A stretch of 64,000 bases of DNA from assembly GCA_918244965.1 (NCBI GenBank), contig CAKJYC010000004.1, positions 1,185 through 65,184 on the forward strand, read 5' to 3'. The stretch is from Clostridiales bacterium. Lineage in GTDB: Bacteria; Bacillota; Clostridia; Christensenellales; CAG-138. Shown here in pieces: positions 1 to 64,000 of this stretch. The translations under genes and the position numbers were made by a program. Within the stretch, counting starts at the first letter, position 1; the number at the start of each line of letters is the position of its first letter. Below the pieces are notes generated by a model. It did no database searches and was not told the DNA's origin. It saw only the letters and a list, made by a program, of their open reading frames with translations.

Positions 1-1
1 G

Positions 2-127
2 CGGCGCGCCGTCAGCATCGGCGCGGGCGGACGCGGGATCCGCTATACCTGTTTGATCGAGGGGCGAAAGCGGTTCCTGTTCTTCGAAAACCCGCGCTGG
101 TTTGTCGACACCGTGAAAAATTCATAG
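2..127 (+). CDS. 3' end of a small conserved hypothetical protein (truncated by window edge)
   Basis: Manual translation RRAVSIGAGGRGIRYTCLIEGRKRFLFFENPRWFVDTVKNS*; resembles a small clostridial family with a GG.GIRYTC...LF.E..RWFV C-terminus (recognised from memory). Confidence 0.65.
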   Translation, partial: RRAVSIGAGGRGIRYTCLIEGRKRFLFFENPRWFVDTVKNS

Positions 128-154
128 GAAACAGTAGCAACCGCGAAAAAACTG

Positions 155-163
155 TGTTATAAT
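155..163 (+). promoter_or_regulatory. extended -10 promoter element (TGnTATAAT)
   Basis: tgttataat followed by GGAGG (180-184) and ATG at 190. Confidence 0.6.
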
Positions 164-189
164 ATGAAATCATCAATATGGAGGCGTCT

Positions 190-510
190 ATGGAACAGGA
201 ATACAGCGTGGAAAACGCTAAGGCGTTTATCAAGCAGAAATTCATGGAGCAGGGGGATTTTCTCATTCTGAAGGAGGAGATCTTCGACGCGATGCTGGAC
301 CGGATCGTTGAACTGGATGAGAGCTTTATGGAGTCATCCGGCGTCAACGACGGCGAGGTCTACGACGACGATAAGGCGTTCGACTATCTCTTCGAGGAGA
401 TGCAGAAATCCTTCCCGGAGCAGAAAATGTATTGCATGCGCTTCGTCGAGGACTACATGGACTACAGCGAAGGCTATCTCGAAAGCATCGGCGCGATCGA
501 GTGGGATTGA
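190..510 (+). CDS. small acidic hypothetical protein
   Basis: ORF with GGAGG SD before ATG 190; D/E-rich; stop overlaps TTG start of next gene. Confidence 0.75.
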   Translation: MEQEYSVENAKAFIKQKFMEQGDFLILKEEIFDAMLDRIVELDESFMESSGVNDGEVYDDDKAFDYLFEEMQKSFPEQKMYCMRFVEDYMDYSEGYLESIGAIEWD

Positions 511-1226
511 CGGCGTTGAAGGTCCTCTTTGTCGGCAACAGTCATACATACTTCAACGACATGCCGGAGCAATTTTCCCGCATGTGCGAATCGCTGACGG
601 GCGAGCGGCCGGAGATCACGATGCTTGCCTTCTCGAACCGTACGCTGACATGGCACGTCAGGGAATACTTCTCCGTGCGCTTTGCGCTGTTGTACGGATC
701 GTATGATTATTGCGTGATCCAGCAGTTCGGGCATCCGATCCCGCCGATCGAGGAGACCGAGCCGCCGCTTCAAAAGCTCTTGACGCTTTGTGAACAGGCC
801 GGCACAAAACCGGTCCTCTACATGACGTGGGCAAAGCGCGAGGAACCGGAGAAGGCGGCATACATCAGCGACATCTACCGGACGCTGGCAAAGCGGTACA
901 ACACTATGCTTGCGCCGATGGCGGAGGTGTTTGAAGCGATCCGGACGGAACATCCGGAGATCGACCTGTACTGGCAAGACGGCTCACATGCGTCGCCGTA
1001 CGGAGACTACCTGATTGCCGCAACGCTTGCGCTGCTTTTGACCGGCAGTACGGATGCCGCAAGGCTTCCGGACGTCCTGTTGGATTTCCGTGTGCAGTTC
1101 GATCGGGAAAAAGGTCCGCAGGCGGTTGAGAACGAAGAGGAGATAGAGATCGCCCCGAATCCCGCGTACACGGCGATCCTGCGCGATTACGCCGTAAAAG
1201 CGGTTCTGGCGCAGCAGAAACGATGA
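507..1226 (+). CDS. SGNH/GDSL hydrolase family protein
   Basis: N-terminal VLFVGNSHT (block I Ser) and DGSHAS (DxxH); start TTG 507 or 516 inferred. Confidence 0.8.
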   Translation: MTALKVLFVGNSHTYFNDMPEQFSRMCESLTGERPEITMLAFSNRTLTWHVREYFSVRFALLYGSYDYCVIQQFGHPIPPIEETEPPLQKLLTLCEQAGTKPVLYMTWAKREEPEKAAYISDIYRTLAKRYNTMLAPMAEVFEAIRTEHPEIDLYWQDGSHASPYGDYLIAATLALLLTGSTDAARLPDVLLDFRVQFDREKGPQAVENEEEIEIAPNPAYTAILRDYAVKAVLAQQKR

Positions 1227-2437
1227 AGAGCACGGTTTCGAAAAGCCGCATAACGTCCGTGTTCGAGGTCGATACGGTGCACATCGGTGTATTGGACGGG
1301 ATCCGTGCGCTTGCGGTACTGTGTGTGCTGTGGTTTCATTTCTGGCAGCAGACATGGCTGATGCCGGTGTACGAGACCTCGCTGCTCGGCTGGATGGGTG
1401 TTTCGAGGATCAATCCGGATACGCTGCGTCGCTGCGGGTATCTTTGCGTCGATCTGATGCTGCTGCTTTCCGCGTTCGTGCTGTATCTGCCGATCGCGCG
1501 AAGCGTGTTTTGCGGAACGAAGCCGGATCCGGTCAAACGGTTCTGGCGGAAGCGGATCGCCCGCATCGTACCGAGCTACCTGTTCGCTGTGATCGTCATG
1601 TTCGTCGTTGCGTGCATCGAAGGCATGTATCACGGGAAAGCGGGATTTGCGGTCAAGGACCTTCTGACGCACCTGACGTTTACACAGATGCTGTTCAACG
1701 ACACGTATCTGTTTACGGCGATCACGGCAGTCATGTGGACGGTGTGCATCGAAGTCGCGTTTTACCTGATCTTTCCGCTGCTCTCGAAGGCGTTTCGTGC
1801 AAAACCGCTGCTGACCTACGCAACGATGCTGCTGATCGGCTGCTGCTTCACCTACGGGATCGCACCTGCACTCGGTGAACCGCGCGTCATGGTCAACCGG
1901 TTTCTGACGTTTCTGCCGGTGTTTGCAAACGGCATGATGGCGGCGCATCTGTATGTCTGGTATGCCGAACGCGTGAAGCGCAAAACGATCCCGTCGATCG
2001 TAGGCACGATCTCGGCGGCCGCGGCGCTGTATGCGATCGCGCGGCTGTTTCAGATGTGTGTATCGACCGGTAAAGCGGGCGATCAGCAGATTTGGCAGAT
2101 GCAGTACCGGATCGTTCTGTCGTTTGCGTTTACGGTCCTTCTGCTGGGGACTGCGATCTCCGCAAAGCCGATCCGCAAGATCCTGGACAATCGTGTTCTT
2201 GCTTCGATCGCCGCAGTATCCTACAACCTGTATCTTTGGCATCAGTGGATTATTGTGCGAATCTGCATGTCGTTCGGTGCAAAGAGCGGGAAGGATATTT
2301 CGGCGCGAGGCGCAGGATTTCAATGGACGGTGACGCTCATGGGCCTTGTGGCTGCATTTGGCGTCGCGATACTGATCACATACGGGCTGGAACGCCCGTT
2401 GTCAAAACAAATTCTGAAAATAAGGAAGGAGATCTAA
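1223..2437 (+). CDS. acyltransferase 3 (OafA/YrhL-like) membrane O-acyltransferase
   Basis: LDGIRALAV...H, RKRIARIVPSY, WTVCIEVAFY, SYNLYLWH motifs; many hydrophobic helices; ATGA overlap with SGNH gene. Confidence 0.85.
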   Translation: MKSTVSKSRITSVFEVDTVHIGVLDGIRALAVLCVLWFHFWQQTWLMPVYETSLLGWMGVSRINPDTLRRCGYLCVDLMLLLSAFVLYLPIARSVFCGTKPDPVKRFWRKRIARIVPSYLFAVIVMFVVACIEGMYHGKAGFAVKDLLTHLTFTQMLFNDTYLFTAITAVMWTVCIEVAFYLIFPLLSKAFRAKPLLTYATMLLIGCCFTYGIAPALGEPRVMVNRFLTFLPVFANGMMAAHLYVWYAERVKRKTIPSIVGTISAAAALYAIARLFQMCVSTGKAGDQQIWQMQYRIVLSFAFTVLLLGTAISAKPIRKILDNRVLASIAAVSYNLYLWHQWIIVRICMSFGAKSGKDISARGAGFQWTVTLMGLVAAFGVAILITYGLERPLSKQILKIRKEI

Positions 2438-2438
2438 T

Positions 2439-2687
2439 ATGCATTACACGGCAAAGGTCAACAACGTATGTTCCACCAAGGTCGACTTCGATCTTGTGGA
2501 CGGCAAGGTACACAATGTCGTCTTTACCGGCGGTTGCAACGGCAATCTGAAGGCGATCGGCAAGCTGGTCGAGGGCATGGAGCGCGAAAAGCTCGTCAGC
2601 ATTCTGAAAGGCAATACCTGCGGACCGAGCAGCACATCCTGTGCGGATCAGCTCGCGCGAGCCGTGGAGCAGGCGGAGGAAGCATAA
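2439..2687 (+). CDS. TIGR03905-type stand-alone TSCPD domain protein
   Basis: VCS, FTGGCNGNL, CG..STSCADQLA motifs; SD AGGAG. Confidence 0.85.
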   Translation: MHYTAKVNNVCSTKVDFDLVDGKVHNVVFTGGCNGNLKAIGKLVEGMEREKLVSILKGNTCGPSSTSCADQLARAVEQAEEA

Positions 2688-2689
2688 CG

Positions 2690-3574
2690 ATGCGCTTCGG
2701 ATATGATATCGGCGGCACAAACATTGCCGCAGGCCTTTTGAACGACGAGAACAAGCTGATCGTCAAGGAATCCAGACCGTTCCCGCGCGGACAGGGAACA
2801 GATGCCGTGATCGGCGTCTGCGAGGCCCTGTATCGTTCGATCCTTGGAAAGGCGGACGTTTCCGAGGAACACATTACCGGCGTCGGCGTTGCAGTTCCCG
2901 GCAGCGTCAATGCGGACAAGGGGATCGTCATCGACGCGCACAATCTCGGTTTTCATGATACGCCGCTCATGGATCTGCTCGGCGCTGCGCTGCATCAGCC
3001 CGTCGCGCTGATCAACGATGCAGATGCGGCGACACTTGCAGAACACCGCATCGGCGCGCTGAAAGGTACGGAGACCGCAGCGCTGATCACGATCGGCACA
3101 GGCATCGGCGGCGGGTTGATTTTCAACGGCGAGCTGTATCGCGGCGGGCGCAAAAACGGAACCGAGCCGGGCCACATGGTGCTCAGAAACGGCGGCAGAA
3201 AATGCACCTGCGGCATTGAAGGCTGTGCAGAAGCATATTGCTCTGCGACGCGTCTGACCGTCGACGGAGCCAAGCTCGGTCATCCGAGCGCAAAGGAATT
3301 GATCGACGCAGCAAGGAACGACGAACCGGAAGCGCTGCAGCTGTTCAAAACATATGTCGACGATCTCGGCAGCTATCTTGCTTCGATCGTCAATCTGCTT
3401 GATCCGGAACGGATCGCAATCGGCGGCGGCGTCTGCGGCGCAGGCAGTTTCTTGCTCGATCCGCTGCGCGCCGATGTGGAGCAGAAGTGCTTCTTTAAAA
3501 CCTGTCCGGAGATCGTTGTTGCGTCTGCTGGCAATGACGCCGGCATCATCGGCGCTTGCCTGATCGCGGAATAA
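2690..3574 (+). CDS. ROK family sugar kinase (glucokinase-like)
   Basis: GYDIGGT, NDADAA, GTGIGGG, EPGH, CTCG..GCAE zinc motif; ATG 2690 after GGAGG. Confidence 0.9.
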   Translation: MRFGYDIGGTNIAAGLLNDENKLIVKESRPFPRGQGTDAVIGVCEALYRSILGKADVSEEHITGVGVAVPGSVNADKGIVIDAHNLGFHDTPLMDLLGAALHQPVALINDADAATLAEHRIGALKGTETAALITIGTGIGGGLIFNGELYRGGRKNGTEPGHMVLRNGGRKCTCGIEGCAEAYCSATRLTVDGAKLGHPSAKELIDAARNDEPEALQLFKTYVDDLGSYLASIVNLLDPERIAIGGGVCGAGSFLLDPLRADVEQKCFFKTCPEIVVASAGNDAGIIGACLIAE

Positions 3575-3581
3575 GTGTATG

Positions 3582-3608
3582 AAAAAAGCGGCTCAAAAGC
3601 CGCTTTTT
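3582..3608. terminator. bidirectional intrinsic terminator
   Basis: aaaaaagcggct-caaa-agccgcttttt between convergent genes. Confidence 0.85.
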
Positions 3609-3620
3609 GCGTGCGCACAA

Positions 3621-4346
3621 TTAAACCGTATACCCGCCGTCGCAGCAGAGTACCTGTCCGGTGACAAAGCGTGCACCGGCAAGATAGAATACGGCTTCGG
3701 CAACATCCTGCGGCGTGCCGAGTCGGCACAGCGGTGTATCCAAACGGAATGATTCCAGCTCGGCGTCGGACAGGTGCGCATTCATCGCAGTCGGAATAAG
3801 CCCCGGCGCAACGGCATTCACGGTGACGTCGGACGGCGCAAGCTCCTTTGAAAGCGCTTTGGTAAAGCCGATGAGCGCGGCTTTCGAGGCAGAATAGACG
3901 ACCTCGCACGAGCCCCCGACGACGCCCCACATGGATGAAATGTTGACGACGGAGCCGTGCTGTGCGCGAAGATCGTCTGTCAAAAGACGCGTCAGGCGCA
4001 TCGCCGCGTGTACATTTGTATCGAAAACGTGATCATAGTCCGCATCGGTCGTTTCTGAAAACAGTTTTTGCGGAAGTGCGACGCCCGCGCAATTCACAAG
4101 GACGGAAATCCTGCCGAGACGCCGATGGATTTCGTACAGCATCTCCTGTACGGAGTCCGGATCGTTGAGATCGCATTGTAAAGCTGCATAGTCAGCATCT
4201 TCCGGAAGCGTACGGATCAGCGTGTCGATCGCTTGCCGGTTGGAACGGTATTGCAGTGCGACGGCATAGCCGGCATCGGCAAAGCGCTTTGCGATCGCGG
4301 ATCCGATCCCTCCGGATGCGCCGGTTATCAGAGCAGTTCGTTTCAT
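3621..4346 (-). CDS. short-chain dehydrogenase/reductase (FabG/YmfI-like)
   Basis: TGASGGIG Rossmann motif, NCAG, YSASK catalytic motif. Confidence 0.9.
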   Translation of the reverse strand: MKRTALITGASGGIGSAIAKRFADAGYAVALQYRSNRQAIDTLIRTLPEDADYAALQCDLNDPDSVQEMLYEIHRRLGRISVLVNCAGVALPQKLFSETTDADYDHVFDTNVHAAMRLTRLLTDDLRAQHGSVVNISSMWGVVGGSCEVVYSASKAALIGFTKALSKELAPSDVTVNAVAPGLIPTAMNAHLSDAELESFRLDTPLCRLGTPQDVAEAVFYLAGARFVTGQVLCCDGGYTV

Positions 4347-4837
4347 GTTCCCTCCGTAAAGCGGATCGAACGCATCATGGCGTCGAAAGCATGGATGTAA
4401 TCGTCGGAATCCCGATTCAGAAGCGTGAAGAAATACATCTGTTTCGCGCTGATCGCATAAATGATAAGATCGTGCTCACCCTGATCGATTGCAACCTTGC
4501 ATGCAATGCGGCGTGCATCACAGCCGTCGACCTTGCACACTTCGACAGATCCGACCGTCAGCGATTCATAGCCGCTCGTGGATTGCAGCGCTTCCCTGTA
4601 TTCATCCGTCGTAAACCTGTCAAAATACCAGTTCAGCTCGGTTGAGGAGAACGTGATCGAGCTTGACAGCAGAGGGTTCCCGTACGGTGCAAAGCATATG
4701 ATCGGCATATTGTCGACCGGTTCGAATGTGTCGGGCAGCTCTGCGGCAAAGTACGCATTTTGATATGCGTTCGCCGCTGCGCCGGAGCATCCGACGAGCA
4801 TGAATAAGCAGAGGAGGAAGGGAAGAAGCCGCTTCAT
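4343..4837 (-). CDS. lipoprotein of unknown function
   Basis: MKRLLPFLLCLFMLVGC lipobox; 4-nt overlaps with both neighbours. Confidence 0.75.
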   Translation of the reverse strand: MKRLLPFLLCLFMLVGCSGAAANAYQNAYFAAELPDTFEPVDNMPIICFAPYGNPLLSSSITFSSTELNWYFDRFTTDEYREALQSTSGYESLTVGSVEVCKVDGCDARRIACKVAIDQGEHDLIIYAISAKQMYFFTLLNRDSDDYIHAFDAMMRSIRFTEGT

Positions 4838-5313
4838 TCCGCTTCCTCCCAAACGCCCGTTATGACGCCGACCAGCATGGTATGCGTATCACCTTCGGCA
4901 TAATAGCGATTGCGCAGCGTTTCATCGGAAAGAAGCTGTTCGTCAAGATCAATGCGATAGACGATACGGCACTCGATGTGATACCGGCAGCCGGCAAACC
5001 CGTCCTGCGCGCCGAAACGGGCGGGGACAAGCGAGGCATGCAGCGCATCAATCTTGTTGACGTCGCGCCCGGACTTTGTTCCACAGGATGCAAGCTCCTT
5101 CTGCATGGTTCCCGTGAAGGGAACGCTGACGGTGAACGTGTCGCTATCCTTCAAAAGCGAATGGGTATAACGGCTTTGACGGACATAGACCGAGAACGTC
5201 GGTTTGCTCCAAAGTACGCCGAACTGTCCCCATCCGATCGTCATGGGATTGCCCTTCACCATCAAAAACGCACCTTTTTTCAGTTGTTCAGCCGTATCCT
5301 GCATCCATGTCAT
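4834..5313 (-). CDS. flavin reductase family protein
   Basis: NPMTIGWG, VRQSRYT, CGTKSGRDVNK, DTH motifs; GGAGGTG SD. Confidence 0.85.
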   Translation of the reverse strand: MTWMQDTAEQLKKGAFLMVKGNPMTIGWGQFGVLWSKPTFSVYVRQSRYTHSLLKDSDTFTVSVPFTGTMQKELASCGTKSGRDVNKIDALHASLVPARFGAQDGFAGCRYHIECRIVYRIDLDEQLLSDETLRNRYYAEGDTHTMLVGVITGVWEEAE

Positions 5314-5372
5314 GCTGCTTCACCTCCGGTTATGATATCTTATTATAACGGATTAAACCGGAAAAATCCAGT

Positions 5373-5398
5373 AAAAAAGAAGCCCGAAGGCTTCTTTT
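5373..5398 (-). terminator. intrinsic terminator after DUF378 gene
   Basis: aaaaaagaagcc-cgaa-ggcttctttt hairpin with T-tracts on both strands. Confidence 0.75.
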
Positions 5399-5407
5399 GC
5401 GATTGAT

Positions 5408-5623
5408 TTATGCGTCGTCCTGCATAAACGATGTTTTCCGGACATTGCGTTGGAACAGCATCACGATTCCCCAGATCCCGCCGAGACCGACAAGAATGTA
5501 GAGAATGGTTGTTATGACCGATCCGACGCCGAAGATCCATGTCACCAGATTGAAGTTGAACAGTCCGACCAGCAGCCAGTTCAGCGCTCCTACGATCATC
5601 AGGATCAAGGCAACGATATTCAT
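5408..5623 (-). CDS. DUF378 family small membrane protein (YuzA-like)
   Basis: IVGALNWLLVGLFNFNLV..IFG...YILVGL motif; AAAGGAGTG SD. Confidence 0.85.
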   Translation of the reverse strand: MNIVALILMIVGALNWLLVGLFNFNLVTWIFGVGSVITTILYILVGLGGIWGIVMLFQRNVRKTSFMQDDA

Positions 5624-5644
5624 GAAATCACTCCTTTCGCGACA

Positions 5645-5944
5645 TTAGTATGTACGCGAATCGAAGATATCATGCTCCTTTTTTTCGGGAAAGATTTCAA
5701 TTTCAAACCGGTCGAATGTAACAGGCTCCATAAAATCACGCGCTTTGAAAACTGTGTGTGAAAACTGATCAAGTTCACGTACATGCTTTTCCAGAACGAC
5801 GGGGCGGGAGAGATCCAGTGCCTGACAGAGCTCGTGCAGCACAGGCATCCATCCTTCTATATCAGAAGGTCGTGCGAGAGCGAACTCCCGCACGACGTCT
5901 GATTGGATCCTTTGATGTTGAATGGTTTTTGCCCAGATGCGCAT
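5645..5944 (-). CDS. conserved hypothetical protein (99 aa)
   Basis: MRIWAK...C.ALDLSRPV.LEKH...F...DFMEPV.FDRFEIE pattern; starts 1 nt after upstream stop. Confidence 0.75.
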   Translation of the reverse strand: MRIWAKTIQHQRIQSDVVREFALARPSDIEGWMPVLHELCQALDLSRPVVLEKHVRELDQFSHTVFKARDFMEPVTFDRFEIEIFPEKKEHDIFDSRTY

Positions 5945-5945
5945 G

Positions 5946-7892
5946 TTATGCTTTCTTTGCAAACCAGCCGATGAACTCGGCGCAGCCGGTATCGCTGTAG
6001 GTGCCGGTGAAGTTGCAGTAAATGTTATACTTGCCGCCGACATTTTCACCGGGTGACCACTTGCCGCTGAAATTACGGACGTAAACGGTTTCACCGGACT
6101 TGTTGAGCGTCATCTTGACAATGACCTCGCCGTCGATCTCGATCGCTTCTACGACTGTAGCCGTAATGCGGATACCGTAGCTGCTCGTAGCGTACTGCGC
6201 TTGATTCGCAAGCAGCTCGTCGATCTTGACGTTCTTCGGGATCTCGATATACGTCTTGGTCTTGTTATAGTACTTGACGAACGCATTTTTGTCCTCAAAG
6301 CTCTTCGTTACGGTGAACTTCGTACTGCCGCTTTCCGCGCCTTCCTTCACGGCGTCGAGCGTAATCACAGACATGCCGTAGAACGAAGGATCCATGGTGA
6401 TCTGGAAGGAGAAGTTGCCGTCATTGTCGACGTTCACACTGCCGCAAAGCACGTTCGTGGAATTATCGCTTGTTGCAGTCAGTGTTGCGCCGGGCAGCGT
6501 CGTACCGGTGACGGTCAGCTTGCCGGATTTGTCAGCACGCAGTGCATCGGTCTTGACTTCGAGCTTCATTTCTTCCGGAATGAACTTGTAAGCATGAATT
6601 GTGATTTCCTTCGTGTCGGAAACACAATCATTCTTCGTGGCGACGATCGTTATGGTCTCTTCATCATCCTCGGTTGCGCCGGCCGGGAAGCTGAAGTCCT
6701 GCATGATCTTACCGCCCTGATATACGACCGTACCGACGCCGTTGATCGTAACCTCCGCGGCAGGATCGTCGATCGTCGCTTCGATCGTAACGGTGTTGGA
6801 TTCAGGCGCCATGATCACGCCGTTTTCATCCGCGACCGGTGCGGTAACGGTGATGTTCAGCTTCGGGAACGTGCGCGTAAACGACGGACAATTGACGCTG
6901 TACGAAGAACCGTCTGCACCCGTGATGGTGATGCTCGGCGTAAAGGTAACCTCGGAATCCTCAAGCGGTGTGTTGAGATAGAACACCTCGACCGGGATCT
7001 TGACCTTGCGCTGCATGTCACGTTCTTCTTCGTTGACAAACTTATAATCGTCCTGATGCGGGAACTCGATGGTCAGCGTTGATTTCGCGGGAACAACGAC
7101 CGTGATCGCGATAAAATCTGCGTTGTTTTCATCGCGATACTCAAGAAGCTGTGCGTTCTTGGCGTCAAGATCGGTCTTTTCGGGCGCTTGCGTAGCGGCA
7201 GTGCCGGGCTCGGTCGATGCAGTCTCGACAGGATCACCGGTGCCGGGGTTGTCAACTGCGGTCGTACCCTGCTTGCCGGGATCGTTGCTCTTCTTGCTGC
7301 AGCCAAGCTGATCCTTCAGGAAGATCCCTGCGATCACAACAATGATGCCGACGATCACGACGATGATCGCGATCAGCAGGACAGTGAACAAGGTGTTGTT
7401 CTTTTTCTTTTGTTGTTTGCGCTTGGGCGGCGTGGGTTCATACTCGAACGACTCATCGCTGTTTTCCAGCGCTTCTTCGTCGTTGTAAATGCTGTCTTCT
7501 TCGGCAGACTCTTCTGCGGGCGCGGGCTCTTTGTCGCTTTCTTCGGGTTCTTCCTGTGCGACAGGCTTACGACGAGAGGAATTGCGTGCAAACAAAAGAA
7601 CCTCGGTATCCTCTTCGGGTTCTTCCTGTACCGGCTCGGATGCAGGCGTTTCAACAGCTTCAGGCGCTTTCTCCGGCTCCTGGTCGGGTTCGGGCTTGGG
7701 CTCCGGTTCCCTGACGCGTTCCGACTGTTCCGGTGCGACCCAGGAAGGACGGCTGAACCGGCGGGTCGGCTGCTGCTCTTCGACAGGCGCTGCAGGCTGT
7801 TCGGGCGCCGTTTCGCCCTTCAGATTTGCGGCGCAGACCTTGCAGAATGTTGCATGATCGGGATTATATGCTCCGCATTCCTTACAAATCAT
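5946..7892 (-). CDS. zinc-ribbon, single-pass membrane protein with beta-rich extracellular domains
   Basis: CKECG...CKVC N-terminus, acidic Pro/Glu-rich linker, KKKNN then hydrophobic helix, Thr/Val-rich C-terminal domains; AGGAGG SD. Confidence 0.8.
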   Translation of the reverse strand: MICKECGAYNPDHATFCKVCAANLKGETAPEQPAAPVEEQQPTRRFSRPSWVAPEQSERVREPEPKPEPDQEPEKAPEAVETPASEPVQEEPEEDTEVLLFARNSSRRKPVAQEEPEESDKEPAPAEESAEEDSIYNDEEALENSDESFEYEPTPPKRKQQKKKNNTLFTVLLIAIIVVIVGIIVVIAGIFLKDQLGCSKKSNDPGKQGTTAVDNPGTGDPVETASTEPGTAATQAPEKTDLDAKNAQLLEYRDENNADFIAITVVVPAKSTLTIEFPHQDDYKFVNEEERDMQRKVKIPVEVFYLNTPLEDSEVTFTPSITITGADGSSYSVNCPSFTRTFPKLNITVTAPVADENGVIMAPESNTVTIEATIDDPAAEVTINGVGTVVYQGGKIMQDFSFPAGATEDDEETITIVATKNDCVSDTKEITIHAYKFIPEEMKLEVKTDALRADKSGKLTVTGTTLPGATLTATSDNSTNVLCGSVNVDNDGNFSFQITMDPSFYGMSVITLDAVKEGAESGSTKFTVTKSFEDKNAFVKYYNKTKTYIEIPKNVKIDELLANQAQYATSSYGIRITATVVEAIEIDGEVIVKMTLNKSGETVYVRNFSGKWSPGENVGGKYNIYCNFTGTYSDTGCAEFIGWFAKKA

Positions 7893-8089
7893 ATATATAC
7901 CTCCTATTGCAGTTCTGGTTTATACACAAGTATTATATCATAAAATTTCACACAGAAGTGACTAATATGTAAACAATTTGCGATTTATCAAGTTTTTTTT
8001 GCCTGAAAACAGGGTTTTCGGTGTGATTGCGTGTTTCGTTCTTGAAACATTTTGAATAATATGGTATTATCAACATCGCATAAGGGTGA

Positions 8090-9241
8090 ATGAATATGAT
8101 CTATTTTGACAACAGCGCAACGACACAGACCCTGCCGGAAGCGGCGCAGCGCGCGGCGACGGCAATGACACAGGGGTTTTACAACCCGGCGGCGGCATAC
8201 AGCGCCGCATACGCTGTAGAGAAGGAAGTCGAAAATGCGCGGAGCTTTGCCGCTTCGCTTTTGGGTGCAACTGCACAGGAGATCATCTATACCTCCGGCG
8301 GAACGGAATCGAACAACATGGCGCTGTTCGGCTCTCTGCGTCCCGTTCGCGGCAAGAAACGCATTGTCATCACGGCGGTAGAGCATCCGTCGGTATTTGA
8401 AACGGCCAACGCCGCAGCGGATGCGTCCGGCGCAGAGCTTGTCTACGCGCCGCTGAAGGCGGACGGTACAGTTGATATCGAACGGCTGGGCGAGGTCCTG
8501 ACCCGCGATACTGCGTTTGTCAGTATCATGCATGTCAACAACGAAGTCGGAAGCGTAAACGATCTTGTCCGCATCGCCGAAGCCGTCCGGACGTTTTCGC
8601 CGAACGCGATCCTGCATGCGGACGGTGTTCAGGCATTTATGAAAACAGATCTGCACAAGCTTCCCGTAGACCTGTATTCCGTATCGGCGCATAAGCTCCA
8701 TGCACCGAAGGGCGTCGGGTTTCTGTATCTTCGGAACGGGATCCGGTTTGCAGGCGGTCAGATCGGAGGCGGACAGGAACGAAACCTGCGCAGCGGCACA
8801 ACGAACGTTCCGGGGATCCTCGGATTCGATACCGCGCTGCGTACATATCATGCAAACAAGACGGCGTGGCATGCGCAGATGCGCCGCGTCAAAATGCGGT
8901 TGTATCGCAATCTCATCACACTGCCCGACGTTGTACTGAACGGACCTGCCGCAGAGGAAGGCGCACCGCATATTCTGAACCTTTCGTTCCTCGGCGTCCG
9001 CGGAGAGGTGCTGCTTCATGCGTTGGAACGGTATGATGTGATCGTATCGACCGGTTCGGCCTGCTCGGCGAAAAAGCAGGGCAAGAACCGTATCCTGAAT
9101 GCGATCGGCATCACCGGCGCGCGGCAGGACGGCGCGATCCGGTTCAGCTTCTGTCCGTTTAACACAGAGGAAGAGGCGGACGCCGCATCGAATGTGATCG
9201 AGGGACAGCTTCGCTTTCTGCGCAGATATAAAAGGAGATAA
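8090..9241 (+). CDS. iscS: cysteine desulfurase (NifZ/IscS family) paired with ThiI
   Basis: YFDNSATT, TSGGTESNN, SAHK (PLP Lys), STGSACS catalytic Cys; start 8090 or 8096. Confidence 0.9.
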   Translation: MNMIYFDNSATTQTLPEAAQRAATAMTQGFYNPAAAYSAAYAVEKEVENARSFAASLLGATAQEIIYTSGGTESNNMALFGSLRPVRGKKRIVITAVEHPSVFETANAAADASGAELVYAPLKADGTVDIERLGEVLTRDTAFVSIMHVNNEVGSVNDLVRIAEAVRTFSPNAILHADGVQAFMKTDLHKLPVDLYSVSAHKLHAPKGVGFLYLRNGIRFAGGQIGGGQERNLRSGTTNVPGILGFDTALRTYHANKTAWHAQMRRVKMRLYRNLITLPDVVLNGPAAEEGAPHILNLSFLGVRGEVLLHALERYDVIVSTGSACSAKKQGKNRILNAIGITGARQDGAIRFSFCPFNTEEEADAASNVIEGQLRFLRRYKRR

Positions 9242-9243
9242 CA

Positions 9244-10413
9244 ATGGAAAAAGTCATATTGGTACGATATGCAGAGATCCATCTGAAGGGACTGAACCGC
9301 CCGTTCTTTGAACGCCTGCTTGTTGACCGCATCAAACAGGCGCTGAACCCGATCAAGGCAAACGTGACGCGCGAACAGGGACGCATCTTTGCCTACGGCG
9401 TCCCGGAAGAAGAGATCGAGCGATGCGTTGATCGGCTTTGCCGCGTGTTCGGCATCCATTCCGTCAGCGTTGCGCGCTGCGTGGAAAAGGACTGGAACGC
9501 CATCCGGGAAGCCGCGATCGAGGAGACGCGCCCGTATGCGTCCGGCGCGGACGGATTGACGTTCAAGTGCTTTGCACGTCGCGCGGACAAGCGGTTTCCG
9601 ATGACGTCGGAGCAGATTTGCCGCGAACTCGGCCATGAGCTTCTGGAAGCCTATCCGAATCTTTCGGTCGATGTGCATCATCCGAAGCTGCCGGTCACCG
9701 TTGAGATCCGTCAGAACAATGCATTCGTGTACACGGGCGAGGTCCTTGGCGCAGGCGGCATGCCCGTCGGCTCAAACGGAAAGGCGATGCTCTTGATTTC
9801 CGGAGGCATCGACAGCCCCGTTGCAGGCTATATGATCGCAAAACGCGGAGTTATGCTTGACGCGATCCATTTTTACAGTTATCCTTATACAAGTGAACGC
9901 GCGCGTGACAAGGTGATCGAATTGACAAAGCTGGTCGCGCGATATGCCGGACGGATCAATCTGTACCTGGTTCCGTTCACCGAGATTCAGCTGACGATCT
10001 ACGACAAATGCCCTTCGACCGAAACCACGGTGCTGATGCGGCGGCTGATGATGAAGATCGCCGAGCGGATCGCGAAGGATACCGGGTCGCTTGCACTGAT
10101 CACCGGTGAGTCGATCGGTCAGGTGGCAAGCCAGACGATCGAATCGCTCTGTGTGACAGACGATGCCGTTTCCATGCCGGTGTTCCGGCCGCTGATCGGC
10201 TTCGATAAGGAAGAGATCGTTGAGAAGGCGGAGAAGATCGGCACGTTTGAAACGTCGATCCTCCCGTATGAGGACTGCTGTACGGTGTTTGTACCGAAGC
10301 ATCCGGTCACAAAACCGAAGGTGGACAAGCTGCGCGAAAGTGAAGCACTTGTCGATTTTGAACCGCTGATCGAACAGGCGATCGCAGCGACGGAACGGAT
10401 GGATATCCGCTGA
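9244..10413 (+). CDS. thiI: tRNA 4-thiouridine synthase ThiI (no rhodanese domain)
   Basis: EIHLKGLNR, SGGIDSPVA PP-loop, GESIGQVASQT, PYEDCC. Confidence 0.95.
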   Translation: MEKVILVRYAEIHLKGLNRPFFERLLVDRIKQALNPIKANVTREQGRIFAYGVPEEEIERCVDRLCRVFGIHSVSVARCVEKDWNAIREAAIEETRPYASGADGLTFKCFARRADKRFPMTSEQICRELGHELLEAYPNLSVDVHHPKLPVTVEIRQNNAFVYTGEVLGAGGMPVGSNGKAMLLISGGIDSPVAGYMIAKRGVMLDAIHFYSYPYTSERARDKVIELTKLVARYAGRINLYLVPFTEIQLTIYDKCPSTETTVLMRRLMMKIAERIAKDTGSLALITGESIGQVASQTIESLCVTDDAVSMPVFRPLIGFDKEEIVEKAEKIGTFETSILPYEDCCTVFVPKHPVTKPKVDKLRESEALVDFEPLIEQAIAATERMDIR

Positions 10414-10452
10414 ACAAAGTATCCTGGATTCTTACGGAAAGGAGGAATACAA

Positions 10453-10701
10453 ATGAAACTGATTCTTGCAATCATCGGACTCGCGCTTGTGCTTGTGATC
10501 ATTGCTGGCGCTGTTCTGTACATTCTGAATGAAAAAGGCATCCTTAAGGGACCGCTGTCTGACTGGATCACCAAGGTGAAGAACAGCATTCTCGGTATCA
10601 AAGATGATACGGAGGAAATGATCGATCAGATGAAAAACAGTGAGATCGTGCCGGGCCGGGGAAGTATCGTTCTCTTTGCGGCAGAATGGAATCTTCTGTA
10701 A
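10453..10701 (+). CDS. small membrane-anchored hypothetical protein
   Basis: AAAGGAGG SD, N-terminal hydrophobic helix, followed by hairpin plus T-tract (10711-10740). Confidence 0.7.
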   Translation: MKLILAIIGLALVLVIIAGAVLYILNEKGILKGPLSDWITKVKNSILGIKDDTEEMIDQMKNSEIVPGRGSIVLFAAEWNLL

Positions 10702-10744
10702 CGGTACCGGTCGCAGATGCGGCTTCGCATTGCGATTTTTGTAC

Positions 10745-10773
10745 TTGACAAAACAGGAGCCGGGTGCTACTAT
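10745..10773 (+). promoter_or_regulatory. sigma-A promoter of tRNA-Pro
   Basis: TTGACA-17 nt-TACTAT with TG extension. Confidence 0.8.
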
Positions 10774-10793
10774 AACATTCGGCTCCGATATCT

Positions 10794-10870
10794 CTGGGTG
10801 TAGCGCAGTTTGGTAGCGTGCTTGAATGGGGTTCAAGAGGCCGAGAGTTCAAATCTCTCCACCCAGACCA
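10794..10870 (+). tRNA. tRNA-Pro(GGG)
   Basis: Acceptor stem CTGGGTG/CACCCAG, anticodon arm CTTGA-ATGGGGT-TCAAG, GTTCAAAT T-loop, encoded CCA. Confidence 0.95.
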
Positions 10871-10872
10871 TG

Positions 10873-10907
10873 TCGCTGTGAACGATGACTCGTTCGCAGC
10901 GATTTTT
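10873..10907 (+). terminator. intrinsic terminator after tRNA-Pro
   Basis: tcgctgtgaacga-tgac-tcgttcgcagcga followed by ttttt. Confidence 0.8.
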
Positions 10908-10989
10908 ATTTGCATCTTTTTCGGAAATGGGGTAGATTCGGCGCATCAAATGTGATACAATCATTCCAGAAACAATCAGGAGGGCATTT

Positions 10990-12375
10990 ATGGAACGTAC
11001 TGTCGCATGGAACACCTATAACAAAACCGATCTCAGAAAGCTCGAAGCCGTGTCGAAGGAATACCGCGCATTCCTGGACGCCGGCAAAACGGAACGCGAA
11101 TGCGTTGCCGGCGCGATTGAACGCGCAAAGGCAGCAGGCTATCGCGATCTCAAAGACGTCATCCGTGAGAACGGCGCACTGAAAGCGGGCGATCGCGTCT
11201 ATGCGGACTGCATGGGCAAGGCGATCATGCTGTTTATCGTCGGCAAACAGCCGATGGAGAAGGGCTTCAACATCATCGGCGCACATATCGACTCGCCGCG
11301 CATGGACCTGAAGCAGAATCCGCTGTATGAGGATTCCGGCCTTGCGTACCTTGATACGCATTACTACGGCGGCATCAAAAAGTATCAGTGGGTCACGATC
11401 CCGCTGGCCTTGCACGGCGTCGTCGCAAAGAAGAACGGTACGCTCGTCAACATCGTGATCGGCGAGGATGAGAATGATCCGGTCGTCGGCATTTCGGACC
11501 TTTTGATCCACCTGTCCGCCGATCAGCTGCAGAAGAAAGCAGCCGTCGCCATTGAGGGCGAGGATCTGAACGTCATCATCGGCGGTATGCCGCTGAAGGA
11601 CGAGGAGAAGGAGCCTGTCAAGGCGAATATGCTGAAGCTCCTCAAGGAGAAATACGACATTGAAGAAGAGGACTTCCTCTCCGCCGAAATCGAGGTCGTT
11701 CCGGCAGGCAGGAGCCGTGAGCTCGGCCTGGACCGCAGCATGATCATCGGCTACGGACACGACGATCGCGTATGCGCATTTGCACAGATCAAGGCGATGC
11801 TTGACGTCAAGACCACTCCGGAATCTACCTGCTGCTGCATCCTTGCCGACAAGGAAGAGATCGGTTCCGTCGGAGCGACCGGCATGCATGCAAAATACTT
11901 TGAGAACACAGTCGCGGAGATCATGAACCTGACCGGCGAGTATTCCGAATTGAAGCTGCGCCGTGCGCTCACCAATGCGCATATGCTGTCCTGCGACGTC
12001 AGCGCCGGCTTCGATCCGAACTTTGCGGGTGTGTTTGAAAAGAAGAACAGCGCGTTCCTCGGAAAAGGCGTTTGCTTCAACAAATACACCGGCGCGCGCG
12101 GCAAGAGCGGCTCGAACGACGCCAACGCCGAATACATGGCAAAGCTGCGCAAGTGGATGGACGACGCCAAGGTTCGCTATCAGACGGCCGAGCTCGGCAA
12201 GGTCGACGCGGGCGGCGGCGGCACGATCGCCTATATCTGCGCCGAATACGGCATGGAGGTTATCGACAGCGGAGTTGCCGTTCTGTCCATGCACGCGCCG
12301 TGGGAGATCATCTCCAAGGCTGACCTGTATGAAGCATTCAAAGCATACCGTGCATTCCTGCTCAAGGCGGAATGA
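10990..12375 (+). CDS. M18 family aminopeptidase
   Basis: GAHIDSPR, HYYGGIKKYQW, GHDDR, DKEEIGS, SMHAP motifs. Confidence 0.92.
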   Translation: MERTVAWNTYNKTDLRKLEAVSKEYRAFLDAGKTERECVAGAIERAKAAGYRDLKDVIRENGALKAGDRVYADCMGKAIMLFIVGKQPMEKGFNIIGAHIDSPRMDLKQNPLYEDSGLAYLDTHYYGGIKKYQWVTIPLALHGVVAKKNGTLVNIVIGEDENDPVVGISDLLIHLSADQLQKKAAVAIEGEDLNVIIGGMPLKDEEKEPVKANMLKLLKEKYDIEEEDFLSAEIEVVPAGRSRELGLDRSMIIGYGHDDRVCAFAQIKAMLDVKTTPESTCCCILADKEEIGSVGATGMHAKYFENTVAEIMNLTGEYSELKLRRALTNAHMLSCDVSAGFDPNFAGVFEKKNSAFLGKGVCFNKYTGARGKSGSNDANAEYMAKLRKWMDDAKVRYQTAELGKVDAGGGGTIAYICAEYGMEVIDSGVAVLSMHAPWEIISKADLYEAFKAYRAFLLKAE

Positions 12376-12389
12376 CACAAATAGTTCAC

Positions 12390-12418
12390 AAGCGGAAGGG
12401 ACTTCCTTCCGCTTTTTT
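12390..12418 (+). terminator. intrinsic terminator
   Basis: aagcggaagg-gactt-ccttccgctt plus T-tract. Confidence 0.8.
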
Positions 12419-12468
12419 CGTGGACAAACGGCGGAATATGATGTATACTGTGATAAAAGGTGAATTTT

Positions 12469-14091
12469 ATGCGCAGTAAGATCTGTATTATCATAATCCT
12501 TATACTGGTTGTCTTTTCGATAGCAGGCTGTCATACCGAAGAACCTGTTGCCGTTGTTGAAACACCCGTGCCTGAAACGCCTTCGCCGACCGAGACAGCA
12601 GAAAGCACGGTTATGCTCGAAGCGCTTTCGTCCGGAGAGGAGGAGGTCGCGATTACCGTTACAGAGCCTCCGACGCCAACACCTGTGCCCACTGCGGAAC
12701 CGACGCCGGAACCGACAGCGACCCCTGAACCAACCGCAACGCCGGAGCCGAATCCGTACGCCGGCATCTGGACGATTGAGGACCTGCCGCTTTCACTGGA
12801 GCTTCGAAACGACGGGACATATGTTGTTTCGACGACCGACGAGGATCGGACCGGTACGTTTACATCTGATGCGTCAGGCGTTGAGCTGCACGTTTCCGAA
12901 ACCCGGACCGTAAAAATGACATATTATTCCAAATCGGACGTCATGAAGATCAACGATTTCAAGTTGATTCGGGATGATCTTATTTTGCTCACCGAGCTTG
13001 ATATGATCCCGAAATCGTTCGTTGCGGAAAACGATGATCTGACAGTCACAGTTCGCGGCGCGGTCGTGGACGCCGTTTTGAAAAACGGGCGGCAGATGCA
13101 GCAGTACTGCTTTACCCTGCAGGGGCTTCAGCCGGCCGCCAAATCGCGCGATTGGTTCGACGTCACGGATTCCGGCGAACCATCCGATACGCTTCATGTT
13201 TTCAAATATGATGGCAAATATACATTGTGGACACGCGATGCAGAGGGGAATGCATATCAGCCGATCGACGTCACGGTGGTTTCCGGCTTCCGCTATCCCA
13301 TTCGGGCGGAGGGGCTTGAATCCGTGCATACGTCCGTGAAAACACTGTTGAAAAACGAACATGTTTCGATCGACGATATGAATCGCAAGATCAGCCGTGA
13401 TATCGTCGCAGCAGGATTGTATACCCGTGCGGGCGTCGTTACGTCCGGCATATCGCTGATCTCGCATATGGCAGAGTACGGGTATTCCATCGTATATCAG
13501 GGCCACGGTGCCTATCAGGCTGCGAGAGACTGGGGCGTGAATCCGAATTGGGGCGCAAAGCTGGACAAGCCGACCTCCGATGCAAACGGCGTCTATTACT
13601 ATACCGGCATGCAGTGCGTGGCAAGTATCGTATGGGCGAATAAGCAGGCAGGCATGAACATGTGCTCCGAGGTCAATTCCAAGATCGGTACGCTGGGAGA
13701 GCGCACAAAAGCGCGCGACAACAAGATCGACTATGACCGGGCCGAATCCGGCGATATCGTCAAAACCAGCACGGGACACTATCTGATGATCGTCGACCGT
13801 CTTGATCAGAATCGGGATGGCGCAGACGACGCTTATCTGACCTACGAAATGTGGGCGCCGCATTTAACGCTGCTTGTCCAGACATTCCGTGCCATGCGCG
13901 GCAGAGAGTTTTTCTCGATGGACGCATATTTCGACAATACGGGCAGGAATACAAAAAAAGCGTCGTACTGGAAGAACACATTCCGTATTCCGCTCGAAGA
14001 GCTTCCTCTGTATCTGCAGGAGGCGCAGCAGACGGAGATGACCGGACGCAGCTTTGAAGCACTGCTCAACGATCTTGGATTCGAGAGGTAA
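12469..14091 (+). CDS. lipoprotein with Pro/Thr-rich linker and putative papain-like (NlpC/P60/CHAP-type) C-terminal domain
   Basis: Lipobox SIAGC; PTPEPTATPEP repeats; GMQCVASIVWA, GDIV and GHYLMIV spaced like a Cys-His dyad; ATG 12469 after AAGGTG. Confidence 0.65.
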   Translation: MRSKICIIIILILVVFSIAGCHTEEPVAVVETPVPETPSPTETAESTVMLEALSSGEEEVAITVTEPPTPTPVPTAEPTPEPTATPEPTATPEPNPYAGIWTIEDLPLSLELRNDGTYVVSTTDEDRTGTFTSDASGVELHVSETRTVKMTYYSKSDVMKINDFKLIRDDLILLTELDMIPKSFVAENDDLTVTVRGAVVDAVLKNGRQMQQYCFTLQGLQPAAKSRDWFDVTDSGEPSDTLHVFKYDGKYTLWTRDAEGNAYQPIDVTVVSGFRYPIRAEGLESVHTSVKTLLKNEHVSIDDMNRKISRDIVAAGLYTRAGVVTSGISLISHMAEYGYSIVYQGHGAYQAARDWGVNPNWGAKLDKPTSDANGVYYYTGMQCVASIVWANKQAGMNMCSEVNSKIGTLGERTKARDNKIDYDRAESGDIVKTSTGHYLMIVDRLDQNRDGADDAYLTYEMWAPHLTLLVQTFRAMRGREFFSMDAYFDNTGRNTKKASYWKNTFRIPLEELPLYLQEAQQTEMTGRSFEALLNDLGFER

Positions 14092-14094
14092 CGG

Positions 14095-15630
14095 ATGCGC
14101 AAACGATTCTGGAAACAATTCGGGATTCTGTGCCTGATGGCGGCAATGCTGTTTGTTTTGCTGCCGGTACGCGTCGGGGCAGAAGACGCAAATGCCGAAA
14201 ACCTGTCCAAGCAGTGCCGATATACCGCGGATTTCAAGTTGCATGACGAATGGCTGAAGGATGCTGATTTCGATACCGTCCAACGCATCAACAAGGGAAA
14301 AACGGTATCGGTCGAATGGAACGATTCGGTTCCGGTCGCGTCCGTGTATCTTTCCTTCTACGGCGCACCTGTCGCATATACGGTAAGGCAATTCGATATA
14401 AACGGGCAGCTGCTATCGGAAGAACCGGGTGTTCTGCTGTACAATGTCCTGATCGAAACGCTCGCGCAGACGCGCAAGGTCTCGATCCGTGCGGATGAGG
14501 ATAATTGCTCTTTGTGTTCGCTGTACGCTTACGGCGCCGGTGCGGTCACGGACGTACATCCTTTTCTGCCGACCGTCGAAAAAGCTGATTACATGACGTT
14601 TGCAATGCATCCGGATGACGACGTACTGTTTTTAGGCGCAGTCTATCCGCTGTATGAAGCAGATCGCGGCCTGACCGGCGTTTCCATGATCATGAGCACA
14701 AAACTGCCGGAGAAGTTTCAACGGCAGCGGCGGCAGGAGGATCTGAACAGCTCCTGGGCGCTCGGCCTGAAAACACAGCCGGTTTTCGGCGGATTCCCGG
14801 ACATTCCGCAGGATTACTATGAAAAGTTCCATCACACGTTTACAAAGGAAGACGTCACACGGTATGCGGTTACGCAGATCCGGAAGTATCGTCCTGAAGT
14901 CGTCATAACGCAGGACCTGAACGGTGAATACGGACACTGGCAGCATAAGGTGCTTGCCGAGGGCGTTCGTGCAGCAGTTCCGCTTGCAGCAGACCCGAAC
15001 TATCAGCCAAAAGGTTATCCGGCGTCTGAAGCATGGCAGGTGAAGAAGCTGTATATCCATTTGTACCCGGAACACAGAATCACACTCGACGTCAATCGAC
15101 CGATCGACGCATTGAACGGACAATCTGCATTTGAAGCGGCAACGGCGGCGTTCCGGTACCACGAAACGCAGATCAAAAAAGACAATCATCATGTTTCCAC
15201 AAAGGAATACAGCATTGCGGAATTCGGTCTTGCCTATACGGTCGTAGGCGATGATACGCAGGGCGTGAATGATATGTTCGAGCATGTGGATCCGTATGCG
15301 CTGTCTGTAACGCCGACCCCGGAGCCGACCGCTGTTCCGACGCCGCAGCCAACGGATACGCCGGAACCTACGGAAGCACCGACTGCGGCGCCGACTGTCG
15401 CACCTGCTGCGTCCGGTACGCCTGCGCCGATCATTTCGGATACAGAGCTGGAGCAGAAGCACTCGACAGCCGACCCGACGGCGGCACCCGAAGTGCCGGC
15501 ACAGCCTGATTCGGAACCGGAAGAGAATACGAACGATTCCAAGACGACACTTCTGCTGATCGGCGGCGGACTCGTCCTATTGCTTTCCGGATTGCTTGCA
15601 GCACTGCTGATCGTACGCAGAAGGAGATGA
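14095..15630 (+). CDS. exported, C-terminally anchored PIG-L/LmbE family deacetylase
   Basis: Signal peptide; AMHPDDD, RRQE, GEYGHWQH motifs; PT-rich linker; C-terminal hydrophobic helix with basic tail. Confidence 0.75.
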   Translation: MRKRFWKQFGILCLMAAMLFVLLPVRVGAEDANAENLSKQCRYTADFKLHDEWLKDADFDTVQRINKGKTVSVEWNDSVPVASVYLSFYGAPVAYTVRQFDINGQLLSEEPGVLLYNVLIETLAQTRKVSIRADEDNCSLCSLYAYGAGAVTDVHPFLPTVEKADYMTFAMHPDDDVLFLGAVYPLYEADRGLTGVSMIMSTKLPEKFQRQRRQEDLNSSWALGLKTQPVFGGFPDIPQDYYEKFHHTFTKEDVTRYAVTQIRKYRPEVVITQDLNGEYGHWQHKVLAEGVRAAVPLAADPNYQPKGYPASEAWQVKKLYIHLYPEHRITLDVNRPIDALNGQSAFEAATAAFRYHETQIKKDNHHVSTKEYSIAEFGLAYTVVGDDTQGVNDMFEHVDPYALSVTPTPEPTAVPTPQPTDTPEPTEAPTAAPTVAPAASGTPAPIISDTELEQKHSTADPTAAPEVPAQPDSEPEENTNDSKTTLLLIGGGLVLLLSGLLAALLIVRRRR

Positions 15631-15634
15631 TCGG

Positions 15635-17362
15635 ATGAAACGGTTTTTCATCGGTTTTATCATACTCATTACGGCATTTGCGCTTGCCTGTGCACAGGAG
15701 CCGCATGTCGTTGAACAGCCTGCGGATACGGCTGCACCCGTTTCAGTCACGGCTGCTCCGGTCGAAACGGTCCCGCCGGCGGAAACGGATGTGGTCACGG
15801 TTGCGAAAACCGAATGGATCGTGACGGCGGAAGAGGGGATGCCGACGATCGAAACGCTTTCCGGCATGCATTCGCTGCGCTTTCTGGATTTACGTGCGCT
15901 GCCGCATACGGCATATTCCGAGATCGAAGCGATCCGCGAAGCGCTTCCGAGCTGTCGTGTTCTCTGGAATCAGCTGTTGACGGACGGGGCGTTTGCGACG
16001 GATGCGGAGACGCTGACGCTTCCGAACGCTACACCGGAGGACGTCCGCATGCTTTCCGTATTTGAACTGCTTCGATCGGTCGATGCGTCCGGCAGCACCG
16101 CATACGAAGACCTCTGCGCGTTCAAGGCGTCGCATCCGAATGTCGACGTGCATTATACACTTTCGCTCGGCGAACGAACAATCTCCGAGTCCGATACGTC
16201 GGTCGTCGTTCCGGAAGGATTCGATGCAGATCTGCTGATCGCCGACCTAAGATGGTTTCCGAATATTACAGAAGCGGATCTGCGCAGCAGCGGATGGGAC
16301 GAAAAGGCAGTAACTGATTTTGTTCAGGCCTTTCCGCAGATGAAGGTGCATCGCATGATCCGGATCGGCTCGTTGATGCTTGATTCCGATGCGGAGTTCC
16401 TGGACCTTCGCGAACAAAGCGATCTGTCGACAAGTGAACTGCTGGCGGTATTATCCGCATTTCCGTCCTTAAAAACGCTTGCGCTTCCTGCCGTGATGAA
16501 TGAAACCGACGCAGCGGCGATCCGGGATGCCTATCAGACCGTCAATATTGTCGGGCCTGTTTCTGCGTTCGGGAAAACCTATGAAGGCTGGGCCGAAGAG
16601 ATCGACATTTCCACAGTCAAGCTCGGCGGACCGGAGGAGGCAGCAGAGCTTTTGGATCAACTGCCGTTTTTGAAAACGGCTGTTATGTGCGATTGCGGGT
16701 TATCCAACGATCAGATGGAGACGCTGCTGAACGCATATCCGAATGTGAAGTTTGTCTGGACGATCGAGATCGGCAAACGAAAACTCCGTACCGACGCCAT
16801 CGGGTTTTCAACAAAGAATCCCTCGAAGTACACGAATCCGAACTCGTCTGACGCGTACAACCAATCCGTCAAAAAGGCGATCCGGCTGAAGGAGGGCGAC
16901 ATTGAAGCGCTGAAATACTGCACGGATCTGGAAGCGCTCGATCTCGGCCATAACTATCTGACCAACAACGATCTTCAGGTGATCGCCGGATTGACGAAGC
17001 TGAAGATCCTGATCCTTGCGGACAACAAGATCACGGATATTTCCGCACTGACGACACTCAAGGACCTTGAATACATCGAACTGTTCATGAACAAGATCCC
17101 CGACCTGTCGCCGCTCGCGGAAATGCCGTCGCTGATCGACGTGAATGTTTGCAACACGGGCGTGTCGGATCTTTCGCCGCTCATGGAACTGAAAAACGCA
17201 AAGCGTCTCTGGTACGCGATGAATCCGTTTTCCAAAGACCAGGCTGCGGCGGTCAAGGCCGCGCTGCCGGACTGTCTCTGCAATTACACAACGCGTGACG
17301 AGACCGGAGACGGCTGGCGGACCGATCCGCGCTATCATTGGATGCGGTCATATTTCAAATAA
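15635..17362 (+). CDS. exported leucine-rich repeat protein (probable lipoprotein)
   Basis: Signal ending FALAC; LRR units LEALDLGHNYL, LKILILADNKITDISAL, LEYIELFMNKIPDLSPL. Confidence 0.8.
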   Translation: MKRFFIGFIILITAFALACAQEPHVVEQPADTAAPVSVTAAPVETVPPAETDVVTVAKTEWIVTAEEGMPTIETLSGMHSLRFLDLRALPHTAYSEIEAIREALPSCRVLWNQLLTDGAFATDAETLTLPNATPEDVRMLSVFELLRSVDASGSTAYEDLCAFKASHPNVDVHYTLSLGERTISESDTSVVVPEGFDADLLIADLRWFPNITEADLRSSGWDEKAVTDFVQAFPQMKVHRMIRIGSLMLDSDAEFLDLREQSDLSTSELLAVLSAFPSLKTLALPAVMNETDAAAIRDAYQTVNIVGPVSAFGKTYEGWAEEIDISTVKLGGPEEAAELLDQLPFLKTAVMCDCGLSNDQMETLLNAYPNVKFVWTIEIGKRKLRTDAIGFSTKNPSKYTNPNSSDAYNQSVKKAIRLKEGDIEALKYCTDLEALDLGHNYLTNNDLQVIAGLTKLKILILADNKITDISALTTLKDLEYIELFMNKIPDLSPLAEMPSLIDVNVCNTGVSDLSPLMELKNAKRLWYAMNPFSKDQAAAVKAALPDCLCNYTTRDETGDGWRTDPRYHWMRSYFK

Positions 17363-17374
17363 CTGCAATCGTGC

Positions 17375-17403
17375 TTGCAACCGGCGATCGGTTGCGGTAT
17401 AAT
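17375..17403 (+). promoter_or_regulatory. sigma-A promoter
   Basis: TTGCAA-17 nt-TATAAT, then AGGAGGTG SD and TTG start at 17428. Confidence 0.75.
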
Positions 17404-17427
17404 AAACAAAAAACAGGAGGTGCGGAT

Positions 17428-17838
17428 TTGATTCAAATCATCTTCGGGGAAAAGGGGTCCGGCAAAACGAAACGGATCCTCGAACTGGCCAATCAGGCTG
17501 CGGAGAATGCAAAGGGCAGCGTCGTTTTCATTGATGAGGACGACCGGTATATGTACGATCTGAATTTGTCCGTCCGTTTTATCAATGCGACGGAGTATGC
17601 GCTTTCCGGACCGAAAATGTTTTACGGGTTTTTGTGCGGGATCGCGGCGTCGGATCATGACCTTGAGTATATTGTGATCGACAGCTTCATGCATCTGGTT
17701 CATCACGATCTTGTTTCCTTGAAAGAGATGTTCGATCGGCTGGAGTCGTTTTCCAATGCGCACGGTATTCGGCTGATTCTGTCTCTGTCATGCGCGCCGG
17801 AACAGCTTCCGGAGTATCTGAAGGCATATACGGTATAG
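17428..17838 (+). CDS. small P-loop NTPase-like protein
   Basis: GEKGSGKT Walker A, YIVID Walker B-like; TTG start after AGGAGG. Confidence 0.8.
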   Translation: MIQIIFGEKGSGKTKRILELANQAAENAKGSVVFIDEDDRYMYDLNLSVRFINATEYALSGPKMFYGFLCGIAASDHDLEYIVIDSFMHLVHHDLVSLKEMFDRLESFSNAHGIRLILSLSCAPEQLPEYLKAYTV

Positions 17839-17866
17839 CGCTGCGCTGCAAAGCAGATTATGATCG

Positions 17867-17901
17867 GGGGCTGTGAAAACAGATCTTTCACAGCTCCTTT
17901 T
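17867..17901 (+). terminator. intrinsic terminator
   Basis: ggggctgtgaaa / tttcacagctcc stem followed by tttt. Confidence 0.7.
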
Positions 17902-17926
17902 ATCAAACGGGAGAATGACATCGAAT

Positions 17927-19168
17927 ATGGAGTATTCGCAATCAAACAAACCGAAAACCAAATCATCCGGAATACAGATGCGCAGATTGCTGATTTACTG
18001 GTCAGTCACGATCGCGATCGCGGTCTTTATTGCAGTCATGATCACGCGCGTTGCCGTCTGGAATGCCTTCCGGCACCAATACGGACAGGACGAAGGACAT
18101 CTTGTGTTCTCCGTACGCGAAGCGCGTGAAATCCTGCGACAGAACTATTTCTATTATGAAGAGGACGAACAGGCACTGACGGAAGCGGCGCTGAAGGGAA
18201 TTGCTGCGGCGACAGGGGACCGGTATGCCGAATACTACACGGCAGACGAATACGAAGAACTGCAGAAGCAGAACAGGCGCACTTTTGTCGGCATCGGCAT
18301 CCTCACGCAATACAGCGAAGAAAAGGGCGCTGTCGAGATCCTCGAAGTGTACGAAAACACACCTGCGAGCGAAGCGGGTCTCCTGCCCGGAGACATCATC
18401 ACGGAGATCAACGGCGTTGCGTATGACGGACAGATGCTCAATGACTTCCTGAACAGCATCCGCGCGGAGGACGGAGCAGAGAACACACTCGTGATTCGAC
18501 GCGGACAAGAGACGCTCAGCTTTCGGATCATCGCGCGCGAGGTGCATACACCCTCCGTTTCATATCGGATGCTGACCGATACGATCGGATACATTCATGT
18601 ACAGACCTTCCACGGCACTTGCGTAGAGGAGACGGAGAATGCGCTTGAAATACTCCGTGCAAAAGGGATGACGTCGCTGGTACTTGATCTCCGGGACAAT
18701 CTCGGCGGTTCGCTGTACGATGCAATAGATATCACGGATCTGTTTCTGCCGAAGGACAGCGTTGTTACGACGCTGCGCACAAGAAACGGCGAGGAGACGG
18801 TTTACAAGACGGAAAAGGGCAGCATTGACATCAAGACGGCGCTGCTGGTGAACGGAATGTCCGCATCGGCAAGCGAACTTGTCGCAGGCGCGATGAAGGA
18901 TCATGACGCTGCATATCTGATCGGCACAAAGACGTACGGCAAAGGGATCGTTCAGTCATTCTATCAGATCGGCGAAACCAAGGGCTGGATGAAGATCACG
19001 ACCGAAGCGTACTATACGCCGAACGGCGTCTGCGTGCAGGACAACGGAATTCAGCCGGACCTGTTTATCGAGCTGCCGGACGAGGCAAAACAGTATTCGA
19101 TCGACAACATTCCGACTGAACTGGACACGCAGCTTAAGGCTGCGATCGACTATCTGGAGGGCAACTGA
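17927..19168 (+). CDS. ctpA: S41 family carboxyl-terminal processing protease
   Basis: N-terminal TM, PDZ (GIGI, GLLPGD), DLRDNLGG, SASASE, GKGIVQ; start uncertain (17915, 17927 or later). Confidence 0.9.
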   Translation: MEYSQSNKPKTKSSGIQMRRLLIYWSVTIAIAVFIAVMITRVAVWNAFRHQYGQDEGHLVFSVREAREILRQNYFYYEEDEQALTEAALKGIAAATGDRYAEYYTADEYEELQKQNRRTFVGIGILTQYSEEKGAVEILEVYENTPASEAGLLPGDIITEINGVAYDGQMLNDFLNSIRAEDGAENTLVIRRGQETLSFRIIAREVHTPSVSYRMLTDTIGYIHVQTFHGTCVEETENALEILRAKGMTSLVLDLRDNLGGSLYDAIDITDLFLPKDSVVTTLRTRNGEETVYKTEKGSIDIKTALLVNGMSASASELVAGAMKDHDAAYLIGTKTYGKGIVQSFYQIGETKGWMKITTEAYYTPNGVCVQDNGIQPDLFIELPDEAKQYSIDNIPTELDTQLKAAIDYLEGN

Positions 19169-20418
19169 TGGAACAGAATTGTTTGATACGGGACCGGTCG
19201 TTGTATCCGTCCGGACTCGATAAAATCGAATGGGTCAGGCGCAACATGCGGCTTCTGAACGGGATCGAAGAACGGTTTCGCGCAGAACAACCGTTTACGG
19301 GACTGAAGATCGCGCTTTCCGTACACCTGGAAGCAAAGACGGCCTATCTCTGCAAGGTGCTGAAGGCAGGCGGCGCCGAAATGTTTGTGACGGGAAGCAA
19401 TCCGCTTTCGACACAGGACGATGTAGCGGCAGCGCTTGTTCAGGAAGGAATGTCCGTGTATGCTGTTCACGGCGCTTCGCCCGAACTGTACGACACATGC
19501 CTTCAACATGTGCTCGCATCGGAACCCGATATCATCATCGACGACGGCGGCGATCTCGTGACGATGCTACATACAAGGATGCCGCACCTGATTCCGAAGA
19601 TTCGCGGCGGCTGTGAGGAGACGACGACCGGCGTGCACCGACTTCTCGCCATGCAGAAGGACGGTTCGCTACGGTTCCCGATGTTCGATGTGAACGACGC
19701 ACAATGCAAGCATCTGTTTGATAACCGATACGGCACGGGTCAATCGGTGTTCGACGGAATTGACCGCACGACGAACCTGATCGTGGCGGGAAAAACCGTT
19801 GTGGTAGCCGGGTACGGCTGGTGCGGGCGCGGCGTCGCGATGCGTGCGAAGGGCTTAGGCGCGCGTGTCATCGTCACGGAAATTGACCCCGTCAAGGCGA
19901 TCGAGGCAGTCATGGACGGTTTCACAGTCATGCCGATGGCAGAAGCTGCGCCGATCGGAGACGTATTCATTACCGTCACCGGTATGTGCGACGTCGTTAC
20001 GACAGAGCATATGTCCCGAATGAAAAACGGCGTGCTGCTTTGCAATGCGGGGCATTTCGATGTGGAGATCGACGCAGCCGGTCTGAAACGGATCGCCGTC
20101 GAATCGCGGCAGATGAAGCCGAATATCACCGGGTACCGTCTTCCGAACGGCAACTGGCTGTATCTGCTTGCAGAAGGTCGACTTGTGAACCTTGCATCCG
20201 GCGACGGGCATCCGGCCGAAATCATGGATATGAGTTTTGCGATCCAGGCGCTCTGCGCAAGGGAACTTACAGTGAATCCGCCGAAGGAAGCGCGTGTGTA
20301 TGCCGTTCCGGAGGCAATAGACGCCTACGTTGCGAATGAAAAGCTGCGCAGCATCGGCGCCGGCATCGACGTTCTGAACGATTCGCAAAAAGAATATGCA
20401 AATTCTTGGAAAGTTTAG
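19168..20418 (+). CDS. ahcY: adenosylhomocysteinase
   Basis: HLEAKT, SNPLSTQD, DDGGD, EETTTG, KHLFDNRYGTGQS, GYGWCG, GRLVNL..GDGHP. Confidence 0.95.
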   Translation: MEQNCLIRDRSLYPSGLDKIEWVRRNMRLLNGIEERFRAEQPFTGLKIALSVHLEAKTAYLCKVLKAGGAEMFVTGSNPLSTQDDVAAALVQEGMSVYAVHGASPELYDTCLQHVLASEPDIIIDDGGDLVTMLHTRMPHLIPKIRGGCEETTTGVHRLLAMQKDGSLRFPMFDVNDAQCKHLFDNRYGTGQSVFDGIDRTTNLIVAGKTVVVAGYGWCGRGVAMRAKGLGARVIVTEIDPVKAIEAVMDGFTVMPMAEAAPIGDVFITVTGMCDVVTTEHMSRMKNGVLLCNAGHFDVEIDAAGLKRIAVESRQMKPNITGYRLPNGNWLYLLAEGRLVNLASGDGHPAEIMDMSFAIQALCARELTVNPPKEARVYAVPEAIDAYVANEKLRSIGAGIDVLNDSQKEYANSWKV

Positions 20419-20525
20419 GTTTACAGATTCATTTCTTTGTGTTATACTGAATTGATTAAATTGGGTTAATCCGTGTAGACGGATGCAATTTTGAACACAC
20501 ACAAATTCCAACAGGGGGAACACAC

Positions 20526-22583
20526 ATGAAATTGTACACGGCGAATGAGATTCGCAACATCGGCGTCTTCGGACACGGCGGCGAGGGCAAAACGACTTTG
20601 ACGGAAGCTATGCTGTATAACGCAGGGCTTGTCGACCGCTTCCCGAACAATGCACCCACGACGGACTTCGATCCTGAGGAGATCAAGCGTTCCATCTCGA
20701 TCAACATGGCGCTTGCACCCTTGGAGTGGAAGAACACCAAGATCAACCTGATCGACGCGCCCGGCTTCTTTGATTTTTATGGCGAAGTGACGGCTGCAAT
20801 GGCGCTTTGCGATGCAGCGCTGATCGTGATCAGCGCGGTTTCCGGTCCGGCAGTCGGCGCGGAAAAGACCATGGCGATGTGCAAGGAACAGCACAAGGCG
20901 CGCATGATGGTCATCAACCAGATGGATCGCGACAACGCGAACTTTGAGAAGGCCATGCAGGCTGTCAACGAAAAGTTCGGTGTCAACGTCGTTCCGATCC
21001 AGCTGCCTATTATGCAGGGCAACGTCTTCAAAGGCTACGTCGATATCGTCAACATGACGGCAAAGATGTTCGAAGGCAAGGGCGAAAAGGAAGTCCCGAT
21101 TCCCTCCAATCTCGAATCCGAAGCGCAGGAGCTTTATGAGAAGCTGACCGAAGCGGCGGCCGAAGCGGATGAAGATCTCATGATGGAATATCTTGAGACG
21201 ATGGAGCTTTCCCGTGAGCAGATCCTGATGGGTCTCTCCAAGGGCGTGCTGGACGGCGATATCACGCCCGTCTGCTGCACCTCCGCGCTCAACAACATCG
21301 GCGTCACCACGCTGCTCGACAACATTCTGCACTATCTGCCCACGGCGGCGGATGCGAAGCTCCCGAAGGCGTTCAAGGGCGGTCAGGAGATCGAGCTCAC
21401 CCGTGACGGCAAGATGGTTTGCCACATCTACAAGACGGTCAACGACCAGTTCGGCAAGTACAGCATCGTGAAGGTCCATCGCGGCACACTCGACGGCGGT
21501 GTTTCCCTGTTCAATGCGAATCAGGAGAAATCCGAGAAGCCCACGGCGCCCGTCATGCTGCGCGGCAAGAAGACCATTGCGGTCGATAAGCTGCATGCAG
21601 GCGATATCGGTGCGATCCCGAAGCTGCAGCTGTCCAACACCAATGAAACGCTTTGCGACGCAAGCGACGTCGTGACCGTGGAGCAGGTCAAGTTCCCGGA
21701 ACCCTGCATCGGTCTCGCAGTCACCGCAAAGAAGCAGGGTGAAGAGGATAAGGTCATCGGCGGCCTCAACAAGCTGCTGGAAGAGGATCCGACCATTGCG
21801 ATCGAAAAGAATGCAGAGACCGGTGACGTCCTGCTGAAAGGCCTCGGCGAAATGCATCTGGATGTGACCTGCGCGAAGATCCGCAACAAGAGCAACGTTG
21901 AAGCGCAGCTCAACGATCCGCGCATTCCGTACCGTGAGACGATCCGCTCCACGGCGGAAGCGGAAGGCAAGCATAAGAAGCAGTCCGGCGGCAGCGGTCA
22001 GTTCGGCGTCGTCCAGATGCGGTTTGAGCCGGCACCCGAAGGTGTTGACTTCGAGTTTGTCAACGCGATCGTCGGCGGTGTTGTTCCGAAAGAATACATC
22101 CCGGCAGTTGAAAAGGGCCTGCGTGAAGCGATGCTTCACGGCGTCCTGGCCGGCTATCCGATGGTCGGCATCAAGGCAACGCTGTACGACGGCAAGTATC
22201 ATCCGGTCGATTCTAAGGAAGTCGCGTTCAAGAGCGCAGCAAGACTGTCCTATAAGGCGGCATGCGTGAAGGCGAGCCCCGCTCTGACCGAGCCGATCTA
22301 CACCTACTACATCTGGGTCCCGAACGAGAACGTCGGTGACATCATGGGCGACCTCAGCCGCCGCCGCGGCAGAATGCTCGGTATGACGCCGCATAACGGC
22401 GGCACCGAGATCGTCGCGGAAGCGCCGTTTTCCGAGATGTTCAAGTATGCGACCGACCTGCGTTCCATGACACAGGCGCGCGGCTCCTTCCGCAGCGAGT
22501 TCACCCGTTACGAGGATGTTCCCGCCGAGCAGGCGAAGAAGATCATCGAGCAGGCGAAGCGCGAGGACGAGGAAGAAGAATAA
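20526..22583 (+). CDS. fusA2: elongation factor G paralog (EF-G2/FusA2 type), stand-alone
   Basis: GHGGEGKTT, RSISI, DAPG, GLGEMHL, YRETI, KKQSGGSGQFG, LRSMTQARG; not in an rpsL-rpsG-tuf context. Confidence 0.9.
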   Translation: MKLYTANEIRNIGVFGHGGEGKTTLTEAMLYNAGLVDRFPNNAPTTDFDPEEIKRSISINMALAPLEWKNTKINLIDAPGFFDFYGEVTAAMALCDAALIVISAVSGPAVGAEKTMAMCKEQHKARMMVINQMDRDNANFEKAMQAVNEKFGVNVVPIQLPIMQGNVFKGYVDIVNMTAKMFEGKGEKEVPIPSNLESEAQELYEKLTEAAAEADEDLMMEYLETMELSREQILMGLSKGVLDGDITPVCCTSALNNIGVTTLLDNILHYLPTAADAKLPKAFKGGQEIELTRDGKMVCHIYKTVNDQFGKYSIVKVHRGTLDGGVSLFNANQEKSEKPTAPVMLRGKKTIAVDKLHAGDIGAIPKLQLSNTNETLCDASDVVTVEQVKFPEPCIGLAVTAKKQGEEDKVIGGLNKLLEEDPTIAIEKNAETGDVLLKGLGEMHLDVTCAKIRNKSNVEAQLNDPRIPYRETIRSTAEAEGKHKKQSGGSGQFGVVQMRFEPAPEGVDFEFVNAIVGGVVPKEYIPAVEKGLREAMLHGVLAGYPMVGIKATLYDGKYHPVDSKEVAFKSAARLSYKAACVKASPALTEPIYTYYIWVPNENVGDIMGDLSRRRGRMLGMTPHNGGTEIVAEAPFSEMFKYATDLRSMTQARGSFRSEFTRYEDVPAEQAKKIIEQAKREDEEEE

Positions 22584-22597
22584 TTCCGAAAGGATCA

Positions 22598-22626
22598 GGG
22601 AGCGCATCATGCGCTCCCGGTTTTTT
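22598..22626 (+). terminator. intrinsic terminator after fusA2
   Basis: gggagcgc-atcat-gcgctccc followed by ggtttttt. Confidence 0.8.
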
Positions 22627-22628
22627 AT

Positions 22629-23174
22629 ATGGAAAAGCAGTTTCAATGCAGCAAAGACACTCTGAAAAAGGCGCGAACCACGTTTCTGTTCTATGCGATA
22701 GGACTGCTTGTCCTTGGCATTCTGTTCTCCCTGCCGTTCTTATTGGGAAAGCAGAACAGGCTTGTATGGAATATTGTCATTTATGCACTGCTTGCCGCCT
22801 TTTTCATTTATCAGGGATACCGTTCTTTCCGCGTGCTTCGTTCGCTGCAGCATTCCGTTATTCAGACAGACGGTGTGACCGTTTCGGGGATCCATACAGA
22901 GGACCCGTTTCAAAAGGGCATTCCGTTTGAGATCTGCGTAAAGGATATCACCGGAGTCGATGAAACAGTTACAATGACAAAGAAAACAGATGACGTCGGG
23001 GATCATCGGCGCACACTGTGCCGAACGCCGTTTGAATCGTCGACGGTGCAAGGATACCGGTCCTTTCGCATAGAGACCGGGAACGTTTCTTATACCCTCT
23101 TTGGAATCGAATTGACAGATGAGATCAAGAACGTACTTATGACAGAGTCAAGTGAAATAAACCGGCGAGATTGA
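22629..23174 (+). CDS. hypothetical membrane protein (two N-terminal TM helices)
   Basis: 181-aa ORF filling the gap between fusA2 and uvrC; two hydrophobic segments; no clear SD. Confidence 0.6.
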   Translation: MEKQFQCSKDTLKKARTTFLFYAIGLLVLGILFSLPFLLGKQNRLVWNIVIYALLAAFFIYQGYRSFRVLRSLQHSVIQTDGVTVSGIHTEDPFQKGIPFEICVKDITGVDETVTMTKKTDDVGDHRRTLCRTPFESSTVQGYRSFRIETGNVSYTLFGIELTDEIKNVLMTESSEINRRD

Positions 23175-23183
23175 ATCGCCGGT

Positions 23184-25004
23184 TTATTCATGATCCGGAT
23201 GGAAGTATTGGTAGACAGATCGGGCAGCCGCCGCAGTCATACCTTTTACTGCCGAAAGCTCTTCGACGCTTGCCGCTTTGATCGACTCAACTGTGAGAAA
23301 TGCATCGAACAATGCGCGCTTGCGTTTCTCTCCGACGCCGCCAATCGAATCGAGAATGGAATACAACGCGCTTTTGCTGCGGAGATTCCGGTGATATGAG
23401 ATCGCAAAACGGTGCGCTTCGTCGCGCAGACGTTCGATCAGATGTAAGGGAGCGCTGCTTTTCGGCAAAACGATAGGCTCGTCGCGGTCCGGAAGATAGA
23501 TCAGCTCATCGGATTCCGCAAGCGAACAGATCGGGATATGTGTCAGGTTCAGCTTCTGCAGCACGTCAACGCCGACCGCAAGCTGCGTTTTACCGCCGTC
23601 GAGGATCAGAAGATCCGGCAGCTCGCCTTGCGAAGAAAGGCGTCGCGTCAGCACCTCTTGCATGGCAAGAAGATCGTCGCCGCCGGCGTCCGTCCGAATC
23701 CGGAAATGCCGGTATGCCGTTTTGTCCGGTTTGCCGTCACGGAACACGACCATGGAAGCGACGGTATTGGTCCCCATCAGATGTGAGTTGTCGAAGCATT
23801 CGACACGGGACGGGATTTCATCGAGACATAGGATAGCTGACAGTTCTGCCAACGCGCCTTCGCCGCGTTCCCATGTGCGCATCTGGATTTTTTCGTTCTT
23901 TTCAAGCAGCGCTGTGCAGTTCTGCACGGCCATGTCCGTCAGTTGATGCTTGGTCCCTCGCACCGGAACGGCAACGGAAACTGCACGTTTCCGTTTGCTC
24001 CGCAGCCATTCTTCAATTTCCGGCATGTCCGTGCACGCCTCGGCAAGCAATACGAGCGGAGGGATCTCGATACCGTCGTTGCCGTAATACTGCAACAGGA
24101 AGGCATGCAGCCACTGCGCCGGATCGTCATCGCCGTCGCCTTCAAGCGGGAACGCGTGCGTACCGATCACCTTTCCGCCGCGGACATACAGCGAGAACAC
24201 CATGCGATATCCGTTGCGCGAACCGATGGCAAACACGTCCGCACATAAATCGTTCGCGCTGATCGCTGCCTGCTTTTCGCGCAGGGCAAGCGTCGCTTTC
24301 AGCTTATCGCGAAGCAATGCGGCGCGTTCAAAGTCCATCGCTTCCGATGCTTCTTCCATTTTCTCTTTCAGGTAGGGGATCAGATCGCCGCTTTTTCCGT
24401 TTAACATGCGAATTGCATCATTCAGATAGACGTGATACTGCTCCCGCGTGATTTCACCGCTGCAAGGCGCACAGCATTTCCCGACATGATACAACAGGCA
24501 GGGACGTTCGTTTCTTGCACGCATGGATGCGATGCTCTTTTTGCAATGCCGCAGGGGGAACAGATCATACACAAGCCGCAGCTCCTCCTGTACGGACGGA
24601 CCGACAATATAAGGACCGAGATAGGTCGCGCCATCGGGCTTGACACGGCGCACGATCTCGATACGCGGGAAATCCTGCTTCATGTCGATGCGGAAATACG
24701 GGAAATGTTTGTCATCCTTCAAGAGAATGTTGTACTTCGGCATGAATTCTTTGATCAGATTGCTTTCAAGGGACAGCGCTTCAACCTCGCTGTGCACTTC
24801 GATCGTTTCAAAATCCGCAATGTGCGAGACCATAGCACGAACCTTCGGCGAATGGTTTTTGGACGACTGAAAATACTGCCGGACACGGTTCTTGAGAATC
24901 TTTGCCTTTCCGACATAGATGACCGTACCGGTCTCGTCCAGCATTTTATAGACGCCCGGCTTTTCCGGCAGCAATGCAATTTTATCTTCCAGTACGGTAT
25001 TCAT
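23184..25004 (-). CDS. uvrC: excinuclease ABC subunit C
   Basis: PGVY..YVGKAK GIY-YIG, FERAA.LRD UVR domain, ECFDNSH, LDGGKTQ, RDEAHRFA, HhH; ATG 25004. Confidence 0.95.
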   Translation of the reverse strand: MNTVLEDKIALLPEKPGVYKMLDETGTVIYVGKAKILKNRVRQYFQSSKNHSPKVRAMVSHIADFETIEVHSEVEALSLESNLIKEFMPKYNILLKDDKHFPYFRIDMKQDFPRIEIVRRVKPDGATYLGPYIVGPSVQEELRLVYDLFPLRHCKKSIASMRARNERPCLLYHVGKCCAPCSGEITREQYHVYLNDAIRMLNGKSGDLIPYLKEKMEEASEAMDFERAALLRDKLKATLALREKQAAISANDLCADVFAIGSRNGYRMVFSLYVRGGKVIGTHAFPLEGDGDDDPAQWLHAFLLQYYGNDGIEIPPLVLLAEACTDMPEIEEWLRSKRKRAVSVAVPVRGTKHQLTDMAVQNCTALLEKNEKIQMRTWERGEGALAELSAILCLDEIPSRVECFDNSHLMGTNTVASMVVFRDGKPDKTAYRHFRIRTDAGGDDLLAMQEVLTRRLSSQGELPDLLILDGGKTQLAVGVDVLQKLNLTHIPICSLAESDELIYLPDRDEPIVLPKSSAPLHLIERLRDEAHRFAISYHRNLRSKSALYSILDSIGGVGEKRKRALFDAFLTVESIKAASVEELSAVKGMTAAAARSVYQYFHPDHE

Positions 25005-25576
25005 GTACGGTCCTGTGTGATCGCGCCGGCCTGCAGCAGCATCTCGTACAGAACGGGGGCGGGGAGGCCGACGACATTGAAATAGTTTCCTTCCACAGAT
25101 TCGACAAATACACAGCCGAGGCCCTGTACGCCGTAGGAGCCGGCTTTGTCGAGCGGATCGCCCGTTGAGACGTACCAACGGATCTCCGCATCTGTCATCG
25201 GGCGAAACTTTACCTTTGTGGTGACACAGCGCACATCCGAATAGCCGTTTTTCAGAACAGCGAGCCCGGTGTAGACCGTATGTGATCGTCCCTGCATGCG
25301 ATGAAGCGTGCGGATCGCATCGTCGGGAGACGCAGGCTTTCCGATGATCTCACCGTCTAAATCAACCACTGTGTCAGCGCCGATCACGCATGCGTCCGGA
25401 TGCAGATGCAGTGCATACGCCGCCTTCTGAGCAGCGAGATGCTCGACCGTTTCCGGAACAGAAAGTCCTGCCGGAACAAGTTCCGGTTCTGTACAGACCT
25501 CCGTTTGAAAATGCAGTCCCATGAACGCCATGATTTCATGGCGGCGAGGCGATTGCGAAGCCAGAATCAGTTCCAT
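25001..25576 (-). CDS. maf: Maf family nucleotide pyrophosphatase
   Basis: ILASQSPRR, IGADTVV, DKAGSYG, NVVGLP. Confidence 0.92.
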   Translation of the reverse strand: MELILASQSPRRHEIMAFMGLHFQTEVCTEPELVPAGLSVPETVEHLAAQKAAYALHLHPDACVIGADTVVDLDGEIIGKPASPDDAIRTLHRMQGRSHTVYTGLAVLKNGYSDVRCVTTKVKFRPMTDAEIRWYVSTGDPLDKAGSYGVQGLGCVFVESVEGNYFNVVGLPAPVLYEMLLQAGAITQDRT

Positions 25577-26331
25577 GTTCCCTCCCACAGCAGTCCGACG
25601 GGACAGTGATCGCTGCCCTGTACATCGGAATAGATCATTGCGTCCTTGATGCGGCAGGCATCCTGTTTGCGGACGAGGAAATAGTCAATGCGCCATCCGG
25701 CGTTCCGTTCCCGCGCGCGGAAGCGATAGCTCCACCACGAATACGCGTCCTTTCGATCCGGATAGAGTGCGCGGAAAGAGTCCGCAAAACCGGCTTCAAG
25801 AAGCGCGCCGAACATGGCACGCTCTTCGTCGGAGAAACCGGCATTGCCGCGATTCTGCGCGGGATTCTTGAGGTCGATCTCGCGATGCGCAACATTCAGA
25901 TCGCCGCAGTAAATCACCGGACCTTTTTCGGCAAGTTCACAAAGGTATGCGCGGATCGCGGCTTCCCAAGCGGTCCGGAACGGCAGCCGCTTCAGTTCAT
26001 CCTGGGCGTTCGGAACGTATGCGGTCACAAACGTGAAGGACGGATAGAAAAGCGTGATCGTGCGCCCCTCGGAATCGAACCGGTCATCGCCGATCCCGAA
26101 GCAAACCTCGGTCGGTTGCCGCTTTGTATAAACCGCAGTCCCGGAGTAACCCTTTTTCTGCGCGCTGCAGTAGTAGGTCAGGTATCCTTCCGGCGCATAG
26201 TCAAGCTGTTCCGGCTGTGCCTTGGTTTCCTGCAGCGCAATGATATCCGGCGATTCCTTTTGCAGAAAATCGTCGAATCCCTTCTGAAGACAGGCACGAA
26301 GCCCGTTGACATTCCAACTGATCAGTTTCAT
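25567..26331 (-). CDS. xth: exodeoxyribonuclease III / AP endonuclease
   Basis: SWNVNGLRA, LQETK, GDLNVAH, GWRIDYF, SDHCP. Confidence 0.95.
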   Translation of the reverse strand: MKLISWNVNGLRACLQKGFDDFLQKESPDIIALQETKAQPEQLDYAPEGYLTYYCSAQKKGYSGTAVYTKRQPTEVCFGIGDDRFDSEGRTITLFYPSFTFVTAYVPNAQDELKRLPFRTAWEAAIRAYLCELAEKGPVIYCGDLNVAHREIDLKNPAQNRGNAGFSDEERAMFGALLEAGFADSFRALYPDRKDAYSWWSYRFRARERNAGWRIDYFLVRKQDACRIKDAMIYSDVQGSDHCPVGLLWEGTWN

Positions 26332-26337
26332 CAATCT

Positions 26338-26388
26338 ATTATATAAAACATTTCAGGTGTTGACAAGACCAAAGATAAATGATAGCAT
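26338..26388. promoter_or_regulatory. overlapping divergent sigma-A promoters (xth operon and Crp/Fnr operon)
   Basis: Minus: TTGTCA(26366-26361)-17-TATAAT(26343-26338); plus: TTGACA(26360-26365)-17-TAGCAT(26383-26388) with TG extension. Confidence 0.7.
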
Positions 26389-26421
26389 ATCTGTATCAAA
26401 TGAAACGGAAGTGAATGGATT

Positions 26422-27081
26422 TTGAGTACACTGTTGAATGCGTCAAGATACGCAAGACAACTTGGCGGCACGGTCCTGTTCTCCGGCGTTTCAGAGGACA
26501 AGATTCGCGCGTGGCTGATCCGCGCCGAAGTGACGGTTGCGGAATACGAAATCGGGGAATACCTGTTTACAAGAAACGATAAGGACGTTCGACTCGGTAT
26601 TTTGCTGCGAGGGGCGGCAGAGGTACGACGGGAAAGCGCAGACGGCGTCATGCACATGAGCGTACTGAATCGCAACGATCTGTTCGGAGCCGCTTCGCTG
26701 TTCGGAAACGATCATCCGTATGTTACCGATATCCGCTGCATTAAGCGTGTACGTGTGATGATCATCAGCGAGGACGCGCTTTTGGAGCTTCTCTCCGAAA
26801 GCAAGACGGTCCTGCGGAATTACCTGTCCTATTTGAACAGCCGTATTCGTTTTCTCAATCGTCGCCTGGACGCGTTTTCCAAAAACACCGTCACGGCACG
26901 CGTGATGACATTCCTTTCCGGTGAAGCAATCGACCGTGTCGTTTGCGTAGGCAGTATGACGAAGCTGTCGGAAGCATTGTGCGTCAGCCGCGCAACGCTG
27001 TATCGGGCATTGGAATCGCTCGAAAGCACGCACAAAATCCGCAGGAGCGGAAAAGAAATCATCTTATTGGAGGATATGTAA
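26422..27081 (+). CDS. Crp/Fnr family transcriptional regulator
   Basis: cNMP-binding-like domain (GILLRG, DLFGAASLF) and C-terminal HTH (VSRATLYRAL); TTG start. Confidence 0.85.
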   Translation: MSTLLNASRYARQLGGTVLFSGVSEDKIRAWLIRAEVTVAEYEIGEYLFTRNDKDVRLGILLRGAAEVRRESADGVMHMSVLNRNDLFGAASLFGNDHPYVTDIRCIKRVRVMIISEDALLELLSESKTVLRNYLSYLNSRIRFLNRRLDAFSKNTVTARVMTFLSGEAIDRVVCVGSMTKLSEALCVSRATLYRALESLESTHKIRRSGKEIILLEDM

Positions 27082-27082
27082 C

Positions 27083-28051
27083 TTGAAAAAAATCGCTTTG
27101 ATCTGTCTGTCTCTCGTTATGATGCTGACAGCATTTGCATGCGGCAAAACACAGACAGCCGAACAGCCTGTTCCCGAAGAACCCGTGCGCGTCGCGGCGC
27201 TTGCCGGTCCGACCGGCATGGGCCTTGCTTATATGATGCAGGACATGCAGGACCGGTATTCCGTTGAGCTGTTTACCGCACCCGATCAGGTGACGGCAAA
27301 GATCGTCAACGGTGAAGTCGATATTGCAGCCGTCCCGGTCAACCTCGCATCTGTTCTGTATACGAAAACGGAGGGGAACGTGAATGTGATCGCGATCAAT
27401 ACGCTCGGTGTACTGTATCTGCTTGAAACCGGCAATTCGATCAATTCGATCGCGGACCTCGCCGGAAAGACTGTTTATGCCACCGGTCAGGGAAGCACGC
27501 CGGAATACATTCTGCAGTATCTGCTTGACGCGAACGGACTGACCGATCAGGTCGCTGTCGAATACATTGCGGACAATTCCGCGCTGATCGCCATGCTGGC
27601 AGACGGTAGTGCCGAGATCGCGCTGCTTCCGGAGCCGCACGTTTCGGTTGCCTGTGCACAGAATCAGAATGTTCGCGTTGCGTTGAAGGTCAACGACCTT
27701 TGGAGCGAAAAGAACGACACGCAGCTGGTGCAGGGTGTGTATATCGTTCGTACGGATTACCTCAAGAACCACAAAACGCAGGTCGATGCGTTCCTGAAGG
27801 ATGCAAAGGAATCCGCGCAGAAGGTCGTGACTGAGGCTGACGCCGCAGCAGTTATCGCCGCGCAGGGGATCATCGGGAAGGAAGCGATCGCCAAGCGTGC
27901 GATCCCGAACTGCAACATCACCTTGCTGACCGGAGCCGAGATGAAAGCGAACGTGCTCGCAATGCTGACGGTGCTGTTCAACGCAAATCCGAAATCCGTT
28001 GGCGGCAAGCTGCCTGCAGACGATTTCTATTATGAGGCGAATCCTTCGTAA
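27083..28051 (+). CDS. ABC transporter substrate-binding lipoprotein (NitT/TauT-like)
   Basis: Lipobox AFAC, ALAGPTGMG, GQGSTPEY, LPEP; TTG start after GGAGG. Confidence 0.85.
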   Translation: MKKIALICLSLVMMLTAFACGKTQTAEQPVPEEPVRVAALAGPTGMGLAYMMQDMQDRYSVELFTAPDQVTAKIVNGEVDIAAVPVNLASVLYTKTEGNVNVIAINTLGVLYLLETGNSINSIADLAGKTVYATGQGSTPEYILQYLLDANGLTDQVAVEYIADNSALIAMLADGSAEIALLPEPHVSVACAQNQNVRVALKVNDLWSEKNDTQLVQGVYIVRTDYLKNHKTQVDAFLKDAKESAQKVVTEADAAAVIAAQGIIGKEAIAKRAIPNCNITLLTGAEMKANVLAMLTVLFNANPKSVGGKLPADDFYYEANPS

Positions 28052-28781
28052 AGCATTCCGAATCTGCGTTCCGATCGCAGTTTATATCGCAGTATGGCAG
28101 CTGTTGTCGATGCTTGTCGGCAACAGCTTGCTGTTGCCTTCCCCCTGCGAAACCCTGCAGTCCGTTCGTGATGTTCTGACAACCGGCAGAGGCTGGCAGG
28201 CGATCGGGCTGACGCTGCTCCGGATCGTTTCTGGGTATTTGCTGGGCTGTACGCTCGGTGTTGCGCTTGCAGTTCTGACGTCGCATTTTGAAACCGCGAA
28301 CTGGCTGCTGAAGCCGCTCAGGTCGCTTGTGAAAACGACGCCGATCACGTCCTTTGCACTGATCCTTCTCGTGTCAGTTGTGTCCGGGATTGTGCCGGTC
28401 ATTGTTGCAGCGATCGTCGTCGTGCCGATGATCTGGCAGACGACGGAAGAAGCGATCCGAAACCGCAGCATACAGCTGGAGGAAATGGCAACGGTCTATC
28501 TGACGCCGTGGAAGAAGCTGCGCTATGTAACGCTGCCGCAGATTCTGCCCCGGTTTTTCTCTACGGCTTCCGTTTCTCTCGGTTTTGCATGGAAGGCGGT
28601 CATTACGGCGGAAATCCTATCACTGCCGCGTTTCGGCATCGGCCGCGAAATGCAAAGCATCAAATCTTATATGGAAACTTCCGAGCTGTTTGCATGGACG
28701 CTGCTTGTCATCTGCATGTCGGTGCTGATGGAGTCCGGATTCCGGATCCTGTTGAGAAAGGCAGGGCAGAGGTATGATTAA
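28032..28781 (+). CDS. ABC transporter permease (NitT/TauT-like)
   Basis: LLPSP, TLLRI, LEEMA..Y...LPQ EAA-like loop, AWKAVITAE, GIG. Confidence 0.85.
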   Translation: MRRILRKAFRICVPIAVYIAVWQLLSMLVGNSLLLPSPCETLQSVRDVLTTGRGWQAIGLTLLRIVSGYLLGCTLGVALAVLTSHFETANWLLKPLRSLVKTTPITSFALILLVSVVSGIVPVIVAAIVVVPMIWQTTEEAIRNRSIQLEEMATVYLTPWKKLRYVTLPQILPRFFSTASVSLGFAWKAVITAEILSLPRFGIGREMQSIKSYMETSELFAWTLLVICMSVLMESGFRILLRKAGQRYD

Positions 28782-29325
28782 GCTCTCAGACATTTCGATC
28801 CGATTCGGCGAAAAGCAGGTGTTGACGAATTTCTCGACCCAGCTTCCGGATCGCGGCGTCGTTCTTCTGTCCGGTGAATCCGGGATCGGCAAAACGACAC
28901 TGCTTCGCATTCTGTGCGGACTGACACAACCCGATTCGGGAACGATTACGGGACTTGAAACACGAAAGGTATCCGTCGTCTTTCAGGAACCGCGATTGAT
29001 CGAACACTTGACGGCACTCGAAAACGTTTCCCTTGTTTCCGACCGGAAAACGGCTGTCAGGCTATTGACCGATTTGAATCTTGAAAAAGAGATGAATCAA
29101 AGGGCGGCGAAGCTGTCCGGCGGGCAGAAGCAGCGCGTATCGCTTGCCAGAGCGTTTTCTTTTTCCGATGACGTCGTTTTGCTTGACGAACCGTTTTCCG
29201 GACTGGACGACCAGAATAAACTGCGTGCTGCGCGTCTGATTCGGACCGCACAGCTTGCTCTTGTTGTCACGCACGACGCAACCGACGCCGAATTGCTTTC
29301 TGCCGATAAAATTATTACGCTTTGA
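28774..29325 (+). CDS. ABC transporter ATP-binding protein (compact, 183 aa)
   Basis: GESGIGKT, FQE, LSGGQ, LLDEPF, VTHD. Confidence 0.9.
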   Translation: MIKLSDISIRFGEKQVLTNFSTQLPDRGVVLLSGESGIGKTTLLRILCGLTQPDSGTITGLETRKVSVVFQEPRLIEHLTALENVSLVSDRKTAVRLLTDLNLEKEMNQRAAKLSGGQKQRVSLARAFSFSDDVVLLDEPFSGLDDQNKLRAARLIRTAQLALVVTHDATDAELLSADKIITL

Positions 29326-29385
29326 CTTGCACTTTTTCCGCATATGTGATATGATACTTTATCAATATTATGCGGAGGTATGCGT

Positions 29386-30324
29386 ATGGGTATTGTTGTG
29401 CGGGACAAACGTTTCCCTTCTTCCACCGGGATCTGTGACGTTCGCTATCGCATCTGGGCACCTGAAGATCCGCGTGCATGCGTACAGATCATTCACGGCA
29501 TGGCGGAGCATATCGAACGGTATCATGATTTTGCAATGTTCCTTGCCGAGAACGGGTTCCTCGTATACGGCATGGATCTTCCGGGGCACGGCAAGTCCAT
29601 CGGCAAGGATCAGCCGAAGGGATTCTTCGGTGAGAAGAACGGCTGGGACAACCTGATCAAAGACAATAAAACCATGCATGACACCGTGATGAAGGATCAT
29701 CCTTCTTTGGCGTGCATTCTCTTCGGCCATTCGATGGGCAGCTTTCTTGCAAGAACATATGCCGGTCGCATGGGCGTTGATTTTGATGCATTCGTTTTTT
29801 CCGGCACTGCCGGCGCAAACCCTGCGCTGCCGGTCGCAAAAATGCTTGCCAAAGGCGCGATCAAGAAGGGCAAAGGCGCGGTTCCGAACGTATCGCTGAA
29901 CAAACTGGGGTTCGGCGCGTACAACAAGAAGTTCAAGGAAGCAAGAACGGAATTTGACTGGCTTTCGCGCGATACGGCTTCCGTGGATAAATACATCGAG
30001 GATCCTCTCTGCGGTTTCGTTTTTACCTCATGCGCATTCTATGATCTGTTTACGGGACTTCAGGAGGTTTCCAATCTGAATTGGGCGAAGCGTGTACCGA
30101 ACCGTCCGATTTTCCTGATGTCCGGTTCCAACGATCCCGTCGGCGCCATGGGGAAGGGCGTCAGACAAGTCTGCGGATGGCTTGAAAAGAGCGGACACAA
30201 GGTCTCCATGAAGCTCTATCCGGAAGGACGGCATGAGATGCTGAACGAAACGAACCGGAAGGAGGTTTACGGCGACGTACTGCTCTTCCTCGAAGCGGTT
30301 TGCACGACCGGTGAAACAGAATGA
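29386..30324 (+). CDS. alpha/beta hydrolase (lysophospholipase-like)
   Basis: HGMAEH, GHG, GHSMG nucleophile elbow, D..G, RHEMLNE; ATG 29386 best spaced from GGAGG. Confidence 0.9.
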   Translation: MGIVVRDKRFPSSTGICDVRYRIWAPEDPRACVQIIHGMAEHIERYHDFAMFLAENGFLVYGMDLPGHGKSIGKDQPKGFFGEKNGWDNLIKDNKTMHDTVMKDHPSLACILFGHSMGSFLARTYAGRMGVDFDAFVFSGTAGANPALPVAKMLAKGAIKKGKGAVPNVSLNKLGFGAYNKKFKEARTEFDWLSRDTASVDKYIEDPLCGFVFTSCAFYDLFTGLQEVSNLNWAKRVPNRPIFLMSGSNDPVGAMGKGVRQVCGWLEKSGHKVSMKLYPEGRHEMLNETNRKEVYGDVLLFLEAVCTTGETE

Positions 30325-30989
30325 GCGGCGTATTGATCTACCGTGATGCAAAAACCGTCGGCGTCAGCGCCGCAACGATGATCGCAAGCCATCTTTTGAC
30401 GGATCCGGGCTGCGTCGTAGGCGTCGATTATCATGAGACGCTTCTGCCCGTATTCGATTCGCTCTCTGCGATGACTGAGAACGGATTGATCGACTGGGGC
30501 GAAGCGAAGATTTTCCAGCTCTTTGAGTTCCTTCCGGATGAAACCGGAGAACAGCGGATCGCTAATCTTTTGGGGAAAGCGTTGTTTGCTAAAACGGACA
30601 TTTCGGAAAAGCAATACGTGGTTCCGTTTTCCAAGGAGCTTTCAAAGGAGGATACTGCGCGAGCATTCGAGACCTCGATCCTCGATGCCGGAGGACTTGA
30701 TGTTGCGTTGATCGCTGTCAGACGTGACGGATCGTTGTTCATGAACCGTTCCTACGACTGTATGCCGGAAACGCATGACGAAATGATTGACGGGGATGGA
30801 TTTATCACAGCCGGGCTGACTGCTTTGATGCACGCAAAGCATCTGATCGTGGTAGGCGCCGGCCGAAATGCTGCGGATGCGGTCAGGGCAATGCTGAAGG
30901 GAACGCTTTCGGAATCGCCGCTTGCGTCCTTGCGCCTGCATCCGTCCGTAACCTTTGTGTTTGATGAAGAAGCTGCAGAAATGCTTTGA
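30321..30989 (+). CDS. NagB/glucosamine-6-phosphate deaminase-fold protein with degenerate active site
   Basis: Overall NagB layout (IDW....FQL, AGGLD, IT.GL..LM.AK, PLASLRLHP.VT...DEEAA) but catalytic motifs altered. Confidence 0.7.
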   Translation: MSGVLIYRDAKTVGVSAATMIASHLLTDPGCVVGVDYHETLLPVFDSLSAMTENGLIDWGEAKIFQLFEFLPDETGEQRIANLLGKALFAKTDISEKQYVVPFSKELSKEDTARAFETSILDAGGLDVALIAVRRDGSLFMNRSYDCMPETHDEMIDGDGFITAGLTALMHAKHLIVVGAGRNAADAVRAMLKGTLSESPLASLRLHPSVTFVFDEEAAEML

Positions 30990-31030
30990 TATACCAGAAT
31001 GGATTAACTGACGATTGAGGAGGAAATACT

Positions 31031-31771
31031 ATGTCCGGACATTCCAAATGGGCAAATATTAAGAACAAGAAAGAAAAGACCGACGCCCAAAAAGGTAAGA
31101 TCTTTACAAAGATCGGCCGTGAGATCGCTATCGCTGTCAAAGAGGGCGGCGGCGCCGATCCGGCGAACAATTCCAAGCTGCGCGACGTCATTGCAAAAGC
31201 AAAGGCGGCAAACATGCCGAACGACAATATTTCGCGTTCCATCAAGAAGGCGAGCGGCGACGGCAACAGCGTGGATTATGAAGAGGTCGTATACGAGGGC
31301 TACGGCCCCGGCAACATTGCTGTGATCGTAAACGTTCTGACCGACAACCGCAACCGTATTGCTGCGGAAATGCGGCATATCTTCTCCAAAAGCGGCGGCA
31401 ACATGGGCGCTTCCGGCTCCGTTGCATGGATGTTCGATAAGAAGGGCCTGATCGTCATTGAACGCACCGCGCTGATGGATGAAGATGAAGTCATGATGCA
31501 GGCGCTTGACGCCGGCGCGGAGGATTTTGTCGCGCAGGACGATGCGTTTGAAGTCTACACCGCTCCCGCAGACTTTTCCGCCGTTCGTGAAAATCTGGAA
31601 GGACTCGGCTACAACTTCATTTCTGCTGAGATCGGTCAGATCCCCAAAAATACCACGAACATTACGGATCCGGAAACGATCGAAAAGATCGAACGCTTCC
31701 TGGAACGCATGGACGACAATGACGACGTGCAGGAAGTGTTCCATAACGGCGTCTGGGAAGAAAAAGAATAA
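31031..31771 (+). CDS. yebC: YebC/PmpR family protein
   Basis: MSGHSKWANIK, YEGYGPG, TDNRNR, DDVQEVFHN. Confidence 0.95.
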   Translation: MSGHSKWANIKNKKEKTDAQKGKIFTKIGREIAIAVKEGGGADPANNSKLRDVIAKAKAANMPNDNISRSIKKASGDGNSVDYEEVVYEGYGPGNIAVIVNVLTDNRNRIAAEMRHIFSKSGGNMGASGSVAWMFDKKGLIVIERTALMDEDEVMMQALDAGAEDFVAQDDAFEVYTAPADFSAVRENLEGLGYNFISAEIGQIPKNTTNITDPETIEKIERFLERMDDNDDVQEVFHNGVWEEKE

Positions 31772-31816
31772 TCTGCATTACACTGACGTATAAAGAATAG
31801 CAAAGGAGGTTCAATC

Positions 31817-32173
31817 ATGGCGATTTCTGTCGCGAACGATTTGGGAACCATTACCGTTTCCGAGGATCTGATTGCAACGATTGCCGGTTATGCGGCGGTA
31901 GAGAATTACGGGATCGTCGGCATGTGCGCAAGAAGCGCAGGCGATGCGATCGTTGAATTATTCGGAAAAGAGAATCTGCAGAAGGGCGTTCTGGTTGAAA
32001 AGGTAAGCGACACGCAGGTTGATGTTTCGCTGCACGTTGCGCTTCAATACGGCGTCTCTTTGCCTGCTGTTTCACAGAACACAAAGCAAAATGTGCGTTA
32101 TCGGATTGAGGATCTGACCGGGGTTTCGGTTCGCTGCGTGAATATCTTTGTGGAAAGTATTCGCGTTCAGTAA
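31817..32173 (+). CDS. Asp23/Gls24 family protein (YloU-like)
   Basis: IATIAG.AA.E.YGIVGM, YGV, VNIFV; directly upstream of DAK2 gene. Confidence 0.9.
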   Translation: MAISVANDLGTITVSEDLIATIAGYAAVENYGIVGMCARSAGDAIVELFGKENLQKGVLVEKVSDTQVDVSLHVALQYGVSLPAVSQNTKQNVRYRIEDLTGVSVRCVNIFVESIRVQ

Positions 32174-32195
32174 GCGAATTTCGGAGGGTTGAGCA

Positions 32196-33851
32196 TTGAA
32201 AATACAAACAATCAACGGCGCGCTTTTGCGGGATCTGTTTCTCGGAGGAGCAGCCAATCTGGAAAAAAACAAGGCATATATAGATTCCCTGAACGTTTTT
32301 CCGGTTCCGGACGGCGATACGGGAACAAATATGTCCATGACCATGCAGGGAGCGATCAAGGATCTTCGCTCCATGCCGGACACGGTTACAGTCGGTCAGG
32401 TCATGGACGCCGTTTCACTCGGCGCGCTCAAGAATGCGCGCGGCAATTCCGGCGTTATCCTGTCGCAGCTGTTCAGGGGCTATCAGCAAATCTGCAAGGG
32501 GCAGGAAACCATCTCGGTCGCTATGCTTGCAGATGCGCTTGAAACCGGCACGAACGCAGCATACAAGGCGGTCCTTCGTCCCAAGGAGGGCACGATCCTG
32601 ACTGTTTCACGCATGATCTCGCAGGCCTCGGTCGCTTTGACCAAGCGCAAAAAGAGCATCTCGCTGGCGGATTTCCTTGATTCGATGCTGACTGTCGGTC
32701 AGGAGGCGCTGGACAATACGCCGAATCTGCTTCCCGTTCTGAAGGAAGCGGGTGTCGTCGACAGCGGCGGCTTCGGCCTTCTGACGGTCTATCGCGGGTT
32801 CAAAGCCGTTCTTTCCGGTGAAGAGCTTCCCGATCTTGCACAGGAAGCCGAAGAGGAAGAGCTTCCCGAAGAAAACGAAGGCGCAAACCTCGATCATTTC
32901 TCGACAGAAGACATCGAGTTCGGATATTGTACGGAATTCTTCATCGTTCGTCTGATTGAAGGCTTTTCCGAGGATGACCTTGCAAAGCTGCGTGACCATC
33001 TGGTGCGTGTCGGCGATTCCGTCGTCGTTGCCGCAGGAGACGATTTTGTTAAGGTGCATGTGCATTCCAATTGCCCCGGCAAGATTCTGCAGTTTGCTAT
33101 GCGCTTCGGTGAGCTTGATCGACTTAAGATCGAAAACATGCGCGAACAAAACCGACAGCTGATCGAACAGAAAAAGCGCAATGAAAAGGAATATGGACTG
33201 ATCGCTGTCAGCGCCGGTGAGGGGATCGACGATATCTTCCGCAGCTTCTCTGTCGATCGGATCATTTCCGGCGGACAGACCATGAATCCGAGCATTGACA
33301 CGATCGTAAACGCGATTGATCACTGCAACGCGCGCAACGTTTTTGTGCTTCCTAACAATTCCAATATCATCCTTGCTGCTCAGCAGGCACAGAATCTGTG
33401 CTCCTGCAACGTTATCGTTCTTCCCACGAAGACGATTCCGCAAGGCATTGCGGCGGCAATGGCGTTCAATCCGGAACTTTCGCTTGACGAGAATCAGACG
33501 AACATGCAGGAAGCCATGAACGTGATCGTTTCCGGTGCCGTGACATACGCGATTCGTGAAACGCATTACAACGGAAACGACATCAAAGAAGGCGATATCA
33601 TCGGGATCATTGACAACGACATTGTAGCTGTTGCGGAAAACGTCAATGACGCTGTCGAACAGATCGTGAAGAAGATGATCGAGAAACGCGGGATCGACGA
33701 TCCCATCGTCAATCTATATTACGGCGATGCTGTCGAAGAAGAGGATGCGGAAGCGCTTTCGGAACGCCTGCAGGATCTCTTTGAAGATGCGGAGTGCATT
33801 GCAACACGCGGCGGTCAGCCATTGTATTATTACTATCTGTCCGTGGAATAA
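32196..33851 (+). CDS. fakA: DAK2 domain fatty acid kinase subunit A (YloV/FakA)
   Basis: LNVFPVPDGDTGTNM, ARGNSG, EGTILTV, VVDSGG, GYCTEF, GGQTMNPS, GGQPLY. Confidence 0.92.
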   Translation: MKIQTINGALLRDLFLGGAANLEKNKAYIDSLNVFPVPDGDTGTNMSMTMQGAIKDLRSMPDTVTVGQVMDAVSLGALKNARGNSGVILSQLFRGYQQICKGQETISVAMLADALETGTNAAYKAVLRPKEGTILTVSRMISQASVALTKRKKSISLADFLDSMLTVGQEALDNTPNLLPVLKEAGVVDSGGFGLLTVYRGFKAVLSGEELPDLAQEAEEEELPEENEGANLDHFSTEDIEFGYCTEFFIVRLIEGFSEDDLAKLRDHLVRVGDSVVVAAGDDFVKVHVHSNCPGKILQFAMRFGELDRLKIENMREQNRQLIEQKKRNEKEYGLIAVSAGEGIDDIFRSFSVDRIISGGQTMNPSIDTIVNAIDHCNARNVFVLPNNSNIILAAQQAQNLCSCNVIVLPTKTIPQGIAAAMAFNPELSLDENQTNMQEAMNVIVSGAVTYAIRETHYNGNDIKEGDIIGIIDNDIVAVAENVNDAVEQIVKKMIEKRGIDDPIVNLYYGDAVEEEDAEALSERLQDLFEDAECIATRGGQPLYYYYLSVE

Positions 33852-33859
33852 CGGTTCAC

Positions 33860-33882
33860 AGCCGCCGGCAGGCGGCTTTTTT
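33860..33882 (+). terminator. intrinsic terminator between fakA and recG
   Basis: agccgcc-ggca-ggcggct followed by ttttt. Confidence 0.7.
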
Positions 33883-33884
33883 CT

Positions 33885-35867
33885 ATGGAATTGCAAGACG
33901 TCAAGGGAATCGGGCCGAAGCGGATCGAACTGCTCAGACAGCTTCATATCGAATCAGCGGAGGATCTTCTGCGGTATTATCCGAAGGAGTATATCGACTA
34001 TACGCGTCTGTCCGCAATCCGCGAACTGACGGAAGGAGAGCACGCGACGATCCGCGTCTGCGTGCTGTCGGAGCCGAGCGTATTCTATTACAAGGGCAGG
34101 CACATCGTTTCCGTGCGTGTATCCGATGAAACCGGAACTGCTGTGCTGCGATGGCTGAATCAACCGTATCGGATCAGCCAATTCCACACTGGTGACTGCT
34201 TTCTCGCATCCGGGATTGTCAACAAAAAACGCGGGACGGTTCTGTATAATCCGCAGATCAACCGGACGAACAACGGGATCGTTCCTGTCTATGCAAGCAT
34301 CAAGGGACTGACGCAGACGGTCATTCGCAGTGCAATCGGCGCAATTCTCGAACAATATGATCTGGTCGATCATTTGCCCTTGAAATGGCGGGAACAATAC
34401 CGGCTGGCCGGATTCAGGGATGCGATTACCGAAATACATTTTCCGACGTCAACAGAGGCGCTGCAGGCGGCAAGGCGCAGGCTGTCCTTTGAGGATGCGT
34501 TCCTGTACTTTACGGCTGTCGGTTCTGCAAAATCGGAACGCAAACGCAGAAACGGATTTGCATTTCATATCGCGGATCGAGACGCTTTCCTGAATACACT
34601 CCCGTTTACTCCGACGGATGCGCAGCGCAAAGTGATGTCGGAAATCGAATCCGATATGCAGTCCGACGTACCGATGAACCGCCTTGTGCAGGGCGACGTC
34701 GGCTCCGGAAAAACGGTCGTCGCGGAGTACGCGCTGTATATTGCATCGCGGAACAGGAAACAGGGCGTACTGCTTGCGCCGACCGAGTTGTTGGCAGAGC
34801 AGCATTTTCATAAGCTGAAGAATCGATTTCCGGATGCTGTTCTGTACGTCGGGAGTATGAAGAAGGCACAAAAAGACGAAGCGCTTGCACGAATTGAACG
34901 TGGGGATACACAGGTTGTGATCGGTACGCATGCACTGCTGTCCGACAATGTCCGTTTCTTTGATCTCGGTCTTGTTGTCACCGACGAACAGCATCGATTC
35001 GGTGTGCTGCAGCGCGCAAAAATCGAAACAAAGGGGATACGGCCCGATGTGTTGGTTATGTCCGCAACGCCGATCCCGCGTACGATCGCACTCCTGATCT
35101 ATGCCGATCTTGATCTATCCGTGATCAATGCCATGCCGCCGGGACGAAAGCCCGTCAAAACGCATTTTGTTCCGGCTGCAAAGCGTAAGGACCTGTATCG
35201 CCATATTTCGGACAAGGCAAAGGCGGGGGAACGCGCGTTTGTCGTTTGTCCGCTGATCGAACCCACGGAAGGCTTTGACGGACTTTCATTGCAGGAGCTT
35301 GTACCGGAAATACGCACGCTGATGCCGGAAATACGTGTCGGTTATCTGCACGGACAGATGCCGGAAGAGGAGAAAACTGCGGCCATGGAAGCGTTCCGTA
35401 CGGGAAAGACGCCGGTCCTTGTTTCGACGACGGTCGTGGAAGTCGGTGTCGACGTGCCTGAGGCAACCGTCATGGTGATCGAGGGCGCAGACCATTTCGG
35501 CCTTGCGACGCTGCATCAGCTGCGCGGACGCGTCGGCAGAAGCAGCATGGAGTCACATTGCTATCTGCTTGCCGATAAGCTCAGTCAGCATGCAAAACAG
35601 CGAATCGAAACGCTGATTGGCACGAGCGACGGCTTCCTGATTGCGCAGAAGGATTTTGAGATGCGCGGCAGCGGAGACCTGTTCGGGGTTCGACAGAGCG
35701 GCGAGGGAGATCTGAACGGATTCCTTACAGGATGTTCTGTTGATACGATTCGAGATGCGTCCAATGCGACAAAAGAAGTCCTCACGGTTCCGACCGTAGT
35801 AAACAATTCGCTGATCGAAGAAGCATGCAGACGTTTCCGATTGCCCGGCATCATTGCGCATAACTGA
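33885..35867 (+). CDS. recG: ATP-dependent DNA helicase RecG
   Basis: QGDVGSGKT, DEQHRFG, SATPIPRT, LHQLRGRVGR, DGF.IA..D...RG.GD. Confidence 0.95.
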   Translation: MELQDVKGIGPKRIELLRQLHIESAEDLLRYYPKEYIDYTRLSAIRELTEGEHATIRVCVLSEPSVFYYKGRHIVSVRVSDETGTAVLRWLNQPYRISQFHTGDCFLASGIVNKKRGTVLYNPQINRTNNGIVPVYASIKGLTQTVIRSAIGAILEQYDLVDHLPLKWREQYRLAGFRDAITEIHFPTSTEALQAARRRLSFEDAFLYFTAVGSAKSERKRRNGFAFHIADRDAFLNTLPFTPTDAQRKVMSEIESDMQSDVPMNRLVQGDVGSGKTVVAEYALYIASRNRKQGVLLAPTELLAEQHFHKLKNRFPDAVLYVGSMKKAQKDEALARIERGDTQVVIGTHALLSDNVRFFDLGLVVTDEQHRFGVLQRAKIETKGIRPDVLVMSATPIPRTIALLIYADLDLSVINAMPPGRKPVKTHFVPAAKRKDLYRHISDKAKAGERAFVVCPLIEPTEGFDGLSLQELVPEIRTLMPEIRVGYLHGQMPEEEKTAAMEAFRTGKTPVLVSTTVVEVGVDVPEATVMVIEGADHFGLATLHQLRGRVGRSSMESHCYLLADKLSQHAKQRIETLIGTSDGFLIAQKDFEMRGSGDLFGVRQSGEGDLNGFLTGCSVDTIRDASNATKEVLTVPTVVNNSLIEEACRRFRLPGIIAHN

Positions 35868-35898
35868 AAAATCGCCGCAATCACGGCGATTTTTCAGT
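35863..35898. terminator. bidirectional intrinsic terminator
   Basis: actgaaaaatcgccg-caatca-cggcgatttttcagt between convergent recG and ssp genes. Confidence 0.85.
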
Positions 35899-35911
35899 CG
35901 GGTCTTTTCGA

Positions 35912-36124
35912 TTATCTCATCATGGACGAGGATCCGTTCATGTTGTTTTGAGCGTATGCAATCATACGCTTGACCATTTCGCCGCCGACGGAACCCGCCT
36001 CGCGGGAAGTCAGGTCACCATTGTAGCCCTGCTTCAGATCCACGTTGAGAGAGCTAGCCACTTCATGCTTGAAGCTCTGAAGCGCCTGTTTGCTTTCAGG
36101 AATCAAAGCACCGTTTCTGCTCAT
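35912..36124 (-). CDS. alpha/beta-type small acid-soluble spore protein
   Basis: FKHEVASSL, YNGDLTSREAGSVGGEMVKRMI; AAAGGAG SD. Confidence 0.92.
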   Translation of the reverse strand: MSRNGALIPESKQALQSFKHEVASSLNVDLKQGYNGDLTSREAGSVGGEMVKRMIAYAQNNMNGSSSMMR

Positions 36125-36145
36125 ATTGATTTACTCCTTTCCGTT

Positions 36146-36346
36146 TTAGTGAAGGTTTTTTTCCGCATAAGCGATCATGCGTTTGACCATTTCGCCGCCG
36201 ATGCTGCCGGCCTCGCGGGACGTCAGATCGCCGTTGTAACCCTGTTTCAGGTCGATATTCAGCGAGGAAGCAACTTCACTCTTAAACGACTGAAGCTTGC
36301 TCTTCGACTCGGATCCGGTATTGCCGTTGCTGTTATTGCGCGCCAT
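36146..36346 (-). CDS. alpha/beta-type small acid-soluble spore protein
   Basis: FKSEVASSL, YNGDLTSREAGSIGGEMVKRMI; AAGGAGGTG SD. Confidence 0.92.
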   Translation of the reverse strand: MARNNSNGNTGSESKSKLQSFKSEVASSLNIDLKQGYNGDLTSREAGSIGGEMVKRMIAYAEKNLH

Positions 36347-36500
36347 GTTTTCACCTCCTTGTCGGCTTTGTTACCCTTACTTTCTGCAAATTGTGCAAAA
36401 ATATGAACGGTAAAATATGGCGAATATCAGTAAAATCTGTTCTTGAATGCGAGAATGGAATGATGTATAATAAATAGATAAAATATGGAGACAAAGCTGA

Positions 36501-37910
36501 ATGAAATCCAATCTTTTCATTTCGGAACAGGAATTGAACGAACAACGACGGATTGCGGCTGACCTGTATCGGGAGATTGCACCGCGCAATCTGACTTTCT
36601 TTGTAGAGACGTTCGGATGTCAGATGAACGTACGCGACAGCGAAACGATCCGCGGGTGGCTGACCGAGATCGGTTATTCGGAGGCAGCAGAAAAAGAATC
36701 TGCCGATTTGATCCTGTTTAACACATGCTGCGTACGCGATCATGCGGAAAAGCGGCTGATGGGGAATATTGGTGCACTGAAAGAGCTGAAGGACAACAAT
36801 CCGGGACTGATCATCGGCGTCTGCGGCTGCATGATGCAGCAGGAGGGTATCGCGAAAAAGCTGCTAAAGCGTTTTCCGCATGTAAGTCTGATTTTCGGAA
36901 CGAACGTGCTGCACAGGATCCCCGAAATGCTGCGTGCTGTCATGAACGGTGAACGTATTGCCGTAACCGACCGTGCGAACGATGCGATTGCGGAAACACT
37001 GCCGCGGCTTCGCGATAATCAGAGAAGCGCGTTTGTCAACATCATGTACGGCTGCGACAATTACTGCTCGTACTGTATCGTACCGTATGTGCGCGGACAT
37101 GAACGGTCACGGCGTCCGGAAAATGTGCGAAACGAGATCGAATCTCTGGTATCGAACGGGATCACTGAAATCACACTGCTCGGACAGAATGTCAACTCTT
37201 ACGGCAACGACGGTTCTGCCGGCATGCACTTTGCGGACCTTCTGCGATATGTGTCCGATGTTCCCGGACTGAAACGGCTGCGTTTCATGTCGTCTCATCC
37301 GAAAGATCTGAATGAGGATGTCATGCAGGCGATCGCCGAACTGCCGAACGTATGCCACCATGTGCATCTGCCTGTACAGTCCGGCAATAATGAGATCTTA
37401 AGAAGGATGAACCGCAAATATACGCGCGAACACTATCTTTCGATCATCGAACGGATGCGTACACTGGTTCCGGATATCGAGTTTACGACCGATATCATCG
37501 TCGGATTTCCCGGAGAGACAGAGGAGGCGTTCGAGGATACGCTTTCGCTGGTCGAAACAGTCGGGTTTGCCGCTGCGTTCACGTTTGCATATTCGCCCCG
37601 ACAAGGGACGGTCGCTGCCAGGATGGAAGACCAGATTCCGGAATCGGTCAAAAAGCGTCGACTGCAAAGCTTGAATGCACTGCAAGCGCAAAAAACAATC
37701 GAAAACAATGAAAAATACATCGGACATGTCGGCGAGGTGCTGGTCGAAGGCTTTGACGAACGAGGACCCGAAACCATGCTGTACGGGAAGTACCAGAACT
37801 TTAAGATGGTATACTTTCCCGGCGATCCGATGCTGTTGAACCGATATATCACGGTTCAGGTGAATAAAACAAACAAAAATTCTTTATTGGGAGAAATGAT
37901 CCATGCATGA
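36501..37910 (+). CDS. miaB: tRNA-i6A37 methylthiotransferase MiaB
   Basis: TFGCQMN, NTCCVR, GCDNYCSYC radical SAM motif, LLGQNVNSY, IVGFPGET, YSPR.GT. Confidence 0.95.
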   Translation: MKSNLFISEQELNEQRRIAADLYREIAPRNLTFFVETFGCQMNVRDSETIRGWLTEIGYSEAAEKESADLILFNTCCVRDHAEKRLMGNIGALKELKDNNPGLIIGVCGCMMQQEGIAKKLLKRFPHVSLIFGTNVLHRIPEMLRAVMNGERIAVTDRANDAIAETLPRLRDNQRSAFVNIMYGCDNYCSYCIVPYVRGHERSRRPENVRNEIESLVSNGITEITLLGQNVNSYGNDGSAGMHFADLLRYVSDVPGLKRLRFMSSHPKDLNEDVMQAIAELPNVCHHVHLPVQSGNNEILRRMNRKYTREHYLSIIERMRTLVPDIEFTTDIIVGFPGETEEAFEDTLSLVETVGFAAAFTFAYSPRQGTVAARMEDQIPESVKKRRLQSLNALQAQKTIENNEKYIGHVGEVLVEGFDERGPETMLYGKYQNFKMVYFPGDPMLLNRYITVQVNKTNKNSLLGEMIHA

Positions 37911-38235
37911 ATTGAAAACGTATCTGGAACTCAGTGAAAAAGTCAAGGCCGATACAGCGTTGATGGAGCTGATCGACGAATACCAGAAAGAGACAAAACA
38001 GCTGATGGACCTTCTGCAGGATCCGAACTATGACGCACAGGAGGCGATCCGCCTGACAAACGACGTAGAATGGATGTCCGGGCAGATTTCGTCCAATCCG
38101 CTGTATCAGGAATTCGTTGCTGCAAAGGATGCGCTTGATCGAGTGCTCCGTGAAAAAGCGGCAATGTCCATGCCTTGCGATTGCAACTGCAGCACATGCA
38201 AAGCGGAATGCAGCTCACGGGAGGAAACGAAATGA
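37903..38235 (+). CDS. YlbF/YmcA (RicAF) family protein
   Basis: Helical 110-aa protein between miaB and mutS; NP...EF; C-terminal CDCNCSTC. Confidence 0.7.
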   Translation: MHELKTYLELSEKVKADTALMELIDEYQKETKQLMDLLQDPNYDAQEAIRLTNDVEWMSGQISSNPLYQEFVAAKDALDRVLREKAAMSMPCDCNCSTCKAECSSREETK

Positions 38236-40829
38236 GCGAACTGACGCCGATGATGCGCCAATACATGGAGGTCAAGCAGCAATATCCGGACTGCTTCCTC
38301 TTCTACCGTCTCGGCGACTTTTACGAGATGTTTTTTGACGATGCGATCGAAGGCTCCAAGATCCTGGAGCTGACGCTGACGGGACGCGACTGCGGGCTGG
38401 AGGAACGTGCGCCCATGTGCGGTGTTCCGTATCATGCGGTCGATTCGTACGTCAACAAGATGATCTCTTTGGGCCACAAGGTTGCGATCTGTGAGCAGAT
38501 GGAGGATCCTGCGCTTGCCAAGGGGCTTGTGACACGATCTGTCACGCGTGTCATTACGCCGGGAACCGTCATCGAGGAAAAGATGCTTGACAGCGCAAAA
38601 AACAATTATATCTTTGCGCTGAATTATTCGCAAAACGGGATCGGATACGCGTACTCCGATATTTCGACCGGCGTTTTCTATTGCTGCGAGGTATATGGCT
38701 CGAACGCTTCGGTCATTCTGTTTGATGAACTGACGCGCCTGATGCCGTCTGAAATCGTTGCAAACGAGCTTCTCTTTGAACAGGACTATCTGACTAAGCG
38801 CATCCGCTCCGGCTATTATCTCGAAAAGCTGCCGAACGTGCGATTCCATCCGGAGCAGGCGGAGAACCGCTTGAAACAGCACTTTGCCGTGTCCTCGATG
38901 AAGGGGTACGGTCTGGACGGAAAGACGCTTGCCGTCGGCGCGGCCGGCGCGCTGCTTTCGTATCTGGAGGATACGCAGAAGAACGCGTTAACGCATATTC
39001 ACTCGATCAGGCTTCTGAATCGTTCGTCGTTTATGCAGCTTGATGCATCTACGCGCCGCAATCTCGAACTGACGCAGCCGCTGCAGTTTAACGGCAGCAA
39101 GAAAAGCACGTTGCTGTATCTTCTGGATGCGACAAAGACCAGCATGGGCGCGCGTCTTTTGCGCAGTTGGATCGACTGTCCGCTTCAGTCAAAGGATGAG
39201 ATCGTATACCGCCTTCAAGCAGTCGATACGTTTGCAAAGGACCTCCGCACAAGAAAGATGCTCGGAGAGTACTTGGATTCCGTATACGATATCGAGCGTC
39301 TGACAAGCAAGATCGCGTACGGGACGATCAACGGGCGCGACTGTATCGCGCTTCTGAATTCGCTGCGGCAAATCACGCCGATCACGATGCTGTTGTGCGG
39401 AATACCGACCGAAGCGATCGACGCCATCGTGCGAGAACTCGATCCGATGGATGATGTGATCGCGCTGATCGATTCTGCGATTTCACCGAATCCACCCGTC
39501 AATATCAAGGACGGAGGACTGATTCGCAAAGGATACAACGCAGAGGTCGATGAGCTTAGAGCTGTATCCGGAGACAGTCAGAGCATGCTCGATCGCATCG
39601 TACAGCGTGAACGTGAAGCGACCGGAATCAAAACACTGCGGATCGGCTACAATCGTGTATTCGGTTACTATATCGAGGTCACAAAGTCCTTTACGCAGAA
39701 TGTTCCGTATTATTACGAGCGCAAACAAACGCTTGCAAATGCGGAACGATACATTACGCCGGAACTGAAGGAGCTTGAACAAAAGATCCTGAACGCGGCG
39801 GATCGGCTGCTGGAGCTTGAAACCGAGCTGTTCCAGGAGATCAAAAAGACGCTCCTTGCCTGCACGGAAAGGATGCAGCAGGACGCAGTACTGCTGGCGC
39901 GGCTTGACGTATTCCGCGCGCTTGCGGAGGTTGCCGTTTCCAACCGATACGTGATGCCGGTCATCTCGGATGCACCGGTGATCCGGATCAAAAACGGACG
40001 TCATCCGATTGTCGAGAAAGCCATGAAGAATGGGTTCATTCCGAATGACGTGCAGCTCGACGTCGAAAACAACCGCCTGCTGATCGTCACCGGCCCGAAT
40101 ATGGCCGGAAAATCGACCTATATGCGTCAAGTCGCGCTTATTACGCTGATGGCGCATATCGGATCCTTTGTACCGGCGGACGAAGCGGAGATCGGCATCG
40201 TTGACCGCATCTTTACGCGGATCGGCGCGAGCGATGACCTCGCATCCGGCCAGAGCACCTTCATGGTCGAAATGAGCGAGATGGCGAACATCATCAACAA
40301 CGCAACGAAGGACAGCCTGTTGATCCTTGATGAGATCGGTCGCGGCACAAGCACGTTTGACGGTCTTTCGATCGCCTGGTCTGTGCTTGAACATATTGCA
40401 AATCCGATCCTCTGCGGCGCAAAGACGCTGTTTGCTACACATTATCACGAATTGACGGAGCTCGAAGGCAAGTTGGACGGCGTTGTAAACTACCGTATCA
40501 CGGTCAAGGAGATCGGCGACGACGTTCTGTTTCTGCGCAAGATCGTGAAGGGCAGTGCGGATAAGAGCTTCGGCATCCAGGTTGCGCGGCTTGCCGGTTT
40601 ACCGGATACCGTGATTTCTCGTGCAAAAGAGATCCTCGGCGAATTGGAACAGTCGGATCTCTTGACGCGAGAACCGAGCAAGGAGACCGGAAGGGAACCG
40701 GAGACCGTCGGAAACCGTGTTGAACAGTCGATTCTGAACGATCTCAAAAAGATCGATCTCGATCATATGACGCCGATCGAAGCGTTTATGAAGCTGCATA
40801 CATATCTGGATGCGATGAAGGGGGAATAG
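38232..40829 (+). CDS. mutS: DNA mismatch repair protein MutS
   Basis: TPMMRQY, GDFYEMF, GPNMAGKST, STFMVEM, DEIGRGTST, FATHYHEL. Confidence 0.97.
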   Translation: MSELTPMMRQYMEVKQQYPDCFLFYRLGDFYEMFFDDAIEGSKILELTLTGRDCGLEERAPMCGVPYHAVDSYVNKMISLGHKVAICEQMEDPALAKGLVTRSVTRVITPGTVIEEKMLDSAKNNYIFALNYSQNGIGYAYSDISTGVFYCCEVYGSNASVILFDELTRLMPSEIVANELLFEQDYLTKRIRSGYYLEKLPNVRFHPEQAENRLKQHFAVSSMKGYGLDGKTLAVGAAGALLSYLEDTQKNALTHIHSIRLLNRSSFMQLDASTRRNLELTQPLQFNGSKKSTLLYLLDATKTSMGARLLRSWIDCPLQSKDEIVYRLQAVDTFAKDLRTRKMLGEYLDSVYDIERLTSKIAYGTINGRDCIALLNSLRQITPITMLLCGIPTEAIDAIVRELDPMDDVIALIDSAISPNPPVNIKDGGLIRKGYNAEVDELRAVSGDSQSMLDRIVQREREATGIKTLRIGYNRVFGYYIEVTKSFTQNVPYYYERKQTLANAERYITPELKELEQKILNAADRLLELETELFQEIKKTLLACTERMQQDAVLLARLDVFRALAEVAVSNRYVMPVISDAPVIRIKNGRHPIVEKAMKNGFIPNDVQLDVENNRLLIVTGPNMAGKSTYMRQVALITLMAHIGSFVPADEAEIGIVDRIFTRIGASDDLASGQSTFMVEMSEMANIINNATKDSLLILDEIGRGTSTFDGLSIAWSVLEHIANPILCGAKTLFATHYHELTELEGKLDGVVNYRITVKEIGDDVLFLRKIVKGSADKSFGIQVARLAGLPDTVISRAKEILGELEQSDLLTREPSKETGREPETVGNRVEQSILNDLKKIDLDHMTPIEAFMKLHTYLDAMKGE

Positions 40830-40832
40830 CGT

Positions 40833-42656
40833 ATGCCTGTGATTCGTGTATTGAAACCGCAGGTTGCAAATCAAATTGCCGCAGGCGAAGTCGTAGAACG
40901 ACCGGCTTCCGTTGTGAAAGAGCTGATCGAAAATGCAATTGATGCCGGCGCAACGGCAATCGGCATACGCATCGAAAACGGCGGCATGCGCAGCATTACC
41001 GTGACTGACAACGGCTGCGGTATTGCAAAGGAAGACTGCAGGAATGCATTTCTTCGTCATGCAACCAGCAAGATCGAAACAGCGGAGGACCTGTCGCATG
41101 TACTGACGCTCGGATTTCGCGGTGAAGCGCTTGCGTCGATTGCATCCGTATCGAAGGTGACCATGACGACCCGCCCGAAGGATGCAGACGTTGGCACAAT
41201 GATTGTTTACGACAACGGCGTAATCGTCAAAGAAGAGGATGCGCCATGCGTATTCGGGACCTCCTTTACCGTTGAAGAGCTGTTTGCTTCGGTTCCCGCA
41301 AGGTTGAAATTCCTAAAATCTGCACGCACCGAAGCAGGCTACATCGGAGACTACATCAGCAAGATGATCCTTGCGCGGCCTGAGATTTCCTTCCGCTATG
41401 AATCCGACGGAAAGATCGTTTATGAGACATACGGAGACGGAAGTCTGTTCAATGCTGTTTTCTGCGTTTACGGTGCGGCGATCGCGGATAAGCTTGTTCC
41501 GGTTGCGTATGACAACGGCTACATAAAGGTGACGGGCTATTTGGGACTGCCGGAAATCTCACGGAACAATCGCACCTATCAGACGCTGTTCATCAACGGA
41601 CGTTCCGTCCGCGCAGCGTCTGTATCGGCAGCGGTACTGCAGGCATACGACACACGACTGATGATTGGCAGGTTTCCGTTCTTTGTGATCAACCTGTCGC
41701 TTGCACCGCAGGAGGTCGACGTCAATGTACATCCGACCAAGGCAGAAGTGCGGTTTGCGGATGAGAATCGCGTATTTACGTCCGTTTCAGCAGCATCAAG
41801 GCTTGCGCTCGATACCGTATCACAGCATGTTGAATCCGCGTTCGAGCATGTTCAGCCGAAGCAGCCGGACGCGGATCAAGCACAGCCGGAGCGTACGTAT
41901 ACACCTGCTCCCAAAGTGGACTTCCATGCGTATTCATCCAATCAGCCGGCATTTCATTACAGGGAGAGCGGACCGATCCGCACGTTCGAGCAAAAAGGAA
42001 GCGTTGGCAGCGTACCGAGCTTTACGATCGAAACAGATCGTCCCGCACCTCGCAAGAAGGAAGATGCCGAAACGCTTTTCAGTACAGAACTGCCGGACAT
42101 CATCGGCTGCATCTTTCAGACCTACTGGCTCGTGACTCGCGGTGATACGCTGTACCTGATCGATCAGCACGCGGCACACGAACGCAGACTGTATGACGAT
42201 CTTTGTTCGCGCAAAACCGAGCTTACCGCACAGCGTCTGCTCGTCCCGCGCGAGGTGAAGCTGACGCCCTCGGAAATGTCCGTATGGGAGGCAAACGGTT
42301 CCGTATTATCGGATCTTGGATTCGGCTTGACAAAGACCGGCGCGATGACGCTGCTGATGTCCGAAGTGCCGGTCTTGAATGGACAGCTTTTGAATGAAGC
42401 GTACCTTATGACGGTTCTTTCGATGCTTTCCGAACAGACACAGAATGCTGCCGGTGCGCTGTTAAAGGAACAGCTGATGCAGACGGCATGCAAACATGCG
42501 ATCAAAGGCGGTGAGCCTGTCACACGTGAAGAGATCGCATCGCTTCTGGAACTGTTCCTGAACGGTGAGATTCCGCTGACCTGTCCGCACGGACGGCCTG
42601 TCGTGGTACGAATCACAAAAACGGAGCTTGAAAAAATGTTCCGCAGAATCGTATGA
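40833..42656 (+). CDS. mutL: DNA mismatch repair endonuclease MutL
   Basis: IAAGEVVERP, GFRGEAL, DVNVHP.K, DQHAAHER, ACK, CPHGRP. Confidence 0.97.
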   Translation: MPVIRVLKPQVANQIAAGEVVERPASVVKELIENAIDAGATAIGIRIENGGMRSITVTDNGCGIAKEDCRNAFLRHATSKIETAEDLSHVLTLGFRGEALASIASVSKVTMTTRPKDADVGTMIVYDNGVIVKEEDAPCVFGTSFTVEELFASVPARLKFLKSARTEAGYIGDYISKMILARPEISFRYESDGKIVYETYGDGSLFNAVFCVYGAAIADKLVPVAYDNGYIKVTGYLGLPEISRNNRTYQTLFINGRSVRAASVSAAVLQAYDTRLMIGRFPFFVINLSLAPQEVDVNVHPTKAEVRFADENRVFTSVSAASRLALDTVSQHVESAFEHVQPKQPDADQAQPERTYTPAPKVDFHAYSSNQPAFHYRESGPIRTFEQKGSVGSVPSFTIETDRPAPRKKEDAETLFSTELPDIIGCIFQTYWLVTRGDTLYLIDQHAAHERRLYDDLCSRKTELTAQRLLVPREVKLTPSEMSVWEANGSVLSDLGFGLTKTGAMTLLMSEVPVLNGQLLNEAYLMTVLSMLSEQTQNAAGALLKEQLMQTACKHAIKGGEPVTREEIASLLELFLNGEIPLTCPHGRPVVVRITKTELEKMFRRIV

Positions 42657-43609
42657 ACGAGAAACCTGTCGTTCTTTGTATCGTTGGACCGACAGCATGC
42701 GGAAAAACTGCCTTATCGGTTGCAGCTGCGCTTGCGCTGAACGGGGAAATCGTTTCTGCTGACGCTGTTGCGGCCTATCGCGGACTGGACATCGGCTCTG
42801 CCAAACCGAACGTTTCCGAACGCAAGGGCGTGCCGCATCATCTGATCGATTGTGCGGAAATCACCGACGACAGCTTTACGGTATCGACCTTTCGCTCGCT
42901 TGCGCGCGATGCGATCGAAGGCATTCATTCGCGCGGGAAGCTGCCGATTGTCGTCGGCGGCAGCGGCCTGTATCTGGATGCAATCTTTGCCGATATGCGC
43001 TTTTCAGCGCCTTCAGACACGGATGTTCGCGCTTCGATAGAGAATGAATACGATACGGATCGAAATGCTGTTTTTGAAGCACTCAAGCGTTCCGATCCTG
43101 TCACGGCAGCGAGGCTCCATCCGAACGACAAAAGACGGGTCGTTCGCGCAATGGAGGTATACCGTATAACAGGGAAGTCGTTTTCAGAGCTGAACGCTTC
43201 TTTTGAAACCGCACAGCAAGAGGATGATACGTATCGGTCTGTTCGAATCGGATTGAACATGGATCGCAGTCTTCTGTATGAACGGATCAACGAACGCGTT
43301 GAACAGATGATCGCGGACGGGCTCGTTGAGGAAGCGTTTCACCTGTTTGATCTCGGTTATACGCCGGATCGGTATCGCGCAATGCAGTCGATCGGATATG
43401 CAGAGCTCATTGACGTCTACCGGGACACAGATACAATAGAAAACGCGATAGAAAGGATCAAGCTCAATACCCGGCATTTTGCAAAAAGACAGATCACCTG
43501 GTTCAAGCGAAACAGATCCACAATATGGTTCGATCCGCTCAGAACACCGACAGAAGAGATCATCAGTAAGATTACGGAGTATATCAATGGACATACAGAC
43601 AACAATTGA
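42653..43609 (+). CDS. miaA: tRNA dimethylallyltransferase
   Basis: GPTACGKT, DIGSAKP, PHHLID, GGSGLY, HPND.RRV.RA.E, AKRQITWF. Confidence 0.95.
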   Translation: MNEKPVVLCIVGPTACGKTALSVAAALALNGEIVSADAVAAYRGLDIGSAKPNVSERKGVPHHLIDCAEITDDSFTVSTFRSLARDAIEGIHSRGKLPIVVGGSGLYLDAIFADMRFSAPSDTDVRASIENEYDTDRNAVFEALKRSDPVTAARLHPNDKRRVVRAMEVYRITGKSFSELNASFETAQQEDDTYRSVRIGLNMDRSLLYERINERVEQMIADGLVEEAFHLFDLGYTPDRYRAMQSIGYAELIDVYRDTDTIENAIERIKLNTRHFAKRQITWFKRNRSTIWFDPLRTPTEEIISKITEYINGHTDNN

Positions 43610-44822
43610 ACAGGCGGAAGCGCGTGCGCAAAAAGCGTATCAGAAAGCCGAAAGGACAGCAATCATCTGTCAGGAGCGAGTGCTTGCCGCATTTCAGAAG
43701 CATCGAATTTCGGCGCGTCATTTTGCACCGACGGAAGGATACGGGTATGACGATATCGGCAGAGACGCTCTGGATGAGTTGTTTGCCGATGCACTTCAGG
43801 CGGAATCCGCGCTTGTGCGTCCGCAGATCGCGAACGGTACGCACGCAATCTTCCTTGCGCTGTCCGGCGTCACGGAGCCGGGGGATACCATCCTTTCGCT
43901 GACCGGCGCACCGTATGATACGCTGGAAAGCGCTGTAGGATTGAACGGCGATCTGCCGAATGCCCTGACACGGTTCGGGATCCGGTTTCATTCGGTTCCG
44001 TTTGCAGACGACGAGATCGATCTTGAAGAGGCAGGGGAGCTGCTGAAAAACGATCCTTCCGTAAAAATGGTCTATCTGCAACGTTCGAGAGGCTATGCGT
44101 GGCGCAAAGCGCTGACGATTCGCGAGATCCGTGAAACGATTGCGTTTGTTCGCAAGATCAGACCTGATGTCATCGTATTCATCGACAACTGTTACGGCGA
44201 GTTTACGGAGACAGAGGAACCGACGGCGGTCGGCGCGGACTTGATGGCGGGAAGTCTCATCAAGAATTGCGGCGGCGGCATTGCGCCTACCGGCGGATAC
44301 ATTACCGGCAGGAAGGACCTGATCGAAGCGGTTGCATTTCGACAAACCGTACCGGGATGCGGCAAAGAGATTGGTTCTTATGCCGCTTCCTATCGGCCGT
44401 TTTATCAGGGGCTGTTCATGGCGCCGCACACCGTTTTGCAGTGCATGAAGAGTGCGATCCTGTTTGCCGCATTGTTTGAAACGCTCCAATATAATACGCT
44501 CCCGTCCGTCAACGACGAAAGGAGCGATATCATACAATCGGTACAGTTTCGTACAAAAGAAGAGATGATCGCGTTCACGCAGGCGGTACAGGCGGCTGCA
44601 CCGATCGACAGCTTCGTTGTGCCGGAACCGTGGGATATGCCGGGCTACACAGATCAGGTCATCATGGCTGCTGGGGCGTTTGTGCAGGGCGCAACGACAG
44701 AGCTTTCTGCGGACGGCCCGATTCGAGAGCCGTATACGGCCTATCTGCAGGGGGCGCTGACCTATGAACATGCCGTACTGGCTGCAAGGTCCGTGCTGAA
44801 GGCGTTAATAACTCCGCATTAA
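43587..44822 (+). CDS. YnbB / methionine gamma-lyase-like PLP protein (aluminium-resistance family)
   Basis: GYGYDDIGRD, GTHA, PYDTL, QRSRGY, DNCYGEF, AGSLIKN.GGG, AGAFVQG...ELSADGP. Confidence 0.9.
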   Translation: MDIQTTIEQAEARAQKAYQKAERTAIICQERVLAAFQKHRISARHFAPTEGYGYDDIGRDALDELFADALQAESALVRPQIANGTHAIFLALSGVTEPGDTILSLTGAPYDTLESAVGLNGDLPNALTRFGIRFHSVPFADDEIDLEEAGELLKNDPSVKMVYLQRSRGYAWRKALTIREIRETIAFVRKIRPDVIVFIDNCYGEFTETEEPTAVGADLMAGSLIKNCGGGIAPTGGYITGRKDLIEAVAFRQTVPGCGKEIGSYAASYRPFYQGLFMAPHTVLQCMKSAILFAALFETLQYNTLPSVNDERSDIIQSVQFRTKEEMIAFTQAVQAAAPIDSFVVPEPWDMPGYTDQVIMAAGAFVQGATTELSADGPIREPYTAYLQGALTYEHAVLAARSVLKALITPH

Positions 44823-45416
44823 ACCTGTCACGCAACCTAGGATCTCAACGCGGTCTGACGGATAGAGCATTGGGGAGAAGGCTTCGTTTTCCGGACGGAG
44901 CTCGATCTCCTTTTCTTTTTGGAAAAAGCGTTTGACGGTGACTTCTTCGCCGTCGACGCGCGCTACGACAATATCGCCGTCGTGCGGAACCGCGTCCTGT
45001 TCAACGACAATGATATCACGATCGAAGATCCCGGCATTGTACATACTGTCGCCGTCTACACGGAGCATAAAAACGTCGCTCCTTACGCCGTGTACGAGCA
45101 TAGACGGAATCGGAAATTCGTCCTCACGGTTCTCATGCGCATGGATCGGATACCCGGCGGCAACTTTTCCGAGAAGCGGAACGGACTCTGAACGATCGGC
45201 AATCGGTGCGGCGACAGTATAGGAACGTTTTTTGTTCGGATCGACTGAAAGGATGCCTTCGTCGATCAGCTGCCGAAGATATCGGTGCACAGAGGCAGGG
45301 GATGTCAACCCGACGCCCGTGCAGATTTCACGAACCGTAGGCGGATAACCGTTTTTTCTTTGTTCGTTCAGAATAAACTGAAAGATCTTGTCCTTTGCAT
45401 CGCTGATTTTGCGCAT
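44805..45416 (-). CDS. lexA: SOS repressor LexA
   Basis: GYPPTVREI wHTH, VAAG cleavage site, GDSM catalytic Ser, TVKRF catalytic Lys. Confidence 0.95.
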   Translation of the reverse strand: MRKISDAKDKIFQFILNEQRKNGYPPTVREICTGVGLTSPASVHRYLRQLIDEGILSVDPNKKRSYTVAAPIADRSESVPLLGKVAAGYPIHAHENREDEFPIPSMLVHGVRSDVFMLRVDGDSMYNAGIFDRDIIVVEQDAVPHDGDIVVARVDGEEVTVKRFFQKEKEIELRPENEAFSPMLYPSDRVEILGCVTGLMRSY

Positions 45417-45460
45417 CGTCCCACCTCCGTGATGATTGTATCACAGCTGTCTGAAAAATG

Positions 45461-45474
45461 CAAACAAATGTTCG
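45461..45474 (-). promoter_or_regulatory. SOS (Cheo) box overlapping the lexA -35
   Basis: Minus strand CGAACATTTGTTTG fits Bacillota GAAC-N4-GTTY; overlaps TTGCAT-17-TACAAT promoter. Confidence 0.8.
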
Positions 45475-45482
45475 TAATATTT

Positions 45483-46574
45483 TCAGGATTCGTCGGAAGA
45501 AGGAGAGGGCTCAGGAGAATCTTCGCGAAGCTTAATGTATTTTGCAGCAAGTCGGCTCTTTTCTTCCGTCATAGCGGCATAATGCTTGCGGGTCGTGTTG
45601 ACGTCTTTGTGACCGAGCACATCGGCAACCAGATAGATGTCGCCGCTCTCCTGATAGAGCATCGTACCGTAAGTGCTGCGCAGTTTATGCGGCGTGATCT
45701 TTTTCAACGGCGTTGCGATCTGCGCATACTTTTTCACAAGGTTTTCAACGGCGCGCGGTGTGATGCGTTTTCTCTGCATGGACAGAAAGAACGCGGATTC
45801 ATGTCCGGCAATCGGGATAACAGTTTTTCGTTCTTCAAGATACTCCAAAAGTGCGGCGCGTACTTCCGGACCAAAAGCAAGCGTTTCCTGATTGCCGCCT
45901 TTGCGTGTAACAATGAATTCATTTTTAGAAAAATCCACATCGTTCAGGTCGATTCCGACAAGCTCGGAGATTCGGATTCCGGTGCCGAGAAACAGAGAGA
46001 GGATCGCGACGTCGCGCAGCTTCGTCGCATCGTGGTATCTGCGCTGTGCCTTACTCAAACCGCTGCCTTGCTCGGCAGAATCGAGAAGATCCGCGACCTC
46101 GTTGGCCTCAAGTCGAATAATGGCTTTTTCATGCAGCTTCGGCGTGTCGACCAACGCAGCACAATTTGTTTTGATCAACTCTTTTTTATATAAATATTTA
46201 AATAATGCACGAATAGCCGATAATTTGCGGGATTTCGCACGTTCATTGTTTTCGATCAGTTTTTCGACTTCTGCGGTTTGGTTCTTATACAGTGAGATGT
46301 ATTCCAGATAAAGCTCAATATCAAGGGAGCAGAGGAGTTCCAGATCGGTGCATGACAGATCCCGGATCGCTTTATCGGAAAACCGATCGATTTGTCCGGA
46401 CGTCAAAAATCGAAAGAATGTACGAAGATCGACAGCATATCCGTAACGTGTCAATACCGACGTCGTCGGTTCGATGGCTCGAAAATATAACCGGCAAAAA
46501 CCGGGCAGTTCCGATAAAACGTTTCTGAAGCGCTCGGTCATGATTTGTTTCTTTTCGAGCTGGTAATCACTCAT
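45483..46574 (-). CDS. tyrosine recombinase, XerC/XerS-like (363 aa)
   Basis: Catalytic set TGIRISEL (R), TRKGG (K), HKLR (HxxR), LGH, HY; GGAGG SD before ATG 46574. Confidence 0.9.
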   Translation of the reverse strand: MSDYQLEKKQIMTERFRNVLSELPGFCRLYFRAIEPTTSVLTRYGYAVDLRTFFRFLTSGQIDRFSDKAIRDLSCTDLELLCSLDIELYLEYISLYKNQTAEVEKLIENNERAKSRKLSAIRALFKYLYKKELIKTNCAALVDTPKLHEKAIIRLEANEVADLLDSAEQGSGLSKAQRRYHDATKLRDVAILSLFLGTGIRISELVGIDLNDVDFSKNEFIVTRKGGNQETLAFGPEVRAALLEYLEERKTVIPIAGHESAFFLSMQRKRITPRAVENLVKKYAQIATPLKKITPHKLRSTYGTMLYQESGDIYLVADVLGHKDVNTTRKHYAAMTEEKSRLAAKYIKLREDSPEPSPSSDES

Positions 46575-46620
46575 GCAACAGCCTCCAAATCGGGAAGAAT
46601 AAGATTTTTCGTATATACGA

Positions 46621-46649
46621 ATTATAACAAAACTATTCGTTAAAGACAA
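46621..46649 (-). promoter_or_regulatory. sigma-A promoter of the recombinase gene
   Basis: TTGTCT-17 nt-TATAAT with TG extension on minus strand. Confidence 0.7.
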
Positions 46650-46664
46650 GTTTAACGAATAGTT
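46631..46664. repeat. perfect 14-bp inverted repeat with 6-bp spacer; candidate dif-like recombination site
   Basis: AACTATTCGTTAAA-GACAAG-TTTAACGAATAGTT, 56 nt upstream of the recombinase start; the repeat is certain, the dif role is inferred. Confidence 0.7.
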
Positions 46665-46700
46665 GTTTACAGAAAGGATACATTTTCGGCGTATTATGCG

Positions 46701-47183
46701 TTATTCGGGCTTCAAACCGTCTGCGTCAGTCGATTCTGTGCATTCGTCCTGAAGTGCTTTGATCGCATCGCGTGCCAGTTTGTCACAGCGATTGTTTTCA
46801 GCATTGTCCGAATGTCCTTTAACTTTATGAAAGCATACAACATGCGTTTCACATAGCGCAAGCAATTGTTCCCATAGATCGCGATTGTCGACTTCGCCGC
46901 GGTTTGCCGTTTTCCAACCGTTTTGCTGCCAGCGTTTCAGCCAGCCTTTTTCAAAAGCGCCGCACAGATATGCGCTGTCGGTATACAGATCGACTGAGCA
47001 GCTGCGTTTCAAAAGTCGCAATGCTTCGATCGCAGCAGTCAGCTCCATGCGGTTGTTTGTCGTTTCTGCGGCGTTCCCACTGGCTTCTTTGCGATGCGAA
47101 CCGTACAACAGCACGCAGCCCCAGCCGCCCGGTCCCGGATTGCGCGAACAAGCGCCGTCAGTGTAGATGTCGACCCGATCCAT
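46701..47183 (-). CDS. rnhA: ribonuclease HI
   Basis: YTDGACS.NPGPGG, TTNNRMEL, TDSAY, KVKGH, N.RCD.LA. Confidence 0.95.
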   Translation of the reverse strand: MDRVDIYTDGACSRNPGPGGWGCVLLYGSHRKEASGNAAETTNNRMELTAAIEALRLLKRSCSVDLYTDSAYLCGAFEKGWLKRWQQNGWKTANRGEVDNRDLWEQLLALCETHVVCFHKVKGHSDNAENNRCDKLARDAIKALQDECTESTDADGLKPE

Positions 47184-47189
47184 GTTTCC

Positions 47190-48086
47190 TCATTTCCGAT
47201 CAAAAAATAATATATAATCTATAATCACAGACAATTGCAGATGCTTGAGATCGCCGGAAAGCATCTCTGTCTGTATGGTATCATGTTCTTTCAGGAATGT
47301 CGAGAGCTTTGTCTCATATTTTTCGATGAGTTCACGAATCGGTTTGATGGAATCGTCTTTAATTTGTACAAGATTACGTTCGATTTCTGCGCATTCTTTT
47401 TGCATTGAGTGCAGACGGTTCAACAGCTCCGTCGGATCACATTCCGCTTTGTCAAAGGCCAGAGCAAGTCCGCAGAGTGTTTCCGGAACCGTGTTCATAA
47501 GTTTTACTAAAGTGCGGATTGCATCTGCCGCCTCTTTATCTCCGTCGATCGTCAGCTTCAACGCATGCTTTTCAACGATATACGGCGTTGCCTCAAATCC
47601 GTCTGCACGCACTTGTGCTTGCACTTTCACAAGACTCGTTTCATTGGTATATGCGGCAGCAAATACGCGATACACAGACCCGTCCGGATACACAACTCCT
47701 GCTGCGCCGAGCCGACGCAGCTCTTCTGCATGCGCCTGTGCATCGGATTCTTCTATGAATGCGCCCATTTGGAGAATATAGAACGGCGTTTCTTCAATTG
47801 AAATGGTTTCCTTTGTCTTTTCAGACGGTTTCGGCGCAGGACTGTTCTGCTCGATTTTAGCATCCTGTTGCTGAAGAGCCGCCGCGATCTCCTTATCTTC
47901 AGACGGCCCCGAAATACAGCCGTATACCGGAATCACGACATTGTCCAGCAGAAAACTGCCGACCGGAGACAGAACAACGATTGTTGCGATCAAGATGATG
48001 CTGAAGATAACGATCAATGCAGTCCATACGCGCCCGGAACGTGACGTATGGTTGCGTTTTACAGGCATATGTCTGTGCTTTTCCAT
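47190..48086 (-). CDS. membrane-anchored SPOR-domain protein
   Basis: N-terminal TM; FYILQMGAF....A and YRVFAAAY SPOR-like motifs; AAGGAGG SD. Confidence 0.7.
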   Translation of the reverse strand: MEKHRHMPVKRNHTSRSGRVWTALIVIFSIILIATIVVLSPVGSFLLDNVVIPVYGCISGPSEDKEIAAALQQQDAKIEQNSPAPKPSEKTKETISIEETPFYILQMGAFIEESDAQAHAEELRRLGAAGVVYPDGSVYRVFAAAYTNETSLVKVQAQVRADGFEATPYIVEKHALKLTIDGDKEAADAIRTLVKLMNTVPETLCGLALAFDKAECDPTELLNRLHSMQKECAEIERNLVQIKDDSIKPIRELIEKYETKLSTFLKEHDTIQTEMLSGDLKHLQLSVIIDYILFFDRK

Positions 48087-48155
48087 AGAAAAAACCTCCT
48101 TGCGATGTTGTTACAGCATACGCACGGAAGGTTTCCTATATGTCATGTACGTGTA

Positions 48156-49985
48156 TTATTCTTTTTCCGGAGGATCCTGCATCGGCATAATGATATCCGG
48201 AACCGATGAGAGCGGGATCGCGTTGCTGACATATTTCTTCAGCGTGAAGCGGAAGCACGTCCACTCCCCTTCCTTGCTGTCGACCTCGATCTGTTCCTCA
48301 AGCTGGTCCATAATCTTCTTCGCAATGGAAAGACCAAGCCCGGTACCGCCGTCCTTACGCGACTGGTCGACCTTATAGAACCGCTCGAATACGCGGCTCA
48401 TGTTTTCCTTCGAAATGCCGATACCGTCATCCCAGACCTCTATCATCACTTCGTGCGGTGTGTCGGACGCACGAAGGCGGATCCTGGTCTTTGCATAGCG
48501 AAGTGCATTGTCGATCAGGATCACGAGTACCTGCTCGATGCGATCGCGATCGCTGAGCACAGGCGACAAAGATTCTTCTGTTTCAAGTTCAATGGTGATG
48601 TTGCGCTTCCTTGCTTCGGTCTGGAAGCTTTGACGAACCTCTTCCAAAAGCTCGTTTGCATCAAACATCGTCATTTCCATTGCTTCCGTGCCAGCTTGCA
48701 GACGGGAAAGCTGCAGCATATCCGTGATCAGTCTGGAAAGTCGTTCCACTTCATGCAGCATGATCGTATAGTAGCGCTTCTGTGCTTCCGGATCCTTTAC
48801 CATACCATCGGACAACGGCTCCAAAAGACCGCGCAGCGAGGTTAACGGCGTGCGCAGCTCATGGCTGATGTTTGCAACATACTCGTTGCGCATGCGTTCC
48901 AGCTTTTCGATTTCCGTTGCGTCCTTAAACAGACCTACAGCGCCGATACAGCCTTCCGTATCGGATAGCACAGGCACGATCGAGATCCAAAGCACGCGTT
49001 CTCCGGGCAGGTTGTAATGGAACATACGCGGCTCTTCGGAATCTACGACAGCCTCAAACGCCTCCCATACGGAACGGTCAGGGACGAGATCCAACGTAGT
49101 ATGTACATCGACGGATCCGAACATTTTCATCAACGCCGGGTTATAGTGTGTCAATACGCCTTGTTTGTCGATCGCGGCAACGCCGTCGCTAAAGCTGGAT
49201 AAGATGTAACCCAACTGACGTTTCTCATTCTCAAGCTGACGGATCGTCGAAGAAAGCGCTCTGCTCATGTTGTTGAGCGTACGCGCAAACAATCCAAGCT
49301 CGCCGGGATATCCGTCCTTGGCGCGCACATCGTAATTGCCTTTGGAAAGCTGTTTGGCGACCTGTGTCATCTCTGTAATCGGATGCAGCATCTGGTTGAC
49401 AGCAAAATATGCCGTCAGTATCAGAAGCGGAAGCAGCAAGAGCATGACAAGCCACAGCGATCGGGTCAGTCTGGAGAACGCACTATTGATGTTACTGATC
49501 TCTCGGATCAAAACAAAGCAACCGGATGGCCGCGATTCGTTCCAGGCATACAGCGGTCTTCCGATGCAGATCGCAGCGGTTCTTCCGCTGATCTTGTAGT
49601 CGTCCAACTCGACTGTCTGACCGGAGAACAGCTTTTGACAAATGCTGAGCAATCGTTCATCCAGAACGATGCTTTCATTGTTCGTGCTTGTCACATATGT
49701 ATTCCGCAGCGTATCGCCGATGATCAGGATATATGACGTGTTCTTCGAAGATGACAAAGAATCCAGATACCACTGGCAGGACGCGTTTACAAAGTCGGGT
49801 CCGTACGGCTGAGAATACAGCTGCTGTACGCTGTCCGCAGATTGATTCAGCGATTTGTGCTCCAAATCTATGTAGGTTCTTCTACCGAAATAAGTATACG
49901 CAAGAACCAGCAGCACGTTTCCGATGATCAGCAGCACGATGCAGATCAGAAAAGCTCTGCGAAATACCTCTCCTCTGCGTTTCAT
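48156..49985 (-). CDS. sensor histidine kinase (HAMP/PAS/HisKA/HATPase)
   Basis: Two TMs, SHELRTPL H-box, LIDNALRY, DDGIGI, FERFYKVD, GTGLGL. Confidence 0.92.
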   Translation of the reverse strand: MKRRGEVFRRAFLICIVLLIIGNVLLVLAYTYFGRRTYIDLEHKSLNQSADSVQQLYSQPYGPDFVNASCQWYLDSLSSSKNTSYILIIGDTLRNTYVTSTNNESIVLDERLLSICQKLFSGQTVELDDYKISGRTAAICIGRPLYAWNESRPSGCFVLIREISNINSAFSRLTRSLWLVMLLLLPLLILTAYFAVNQMLHPITEMTQVAKQLSKGNYDVRAKDGYPGELGLFARTLNNMSRALSSTIRQLENEKRQLGYILSSFSDGVAAIDKQGVLTHYNPALMKMFGSVDVHTTLDLVPDRSVWEAFEAVVDSEEPRMFHYNLPGERVLWISIVPVLSDTEGCIGAVGLFKDATEIEKLERMRNEYVANISHELRTPLTSLRGLLEPLSDGMVKDPEAQKRYYTIMLHEVERLSRLITDMLQLSRLQAGTEAMEMTMFDANELLEEVRQSFQTEARKRNITIELETEESLSPVLSDRDRIEQVLVILIDNALRYAKTRIRLRASDTPHEVMIEVWDDGIGISKENMSRVFERFYKVDQSRKDGGTGLGLSIAKKIMDQLEEQIEVDSKEGEWTCFRFTLKKYVSNAIPLSSVPDIIMPMQDPPEKE

Positions 49986-49991
49986 ACGAGT

Positions 49992-50681
49992 TTACGGGTT
50001 TTCTAACTCAAATTTGTAGCCGACGCCGTAAATGGTTTTAATGCTCCAGCCCAGTCCCTCGGAATCGAGCTTGGCGCGAAGGCGTTTGATGTGCGTGTCG
50101 ACCGTTCTGGTTTCGCCTGCAAAGTCATACCCCCACACGCGGGACAGAAGCGTATCGCGTGTGAATACTTGTCCCGGATTGGACGCGAGCATGTACAGGA
50201 TCTCAATCTCTTTCGGCGTGCAGATGATATGCTTGCCGCGTAGTGTAACGGAATAGCTGTTGAGATCAATGACAAGGCCGTTGTACGTCAGCAGATTCGG
50301 ATCATTCGATTCTTCCTTTTTTTCAACACGGCGCAGAATTGCCTTGACGCGCGCGACGACCTCGCGCGGGCTGAACGGTTTTACGATATAATCGTCTGCA
50401 CCGAGCTCAAGGCCGAGAATCCGATCGATCTCCTCCCCCTTTGCTGTCAGCATGACGATCGGAAGCGCGGATGTCTTGCGGATCTCGCGGCAGACGTCGA
50501 TACCGGATTTCTTCGGCATCATGATATCAAGGATCATCAATGAAACGGAACTGTCGGCTTTTTCCAGGCCCTCTTCTCCGTCAAATGCGTCAATGACTTC
50601 ATAGCCTTCGGCTTCGAAATAAATACGTAAGGATTCATGTACAACGGGCTCGTCGTCACAAATCAGAATTCTTGCAGCCAT
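49992..50681 (-). CDS. OmpR/PhoB family response regulator
   Basis: CDDE, LDIMMP, LTAK, GADDYIVKPF, RTVDTHIKRLR. Confidence 0.95.
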   Translation of the reverse strand: MAARILICDDEPVVHESLRIYFEAEGYEVIDAFDGEEGLEKADSSVSLMILDIMMPKKSGIDVCREIRKTSALPIVMLTAKGEEIDRILGLELGADDYIVKPFSPREVVARVKAILRRVEKKEESNDPNLLTYNGLVIDLNSYSVTLRGKHIICTPKEIEILYMLASNPGQVFTRDTLLSRVWGYDFAGETRTVDTHIKRLRAKLDSEGLGWSIKTIYGVGYKFELENP

Positions 50682-50782
50682 CAAAATACCCTCCCAGTTT
50701 TCTGATTCTATTATATCAGGCGGACAGATTCCGGCAAGTGGTTTCCATAATCGTTTTCCCTAATTTCACAGGAATGCCATGA

Positions 50783-53467
50783 TTACGGCAGAGACAGCAG
50801 ACGGTTGTACTCCTGCAGAAGCAGATCGTATGCCGCATGATAATCATCCGTATTCGATGCGCTGCGCATACGGTCTATGAGATCGGCCAGATATGCTTTC
50901 TCTGCATCGGAAATCAATTCGTTGTCCTGCATCAGCGACTCGACCGCGAAGATCAGCGCGTCGCCTTTTTGTTTGAGCGCATCGAGAGAAGAATCGATCG
51001 TACAGACCGGGAACTCTGCAATGAACTGCGCAATGCTGCGATCGGTTCTCACCCACGTATCTTCAAACAGTTTATCGAGGATATCGTCGCTCAAATTGTA
51101 GAACGGATTGCCCGGACGCAGCAGAACAAACGTACGCTGTTCGATATCGTCAGGATCGCAGAATTTGCCGGCGATCGCGCCGGAATGCTTGCAGATCGAC
51201 AGCGTCACATGCATATCGCAGGCCTCTGTCGGCACGTTTGAATATGTGAACCAATCCGTCACGGTCTTATATCCGGAAAACGCTTTCCTGCTGTTCTGAT
51301 AGTGTACGCAGGCGTCAGAAGCGAGCTTACCGGAAATCGGACAAACGGTACGCTGTACAAGGCCAAGCGTTGTTTCTGTTTCTTTGATGATCGGATCGCT
51401 TTGTACGCCGTTCATCAGAGGCTCCATAAACAGATGCCAGAGCTCCGCCGCGTATGCACCGCCGGTCGAGTTTGTTTCGAGCTTGTTTGCAGGATAATCG
51501 TGACCGATCCAAACGACGGCGGTATACTTACAGGTCATGCCCGCAAAGAATACGCTTGCATAGTCGGAATTGGTACCGGTCTTCCCCGCTACTTCGTATC
51601 CGTCAATTCTGGCTTTGGAGCCGGTACCGGATTCGACTGCATTCTTTAGTATGTCGACGAGCAAATATGCCGTTGCCGGATCGGAATAAACCTTCACCTG
51701 CGTTCCGCGGATCACATCGGCATTCAGGATCACATTGCCCTCGTTGTCCGTGACCTTTGTAAAGGACAGCGGCTCGTTATAATACCCGTTGTTGGCGATG
51801 GCGGCATATGCAGCGCACATTTCAAGCGGCGAGATACCGCTTGTGCCGAGCGCGAGACCGGGGCCGTCTTTATTGATACGCGATTCGGGAATGCCGAGGC
51901 GCTTCATATACGCAACAGCGCGGTCAATCCCCACATATTTTGAGAACAGCATGCGTGCGGCAACGACATTCAGAGATTGAACCAATCCGTATCGGAGCGT
52001 GACAGGACCGTAATGCTTTTTTTGAAGCCCGCCTTCCGGATAGCCTTTCTCGCCGCCCCATCCGTCGATGTTGCCTTCGGTGTTCGCTACGATCGTTGCG
52101 GGAGAAGCCCCGTTGTCAAGCGCCGGGCCGTAAATACTGAGCGGCTTAATGGACGATCCTACCTCTACATAGCTTTGCGTTGCACGATTCAAGCCCTTGC
52201 GGATGATCGGTTCTGTGCGTCCGCCGATGATCGCGCGGATTTCACCGGTCGACTGATCCATGACGACCGCAGCCGCCTGCGGCTCGATCGTTTCGATCGT
52301 AATGCTGTCGGAGATCGTTTCCGTAATCACGTTCTGACTCATATCCGCCAGCTTCGGATAACCGTCCCAATTCGTAATTGCAGACTGTACAGTATTCTGC
52401 ACATTGGGATCGAGTGTCGTGTAGATGCGGTAACCGCCGGTCCTGAGCTTGTTTTCGTACAGCTGACGGTTTTGCGTATTATTGACCACACCATCCTTTT
52501 GGAGCCAATGCGTGATCACGTCATCGATACAGTACTCCACAAAGTACGCATAATCGTACATCCTGCTGTTTTCGGATTTCGGGATGATGTACAGCTCTTC
52601 ATTCAGCGCATTCAGATACTGCTCACGCGTGATCTTGTCGTTTTCGTACATACGCGCAAGGACGGTATTCGTGCGCGCGACCGTGTATTTCTCATACGCA
52701 TCCTCGTCGCGGCCGTAGGTTTCCCAATAGTAATTCAGGCGCGGATTGTATCGGTACGGGTTTTGCGTTAGACCTGCAATCAAAGCGCATTCGCGTACCG
52801 TCAGCTCGTTCAGATCCTTGCCGAAGTAGTCTTTGGCAGCGGTTTTGACGCCGTAGTTCGATCCGCCGAGATAGATATCATTCAGATATGCTTCGAGTAT
52901 GTCATCCTTCCCCATGACCTTTTCGCATTGCAGTGCAAGAAAGGCTTCCTGGATTTTCCGCTTATAGGTGCGTTCAGCTCCAAGGACTTTATTCTTGATC
53001 AACTGCTGCGTGATCGTGCTGCCGCCGGATGAGTTGCTGTTGCCGAGAATCTCCAGCGCGGCAGAAAACAGGCGCTTGAAATCGACGCCGCTGTGCTTAT
53101 AGAAGCGAACGTCTTCCACGGAAATGAATGCGTTGCGCAGCATCTCCGGAATATCTTCAAGATCGACCCAGTCACGGTACTCAATTGCCGTGATCGACAT
53201 GAGCTCATTGCCGTTCATGTCATAGAGATAGGAAGTACGGTCGCTCTTGGTCAGCTGTGCGATATCAAATACGGGCGTAGTGTCGATATATGCCTTCAAA
53301 ACACCATAGGCGAGACCTGCACCGGCCATGCCGACGATCAGGATCGCAACAAGCAACAGTTTGAGCGATAAAAACAACACGTCCAAAGCAAACAGCTTTC
53401 GCCCTTTGTTTTGCGTGAAAAGAGATTCTTTTCCGATAGGAAACCGTTTTTTTGCATTACTTTCCAT
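50783..53467 (-). CDS. class A penicillin-binding protein (PBP1A family)
   Basis: EDVRF..H.G, GSTITQQ, RKIQE transglycosylase motifs; SSIK, SLN, KTG transpeptidase motifs; Cys-containing C-terminal extension. Confidence 0.93.
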   Translation of the reverse strand: MESNAKKRFPIGKESLFTQNKGRKLFALDVLFLSLKLLLVAILIVGMAGAGLAYGVLKAYIDTTPVFDIAQLTKSDRTSYLYDMNGNELMSITAIEYRDWVDLEDIPEMLRNAFISVEDVRFYKHSGVDFKRLFSAALEILGNSNSSGGSTITQQLIKNKVLGAERTYKRKIQEAFLALQCEKVMGKDDILEAYLNDIYLGGSNYGVKTAAKDYFGKDLNELTVRECALIAGLTQNPYRYNPRLNYYWETYGRDEDAYEKYTVARTNTVLARMYENDKITREQYLNALNEELYIIPKSENSRMYDYAYFVEYCIDDVITHWLQKDGVVNNTQNRQLYENKLRTGGYRIYTTLDPNVQNTVQSAITNWDGYPKLADMSQNVITETISDSITIETIEPQAAAVVMDQSTGEIRAIIGGRTEPIIRKGLNRATQSYVEVGSSIKPLSIYGPALDNGASPATIVANTEGNIDGWGGEKGYPEGGLQKKHYGPVTLRYGLVQSLNVVAARMLFSKYVGIDRAVAYMKRLGIPESRINKDGPGLALGTSGISPLEMCAAYAAIANNGYYNEPLSFTKVTDNEGNVILNADVIRGTQVKVYSDPATAYLLVDILKNAVESGTGSKARIDGYEVAGKTGTNSDYASVFFAGMTCKYTAVVWIGHDYPANKLETNSTGGAYAAELWHLFMEPLMNGVQSDPIIKETETTLGLVQRTVCPISGKLASDACVHYQNSRKAFSGYKTVTDWFTYSNVPTEACDMHVTLSICKHSGAIAGKFCDPDDIEQRTFVLLRPGNPFYNLSDDILDKLFEDTWVRTDRSIAQFIAEFPVCTIDSSLDALKQKGDALIFAVESLMQDNELISDAEKAYLADLIDRMRSASNTDDYHAAYDLLLQEYNRLLSLP

Positions 53468-53550
53468 GTGTAAAGTATATCATACTTTTCCCGATTCGGA
53501 AGAGTTTTTTACCGAATTCACAAAAATAACACGTTCCTGTGAAAAAAAGC

Positions 53551-53579
53551 TTGCCTTTTTCAAAAGAATGCCGTATAAT
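53551..53579 (+). promoter_or_regulatory. sigma-A promoter of tRNA-Ala
   Basis: TTGCCT-17 nt-TATAAT. Confidence 0.75.
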
Positions 53580-53590
53580 ACCATCTGTTC

Positions 53591-53667
53591 GGGGCTTTAG
53601 CGAAGTTGGCTATCGCGCTACACTGGCAGTGTAGAGATCAGGGGTTCGACTCCCCTAAGCTCCACCA
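53591..53667 (+). tRNA. tRNA-Ala(GGC)
   Basis: Acceptor GGGGCTT/AAGCTCC with G3:U70, anticodon arm CTACA-CTGGCAG-TGTAG, GTTCGAC T-loop, encoded CCA. Confidence 0.95.
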
Positions 53668-53670
53668 AAT

Positions 53671-53694
53671 GAGCCGCGCAAATGCGCGGCTCTT
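53671..53694. terminator. hairpin between convergent tRNA-Ala and folA
   Basis: gagccgcgca-aa-tgcgcggctc; T-tract weak. Confidence 0.6.
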
Positions 53695-53709
53695 GCTATA
53701 TCCTGTGGA

Positions 53710-54213
53710 TTACAAAGACTTTAGATCGGTATTCGTATACGTCAGATAGCGGAAGGATACGTCGTTTTCTGTTTGCCTCTCTCCGGCATCTGAAAGAATC
53801 CAGTTCGGAAGCTGATTCAGATTCGGAAAGAAACGATCGGAATCTACGTCTGTTTCGGTCATCGTAACCAGCGCAGAGGAACAAAACGGCAAAAGCAACC
53901 GATAGATCTGTTCGCCCCCGCAGACAAATACGGAATCCGGCCTTCGATCCGCAAGAAGCGCGCGCAATTGAGACAGATCCCGACAGGCCATCGCGCCTTC
54001 CATCGCATAATCCGGATCGCGGCTGAAAACGATGTTTTCACGGCCGGGCAGCGGCAGACCGTTCGGAAAGGTCGCAAGCGTTTTGCGTCCGACGATGATG
54101 GTATTTCCCGAAGTCAGCGTGCGAAAACGGCGCATGTCGGAACGAATGCGCACAAGAAGTCTGTTCTCTTTTCCGATCCCCCATTCTTCGGAGACGTTTA
54201 CGATTGCAATCAT
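53710..54213 (-). CDS. folA: dihydrofolate reductase
   Basis: GIGKEN.L, DM.RF, GRKT, PLPGR.N, CGGEQIY, DRFFP; downstream of thyA. Confidence 0.93.
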   Translation of the reverse strand: MIAIVNVSEEWGIGKENRLLVRIRSDMRRFRTLTSGNTIIVGRKTLATFPNGLPLPGRENIVFSRDPDYAMEGAMACRDLSQLRALLADRRPDSVFVCGGEQIYRLLLPFCSSALVTMTETDVDSDRFFPNLNQLPNWILSDAGERQTENDVSFRYLTYTNTDLKSL

Positions 54214-54216
54214 GAT

Positions 54217-55047
54217 TCAGATCGCGACGGGAATGGTCCCGTCAAAAGGATGATACTTGTAATCTTCCATCCGGAAGCTCTTCGTTGTGAAAGCATAAAA
54301 GTCCGTCACATTCGGATCGACCGAAAACTTCGGCGCATCATACGATTCCAGCTTCAGCATACGTTCGACCATTTCCACATGCCTGTCATAGATATGACAA
54401 TCAGCAATGACGTGTACAAGCTCGCCGGGTTCCAGGCCGGACACCTGTGCAAACATATGAATAAGCGCTGCGTATTGTACGACGTTCCAGTTGTTTGCGG
54501 TCAACATATCCTGGGAACGCTGATTCAGGATGGCATTGAGTTTGTTTCCGGCAACGTTGAAGGTCATGCTGTACGCGCAAGGATACAGATGCATTTCGTG
54601 AAGGTCCTGAAAGTTGTACATGCTCGTCAGGATCCTGCGGCTTGCCGGATCATGCGTGAGCTGCCACAGTACGCGATCGACCTGATCGAATTCCCCCTCC
54701 GGATATCGGTGCTTCTGTGCAAGCTGATACCCGTATGCCTTGCCGATCGAACCGGTTTCATCTGCCCAGCTGTCCCAGATGCGGCTTGAAAGATCGTGCA
54801 CATCGTTGGATTTCTTCTGCCAGATCCACAGAAGCTCATCGATTGCCGATTTCCAATAGGTCCTGCGCAGCGTCATGATCGGAAACTCTTTCTGAAGATC
54901 GTACCGGTTGACGATGCCGAACAGCTTGACTGTATGCGCGGGCGTACCGTCCTCCCAATGCGGACGTACGGAAAGCGAGGTGTCCCAAACACCCTCGCTT
55001 AAGATCCTTCGGCAATTTTCAATATAGACCTGATCCGCGTAGCTCAT
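54217..55047 (-). CDS. thyA: thymidylate synthase
   Basis: ELLW, IGKAYGYQ, SRR, LYPC catalytic Cys, QRSQD, HIYDRH. Confidence 0.95.
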   Translation of the reverse strand: MSYADQVYIENCRRILSEGVWDTSLSVRPHWEDGTPAHTVKLFGIVNRYDLQKEFPIMTLRRTYWKSAIDELLWIWQKKSNDVHDLSSRIWDSWADETGSIGKAYGYQLAQKHRYPEGEFDQVDRVLWQLTHDPASRRILTSMYNFQDLHEMHLYPCAYSMTFNVAGNKLNAILNQRSQDMLTANNWNVVQYAALIHMFAQVSGLEPGELVHVIADCHIYDRHVEMVERMLKLESYDAPKFSVDPNVTDFYAFTTKSFRMEDYKYHPFDGTIPVAI

Positions 55048-55104
55048 AACAAAACCTCCGATATGATCGGTATCATTATACCACAATCGGAGGTTTACGC
55101 AAGA

Positions 55105-55569
55105 TTATGTTTTTGTGATAAAGACGTTTGAGCAGTTTTTACACGTCACCCGGATCTTGCCCTTGTGTCTCGGCGCACGCATGCGGAGCTTACATTGCGG
55201 GCATTTGAAATACCGGTATGTTTTGCGGTCCTTCCATTCCTGCTTTTTGGAGGAGAACCAGCGGCGAATCCGCTGCGTCCGGTACAGATAGCGTGTGTTT
55301 TCCTTCTGCCGTTTAGCAATGTTCCGAGAGAATACACGAAACGCCCAGTAAGCCATCAACGCGATCCCGATCCCATATACAACATAGTACAAGATGCGGA
55401 ACACGTTGTATGCGCCGATCATCTCATGACGCAGAAACAGCAAGGAAAGGAACGTGAACAGAATCGCAGTCAAAAGACATCCGAGACTCAGCCGGTTCAG
55501 AAACTTTGCAAAGGCGTCGACGCCGTTGCGTCCCTGCATAAAACGATATAAACGATTACGAAAGCTCAT
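55105..55569 (-). CDS. membrane protein with C-terminal zinc finger
   Basis: RFMQGRNG.D N-terminus, two TMs, RVFSRN, CPQC...CKNC. Confidence 0.8.
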   Translation of the reverse strand: MSFRNRLYRFMQGRNGVDAFAKFLNRLSLGCLLTAILFTFLSLLFLRHEMIGAYNVFRILYYVVYGIGIALMAYWAFRVFSRNIAKRQKENTRYLYRTQRIRRWFSSKKQEWKDRKTYRYFKCPQCKLRMRAPRHKGKIRVTCKNCSNVFITKT

Positions 55570-56137
55570 ATTGATCTCCTATGACGTTTTCCGTCACCTG
55601 TGTTTGCACGGTTTCCTGCTCTTTCCCGCTCTCGACAAAAAAAGGATAATAACAGGTATACAGGAATCCGTTCACGACACATTTTACAAACAAAAAGACC
55701 AGAACAAACAGAAGAACAAGATAGATGAGACGGAAGGTCCGTCGCTGCGGCGCCTGATTTGTTCTGCGCTGTTGCTCTTCAAAGATAGAGCTCCAGCCGA
55801 ACGGCGGCTCGTTTTCGTTGGTCGCATTTCCTCCCGTATAGGAGCCTCCGTAGTATCCCTGGCCCGTACGGTAATATGTCTGCCAGGGATTGGAACCGTA
55901 TCCGTACTGCTGGTACGTTGCCTGCTGTCGTTCCGAAGCGCGGTATGCGGCGCGCTTTTCTGCCGATTTGATCTGATCGTACGCAACATTGACGTCGTTC
56001 ATCTTCGCTGCAGCGGACGGATCGTTGGGGTTCAGGTCCGGATGGTATTTTTTGGCAAGCCGTCTGTATGCGTTTCGGATTTCTTCATCCGTCGCCGTTT
56101 CCGGAACGCCGAGAACCGTATACGGATTCTTTGCCAT
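55556..56137 (-). CDS. DnaJ (J-domain) protein with C-terminal TM
   Basis: NPY.VLGV, AYRRLAKKYHPD, N.AYD; G/Y/Q-rich linker; hydrophobic helix. Confidence 0.85.
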   Translation of the reverse strand: MAKNPYTVLGVPETATDEEIRNAYRRLAKKYHPDLNPNDPSAAAKMNDVNVAYDQIKSAEKRAAYRASERQQATYQQYGYGSNPWQTYYRTGQGYYGGSYTGGNATNENEPPFGWSSIFEEQQRRTNQAPQRRTFRLIYLVLLFVLVFLFVKCVVNGFLYTCYYPFFVESGKEQETVQTQVTENVIGDQYELS

Positions 56138-56280
56138 GCCGAACTGATCCCCCTTTCTTTTCATCTTTTGTTATGTTACTCAATTTTAATCGATTCGTCA
56201 ATGCAGTTCACAAGATTGTTGCATTTCATCTGCAATTTTGTACAGAATGGGTTCTGATGCTCCTTTGACGGTATTGTGAA

Positions 56281-56309
56281 TTGACACGGAAACGATCTCA
56301 TGATAGTAT
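56281..56309 (+). promoter_or_regulatory. sigma-A promoter
   Basis: TTGACA-17 nt-TAGTAT with TG extension. Confidence 0.75.
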
Positions 56310-56328
56310 ACAAAAGGAGGAAGACGAT

Positions 56329-56391
56329 ATGAATCCTGCAAGAATGATTGCGGACAATCTCTGTGACGTTGTTCCGTCGGCTGTAAAATGA
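56329..56391 (+). CDS. 20-aa upstream ORF (MNPARMIADNLCDVVPSAVK)
   Basis: AGGAGG SD 8 nt before ATG; its TGA overlaps the next ATG (ATGA). Confidence 0.5.
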   Translation: MNPARMIADNLCDVVPSAVK

Positions 56392-58751
56392 TTGCTGTTT
56401 GTTACTTGATATTATTTGTGATTTCAGGGCTGTTCGTCTCTGAAGTCGTTTTTCAAAAACATGCTTTCCGAAACCGCGTCTGGCTCGGTCTGGTGATCGG
56501 ACTACTGCTGCTGACGTGGCTTCCTTCCTTGTTTGCATTTGTTTTCGGATTCACGCTTCTTGCGAATCTGCTCGCAGCGATCGTCGCCGCTGTGCTGATC
56601 GCCGTATCTGCCGTTATGCTGGTTAGACAGCACAAAACCGGATTCCGGCGTTCCGGAATCGTCAAAAGAGATCTGACGGCACTGCTGCTGATCATACCGA
56701 TCCTTTTGATCTGCTTCTCGCTTTTGAATACACATATTCTTTTCCCGCACGAAGACGGCAGCATATGGGTCGGTCAGGTAACCTACGGCGATCTTGCCAT
56801 GCACCTCGGCTTTATCACGAGCATTGCGGAGCAGACGACCTTCCCGCCGCAATACAGCATCTTTCCGGGCCATGCGCTGAATTATCCGTTTCTGTGTGAA
56901 ACATCCGGCGCATCGCTCTTTCAGCTCGGTCTTTCCGTTCGCCTGGCGTATATCCTGTCCGCAGGGTATGCTTTTGCCGTCGTTGTACTCGGCGTCTATT
57001 GTTTCTTCCGTCAATGGCTGAAAAAGAGAACACGCGCGATCTTCGCAACGGTTTTATTCTTCTTCGGCGGAGGATTCGGTTTCCTGTACTTCTTTGATCT
57101 TTCCAAATCTGGCGGCCTGCTCGCACCGATGATCCATATCCGTAATCAGACGGTATCACAGTCCCTTCTGGATGGGTTTTACCTTACTCCGACCAATATA
57201 CCGGCGCTTGGTCTGCGATGGGTCAATCCGATCGTCGACATGCTGATCCCGCAGCGCGCGACGCTGTTCGGATGGGCATTCCTCTTCCCCTGCCTTTATC
57301 TGCTGCACAGCTTCACATTTGAAGGAAAGCGTTCCAATCTGATTCCGCTTGCGCTGTTTGCCGGGTTGCTGCCGATGATCCATACCCATTCGTTCCTCGC
57401 GCTCGGCGTTATCAGCGCTGTGTGGTGCGTGATCGATCTGATTTCTGTTAGATTTCGACCGAAGCGTTTGGTCGATTGGCTTCTGTACGGAGGAATTGCA
57501 TGTGCGCTTGCCGCGCCGCAGCTGTTCCTGTTCACATTCAGGCAGACGTCGGAAAGCGGAATGGTACACTTCCATCTGAACTGGGCGAACACAACCGATT
57601 CTTTTCTCTGGTTTTACATCAAGAATCTAGGGCTGATCTTCCTTTTGATGCCGGTCGCATTTTTGATCCTGCCCAAACGGGATAAGAAAGTCTATGCCGG
57701 CGCGATCGTTCTCTGGCTGATTGCAGAAGTCATCGAGTTTCAGCCGAACGATTATGATAACAACAAACTGCTGTTTATCTGGTTTGCGTTCACCTGCGGG
57801 ATGTCTGCAAAGCTGCTGTTCGTCCTGCGCGAGCGCATTCTGCATTGGATCCGCAAAAAGTATACTGCAGAATCTCGTCAGTATTCGTATTGGATCGGCA
57901 TTTCGGTCGTTATTACAGGCGTTACGTTGTACTTTCTGTTTAAGCTTGCGTTTGATTCCGAGTACGGAACGCAGATGCTTCCCGGTACTGCACTGACACT
58001 GTTCTTCTCTGCGGGGCTGTTGCTGTCGTTCTGTATCGGTGCATGGAAAGGAAGCTGCATCAGCCGGAAACAGCTGATCCGCCTTTGCGTTCCGACCGCG
58101 TTCTCATGCTGGATCCTGTTTTTGACGCTGTTCACCTGGCTCACACAGTATTCATATAAGGCCTATGTGATCAGTCGCTTCTCCGTATTTGTTACGATCA
58201 TTTCGGGGATTGCCGCACTTCTTCTGCTGTTGCTTGTAAAGGCATATGAATCGAATGAGGCCTCACGTGTTCGCTTCTCCGGCGTCAGCGTTTCACTTGC
58301 TGCAGTATCGTTCCTGCTTGTGTTCGTGTTTACGGCTTCCTCGGCGATGACGATTCTGCGCGAGCTCAACAGCGAGTATCAGGTCTATACAAAGGACGAA
58401 GCGGAGCTTGCAGAGCAGATCCGCAGCAATACCGAGCCGGATGCGATCATCCTTGCCAACAGTTATCATTGGAATGTTGTGACACCGCTGACCGGTCGCA
58501 GCATCGTTACCGGGACCGGGACTTTTCTGTACTATCATGGAATTGAAACGTCGGAGCGCGAAGCAGACGTCGTGCTGATGTTTGAAGCGCCTGCGGAAAA
58601 CGAAGACCTGTTTAAACTGTACGGCGTGACACACGTGCTGTTTACAAATGCCGAACGCGGAACGTACGACATTGATTATGACTACTTTGAGAAGCATGGG
58701 ACAGTCGTCGCTGAAAACGATTCCGGACAACTGTATCTGCTGAATCCATAA
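56388..58751 (+). CDS. polytopic membrane protein, probable GT-C fold glycosyltransferase
   Basis: Many TMs; YGD..MH and L.YPF in first large loop; PQR, H.HSF, DNNK; soluble C-terminal domain with T..DA.IL and LTGR. Confidence 0.65.
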   Translation: MIAVCYLILFVISGLFVSEVVFQKHAFRNRVWLGLVIGLLLLTWLPSLFAFVFGFTLLANLLAAIVAAVLIAVSAVMLVRQHKTGFRRSGIVKRDLTALLLIIPILLICFSLLNTHILFPHEDGSIWVGQVTYGDLAMHLGFITSIAEQTTFPPQYSIFPGHALNYPFLCETSGASLFQLGLSVRLAYILSAGYAFAVVVLGVYCFFRQWLKKRTRAIFATVLFFFGGGFGFLYFFDLSKSGGLLAPMIHIRNQTVSQSLLDGFYLTPTNIPALGLRWVNPIVDMLIPQRATLFGWAFLFPCLYLLHSFTFEGKRSNLIPLALFAGLLPMIHTHSFLALGVISAVWCVIDLISVRFRPKRLVDWLLYGGIACALAAPQLFLFTFRQTSESGMVHFHLNWANTTDSFLWFYIKNLGLIFLLMPVAFLILPKRDKKVYAGAIVLWLIAEVIEFQPNDYDNNKLLFIWFAFTCGMSAKLLFVLRERILHWIRKKYTAESRQYSYWIGISVVITGVTLYFLFKLAFDSEYGTQMLPGTALTLFFSAGLLLSFCIGAWKGSCISRKQLIRLCVPTAFSCWILFLTLFTWLTQYSYKAYVISRFSVFVTIISGIAALLLLLLVKAYESNEASRVRFSGVSVSLAAVSFLLVFVFTASSAMTILRELNSEYQVYTKDEAELAEQIRSNTEPDAIILANSYHWNVVTPLTGRSIVTGTGTFLYYHGIETSEREADVVLMFEAPAENEDLFKLYGVTHVLFTNAERGTYDIDYDYFEKHGTVVAENDSGQLYLLNP

Positions 58752-58753
58752 TT

Positions 58754-58784
58754 AAAAAGGCGTCCGTCTGTCCGGTCGCCTTTT
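58754..58784. terminator. probable bidirectional terminator
   Basis: aaaaaggcg...cgcctttt between convergent genes. Confidence 0.6.
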
Positions 58785-58795
58785 ATGCTGTACGA

Positions 58796-60076
58796 TTATT
58801 TGCAGTCAGACTGCATGATGCTGATGATCGTCTGGTCTGTAGTGACCATACCCTCGGAAGCGATCCTGCCGATGTTCTGTACCGTTGCGTCCGCGTTCGG
58901 TGCAACAATGCCTTCACCGCGATAGAACTGCTGTTGATGCAGATACATTTGATAGCCGAGAATGCCCGTGTCGATCGCGGCTGCAATCTTCGCGGCACAA
59001 GAGGGCTTTGCACCGTCGCAGATGGTGCCGGAGATCATTGCGATCGAATTCACCAGCGTATGCGCAACGACGGTTTCATCGCCGCCGAGCAGATATGCAA
59101 TGCCCGCGCCCGCAGCGCAGCCAGCGCTGATTGCGCCGCAGAATGCGGAAAGACGACCGATCCCGGCCTTTTGGTAGACGGTCAGAAGGTCGGATACGAG
59201 CATAGCACGGTACATCCGTTCTTTGTTGATCCGGTAATGCCGCGCGTAGCAAATGACCGGTACGGATGCGGTGATGCCCTGATTGCCGGAGCCGCACAGG
59301 ATCGCGACCGGCATCTCGCATCCGCTCATGCGTGCGTCGCTTCCTGCTGCAGCATACGCGCGTGCGATCGTTTTGGCGTCGGACACATTTTCGGAAAGCA
59401 GGATCTTGCCGATATTCGCGCCGTAATCGCCGGACAGACCTTCTTCACAGATCGCCATATTATAGTCGATTTGCATATCCAAAAGATCCTTTACCTCGTC
59501 AAGATCAATGTGATTTGCATACTCTATGATGTCGTGCAGATTCAAACAGGATTTGTCGGTCAGATTATCCTCGCTTTGTGCGAGGATCGGACGCTTGAGG
59601 ATGGATTCGCCGTTTTTCATGATTTCGACGATGTTCGCATGGTTGTTTGCGATGACCACGCGTGAATACGATGTTCTTGCGTAAAGCGTAACGCTGATGT
59701 ACAAAGGACAGTCGGTTTCTGCGCAGGATACGTCGATGTTGACAGTATCCATAAAATGCGCGACGGATGCGCGCTGCTCCTTATCAACCGTTCCGATGAC
59801 CTGCATTCCCTTGTCAGCGTCGCCGCATACGATTCCTGCTGCAACAGCTGCCCGGATCCCTTTCAGCCCGTTTGTGTTCGGTACAACGACGCTTTTGACG
59901 TTTTTCAAAATATTGCCGCTGACCGAGACGGTAACAGCCGTCGGCTGCATGCCGAGCACCTGATGCGCTTTTGCGGCGCAGTAAGCGATCGAGATCGGTT
60001 CCGTACAGCCTGTGGCGGGAATGATCTCTTCTCTGAGGATCTTGGAATATGCTTCCCTGTTTTGAATCTCTGGCAT
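58796..60076 (-). CDS. serine dehydratase alpha-like / YhaM (UPF0597) cysteine desulfidase family
   Basis: PATGCTEP, NILKNVKSV.VP, GSDARMSG, GSGNQG, LSAFCG, CDGAKPSCA.K. Confidence 0.88.
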   Translation of the reverse strand: MPEIQNREAYSKILREEIIPATGCTEPISIAYCAAKAHQVLGMQPTAVTVSVSGNILKNVKSVVVPNTNGLKGIRAAVAAGIVCGDADKGMQVIGTVDKEQRASVAHFMDTVNIDVSCAETDCPLYISVTLYARTSYSRVVIANNHANIVEIMKNGESILKRPILAQSEDNLTDKSCLNLHDIIEYANHIDLDEVKDLLDMQIDYNMAICEEGLSGDYGANIGKILLSENVSDAKTIARAYAAAGSDARMSGCEMPVAILCGSGNQGITASVPVICYARHYRINKERMYRAMLVSDLLTVYQKAGIGRLSAFCGAISAGCAAGAGIAYLLGGDETVVAHTLVNSIAMISGTICDGAKPSCAAKIAAAIDTGILGYQMYLHQQQFYRGEGIVAPNADATVQNIGRIASEGMVTTDQTIISIMQSDCK

Positions 60077-60100
60077 GAATAATACCCCCAAGTAAAAAAT

Positions 60101-60444
60101 GACGGTGAGCAAGCCGTAAGCCGAGTTCTGTCAAAGGACGATCATCTATCTACGCGCGCCGTTGCCGGCGTGCTCAAGCGATTATCAAGAGCGTAGCGGG
60201 CCGCTATTGAATGCTCTCATTTCAATCTTGCACCGGGTGGGGTTTACAGAACGGACAAGTCGCCATGCCGTTGGTGAGCTCTTACCTCGCCTTTCCATCC
60301 TTACCCGAATCATCGGGCGGTATATCTCTGTTGCACTTTCCTTGAAGTCGCCTTCACCGGGTGTTACCCGGCACCCTTGCCCTGCGGTGCTCGGACTTTC
60401 CTCACCTCTAAAAAGAGCCGCGATCGTCTGTCTTACTCACCGTC
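60101..60444 (-). ncRNA. rnpB: RNase P RNA (type A)
   Basis: Minus strand GAGGAAAGTCC, AGTGCAACAG, GGTAAACCCC and ACAGAACTCGGCTTA conserved segments; terminal P1 helix gacggtgagtaag / cttgctcaccgtc. Confidence 0.93.
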
Positions 60445-60449
60445 AAACA

Positions 60450-61172
60450 TCAATCGTTGTCTGCGTACAGGAGCCTGCCGCAATTGTCGCATTCAAGGAT
60501 CATATCCTCGCCGATCAGCCTGCGGATCGCAAGGCTCGGCAGCGACATATTACACCCGCTGCATTTGCCGTCGCGGACCTCCACGACAGGAATGTTGTGA
60601 TGCATCCGAACCCGTTTATACCGATTCATCAGCGCCGGATTGACACGTTTTTCAAGCTCTGCCATCTTCCGGTCGGCTGCCAGCATGTCGATCGCTGCGT
60701 CATCTTTTTCCTTCTGGCAAAGCGCTTTCAGCTGATCGTATTCCTTCTTTGCTTTGATTCCCTGCTGACGCGTTTTCTGGTATTCCACAACGGCGTCGTC
60801 AATGCTCCGGAACAGCTGCTTAATCTCCTTTTCGAGATTGCTCGCTTCGCGCTGAAGCTTTTCGATATCGTGACGGAACTCGGTCATCTCCTCGGACGTG
60901 CATTCTTCGTCGCCCTTGAGCGTTTCAAATTCGGAGGTCTCAAGATCGAGACGATCCAGGAGCGTTTTGTACTGCGTATTCAGCCGGAACATCGAAGCGG
61001 AAAACGCCTCCATATCGTCCGACAGCTTCTGCAGCGTCGCCTGCTGCTGCTTGATGAACTTGGCGCGCTTATTCATCTTGATGCGGTTTTCCGTCGTTTT
61101 CAGATCGGCCTCGATCTGCTGTTTTTCAATGTCTGCTTCCTGATAGGCGAGCAATGCAACCGGTTTACTCAT
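60450..61172 (-). CDS. coiled-coil protein with C4 zinc ribbon (DUF164-like)
   Basis: Long heptad region then CSGC...CDNCGRLLY; AAGGAGG SD. Confidence 0.88.
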   Translation of the reverse strand: MSKPVALLAYQEADIEKQQIEADLKTTENRIKMNKRAKFIKQQQATLQKLSDDMEAFSASMFRLNTQYKTLLDRLDLETSEFETLKGDEECTSEEMTEFRHDIEKLQREASNLEKEIKQLFRSIDDAVVEYQKTRQQGIKAKKEYDQLKALCQKEKDDAAIDMLAADRKMAELEKRVNPALMNRYKRVRMHHNIPVVEVRDGKCSGCNMSLPSLAIRRLIGEDMILECDNCGRLLYADND

Positions 61173-61185
61173 CTCTGATTCCTCC

Positions 61186-61950
61186 TTAAAGGCTCCGCAG
61201 CGTCGCGGCGCCTGCATGTGTTAACTTATATTGTACATCATAATTTGCATTCTGTAAACGGGTAATCAACGGTTTCAGTACGGGAAATTCTGTTTCATAA
61301 TGTCCCATCACGCAGCATCGGAGTCCCAGCTGACAAGCATCGAGCGCTTGACCGTGTTTCATTTCGCCTGTCACGAACGCGTCGCATCCCGCATCGGAAA
61401 CGAACCGGACGTCTCCGCCGCCGGAGCCGCCGATCACAGCGACCGTTTCAACTGTCTTTTCGGGATCTCCGACATATCTGCCCTTGCTGTTCAAAACGGA
61501 ATCGCATAACGCGGCGAACTCGGAAAACGGCATAGGATTCTTCAATCGACCGATCCGGCCGAGGTTCTCCGGCGGAAGCGGTCGAATGTCACATAAAGAC
61601 AGCAGATTGGCAAGGACATCGTTCACGCCGCCCGCGGCTGCATCCAGATTCGTATGCGCGGCAAAGTGACCGATCCCGTGTCGAATCAGCGCATATGCCG
61701 CAGCCGTTTCCGGAGCGTGTACAGAGAACGATTTGACCGGCTCCCAGAAGATCGGATGATGCGTCAGCACCAGATCAAACCCGCCCGCAATCGCTTCTTC
61801 TGCAACCGGCAACGTCAGGTCAAGCGCGACAAGCACTTTTTCGATCGACGGATGATCCGGTTCGATCAGCAACCCGACGTTGTCGAAATCCAAGGCAAGC
61901 GTTTTCGGGGCAATCGACTCCATAAGGTCGCAGAATTCTTTCAGCTTCAT
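61186..61950 (-). CDS. Nif3-like dinuclear metal centre protein
   Basis: DNVGL, THHP, AHTNLD, GVND.LA, GGSG, TGE, GHY.TE. Confidence 0.92.
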   Translation of the reverse strand: MKLKEFCDLMESIAPKTLALDFDNVGLLIEPDHPSIEKVLVALDLTLPVAEEAIAGGFDLVLTHHPIFWEPVKSFSVHAPETAAAYALIRHGIGHFAAHTNLDAAAGGVNDVLANLLSLCDIRPLPPENLGRIGRLKNPMPFSEFAALCDSVLNSKGRYVGDPEKTVETVAVIGGSGGGDVRFVSDAGCDAFVTGEMKHGQALDACQLGLRCCVMGHYETEFPVLKPLITRLQNANYDVQYKLTHAGAATLRSL

Positions 61951-61964
61951 GTATTTCTCCTCAT

Positions 61965-63772
<1,808 letters not shown>

Positions 63773-63823
63773 TTATCGGCAGTATACCACAAAGGAGGCG
63801 ATTTTCAAAGAACTATTTTAGGA

Positions 63824-64000
63824 TTACATCGCAGAGCATCCGCAGGGACGGTTCTGATTGCCACAGCCGCAGCCGCAGCCGTTTTCGCCGCCGCAGAAGC
63901 GGGACAAAAGAAGCAGCCAGATCAGCGTATCGCAGGAGACACCGCCCATGCCGTTGTCGTTGTCGCCGATGATCAGGAGCAGAACGAGCAGCCAGGTCAG
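63824..64000 (-). CDS. 3' part of small Cys/Gly-rich hydrophobic protein (truncated by window edge)
   Basis: Manual translation LTWLLVLLLIIGDNDNGMGGVSCDTLIWLLLLSRFCGGENGCGCGCGNQNRPCGCSAM*. Confidence 0.65.
   Translation of the reverse strand: MTWLLVLLLIIGDNDNGMGGVSCDTLIWLLLLSRFCGGENGCGCGCGNQNRPCGCSAM

Follow-up and report, generated by a model that had tools for sequence, protein, structure and literature searches.

A perfect palindrome in the 64,000-nucleotide stretch of Clostridiales DNA analysed here (the window) very probably functions as the dif site of the chromosome; the gene next to it would then encode a single Xer-type tyrosine recombinase acting on it. This assignment is strongly supported by computation. 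An earlier sequence-only reading of the same DNA had already taken the palindrome for a chromosome dimer resolution site, and each computational check proposed there that was run came out in its favour. The features of the locus are as follows.

44805..45416, minus strand: lexA, the downstream neighbour on the same strand as the recombinase gene (TIGR00498, 187.6 bits, over the cut-off)
45483..46574, minus strand: XerS-like tyrosine recombinase gene, 363 aa plus stop (P0001; translation, PF00589 and NCBIfam scores)
46583..46587, minus strand: GGAGG ribosome-binding site, 8 nt upstream of the start codon (read from the sequence)
46621..46649, minus strand: promoter-like element of the recombinase gene (consensus scan, 10/12 matches; predicted function)
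46631..46664, no strand assigned: candidate dif site, consisting of an arm, an asymmetric 6-bp spacer and an arm (perfect inverted repeat, unique, conserved)
46701..47183, minus strand: rnhA, encoding RNase HI, the upstream neighbour (NF001236, 206 bits, cut-off 160)

The two arms of the palindrome (46631-46644 and 46651-46664) are 14 nt long each and were found to be 100% complementary in an inverted-repeat search; they enclose an asymmetric spacer of 6 bp (46645-46650), and the plus strand reads AACTATTCGTTAAA / GACAAG / TTTAACGAATAGTT. This 14-6-14 arrangement corresponds to the generic layout of Xer/dif sites, in which two inverted arms surround a central region of 6-8 bp. The gap between the palindrome and the ATG of the recombinase gene is 56 nt, and the site thus lies immediately upstream of the gene, as it does in XerS/difSL; both the coordinates and the complementarity of the perfect palindrome described earlier upstream of a 363-aa recombinase were confirmed. 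At up to 2 mismatches, the arm occurs in the window at these two places only (shuffle mean, 0.29). The 2.33-Mb draft genome (95%-complete) contains three unrelated single arms at 2 mismatches and no second exact copy of the site, which is accordingly single in the draft; this uniqueness was one of the points that the sequence-only reading had proposed to check.

The product of the adjacent gene matches PF00589 with 105.8 bits. Its catalytic residues R201, K225, H296, R299, H322 and Y332 are invariant among 17 orthologs and the TPHKLR motif is present, bearing out the claim that the R-K-HxxR-H-Y set is intact. The AlphaFold model (mean pLDDT 82.6) has XerA, Tn1549 Int, XerH and XerD as its top fold matches, which together with the PF00589 match places the protein among the tyrosine recombinases that combine the R-K-H-R-H-Y set with a two-domain fold of the Xer type. 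Among the NCBIfam models, the best is XerS (NF003462), at 196.9 bits versus a cut-off of 267, while the XerC and XerD models (TIGR02224 and TIGR02225) score 162 and 148 bits versus cut-offs of about 330; the protein is also below the curated XerA cut-off. XerS is the top curated model for all 17 orthologs, none of which exceeds its cut-off, and none of 47 sampled family representatives reaches it either (highest score, 232 bits). The likeness to XerS proposed from the sequence comes with a qualification: XerS is the nearest curated family, but the recombinase falls short of the NCBI cut-off (197 vs 267 bits). Judged from HMM scores alone, it is a XerS relative and not a XerS member. Family proteins are 349-377 aa long, and the best 150 hits of an exhaustive profile search all belong to this same recombinase family (316-526 bits). 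Since the protein is below the XerS, XerC, XerD and XerA cut-offs, its function is assigned by analogy.

Both the gene and the site are conserved among relatives, in records labelled Christensenellaceae, Oscillospiraceae and Lachnospiraceae. Of 41 relatives, 35 encode a strong ortholog (E <= 4e-101). Sampling across the class showed close orthologs in about 15% of the genomes and a distant subfamily in another 7%. With up to 3 arm mismatches allowed, 28 of the 30 loci retrieved have the site upstream of the gene. When at least 16 of 20 consensus positions were required, it was found there in 80 of 110 loci, 60 of which have it no more than 260 nt away; the remaining 30 lack it. In the genus alignment it stands out as an invariant island between flanks with a mean identity of 47%. 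The spacer is exactly 6 bp long in 77 of the 80 consensus matches (the other three are weaker second matches; a reversed control gave one match), its sequence being free to vary between genera. The arms co-vary (AACATTGCG../..CGCAATGTT, AACTCTTCG../..CGAAGAGTT, AACACTTCG../..CGAAGTGTT, AACATTTCG../..CGAAATGTT), and in the distant protein subfamily TTCC/GGAA is found in both. The conservation of arms and fixed 6-bp spacer upstream of recombinase orthologs is what the sequence-only reading had proposed to look for.

Across the order, the site pattern (up to 2 mismatches) is present in 197 of 301 genomes, as opposed to 8 for the reversed control, and 104 show no match at this threshold; the table of results gives a single match for 187 of the 197 and multiple matches for 10. 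In G033, a single-contig genome, a search allowing up to 3 mismatches gave one site. One site per chromosome, a characteristic of Xer/dif systems, is thus seen in the draft genome, in G033 and in 187 of the 197 pattern-positive genomes. Genome G558 possesses only a degenerate, asymmetric version of the site, and extra degenerate copies exist in a few genomes. The pattern is associated with the recombinase family: of the 41 genomes with the pattern in a sample of the class, 35 belong to the 88 that encode the recombinase and 6 to the approximately 312 that do not.

Location at the replication terminus, where the GC skew shifts, is another characteristic of Xer/dif systems that was found here. 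In seven single-contig chromosomes, the distance from the recombinase gene to dnaA amounts to 53.1% (G028), 50.8% (G033), 49.5% (G324), 49.2% (G325), 48.3% (G497), 52.1% (G558) and 50.5% (G609) of the chromosome. Within the window, the cumulative G-C curve has its maximum at 46709, 45 bp from the site. The corresponding distances to the local maximum are ~0.12 kb in G029, ~0.3 kb in G033, 1.3 kb in G028, 1.5 kb in G324, 0.8 kb in G325, 2.6 kb in G497 and 2.3 kb in G609, so that in nine genomes the site (eight genomes) or the gene (G558) is 0.05-2.6 kb from the local cumulative G-C maximum; for G324, G325, G497, G558 and G609 the skew was computed over the 20-120 kb around the locus only. Coarse sampling of G028 and G033 revealed a single switch from positive to negative skew, which brackets the locus in both. 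The skew check suggested earlier therefore turned out positive, with the site next to the maximum of the window and the gene opposite dnaA in the single-contig chromosomes. In G609, the one member of the distant subfamily examined closely, the gene is thus at the terminus as well. The position of the site is not independent of that of the gene, because the two travel together; in a handful of loci they are separated, by no more than 0.7-2.5 kb.

The genome of the window encodes three PF00589 genes, two of which are phage-type integrases, leaving the recombinase as the only Xer-like gene. XerD was above its cut-off in 2 of 41 relatives and XerC in none of 5 genomes; none of 5 further genomes carries two XerC/D-type genes, and a XerC/XerD pair was found in none of the 10 genomes examined closely. 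A lone XerD-type gene co-exists with the recombinase in G025, G029, G324, G497 and G609. The canonical dif-core pattern has no match in the genome of the window, and, with the pair also not found, the canonical XerCD-type dif elsewhere that the sequence-only reading had named as counter-evidence did not materialize. A palindrome resembling canonical dif (TTATGTAAAC) does occur near the site in G497; it makes up the 17-bp stem of a hairpin that is located right after rnhA and precedes TTTT, and was read as a terminator.

Chromosome dimer resolution is near-essential in bacteria with circular chromosomes, and it is on DNA that tyrosine recombinases assemble. The analogy with XerS/difSL, XerH/difH and Cre/loxP leads us to infer binding and cleavage of the site, dimer resolution and FtsK dependence. 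One recombinase monomer would occupy each of the identical 14-bp arms, the two sites of a chromosome dimer would be brought together at the septum, and a homotetramer would exchange strands across the 6-bp spacer, whose asymmetry would set the direction of the site, to resolve the dimer. An FtsK with a gamma domain is encoded in the genome of the window and would probably deliver, and perhaps activate, the reaction.

The site also overlaps promoter-like sequence. The -35 element TTGTCT (46649-46644) is made up of five spacer bases and the first base of an arm, and the -10 element TATAAT (46626-46621), which is preceded by TG and separated from the -35 by 17 nt, starts 4 nt past the arm. The genus alignment retains this -35/extended -10 geometry as well as the GGAGG. 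An extended -10 directly after the site was seen in 25 of the 60 loci with a nearby site, restricting it to a sub-clade. The TTGTCT-17-TATAAT sequence reported earlier as a promoter, with most of its -35 in the spacer, is thus present, but the overlap is confined to that sub-clade. Going by the geometry, the chances are about even that, in the lineage of the window, an occupied site represses the promoter of the recombinase gene itself. Autoregulation of this sort has been proposed for difSL/xerS by Le Bourgeois et al. (PMC1914069).

A more radical alternative is that the palindrome serves only as an operator of the recombinase (or xer-lexA) promoter, bound by the recombinase or by another regulator, with dimer resolution taking place elsewhere or being absent. 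Besides the difSL/xerS proposal (PMC1914069), the -35 inside the site, the extended -10 just beyond it and the short distance to the gene (at most 260 nt in 60 of 110 loci) are all in line with such a role. However, in some genomes the site is located at the skew maximum and away from the promoter: in G029 it is 1.26 kb from xer with an oppositely oriented 339-aa gene in between, at locus L022 it is at -669, and in several Lachnospiraceae-labelled loci it is 1.4-2.5 kb away. Furthermore, two arms around a spacer of fixed 6-bp length and free sequence constitute the core-site layout of tyrosine recombinases, and searches for another Xer pair or a canonical dif came up empty. An exclusive operator role is highly improbable. 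Two further candidates were rejected. The palindrome lacks the GAAC-N4-GTTC core of a LexA operator, a core that the lexA upstream region does contain (CGAACATTTGTTTG, 45461-45474), and a DNA-inversion switch was ruled out by the single copy per genome.

The palindrome could alternatively be simply the intrinsic terminator of rnhA, possibly a bidirectional one. The stop codon of rnhA precedes the site by 36 nt, in 53 of 110 loci rnhA is the next gene upstream of that for the recombinase, and the genome of the window has no other terminator after rnhA; a terminator scan flags the 14 pairs followed by TTGTTATAAT, and the predicted RNA hairpin has an energy of -16.8 kcal/mol (z -3.2). Intrinsic terminators consist of a G+C-rich stem directly followed by a U-run, and it is their structure, not their sequence, that is conserved. 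Here, by contrast, only 3 of the 14 pairs are G-C, the T-run is poor, and the arms keep their primary sequence from one order to another at ~50% protein identity, something that terminators do not do. At least 9 of the 19 genus loci (L004-L010, L013, L014, L025) carry a separate GC-rich hairpin with a T-run between rnhA and the palindrome, G497 has its own 17-bp hairpin terminator after rnhA, and at other loci the site is present with rnhA absent or 1-2 kb away (L026, L129, L134, L106, L147, L169). Because most close relatives possess that separate hairpin and T-run, a terminator-only role is very unlikely; the transcribed palindrome may nevertheless also end the rnhA transcript in the genome of the window.

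A mobile-element origin, in which the gene would encode the integrase of an integrated element with the palindrome as its attachment site, is barely credible: a site adjoining a recombinase gene does resemble integration modules, and a few genomes do have extra degenerate copies, but the locus belongs to a housekeeping synteny conserved across orders (miaA ... lexA-xer-rnhA, lexA being the next gene downstream in 63 of 110 loci), nearly always comes as one copy per genome, holds a fixed terminus position in the seven single-contig chromosomes and, in the genome of the window, has no second copy to bound an element.

Read as a dif site with its single recombinase, the locus points to a further single-recombinase system in abundant gut and rumen anaerobes. 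If confirmed, the site would be an exact terminus marker for these genomes and for metagenome bins, would explain the absence of a XerC/XerD pair, would predict where dif-exploiting mobile elements integrate, and would give clostridial genetic toolkits a compact, one-protein recombination site with symmetric arms. The supplements of Kono et al. 2011 reportedly list predicted dif sites; our literature search found no paper on such a single-recombinase system in Clostridia, though subscription journals or those supplements could hold one.

The XerC/XerD system with its 28-bp dif shares with the present locus the fold, the catalytic residues, the 6-bp central region and a unique site at the terminus, but relies on two paralogous recombinases and two different 11-bp arms, and its genes are far from dif. 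Cre/loxP of phage P1 works through identical 13-bp loxP arms and an asymmetric 8-bp spacer that sets direction, FtsK being unneeded. One recombinase, two identical arms and an asymmetric spacer are common to both, whereas the spacers differ in length (8 vs 6 bp here) and Cre is a distant fold match (Foldseek E 6e-5 vs 2e-10 for XerA).

According to PMC5357621 and PMC9765430, the single-recombinase systems described are the bacterial XerS, XerH and XerL and the archaeal XerA. In XerH/difH of Helicobacter and Campylobacter, a single recombinase of ~355-360 aa has its site near the gene, as here, and the arms end in ...GAAAA beside the central region (AGTTATGAAAA, PMC5357621); however, sequence similarity is weak (profile vs 5jjv, 51.8 bits), the difH arms are imperfect (11 + 10 bp) and the hosts belong to another phylum. 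XerL of Legionellales, presented as a clade of its own in PMC9765430, is a single recombinase as well, and its dif, which is low in G+C and located at the cumulative GC-skew maximum, has uninterrupted inverted repeats of 10/12 bp in Legionella. The long uninterrupted repeats, the low G+C, the skew-maximum position and the lone recombinase are shared with our locus, and the Legionella site is a precedent that weakens the earlier claim that fully symmetric arms are unusual for dif; the differences are that the arms measure 10 + 12 bp vs 14 + 14 here, and that dif and xerL are >400 kb apart in Legionellales, the Coxiella xerL being on a plasmid (PMC9765430).

XerS/difSL of streptococci and lactococci likewise comprises a single long recombinase (356 aa vs 349-377 aa here), and in both systems the site directly precedes the gene and is located where the GC skew shifts. 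The inner arm found here resembles that of difSL (TTTCCGAAAA, PMC5357621), the closest version being that of the distant subfamily (CTATTCCGAAAA). The arm and spacer layout is different: difSL measures 31 bp, its arms being unequal and imperfect and its central region 11 bp long (PMC5357621), whereas the present site is 34 bp long with identical 14-bp arms and a 6-bp spacer, and the hosts are Streptococcaceae there and Clostridia here. If confirmed, the locus would be relevant to how the streptococcal XerS module arose. It is conceivable, though on balance doubtful, that the Clostridia harbour an ancient, undescribed single-recombinase Xer/dif system whose site, given its identical arms and a spacer free to drift in sequence, would be a natural lox-like minimal one, that XerS/difSL is a derived offshoot acquired from it, and that in the lineage of the window the same 34 bp also gate the xer promoter.

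On the computational tests available, the inverted repeat upstream of the XerS-like gene in the window is very probably a dif site paired with that single recombinase; this central proposal of the sequence-only reading was well supported in every such test. The elements concerned are as follows.

46631-46664: candidate dif palindrome, AACTATTCGTTAAA-GACAAG-TTTAACGAATAGTT; two 14-nt arms around a 6-nt gap, 100% complementary
45483-46574, minus strand: recombinase gene, 363 residues by translation
46649..46621, minus strand: promoter-like TTGTCT-17-TATAAT with TG ahead of the -10 (consensus scan)
Minus strand: lexA, the recombinase gene, rnhA, a SPOR-domain gene and a histidine kinase gene
Plus strand, near the recombinase gene: miaA and a methionine-gamma-lyase-like gene

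Repeat analysis, translation and the consensus scan confirmed the palindrome, its spacing and its promoter overlap as originally described. The gene lies to the left of the palindrome on the minus strand, its ATG 56 nt away, and the -35 is so placed by the scan, which also classes the palindrome as terminator-like, that the spacer makes up most of it. With up to two mismatches, the arm occurs in the window at these two positions only (mean of 0.29 in shuffles), and the draft genome (2.33 Mb, 95 contigs, 57.9% G+C) holds no second exact copy, in agreement with the predicted uniqueness. A second perfect palindrome, TTCGTATATACGAA (46608-46621), lies between the recombinase -10 and the ribosome-binding site; it has the arms' TTCGT/ACGAA core and is without conservation in the genus alignment.

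The recombinase carries a PF00589 domain, and its top NCBIfam model is XerS (NF003462; 196.9 bits, end-to-end alignment), followed by XerC (162), XerA (154) and XerD (148 bits); it falls under the curated cut-off for all four. XerS is likewise the best family for 17 of 17 orthologs, none of which exceeds its cut-off, and R201, K225, H296, R299, H322 and Y332 are kept in all 17. The AlphaFold model (mean pLDDT 82.6) best matches XerA, the Tn1549 integrase, XerH and XerD, and a profile search of solved structures with the family returned XerD (104 bits), XerA (92) and XerH (52).

Of 41 related genomes, 35 have a strong ortholog (E <= 4e-101), the other six being 74-96% complete. As the sequence-only reading had anticipated, arms with a fixed 6-bp spacer are conserved upstream of these genes: the same 14-6-14 repeat precedes the gene in 28 of 30 fetched loci, and a looser half-site score recovers degenerate versions in the remaining two. 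Across 110 loci (the 30 from relatives plus 80 from named public records), a site agreeing at 16 or more of 20 consensus positions lies upstream of the gene in 80, within 260 nt in 60 of them. When spacer lengths of 2 to 12 were permitted, 77 of the 80 consensus hits had exactly 6 bp; the three others are weaker second hits in loci already holding a 6-bp site, and with reversed half-sites as the control there was one hit. In the genus-level upstream alignment the site, together with some 10 nt to either side of it, is nearly invariant, against a mean column identity of 47%. Among genera the spacer sequence is free to vary (CTTGTC, CACAAG, GCTGTG, GCATTC and others), as is its orientation relative to gene and replichores, and arm changes are usually paired (AACATTGCGTTAAA/TTTAACGCAATGTT, AACTCTTCG../..CGAAGAGTT, AACACTTCG../..CGAAGTGTT, AACATTTCG../..CGAAATGTT). 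Arms and spacer length that stay fixed, a spacer sequence that is free to change and arms that co-vary symmetrically are together what the core site of a homodimeric tyrosine recombinase should display.

The pattern CTATTCGNNAAA-N6-TTTNNCGAATAG (two mismatches or fewer) was detected in 197 of the 301 genomes that represent the order in the sample (176 of 261 high-quality ones), once in 187 and more often in 10, as read from the table; the backward-read control matched 8 genomes. In the class sample, 88 of 400 genomes matched the ortholog profile at E <= 1e-70: 59 at 400 bits or more, one at 300, and 28 at 238-265 bits, the last being a distinct, more distant subfamily. The site pattern occurred in 41 of 401 class genomes (reversed control, 15), 35 of them among the 88; of the six matches elsewhere, four are no more than 2.5 kb from the end of a contig. 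In the distant subfamily the site is a variant, TTCC/GGAA replacing TTCG/CGAA in both arms; members of this subfamily include class-sample families f43, f52, f78, f107 and f110 and locus L191 (G609:C1:2074044-2075243), for which the XerS model gives 151 bits. Extra, mostly asymmetric site copies (G028:C1:1776190; G267:C27:12621 and 14499; five matches in G133; four in G341), in one genome 1.9 kb apart, might serve dif-exploiting mobile elements for attachment or be acted on by paralogous recombinases. The recombinase family comprises at least 599 matching stretches in a species-representative genome collection and over 150 clusters (50% identity) that score above 316 bits, and a word-based search returned at least 7,997 homologs, with generic names where present.

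The predicted proximity to a GC-skew extremum was borne out. In the window the skew is positive until about 46 kb and negative beyond, with the cumulative G-C maximum at 46709, 45 bp from the site, and in relatives the site, or in G558 the gene, again lies near the local maximum.

Recombinase gene, site and local cumulative G-C maximum in related genomes (gene position as percentage of the chromosome from dnaA; length examined last)
G028: 2,560,186 bp; gene 53.1%; site start 2,270,626; maximum 2,269,332; 150 kb
G033: 2,422,126 bp; gene 50.8%; site start 25,324; maximum 25,634; 180 kb
G324 (labelled Lachnospiraceae-type, circular): 2,877,256 bp; gene 49.5%; site start 2,050,199; maximum 2,051,683; 120 kb
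G325 (labelled Christensenellaceae): 3,703,795 bp; gene 49.2%; site start 1,419,518; maximum 1,418,710; 120 kb
G497: 3,132,933 bp; gene 48.3%; site start 2,527,957; maximum 2,530,558; 20 kb
G558: 2,449,552 bp; gene 52.1%; degenerate site only; maximum 116,780, at the 3' end of the gene (115,591-116,658); 20 kb
G609 (distant subfamily, single contig): 4,108,918 bp; gene 50.5%; site start 2,075,294; maximum 2,072,969; 20 kb

In the last five genomes the skew was read over the 20-120 kb surrounding the locus. For G028 and G033, sampling 20 kb at twenty regular intervals revealed one positive-to-negative switch, which brackets the locus. The multi-contig genome G029 has its site at 993,008 and its maximum at 993,164. 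Across 754 kb from the window and stretches of G028, G033, G029, G324 and G325, the 8-mer GCGGGGGA (overlapping CGGGGGAT and GGCGGGGG) has 40 occurrences directed at the site and none facing the opposite way, in all six genomes; this 8-mer may be a polar sequence that orients FtsK, and part of the bias comes from the G-richness of the leading strand. The window's genome encodes an FtsK with a gamma domain.

Of 41 relatives, 2 have a XerD above its cut-off, and no XerC passed its own in five genomes examined, where G025 and G029 hold one lone XerD-type gene each. None of five further genomes has two XerC/D-type genes: G558 has zero, G325 just a weak second match (153 bits), and G324, G497 and G609 one each, passing the XerD cut-off in G324 only. 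Lone XerD-type genes (G025:C2:478935, G029:C1:970080, G324:C1:1558285, G497:C1:2508682, G609:C1:1275606) coexist, XerC partner absent, with the XerS-like gene, about 20 kb from the site in G029 and G497. For a canonical XerCD-type dif, named beforehand as evidence against a single-recombinase site, a degenerate core pattern derived from the dif sequences that Kono et al. print for E. coli, B. subtilis and Frankia had no strict match in the window's genome.

Might the palindrome be just the rnhA terminator? In the window rnhA ends 36 nt ahead of it, another terminator is absent there, and its RNA hairpin is stable (-16.8 kcal/mol, z -3.2); because of this, secondary service as a terminator is possible. 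However, 9 or more of the 19 genus loci carry a separate GC-rich hairpin and T-run between rnhA and palindrome, G497 has a 17-bp hairpin terminator of its own, the site is found also without rnhA close by, and the arm sequence is kept across orders. The G497 hairpin (L189, 9672-9712; 17 bp perfect, then TTTT, immediately after rnhA) holds TTATGTAAAC, the XerD-arm-like core of B. subtilis dif, and lies 280 nt away from the site of the new type; its likeness to a palindromic canonical dif is curious, but it was read as a terminator, given its stem, TTTT and abutment on rnhA.

An operator alone, rather than a dif site, fits poorly with G029, where an oppositely oriented gene of 339 aa (L028, 344-1363) parts site and recombinase gene by 1.26 kb and the site, there between convergent genes, is still at the skew maximum; in other loci the gaps are 0.7-2.5 kb. 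A regulatory role alongside the dif function is another matter. In the window's lineage the -35 TTGTCT consists of spacer plus arm and an extended -10 (TGnTAnnnT) begins 4 nt past the arm, an arrangement present in 25 of the 60 loci whose site is close to the gene; elsewhere another promoter-like sequence follows the site, or just 18-21 nt separate it from the start codon. From this geometry, the proposed repression by the bound recombinase of its own promoter is plausible, with chances we would put near even; Le Bourgeois et al. speculated on the same autoregulation for difSL.

That gene and site belong to an integrated element is opposed by their housekeeping surroundings (lexA downstream in 63 of 110 loci, rnhA upstream in 53), single copy and fixed terminus position. 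The lexA pairing spans orders and points to a link between SOS control and the terminus module; lexA (44805-45416) has its own LexA-box-like CGAACATTTGTTTG (45461-45474, minus-strand reading) and promoter-like site. Besides the recombinase gene, the window's genome has two other PF00589 genes, phage-type integrases on contig C6 (40-1314 and 44798-45952), which together suggest integrated elements on that contig.

The probable dif module would be a new version of an already known kind of system. In the literature searched, outside subscription journals, we found no description of the recombinase family. Its closest family is XerS/difSL, which it resembles in its single long recombinase, the site directly upstream, the terminus location and the best HMM. 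Unlike XerS, the protein misses the curated score, and the site differs in architecture from difSL, described in PMC5357621 as 31 bp with imperfect, unequal arms and a long central region. The fully symmetric arms are unusual among dif sites, as first proposed, but not unique, since PMC9765430 already shows long uninterrupted inverted repeats in Legionella dif.
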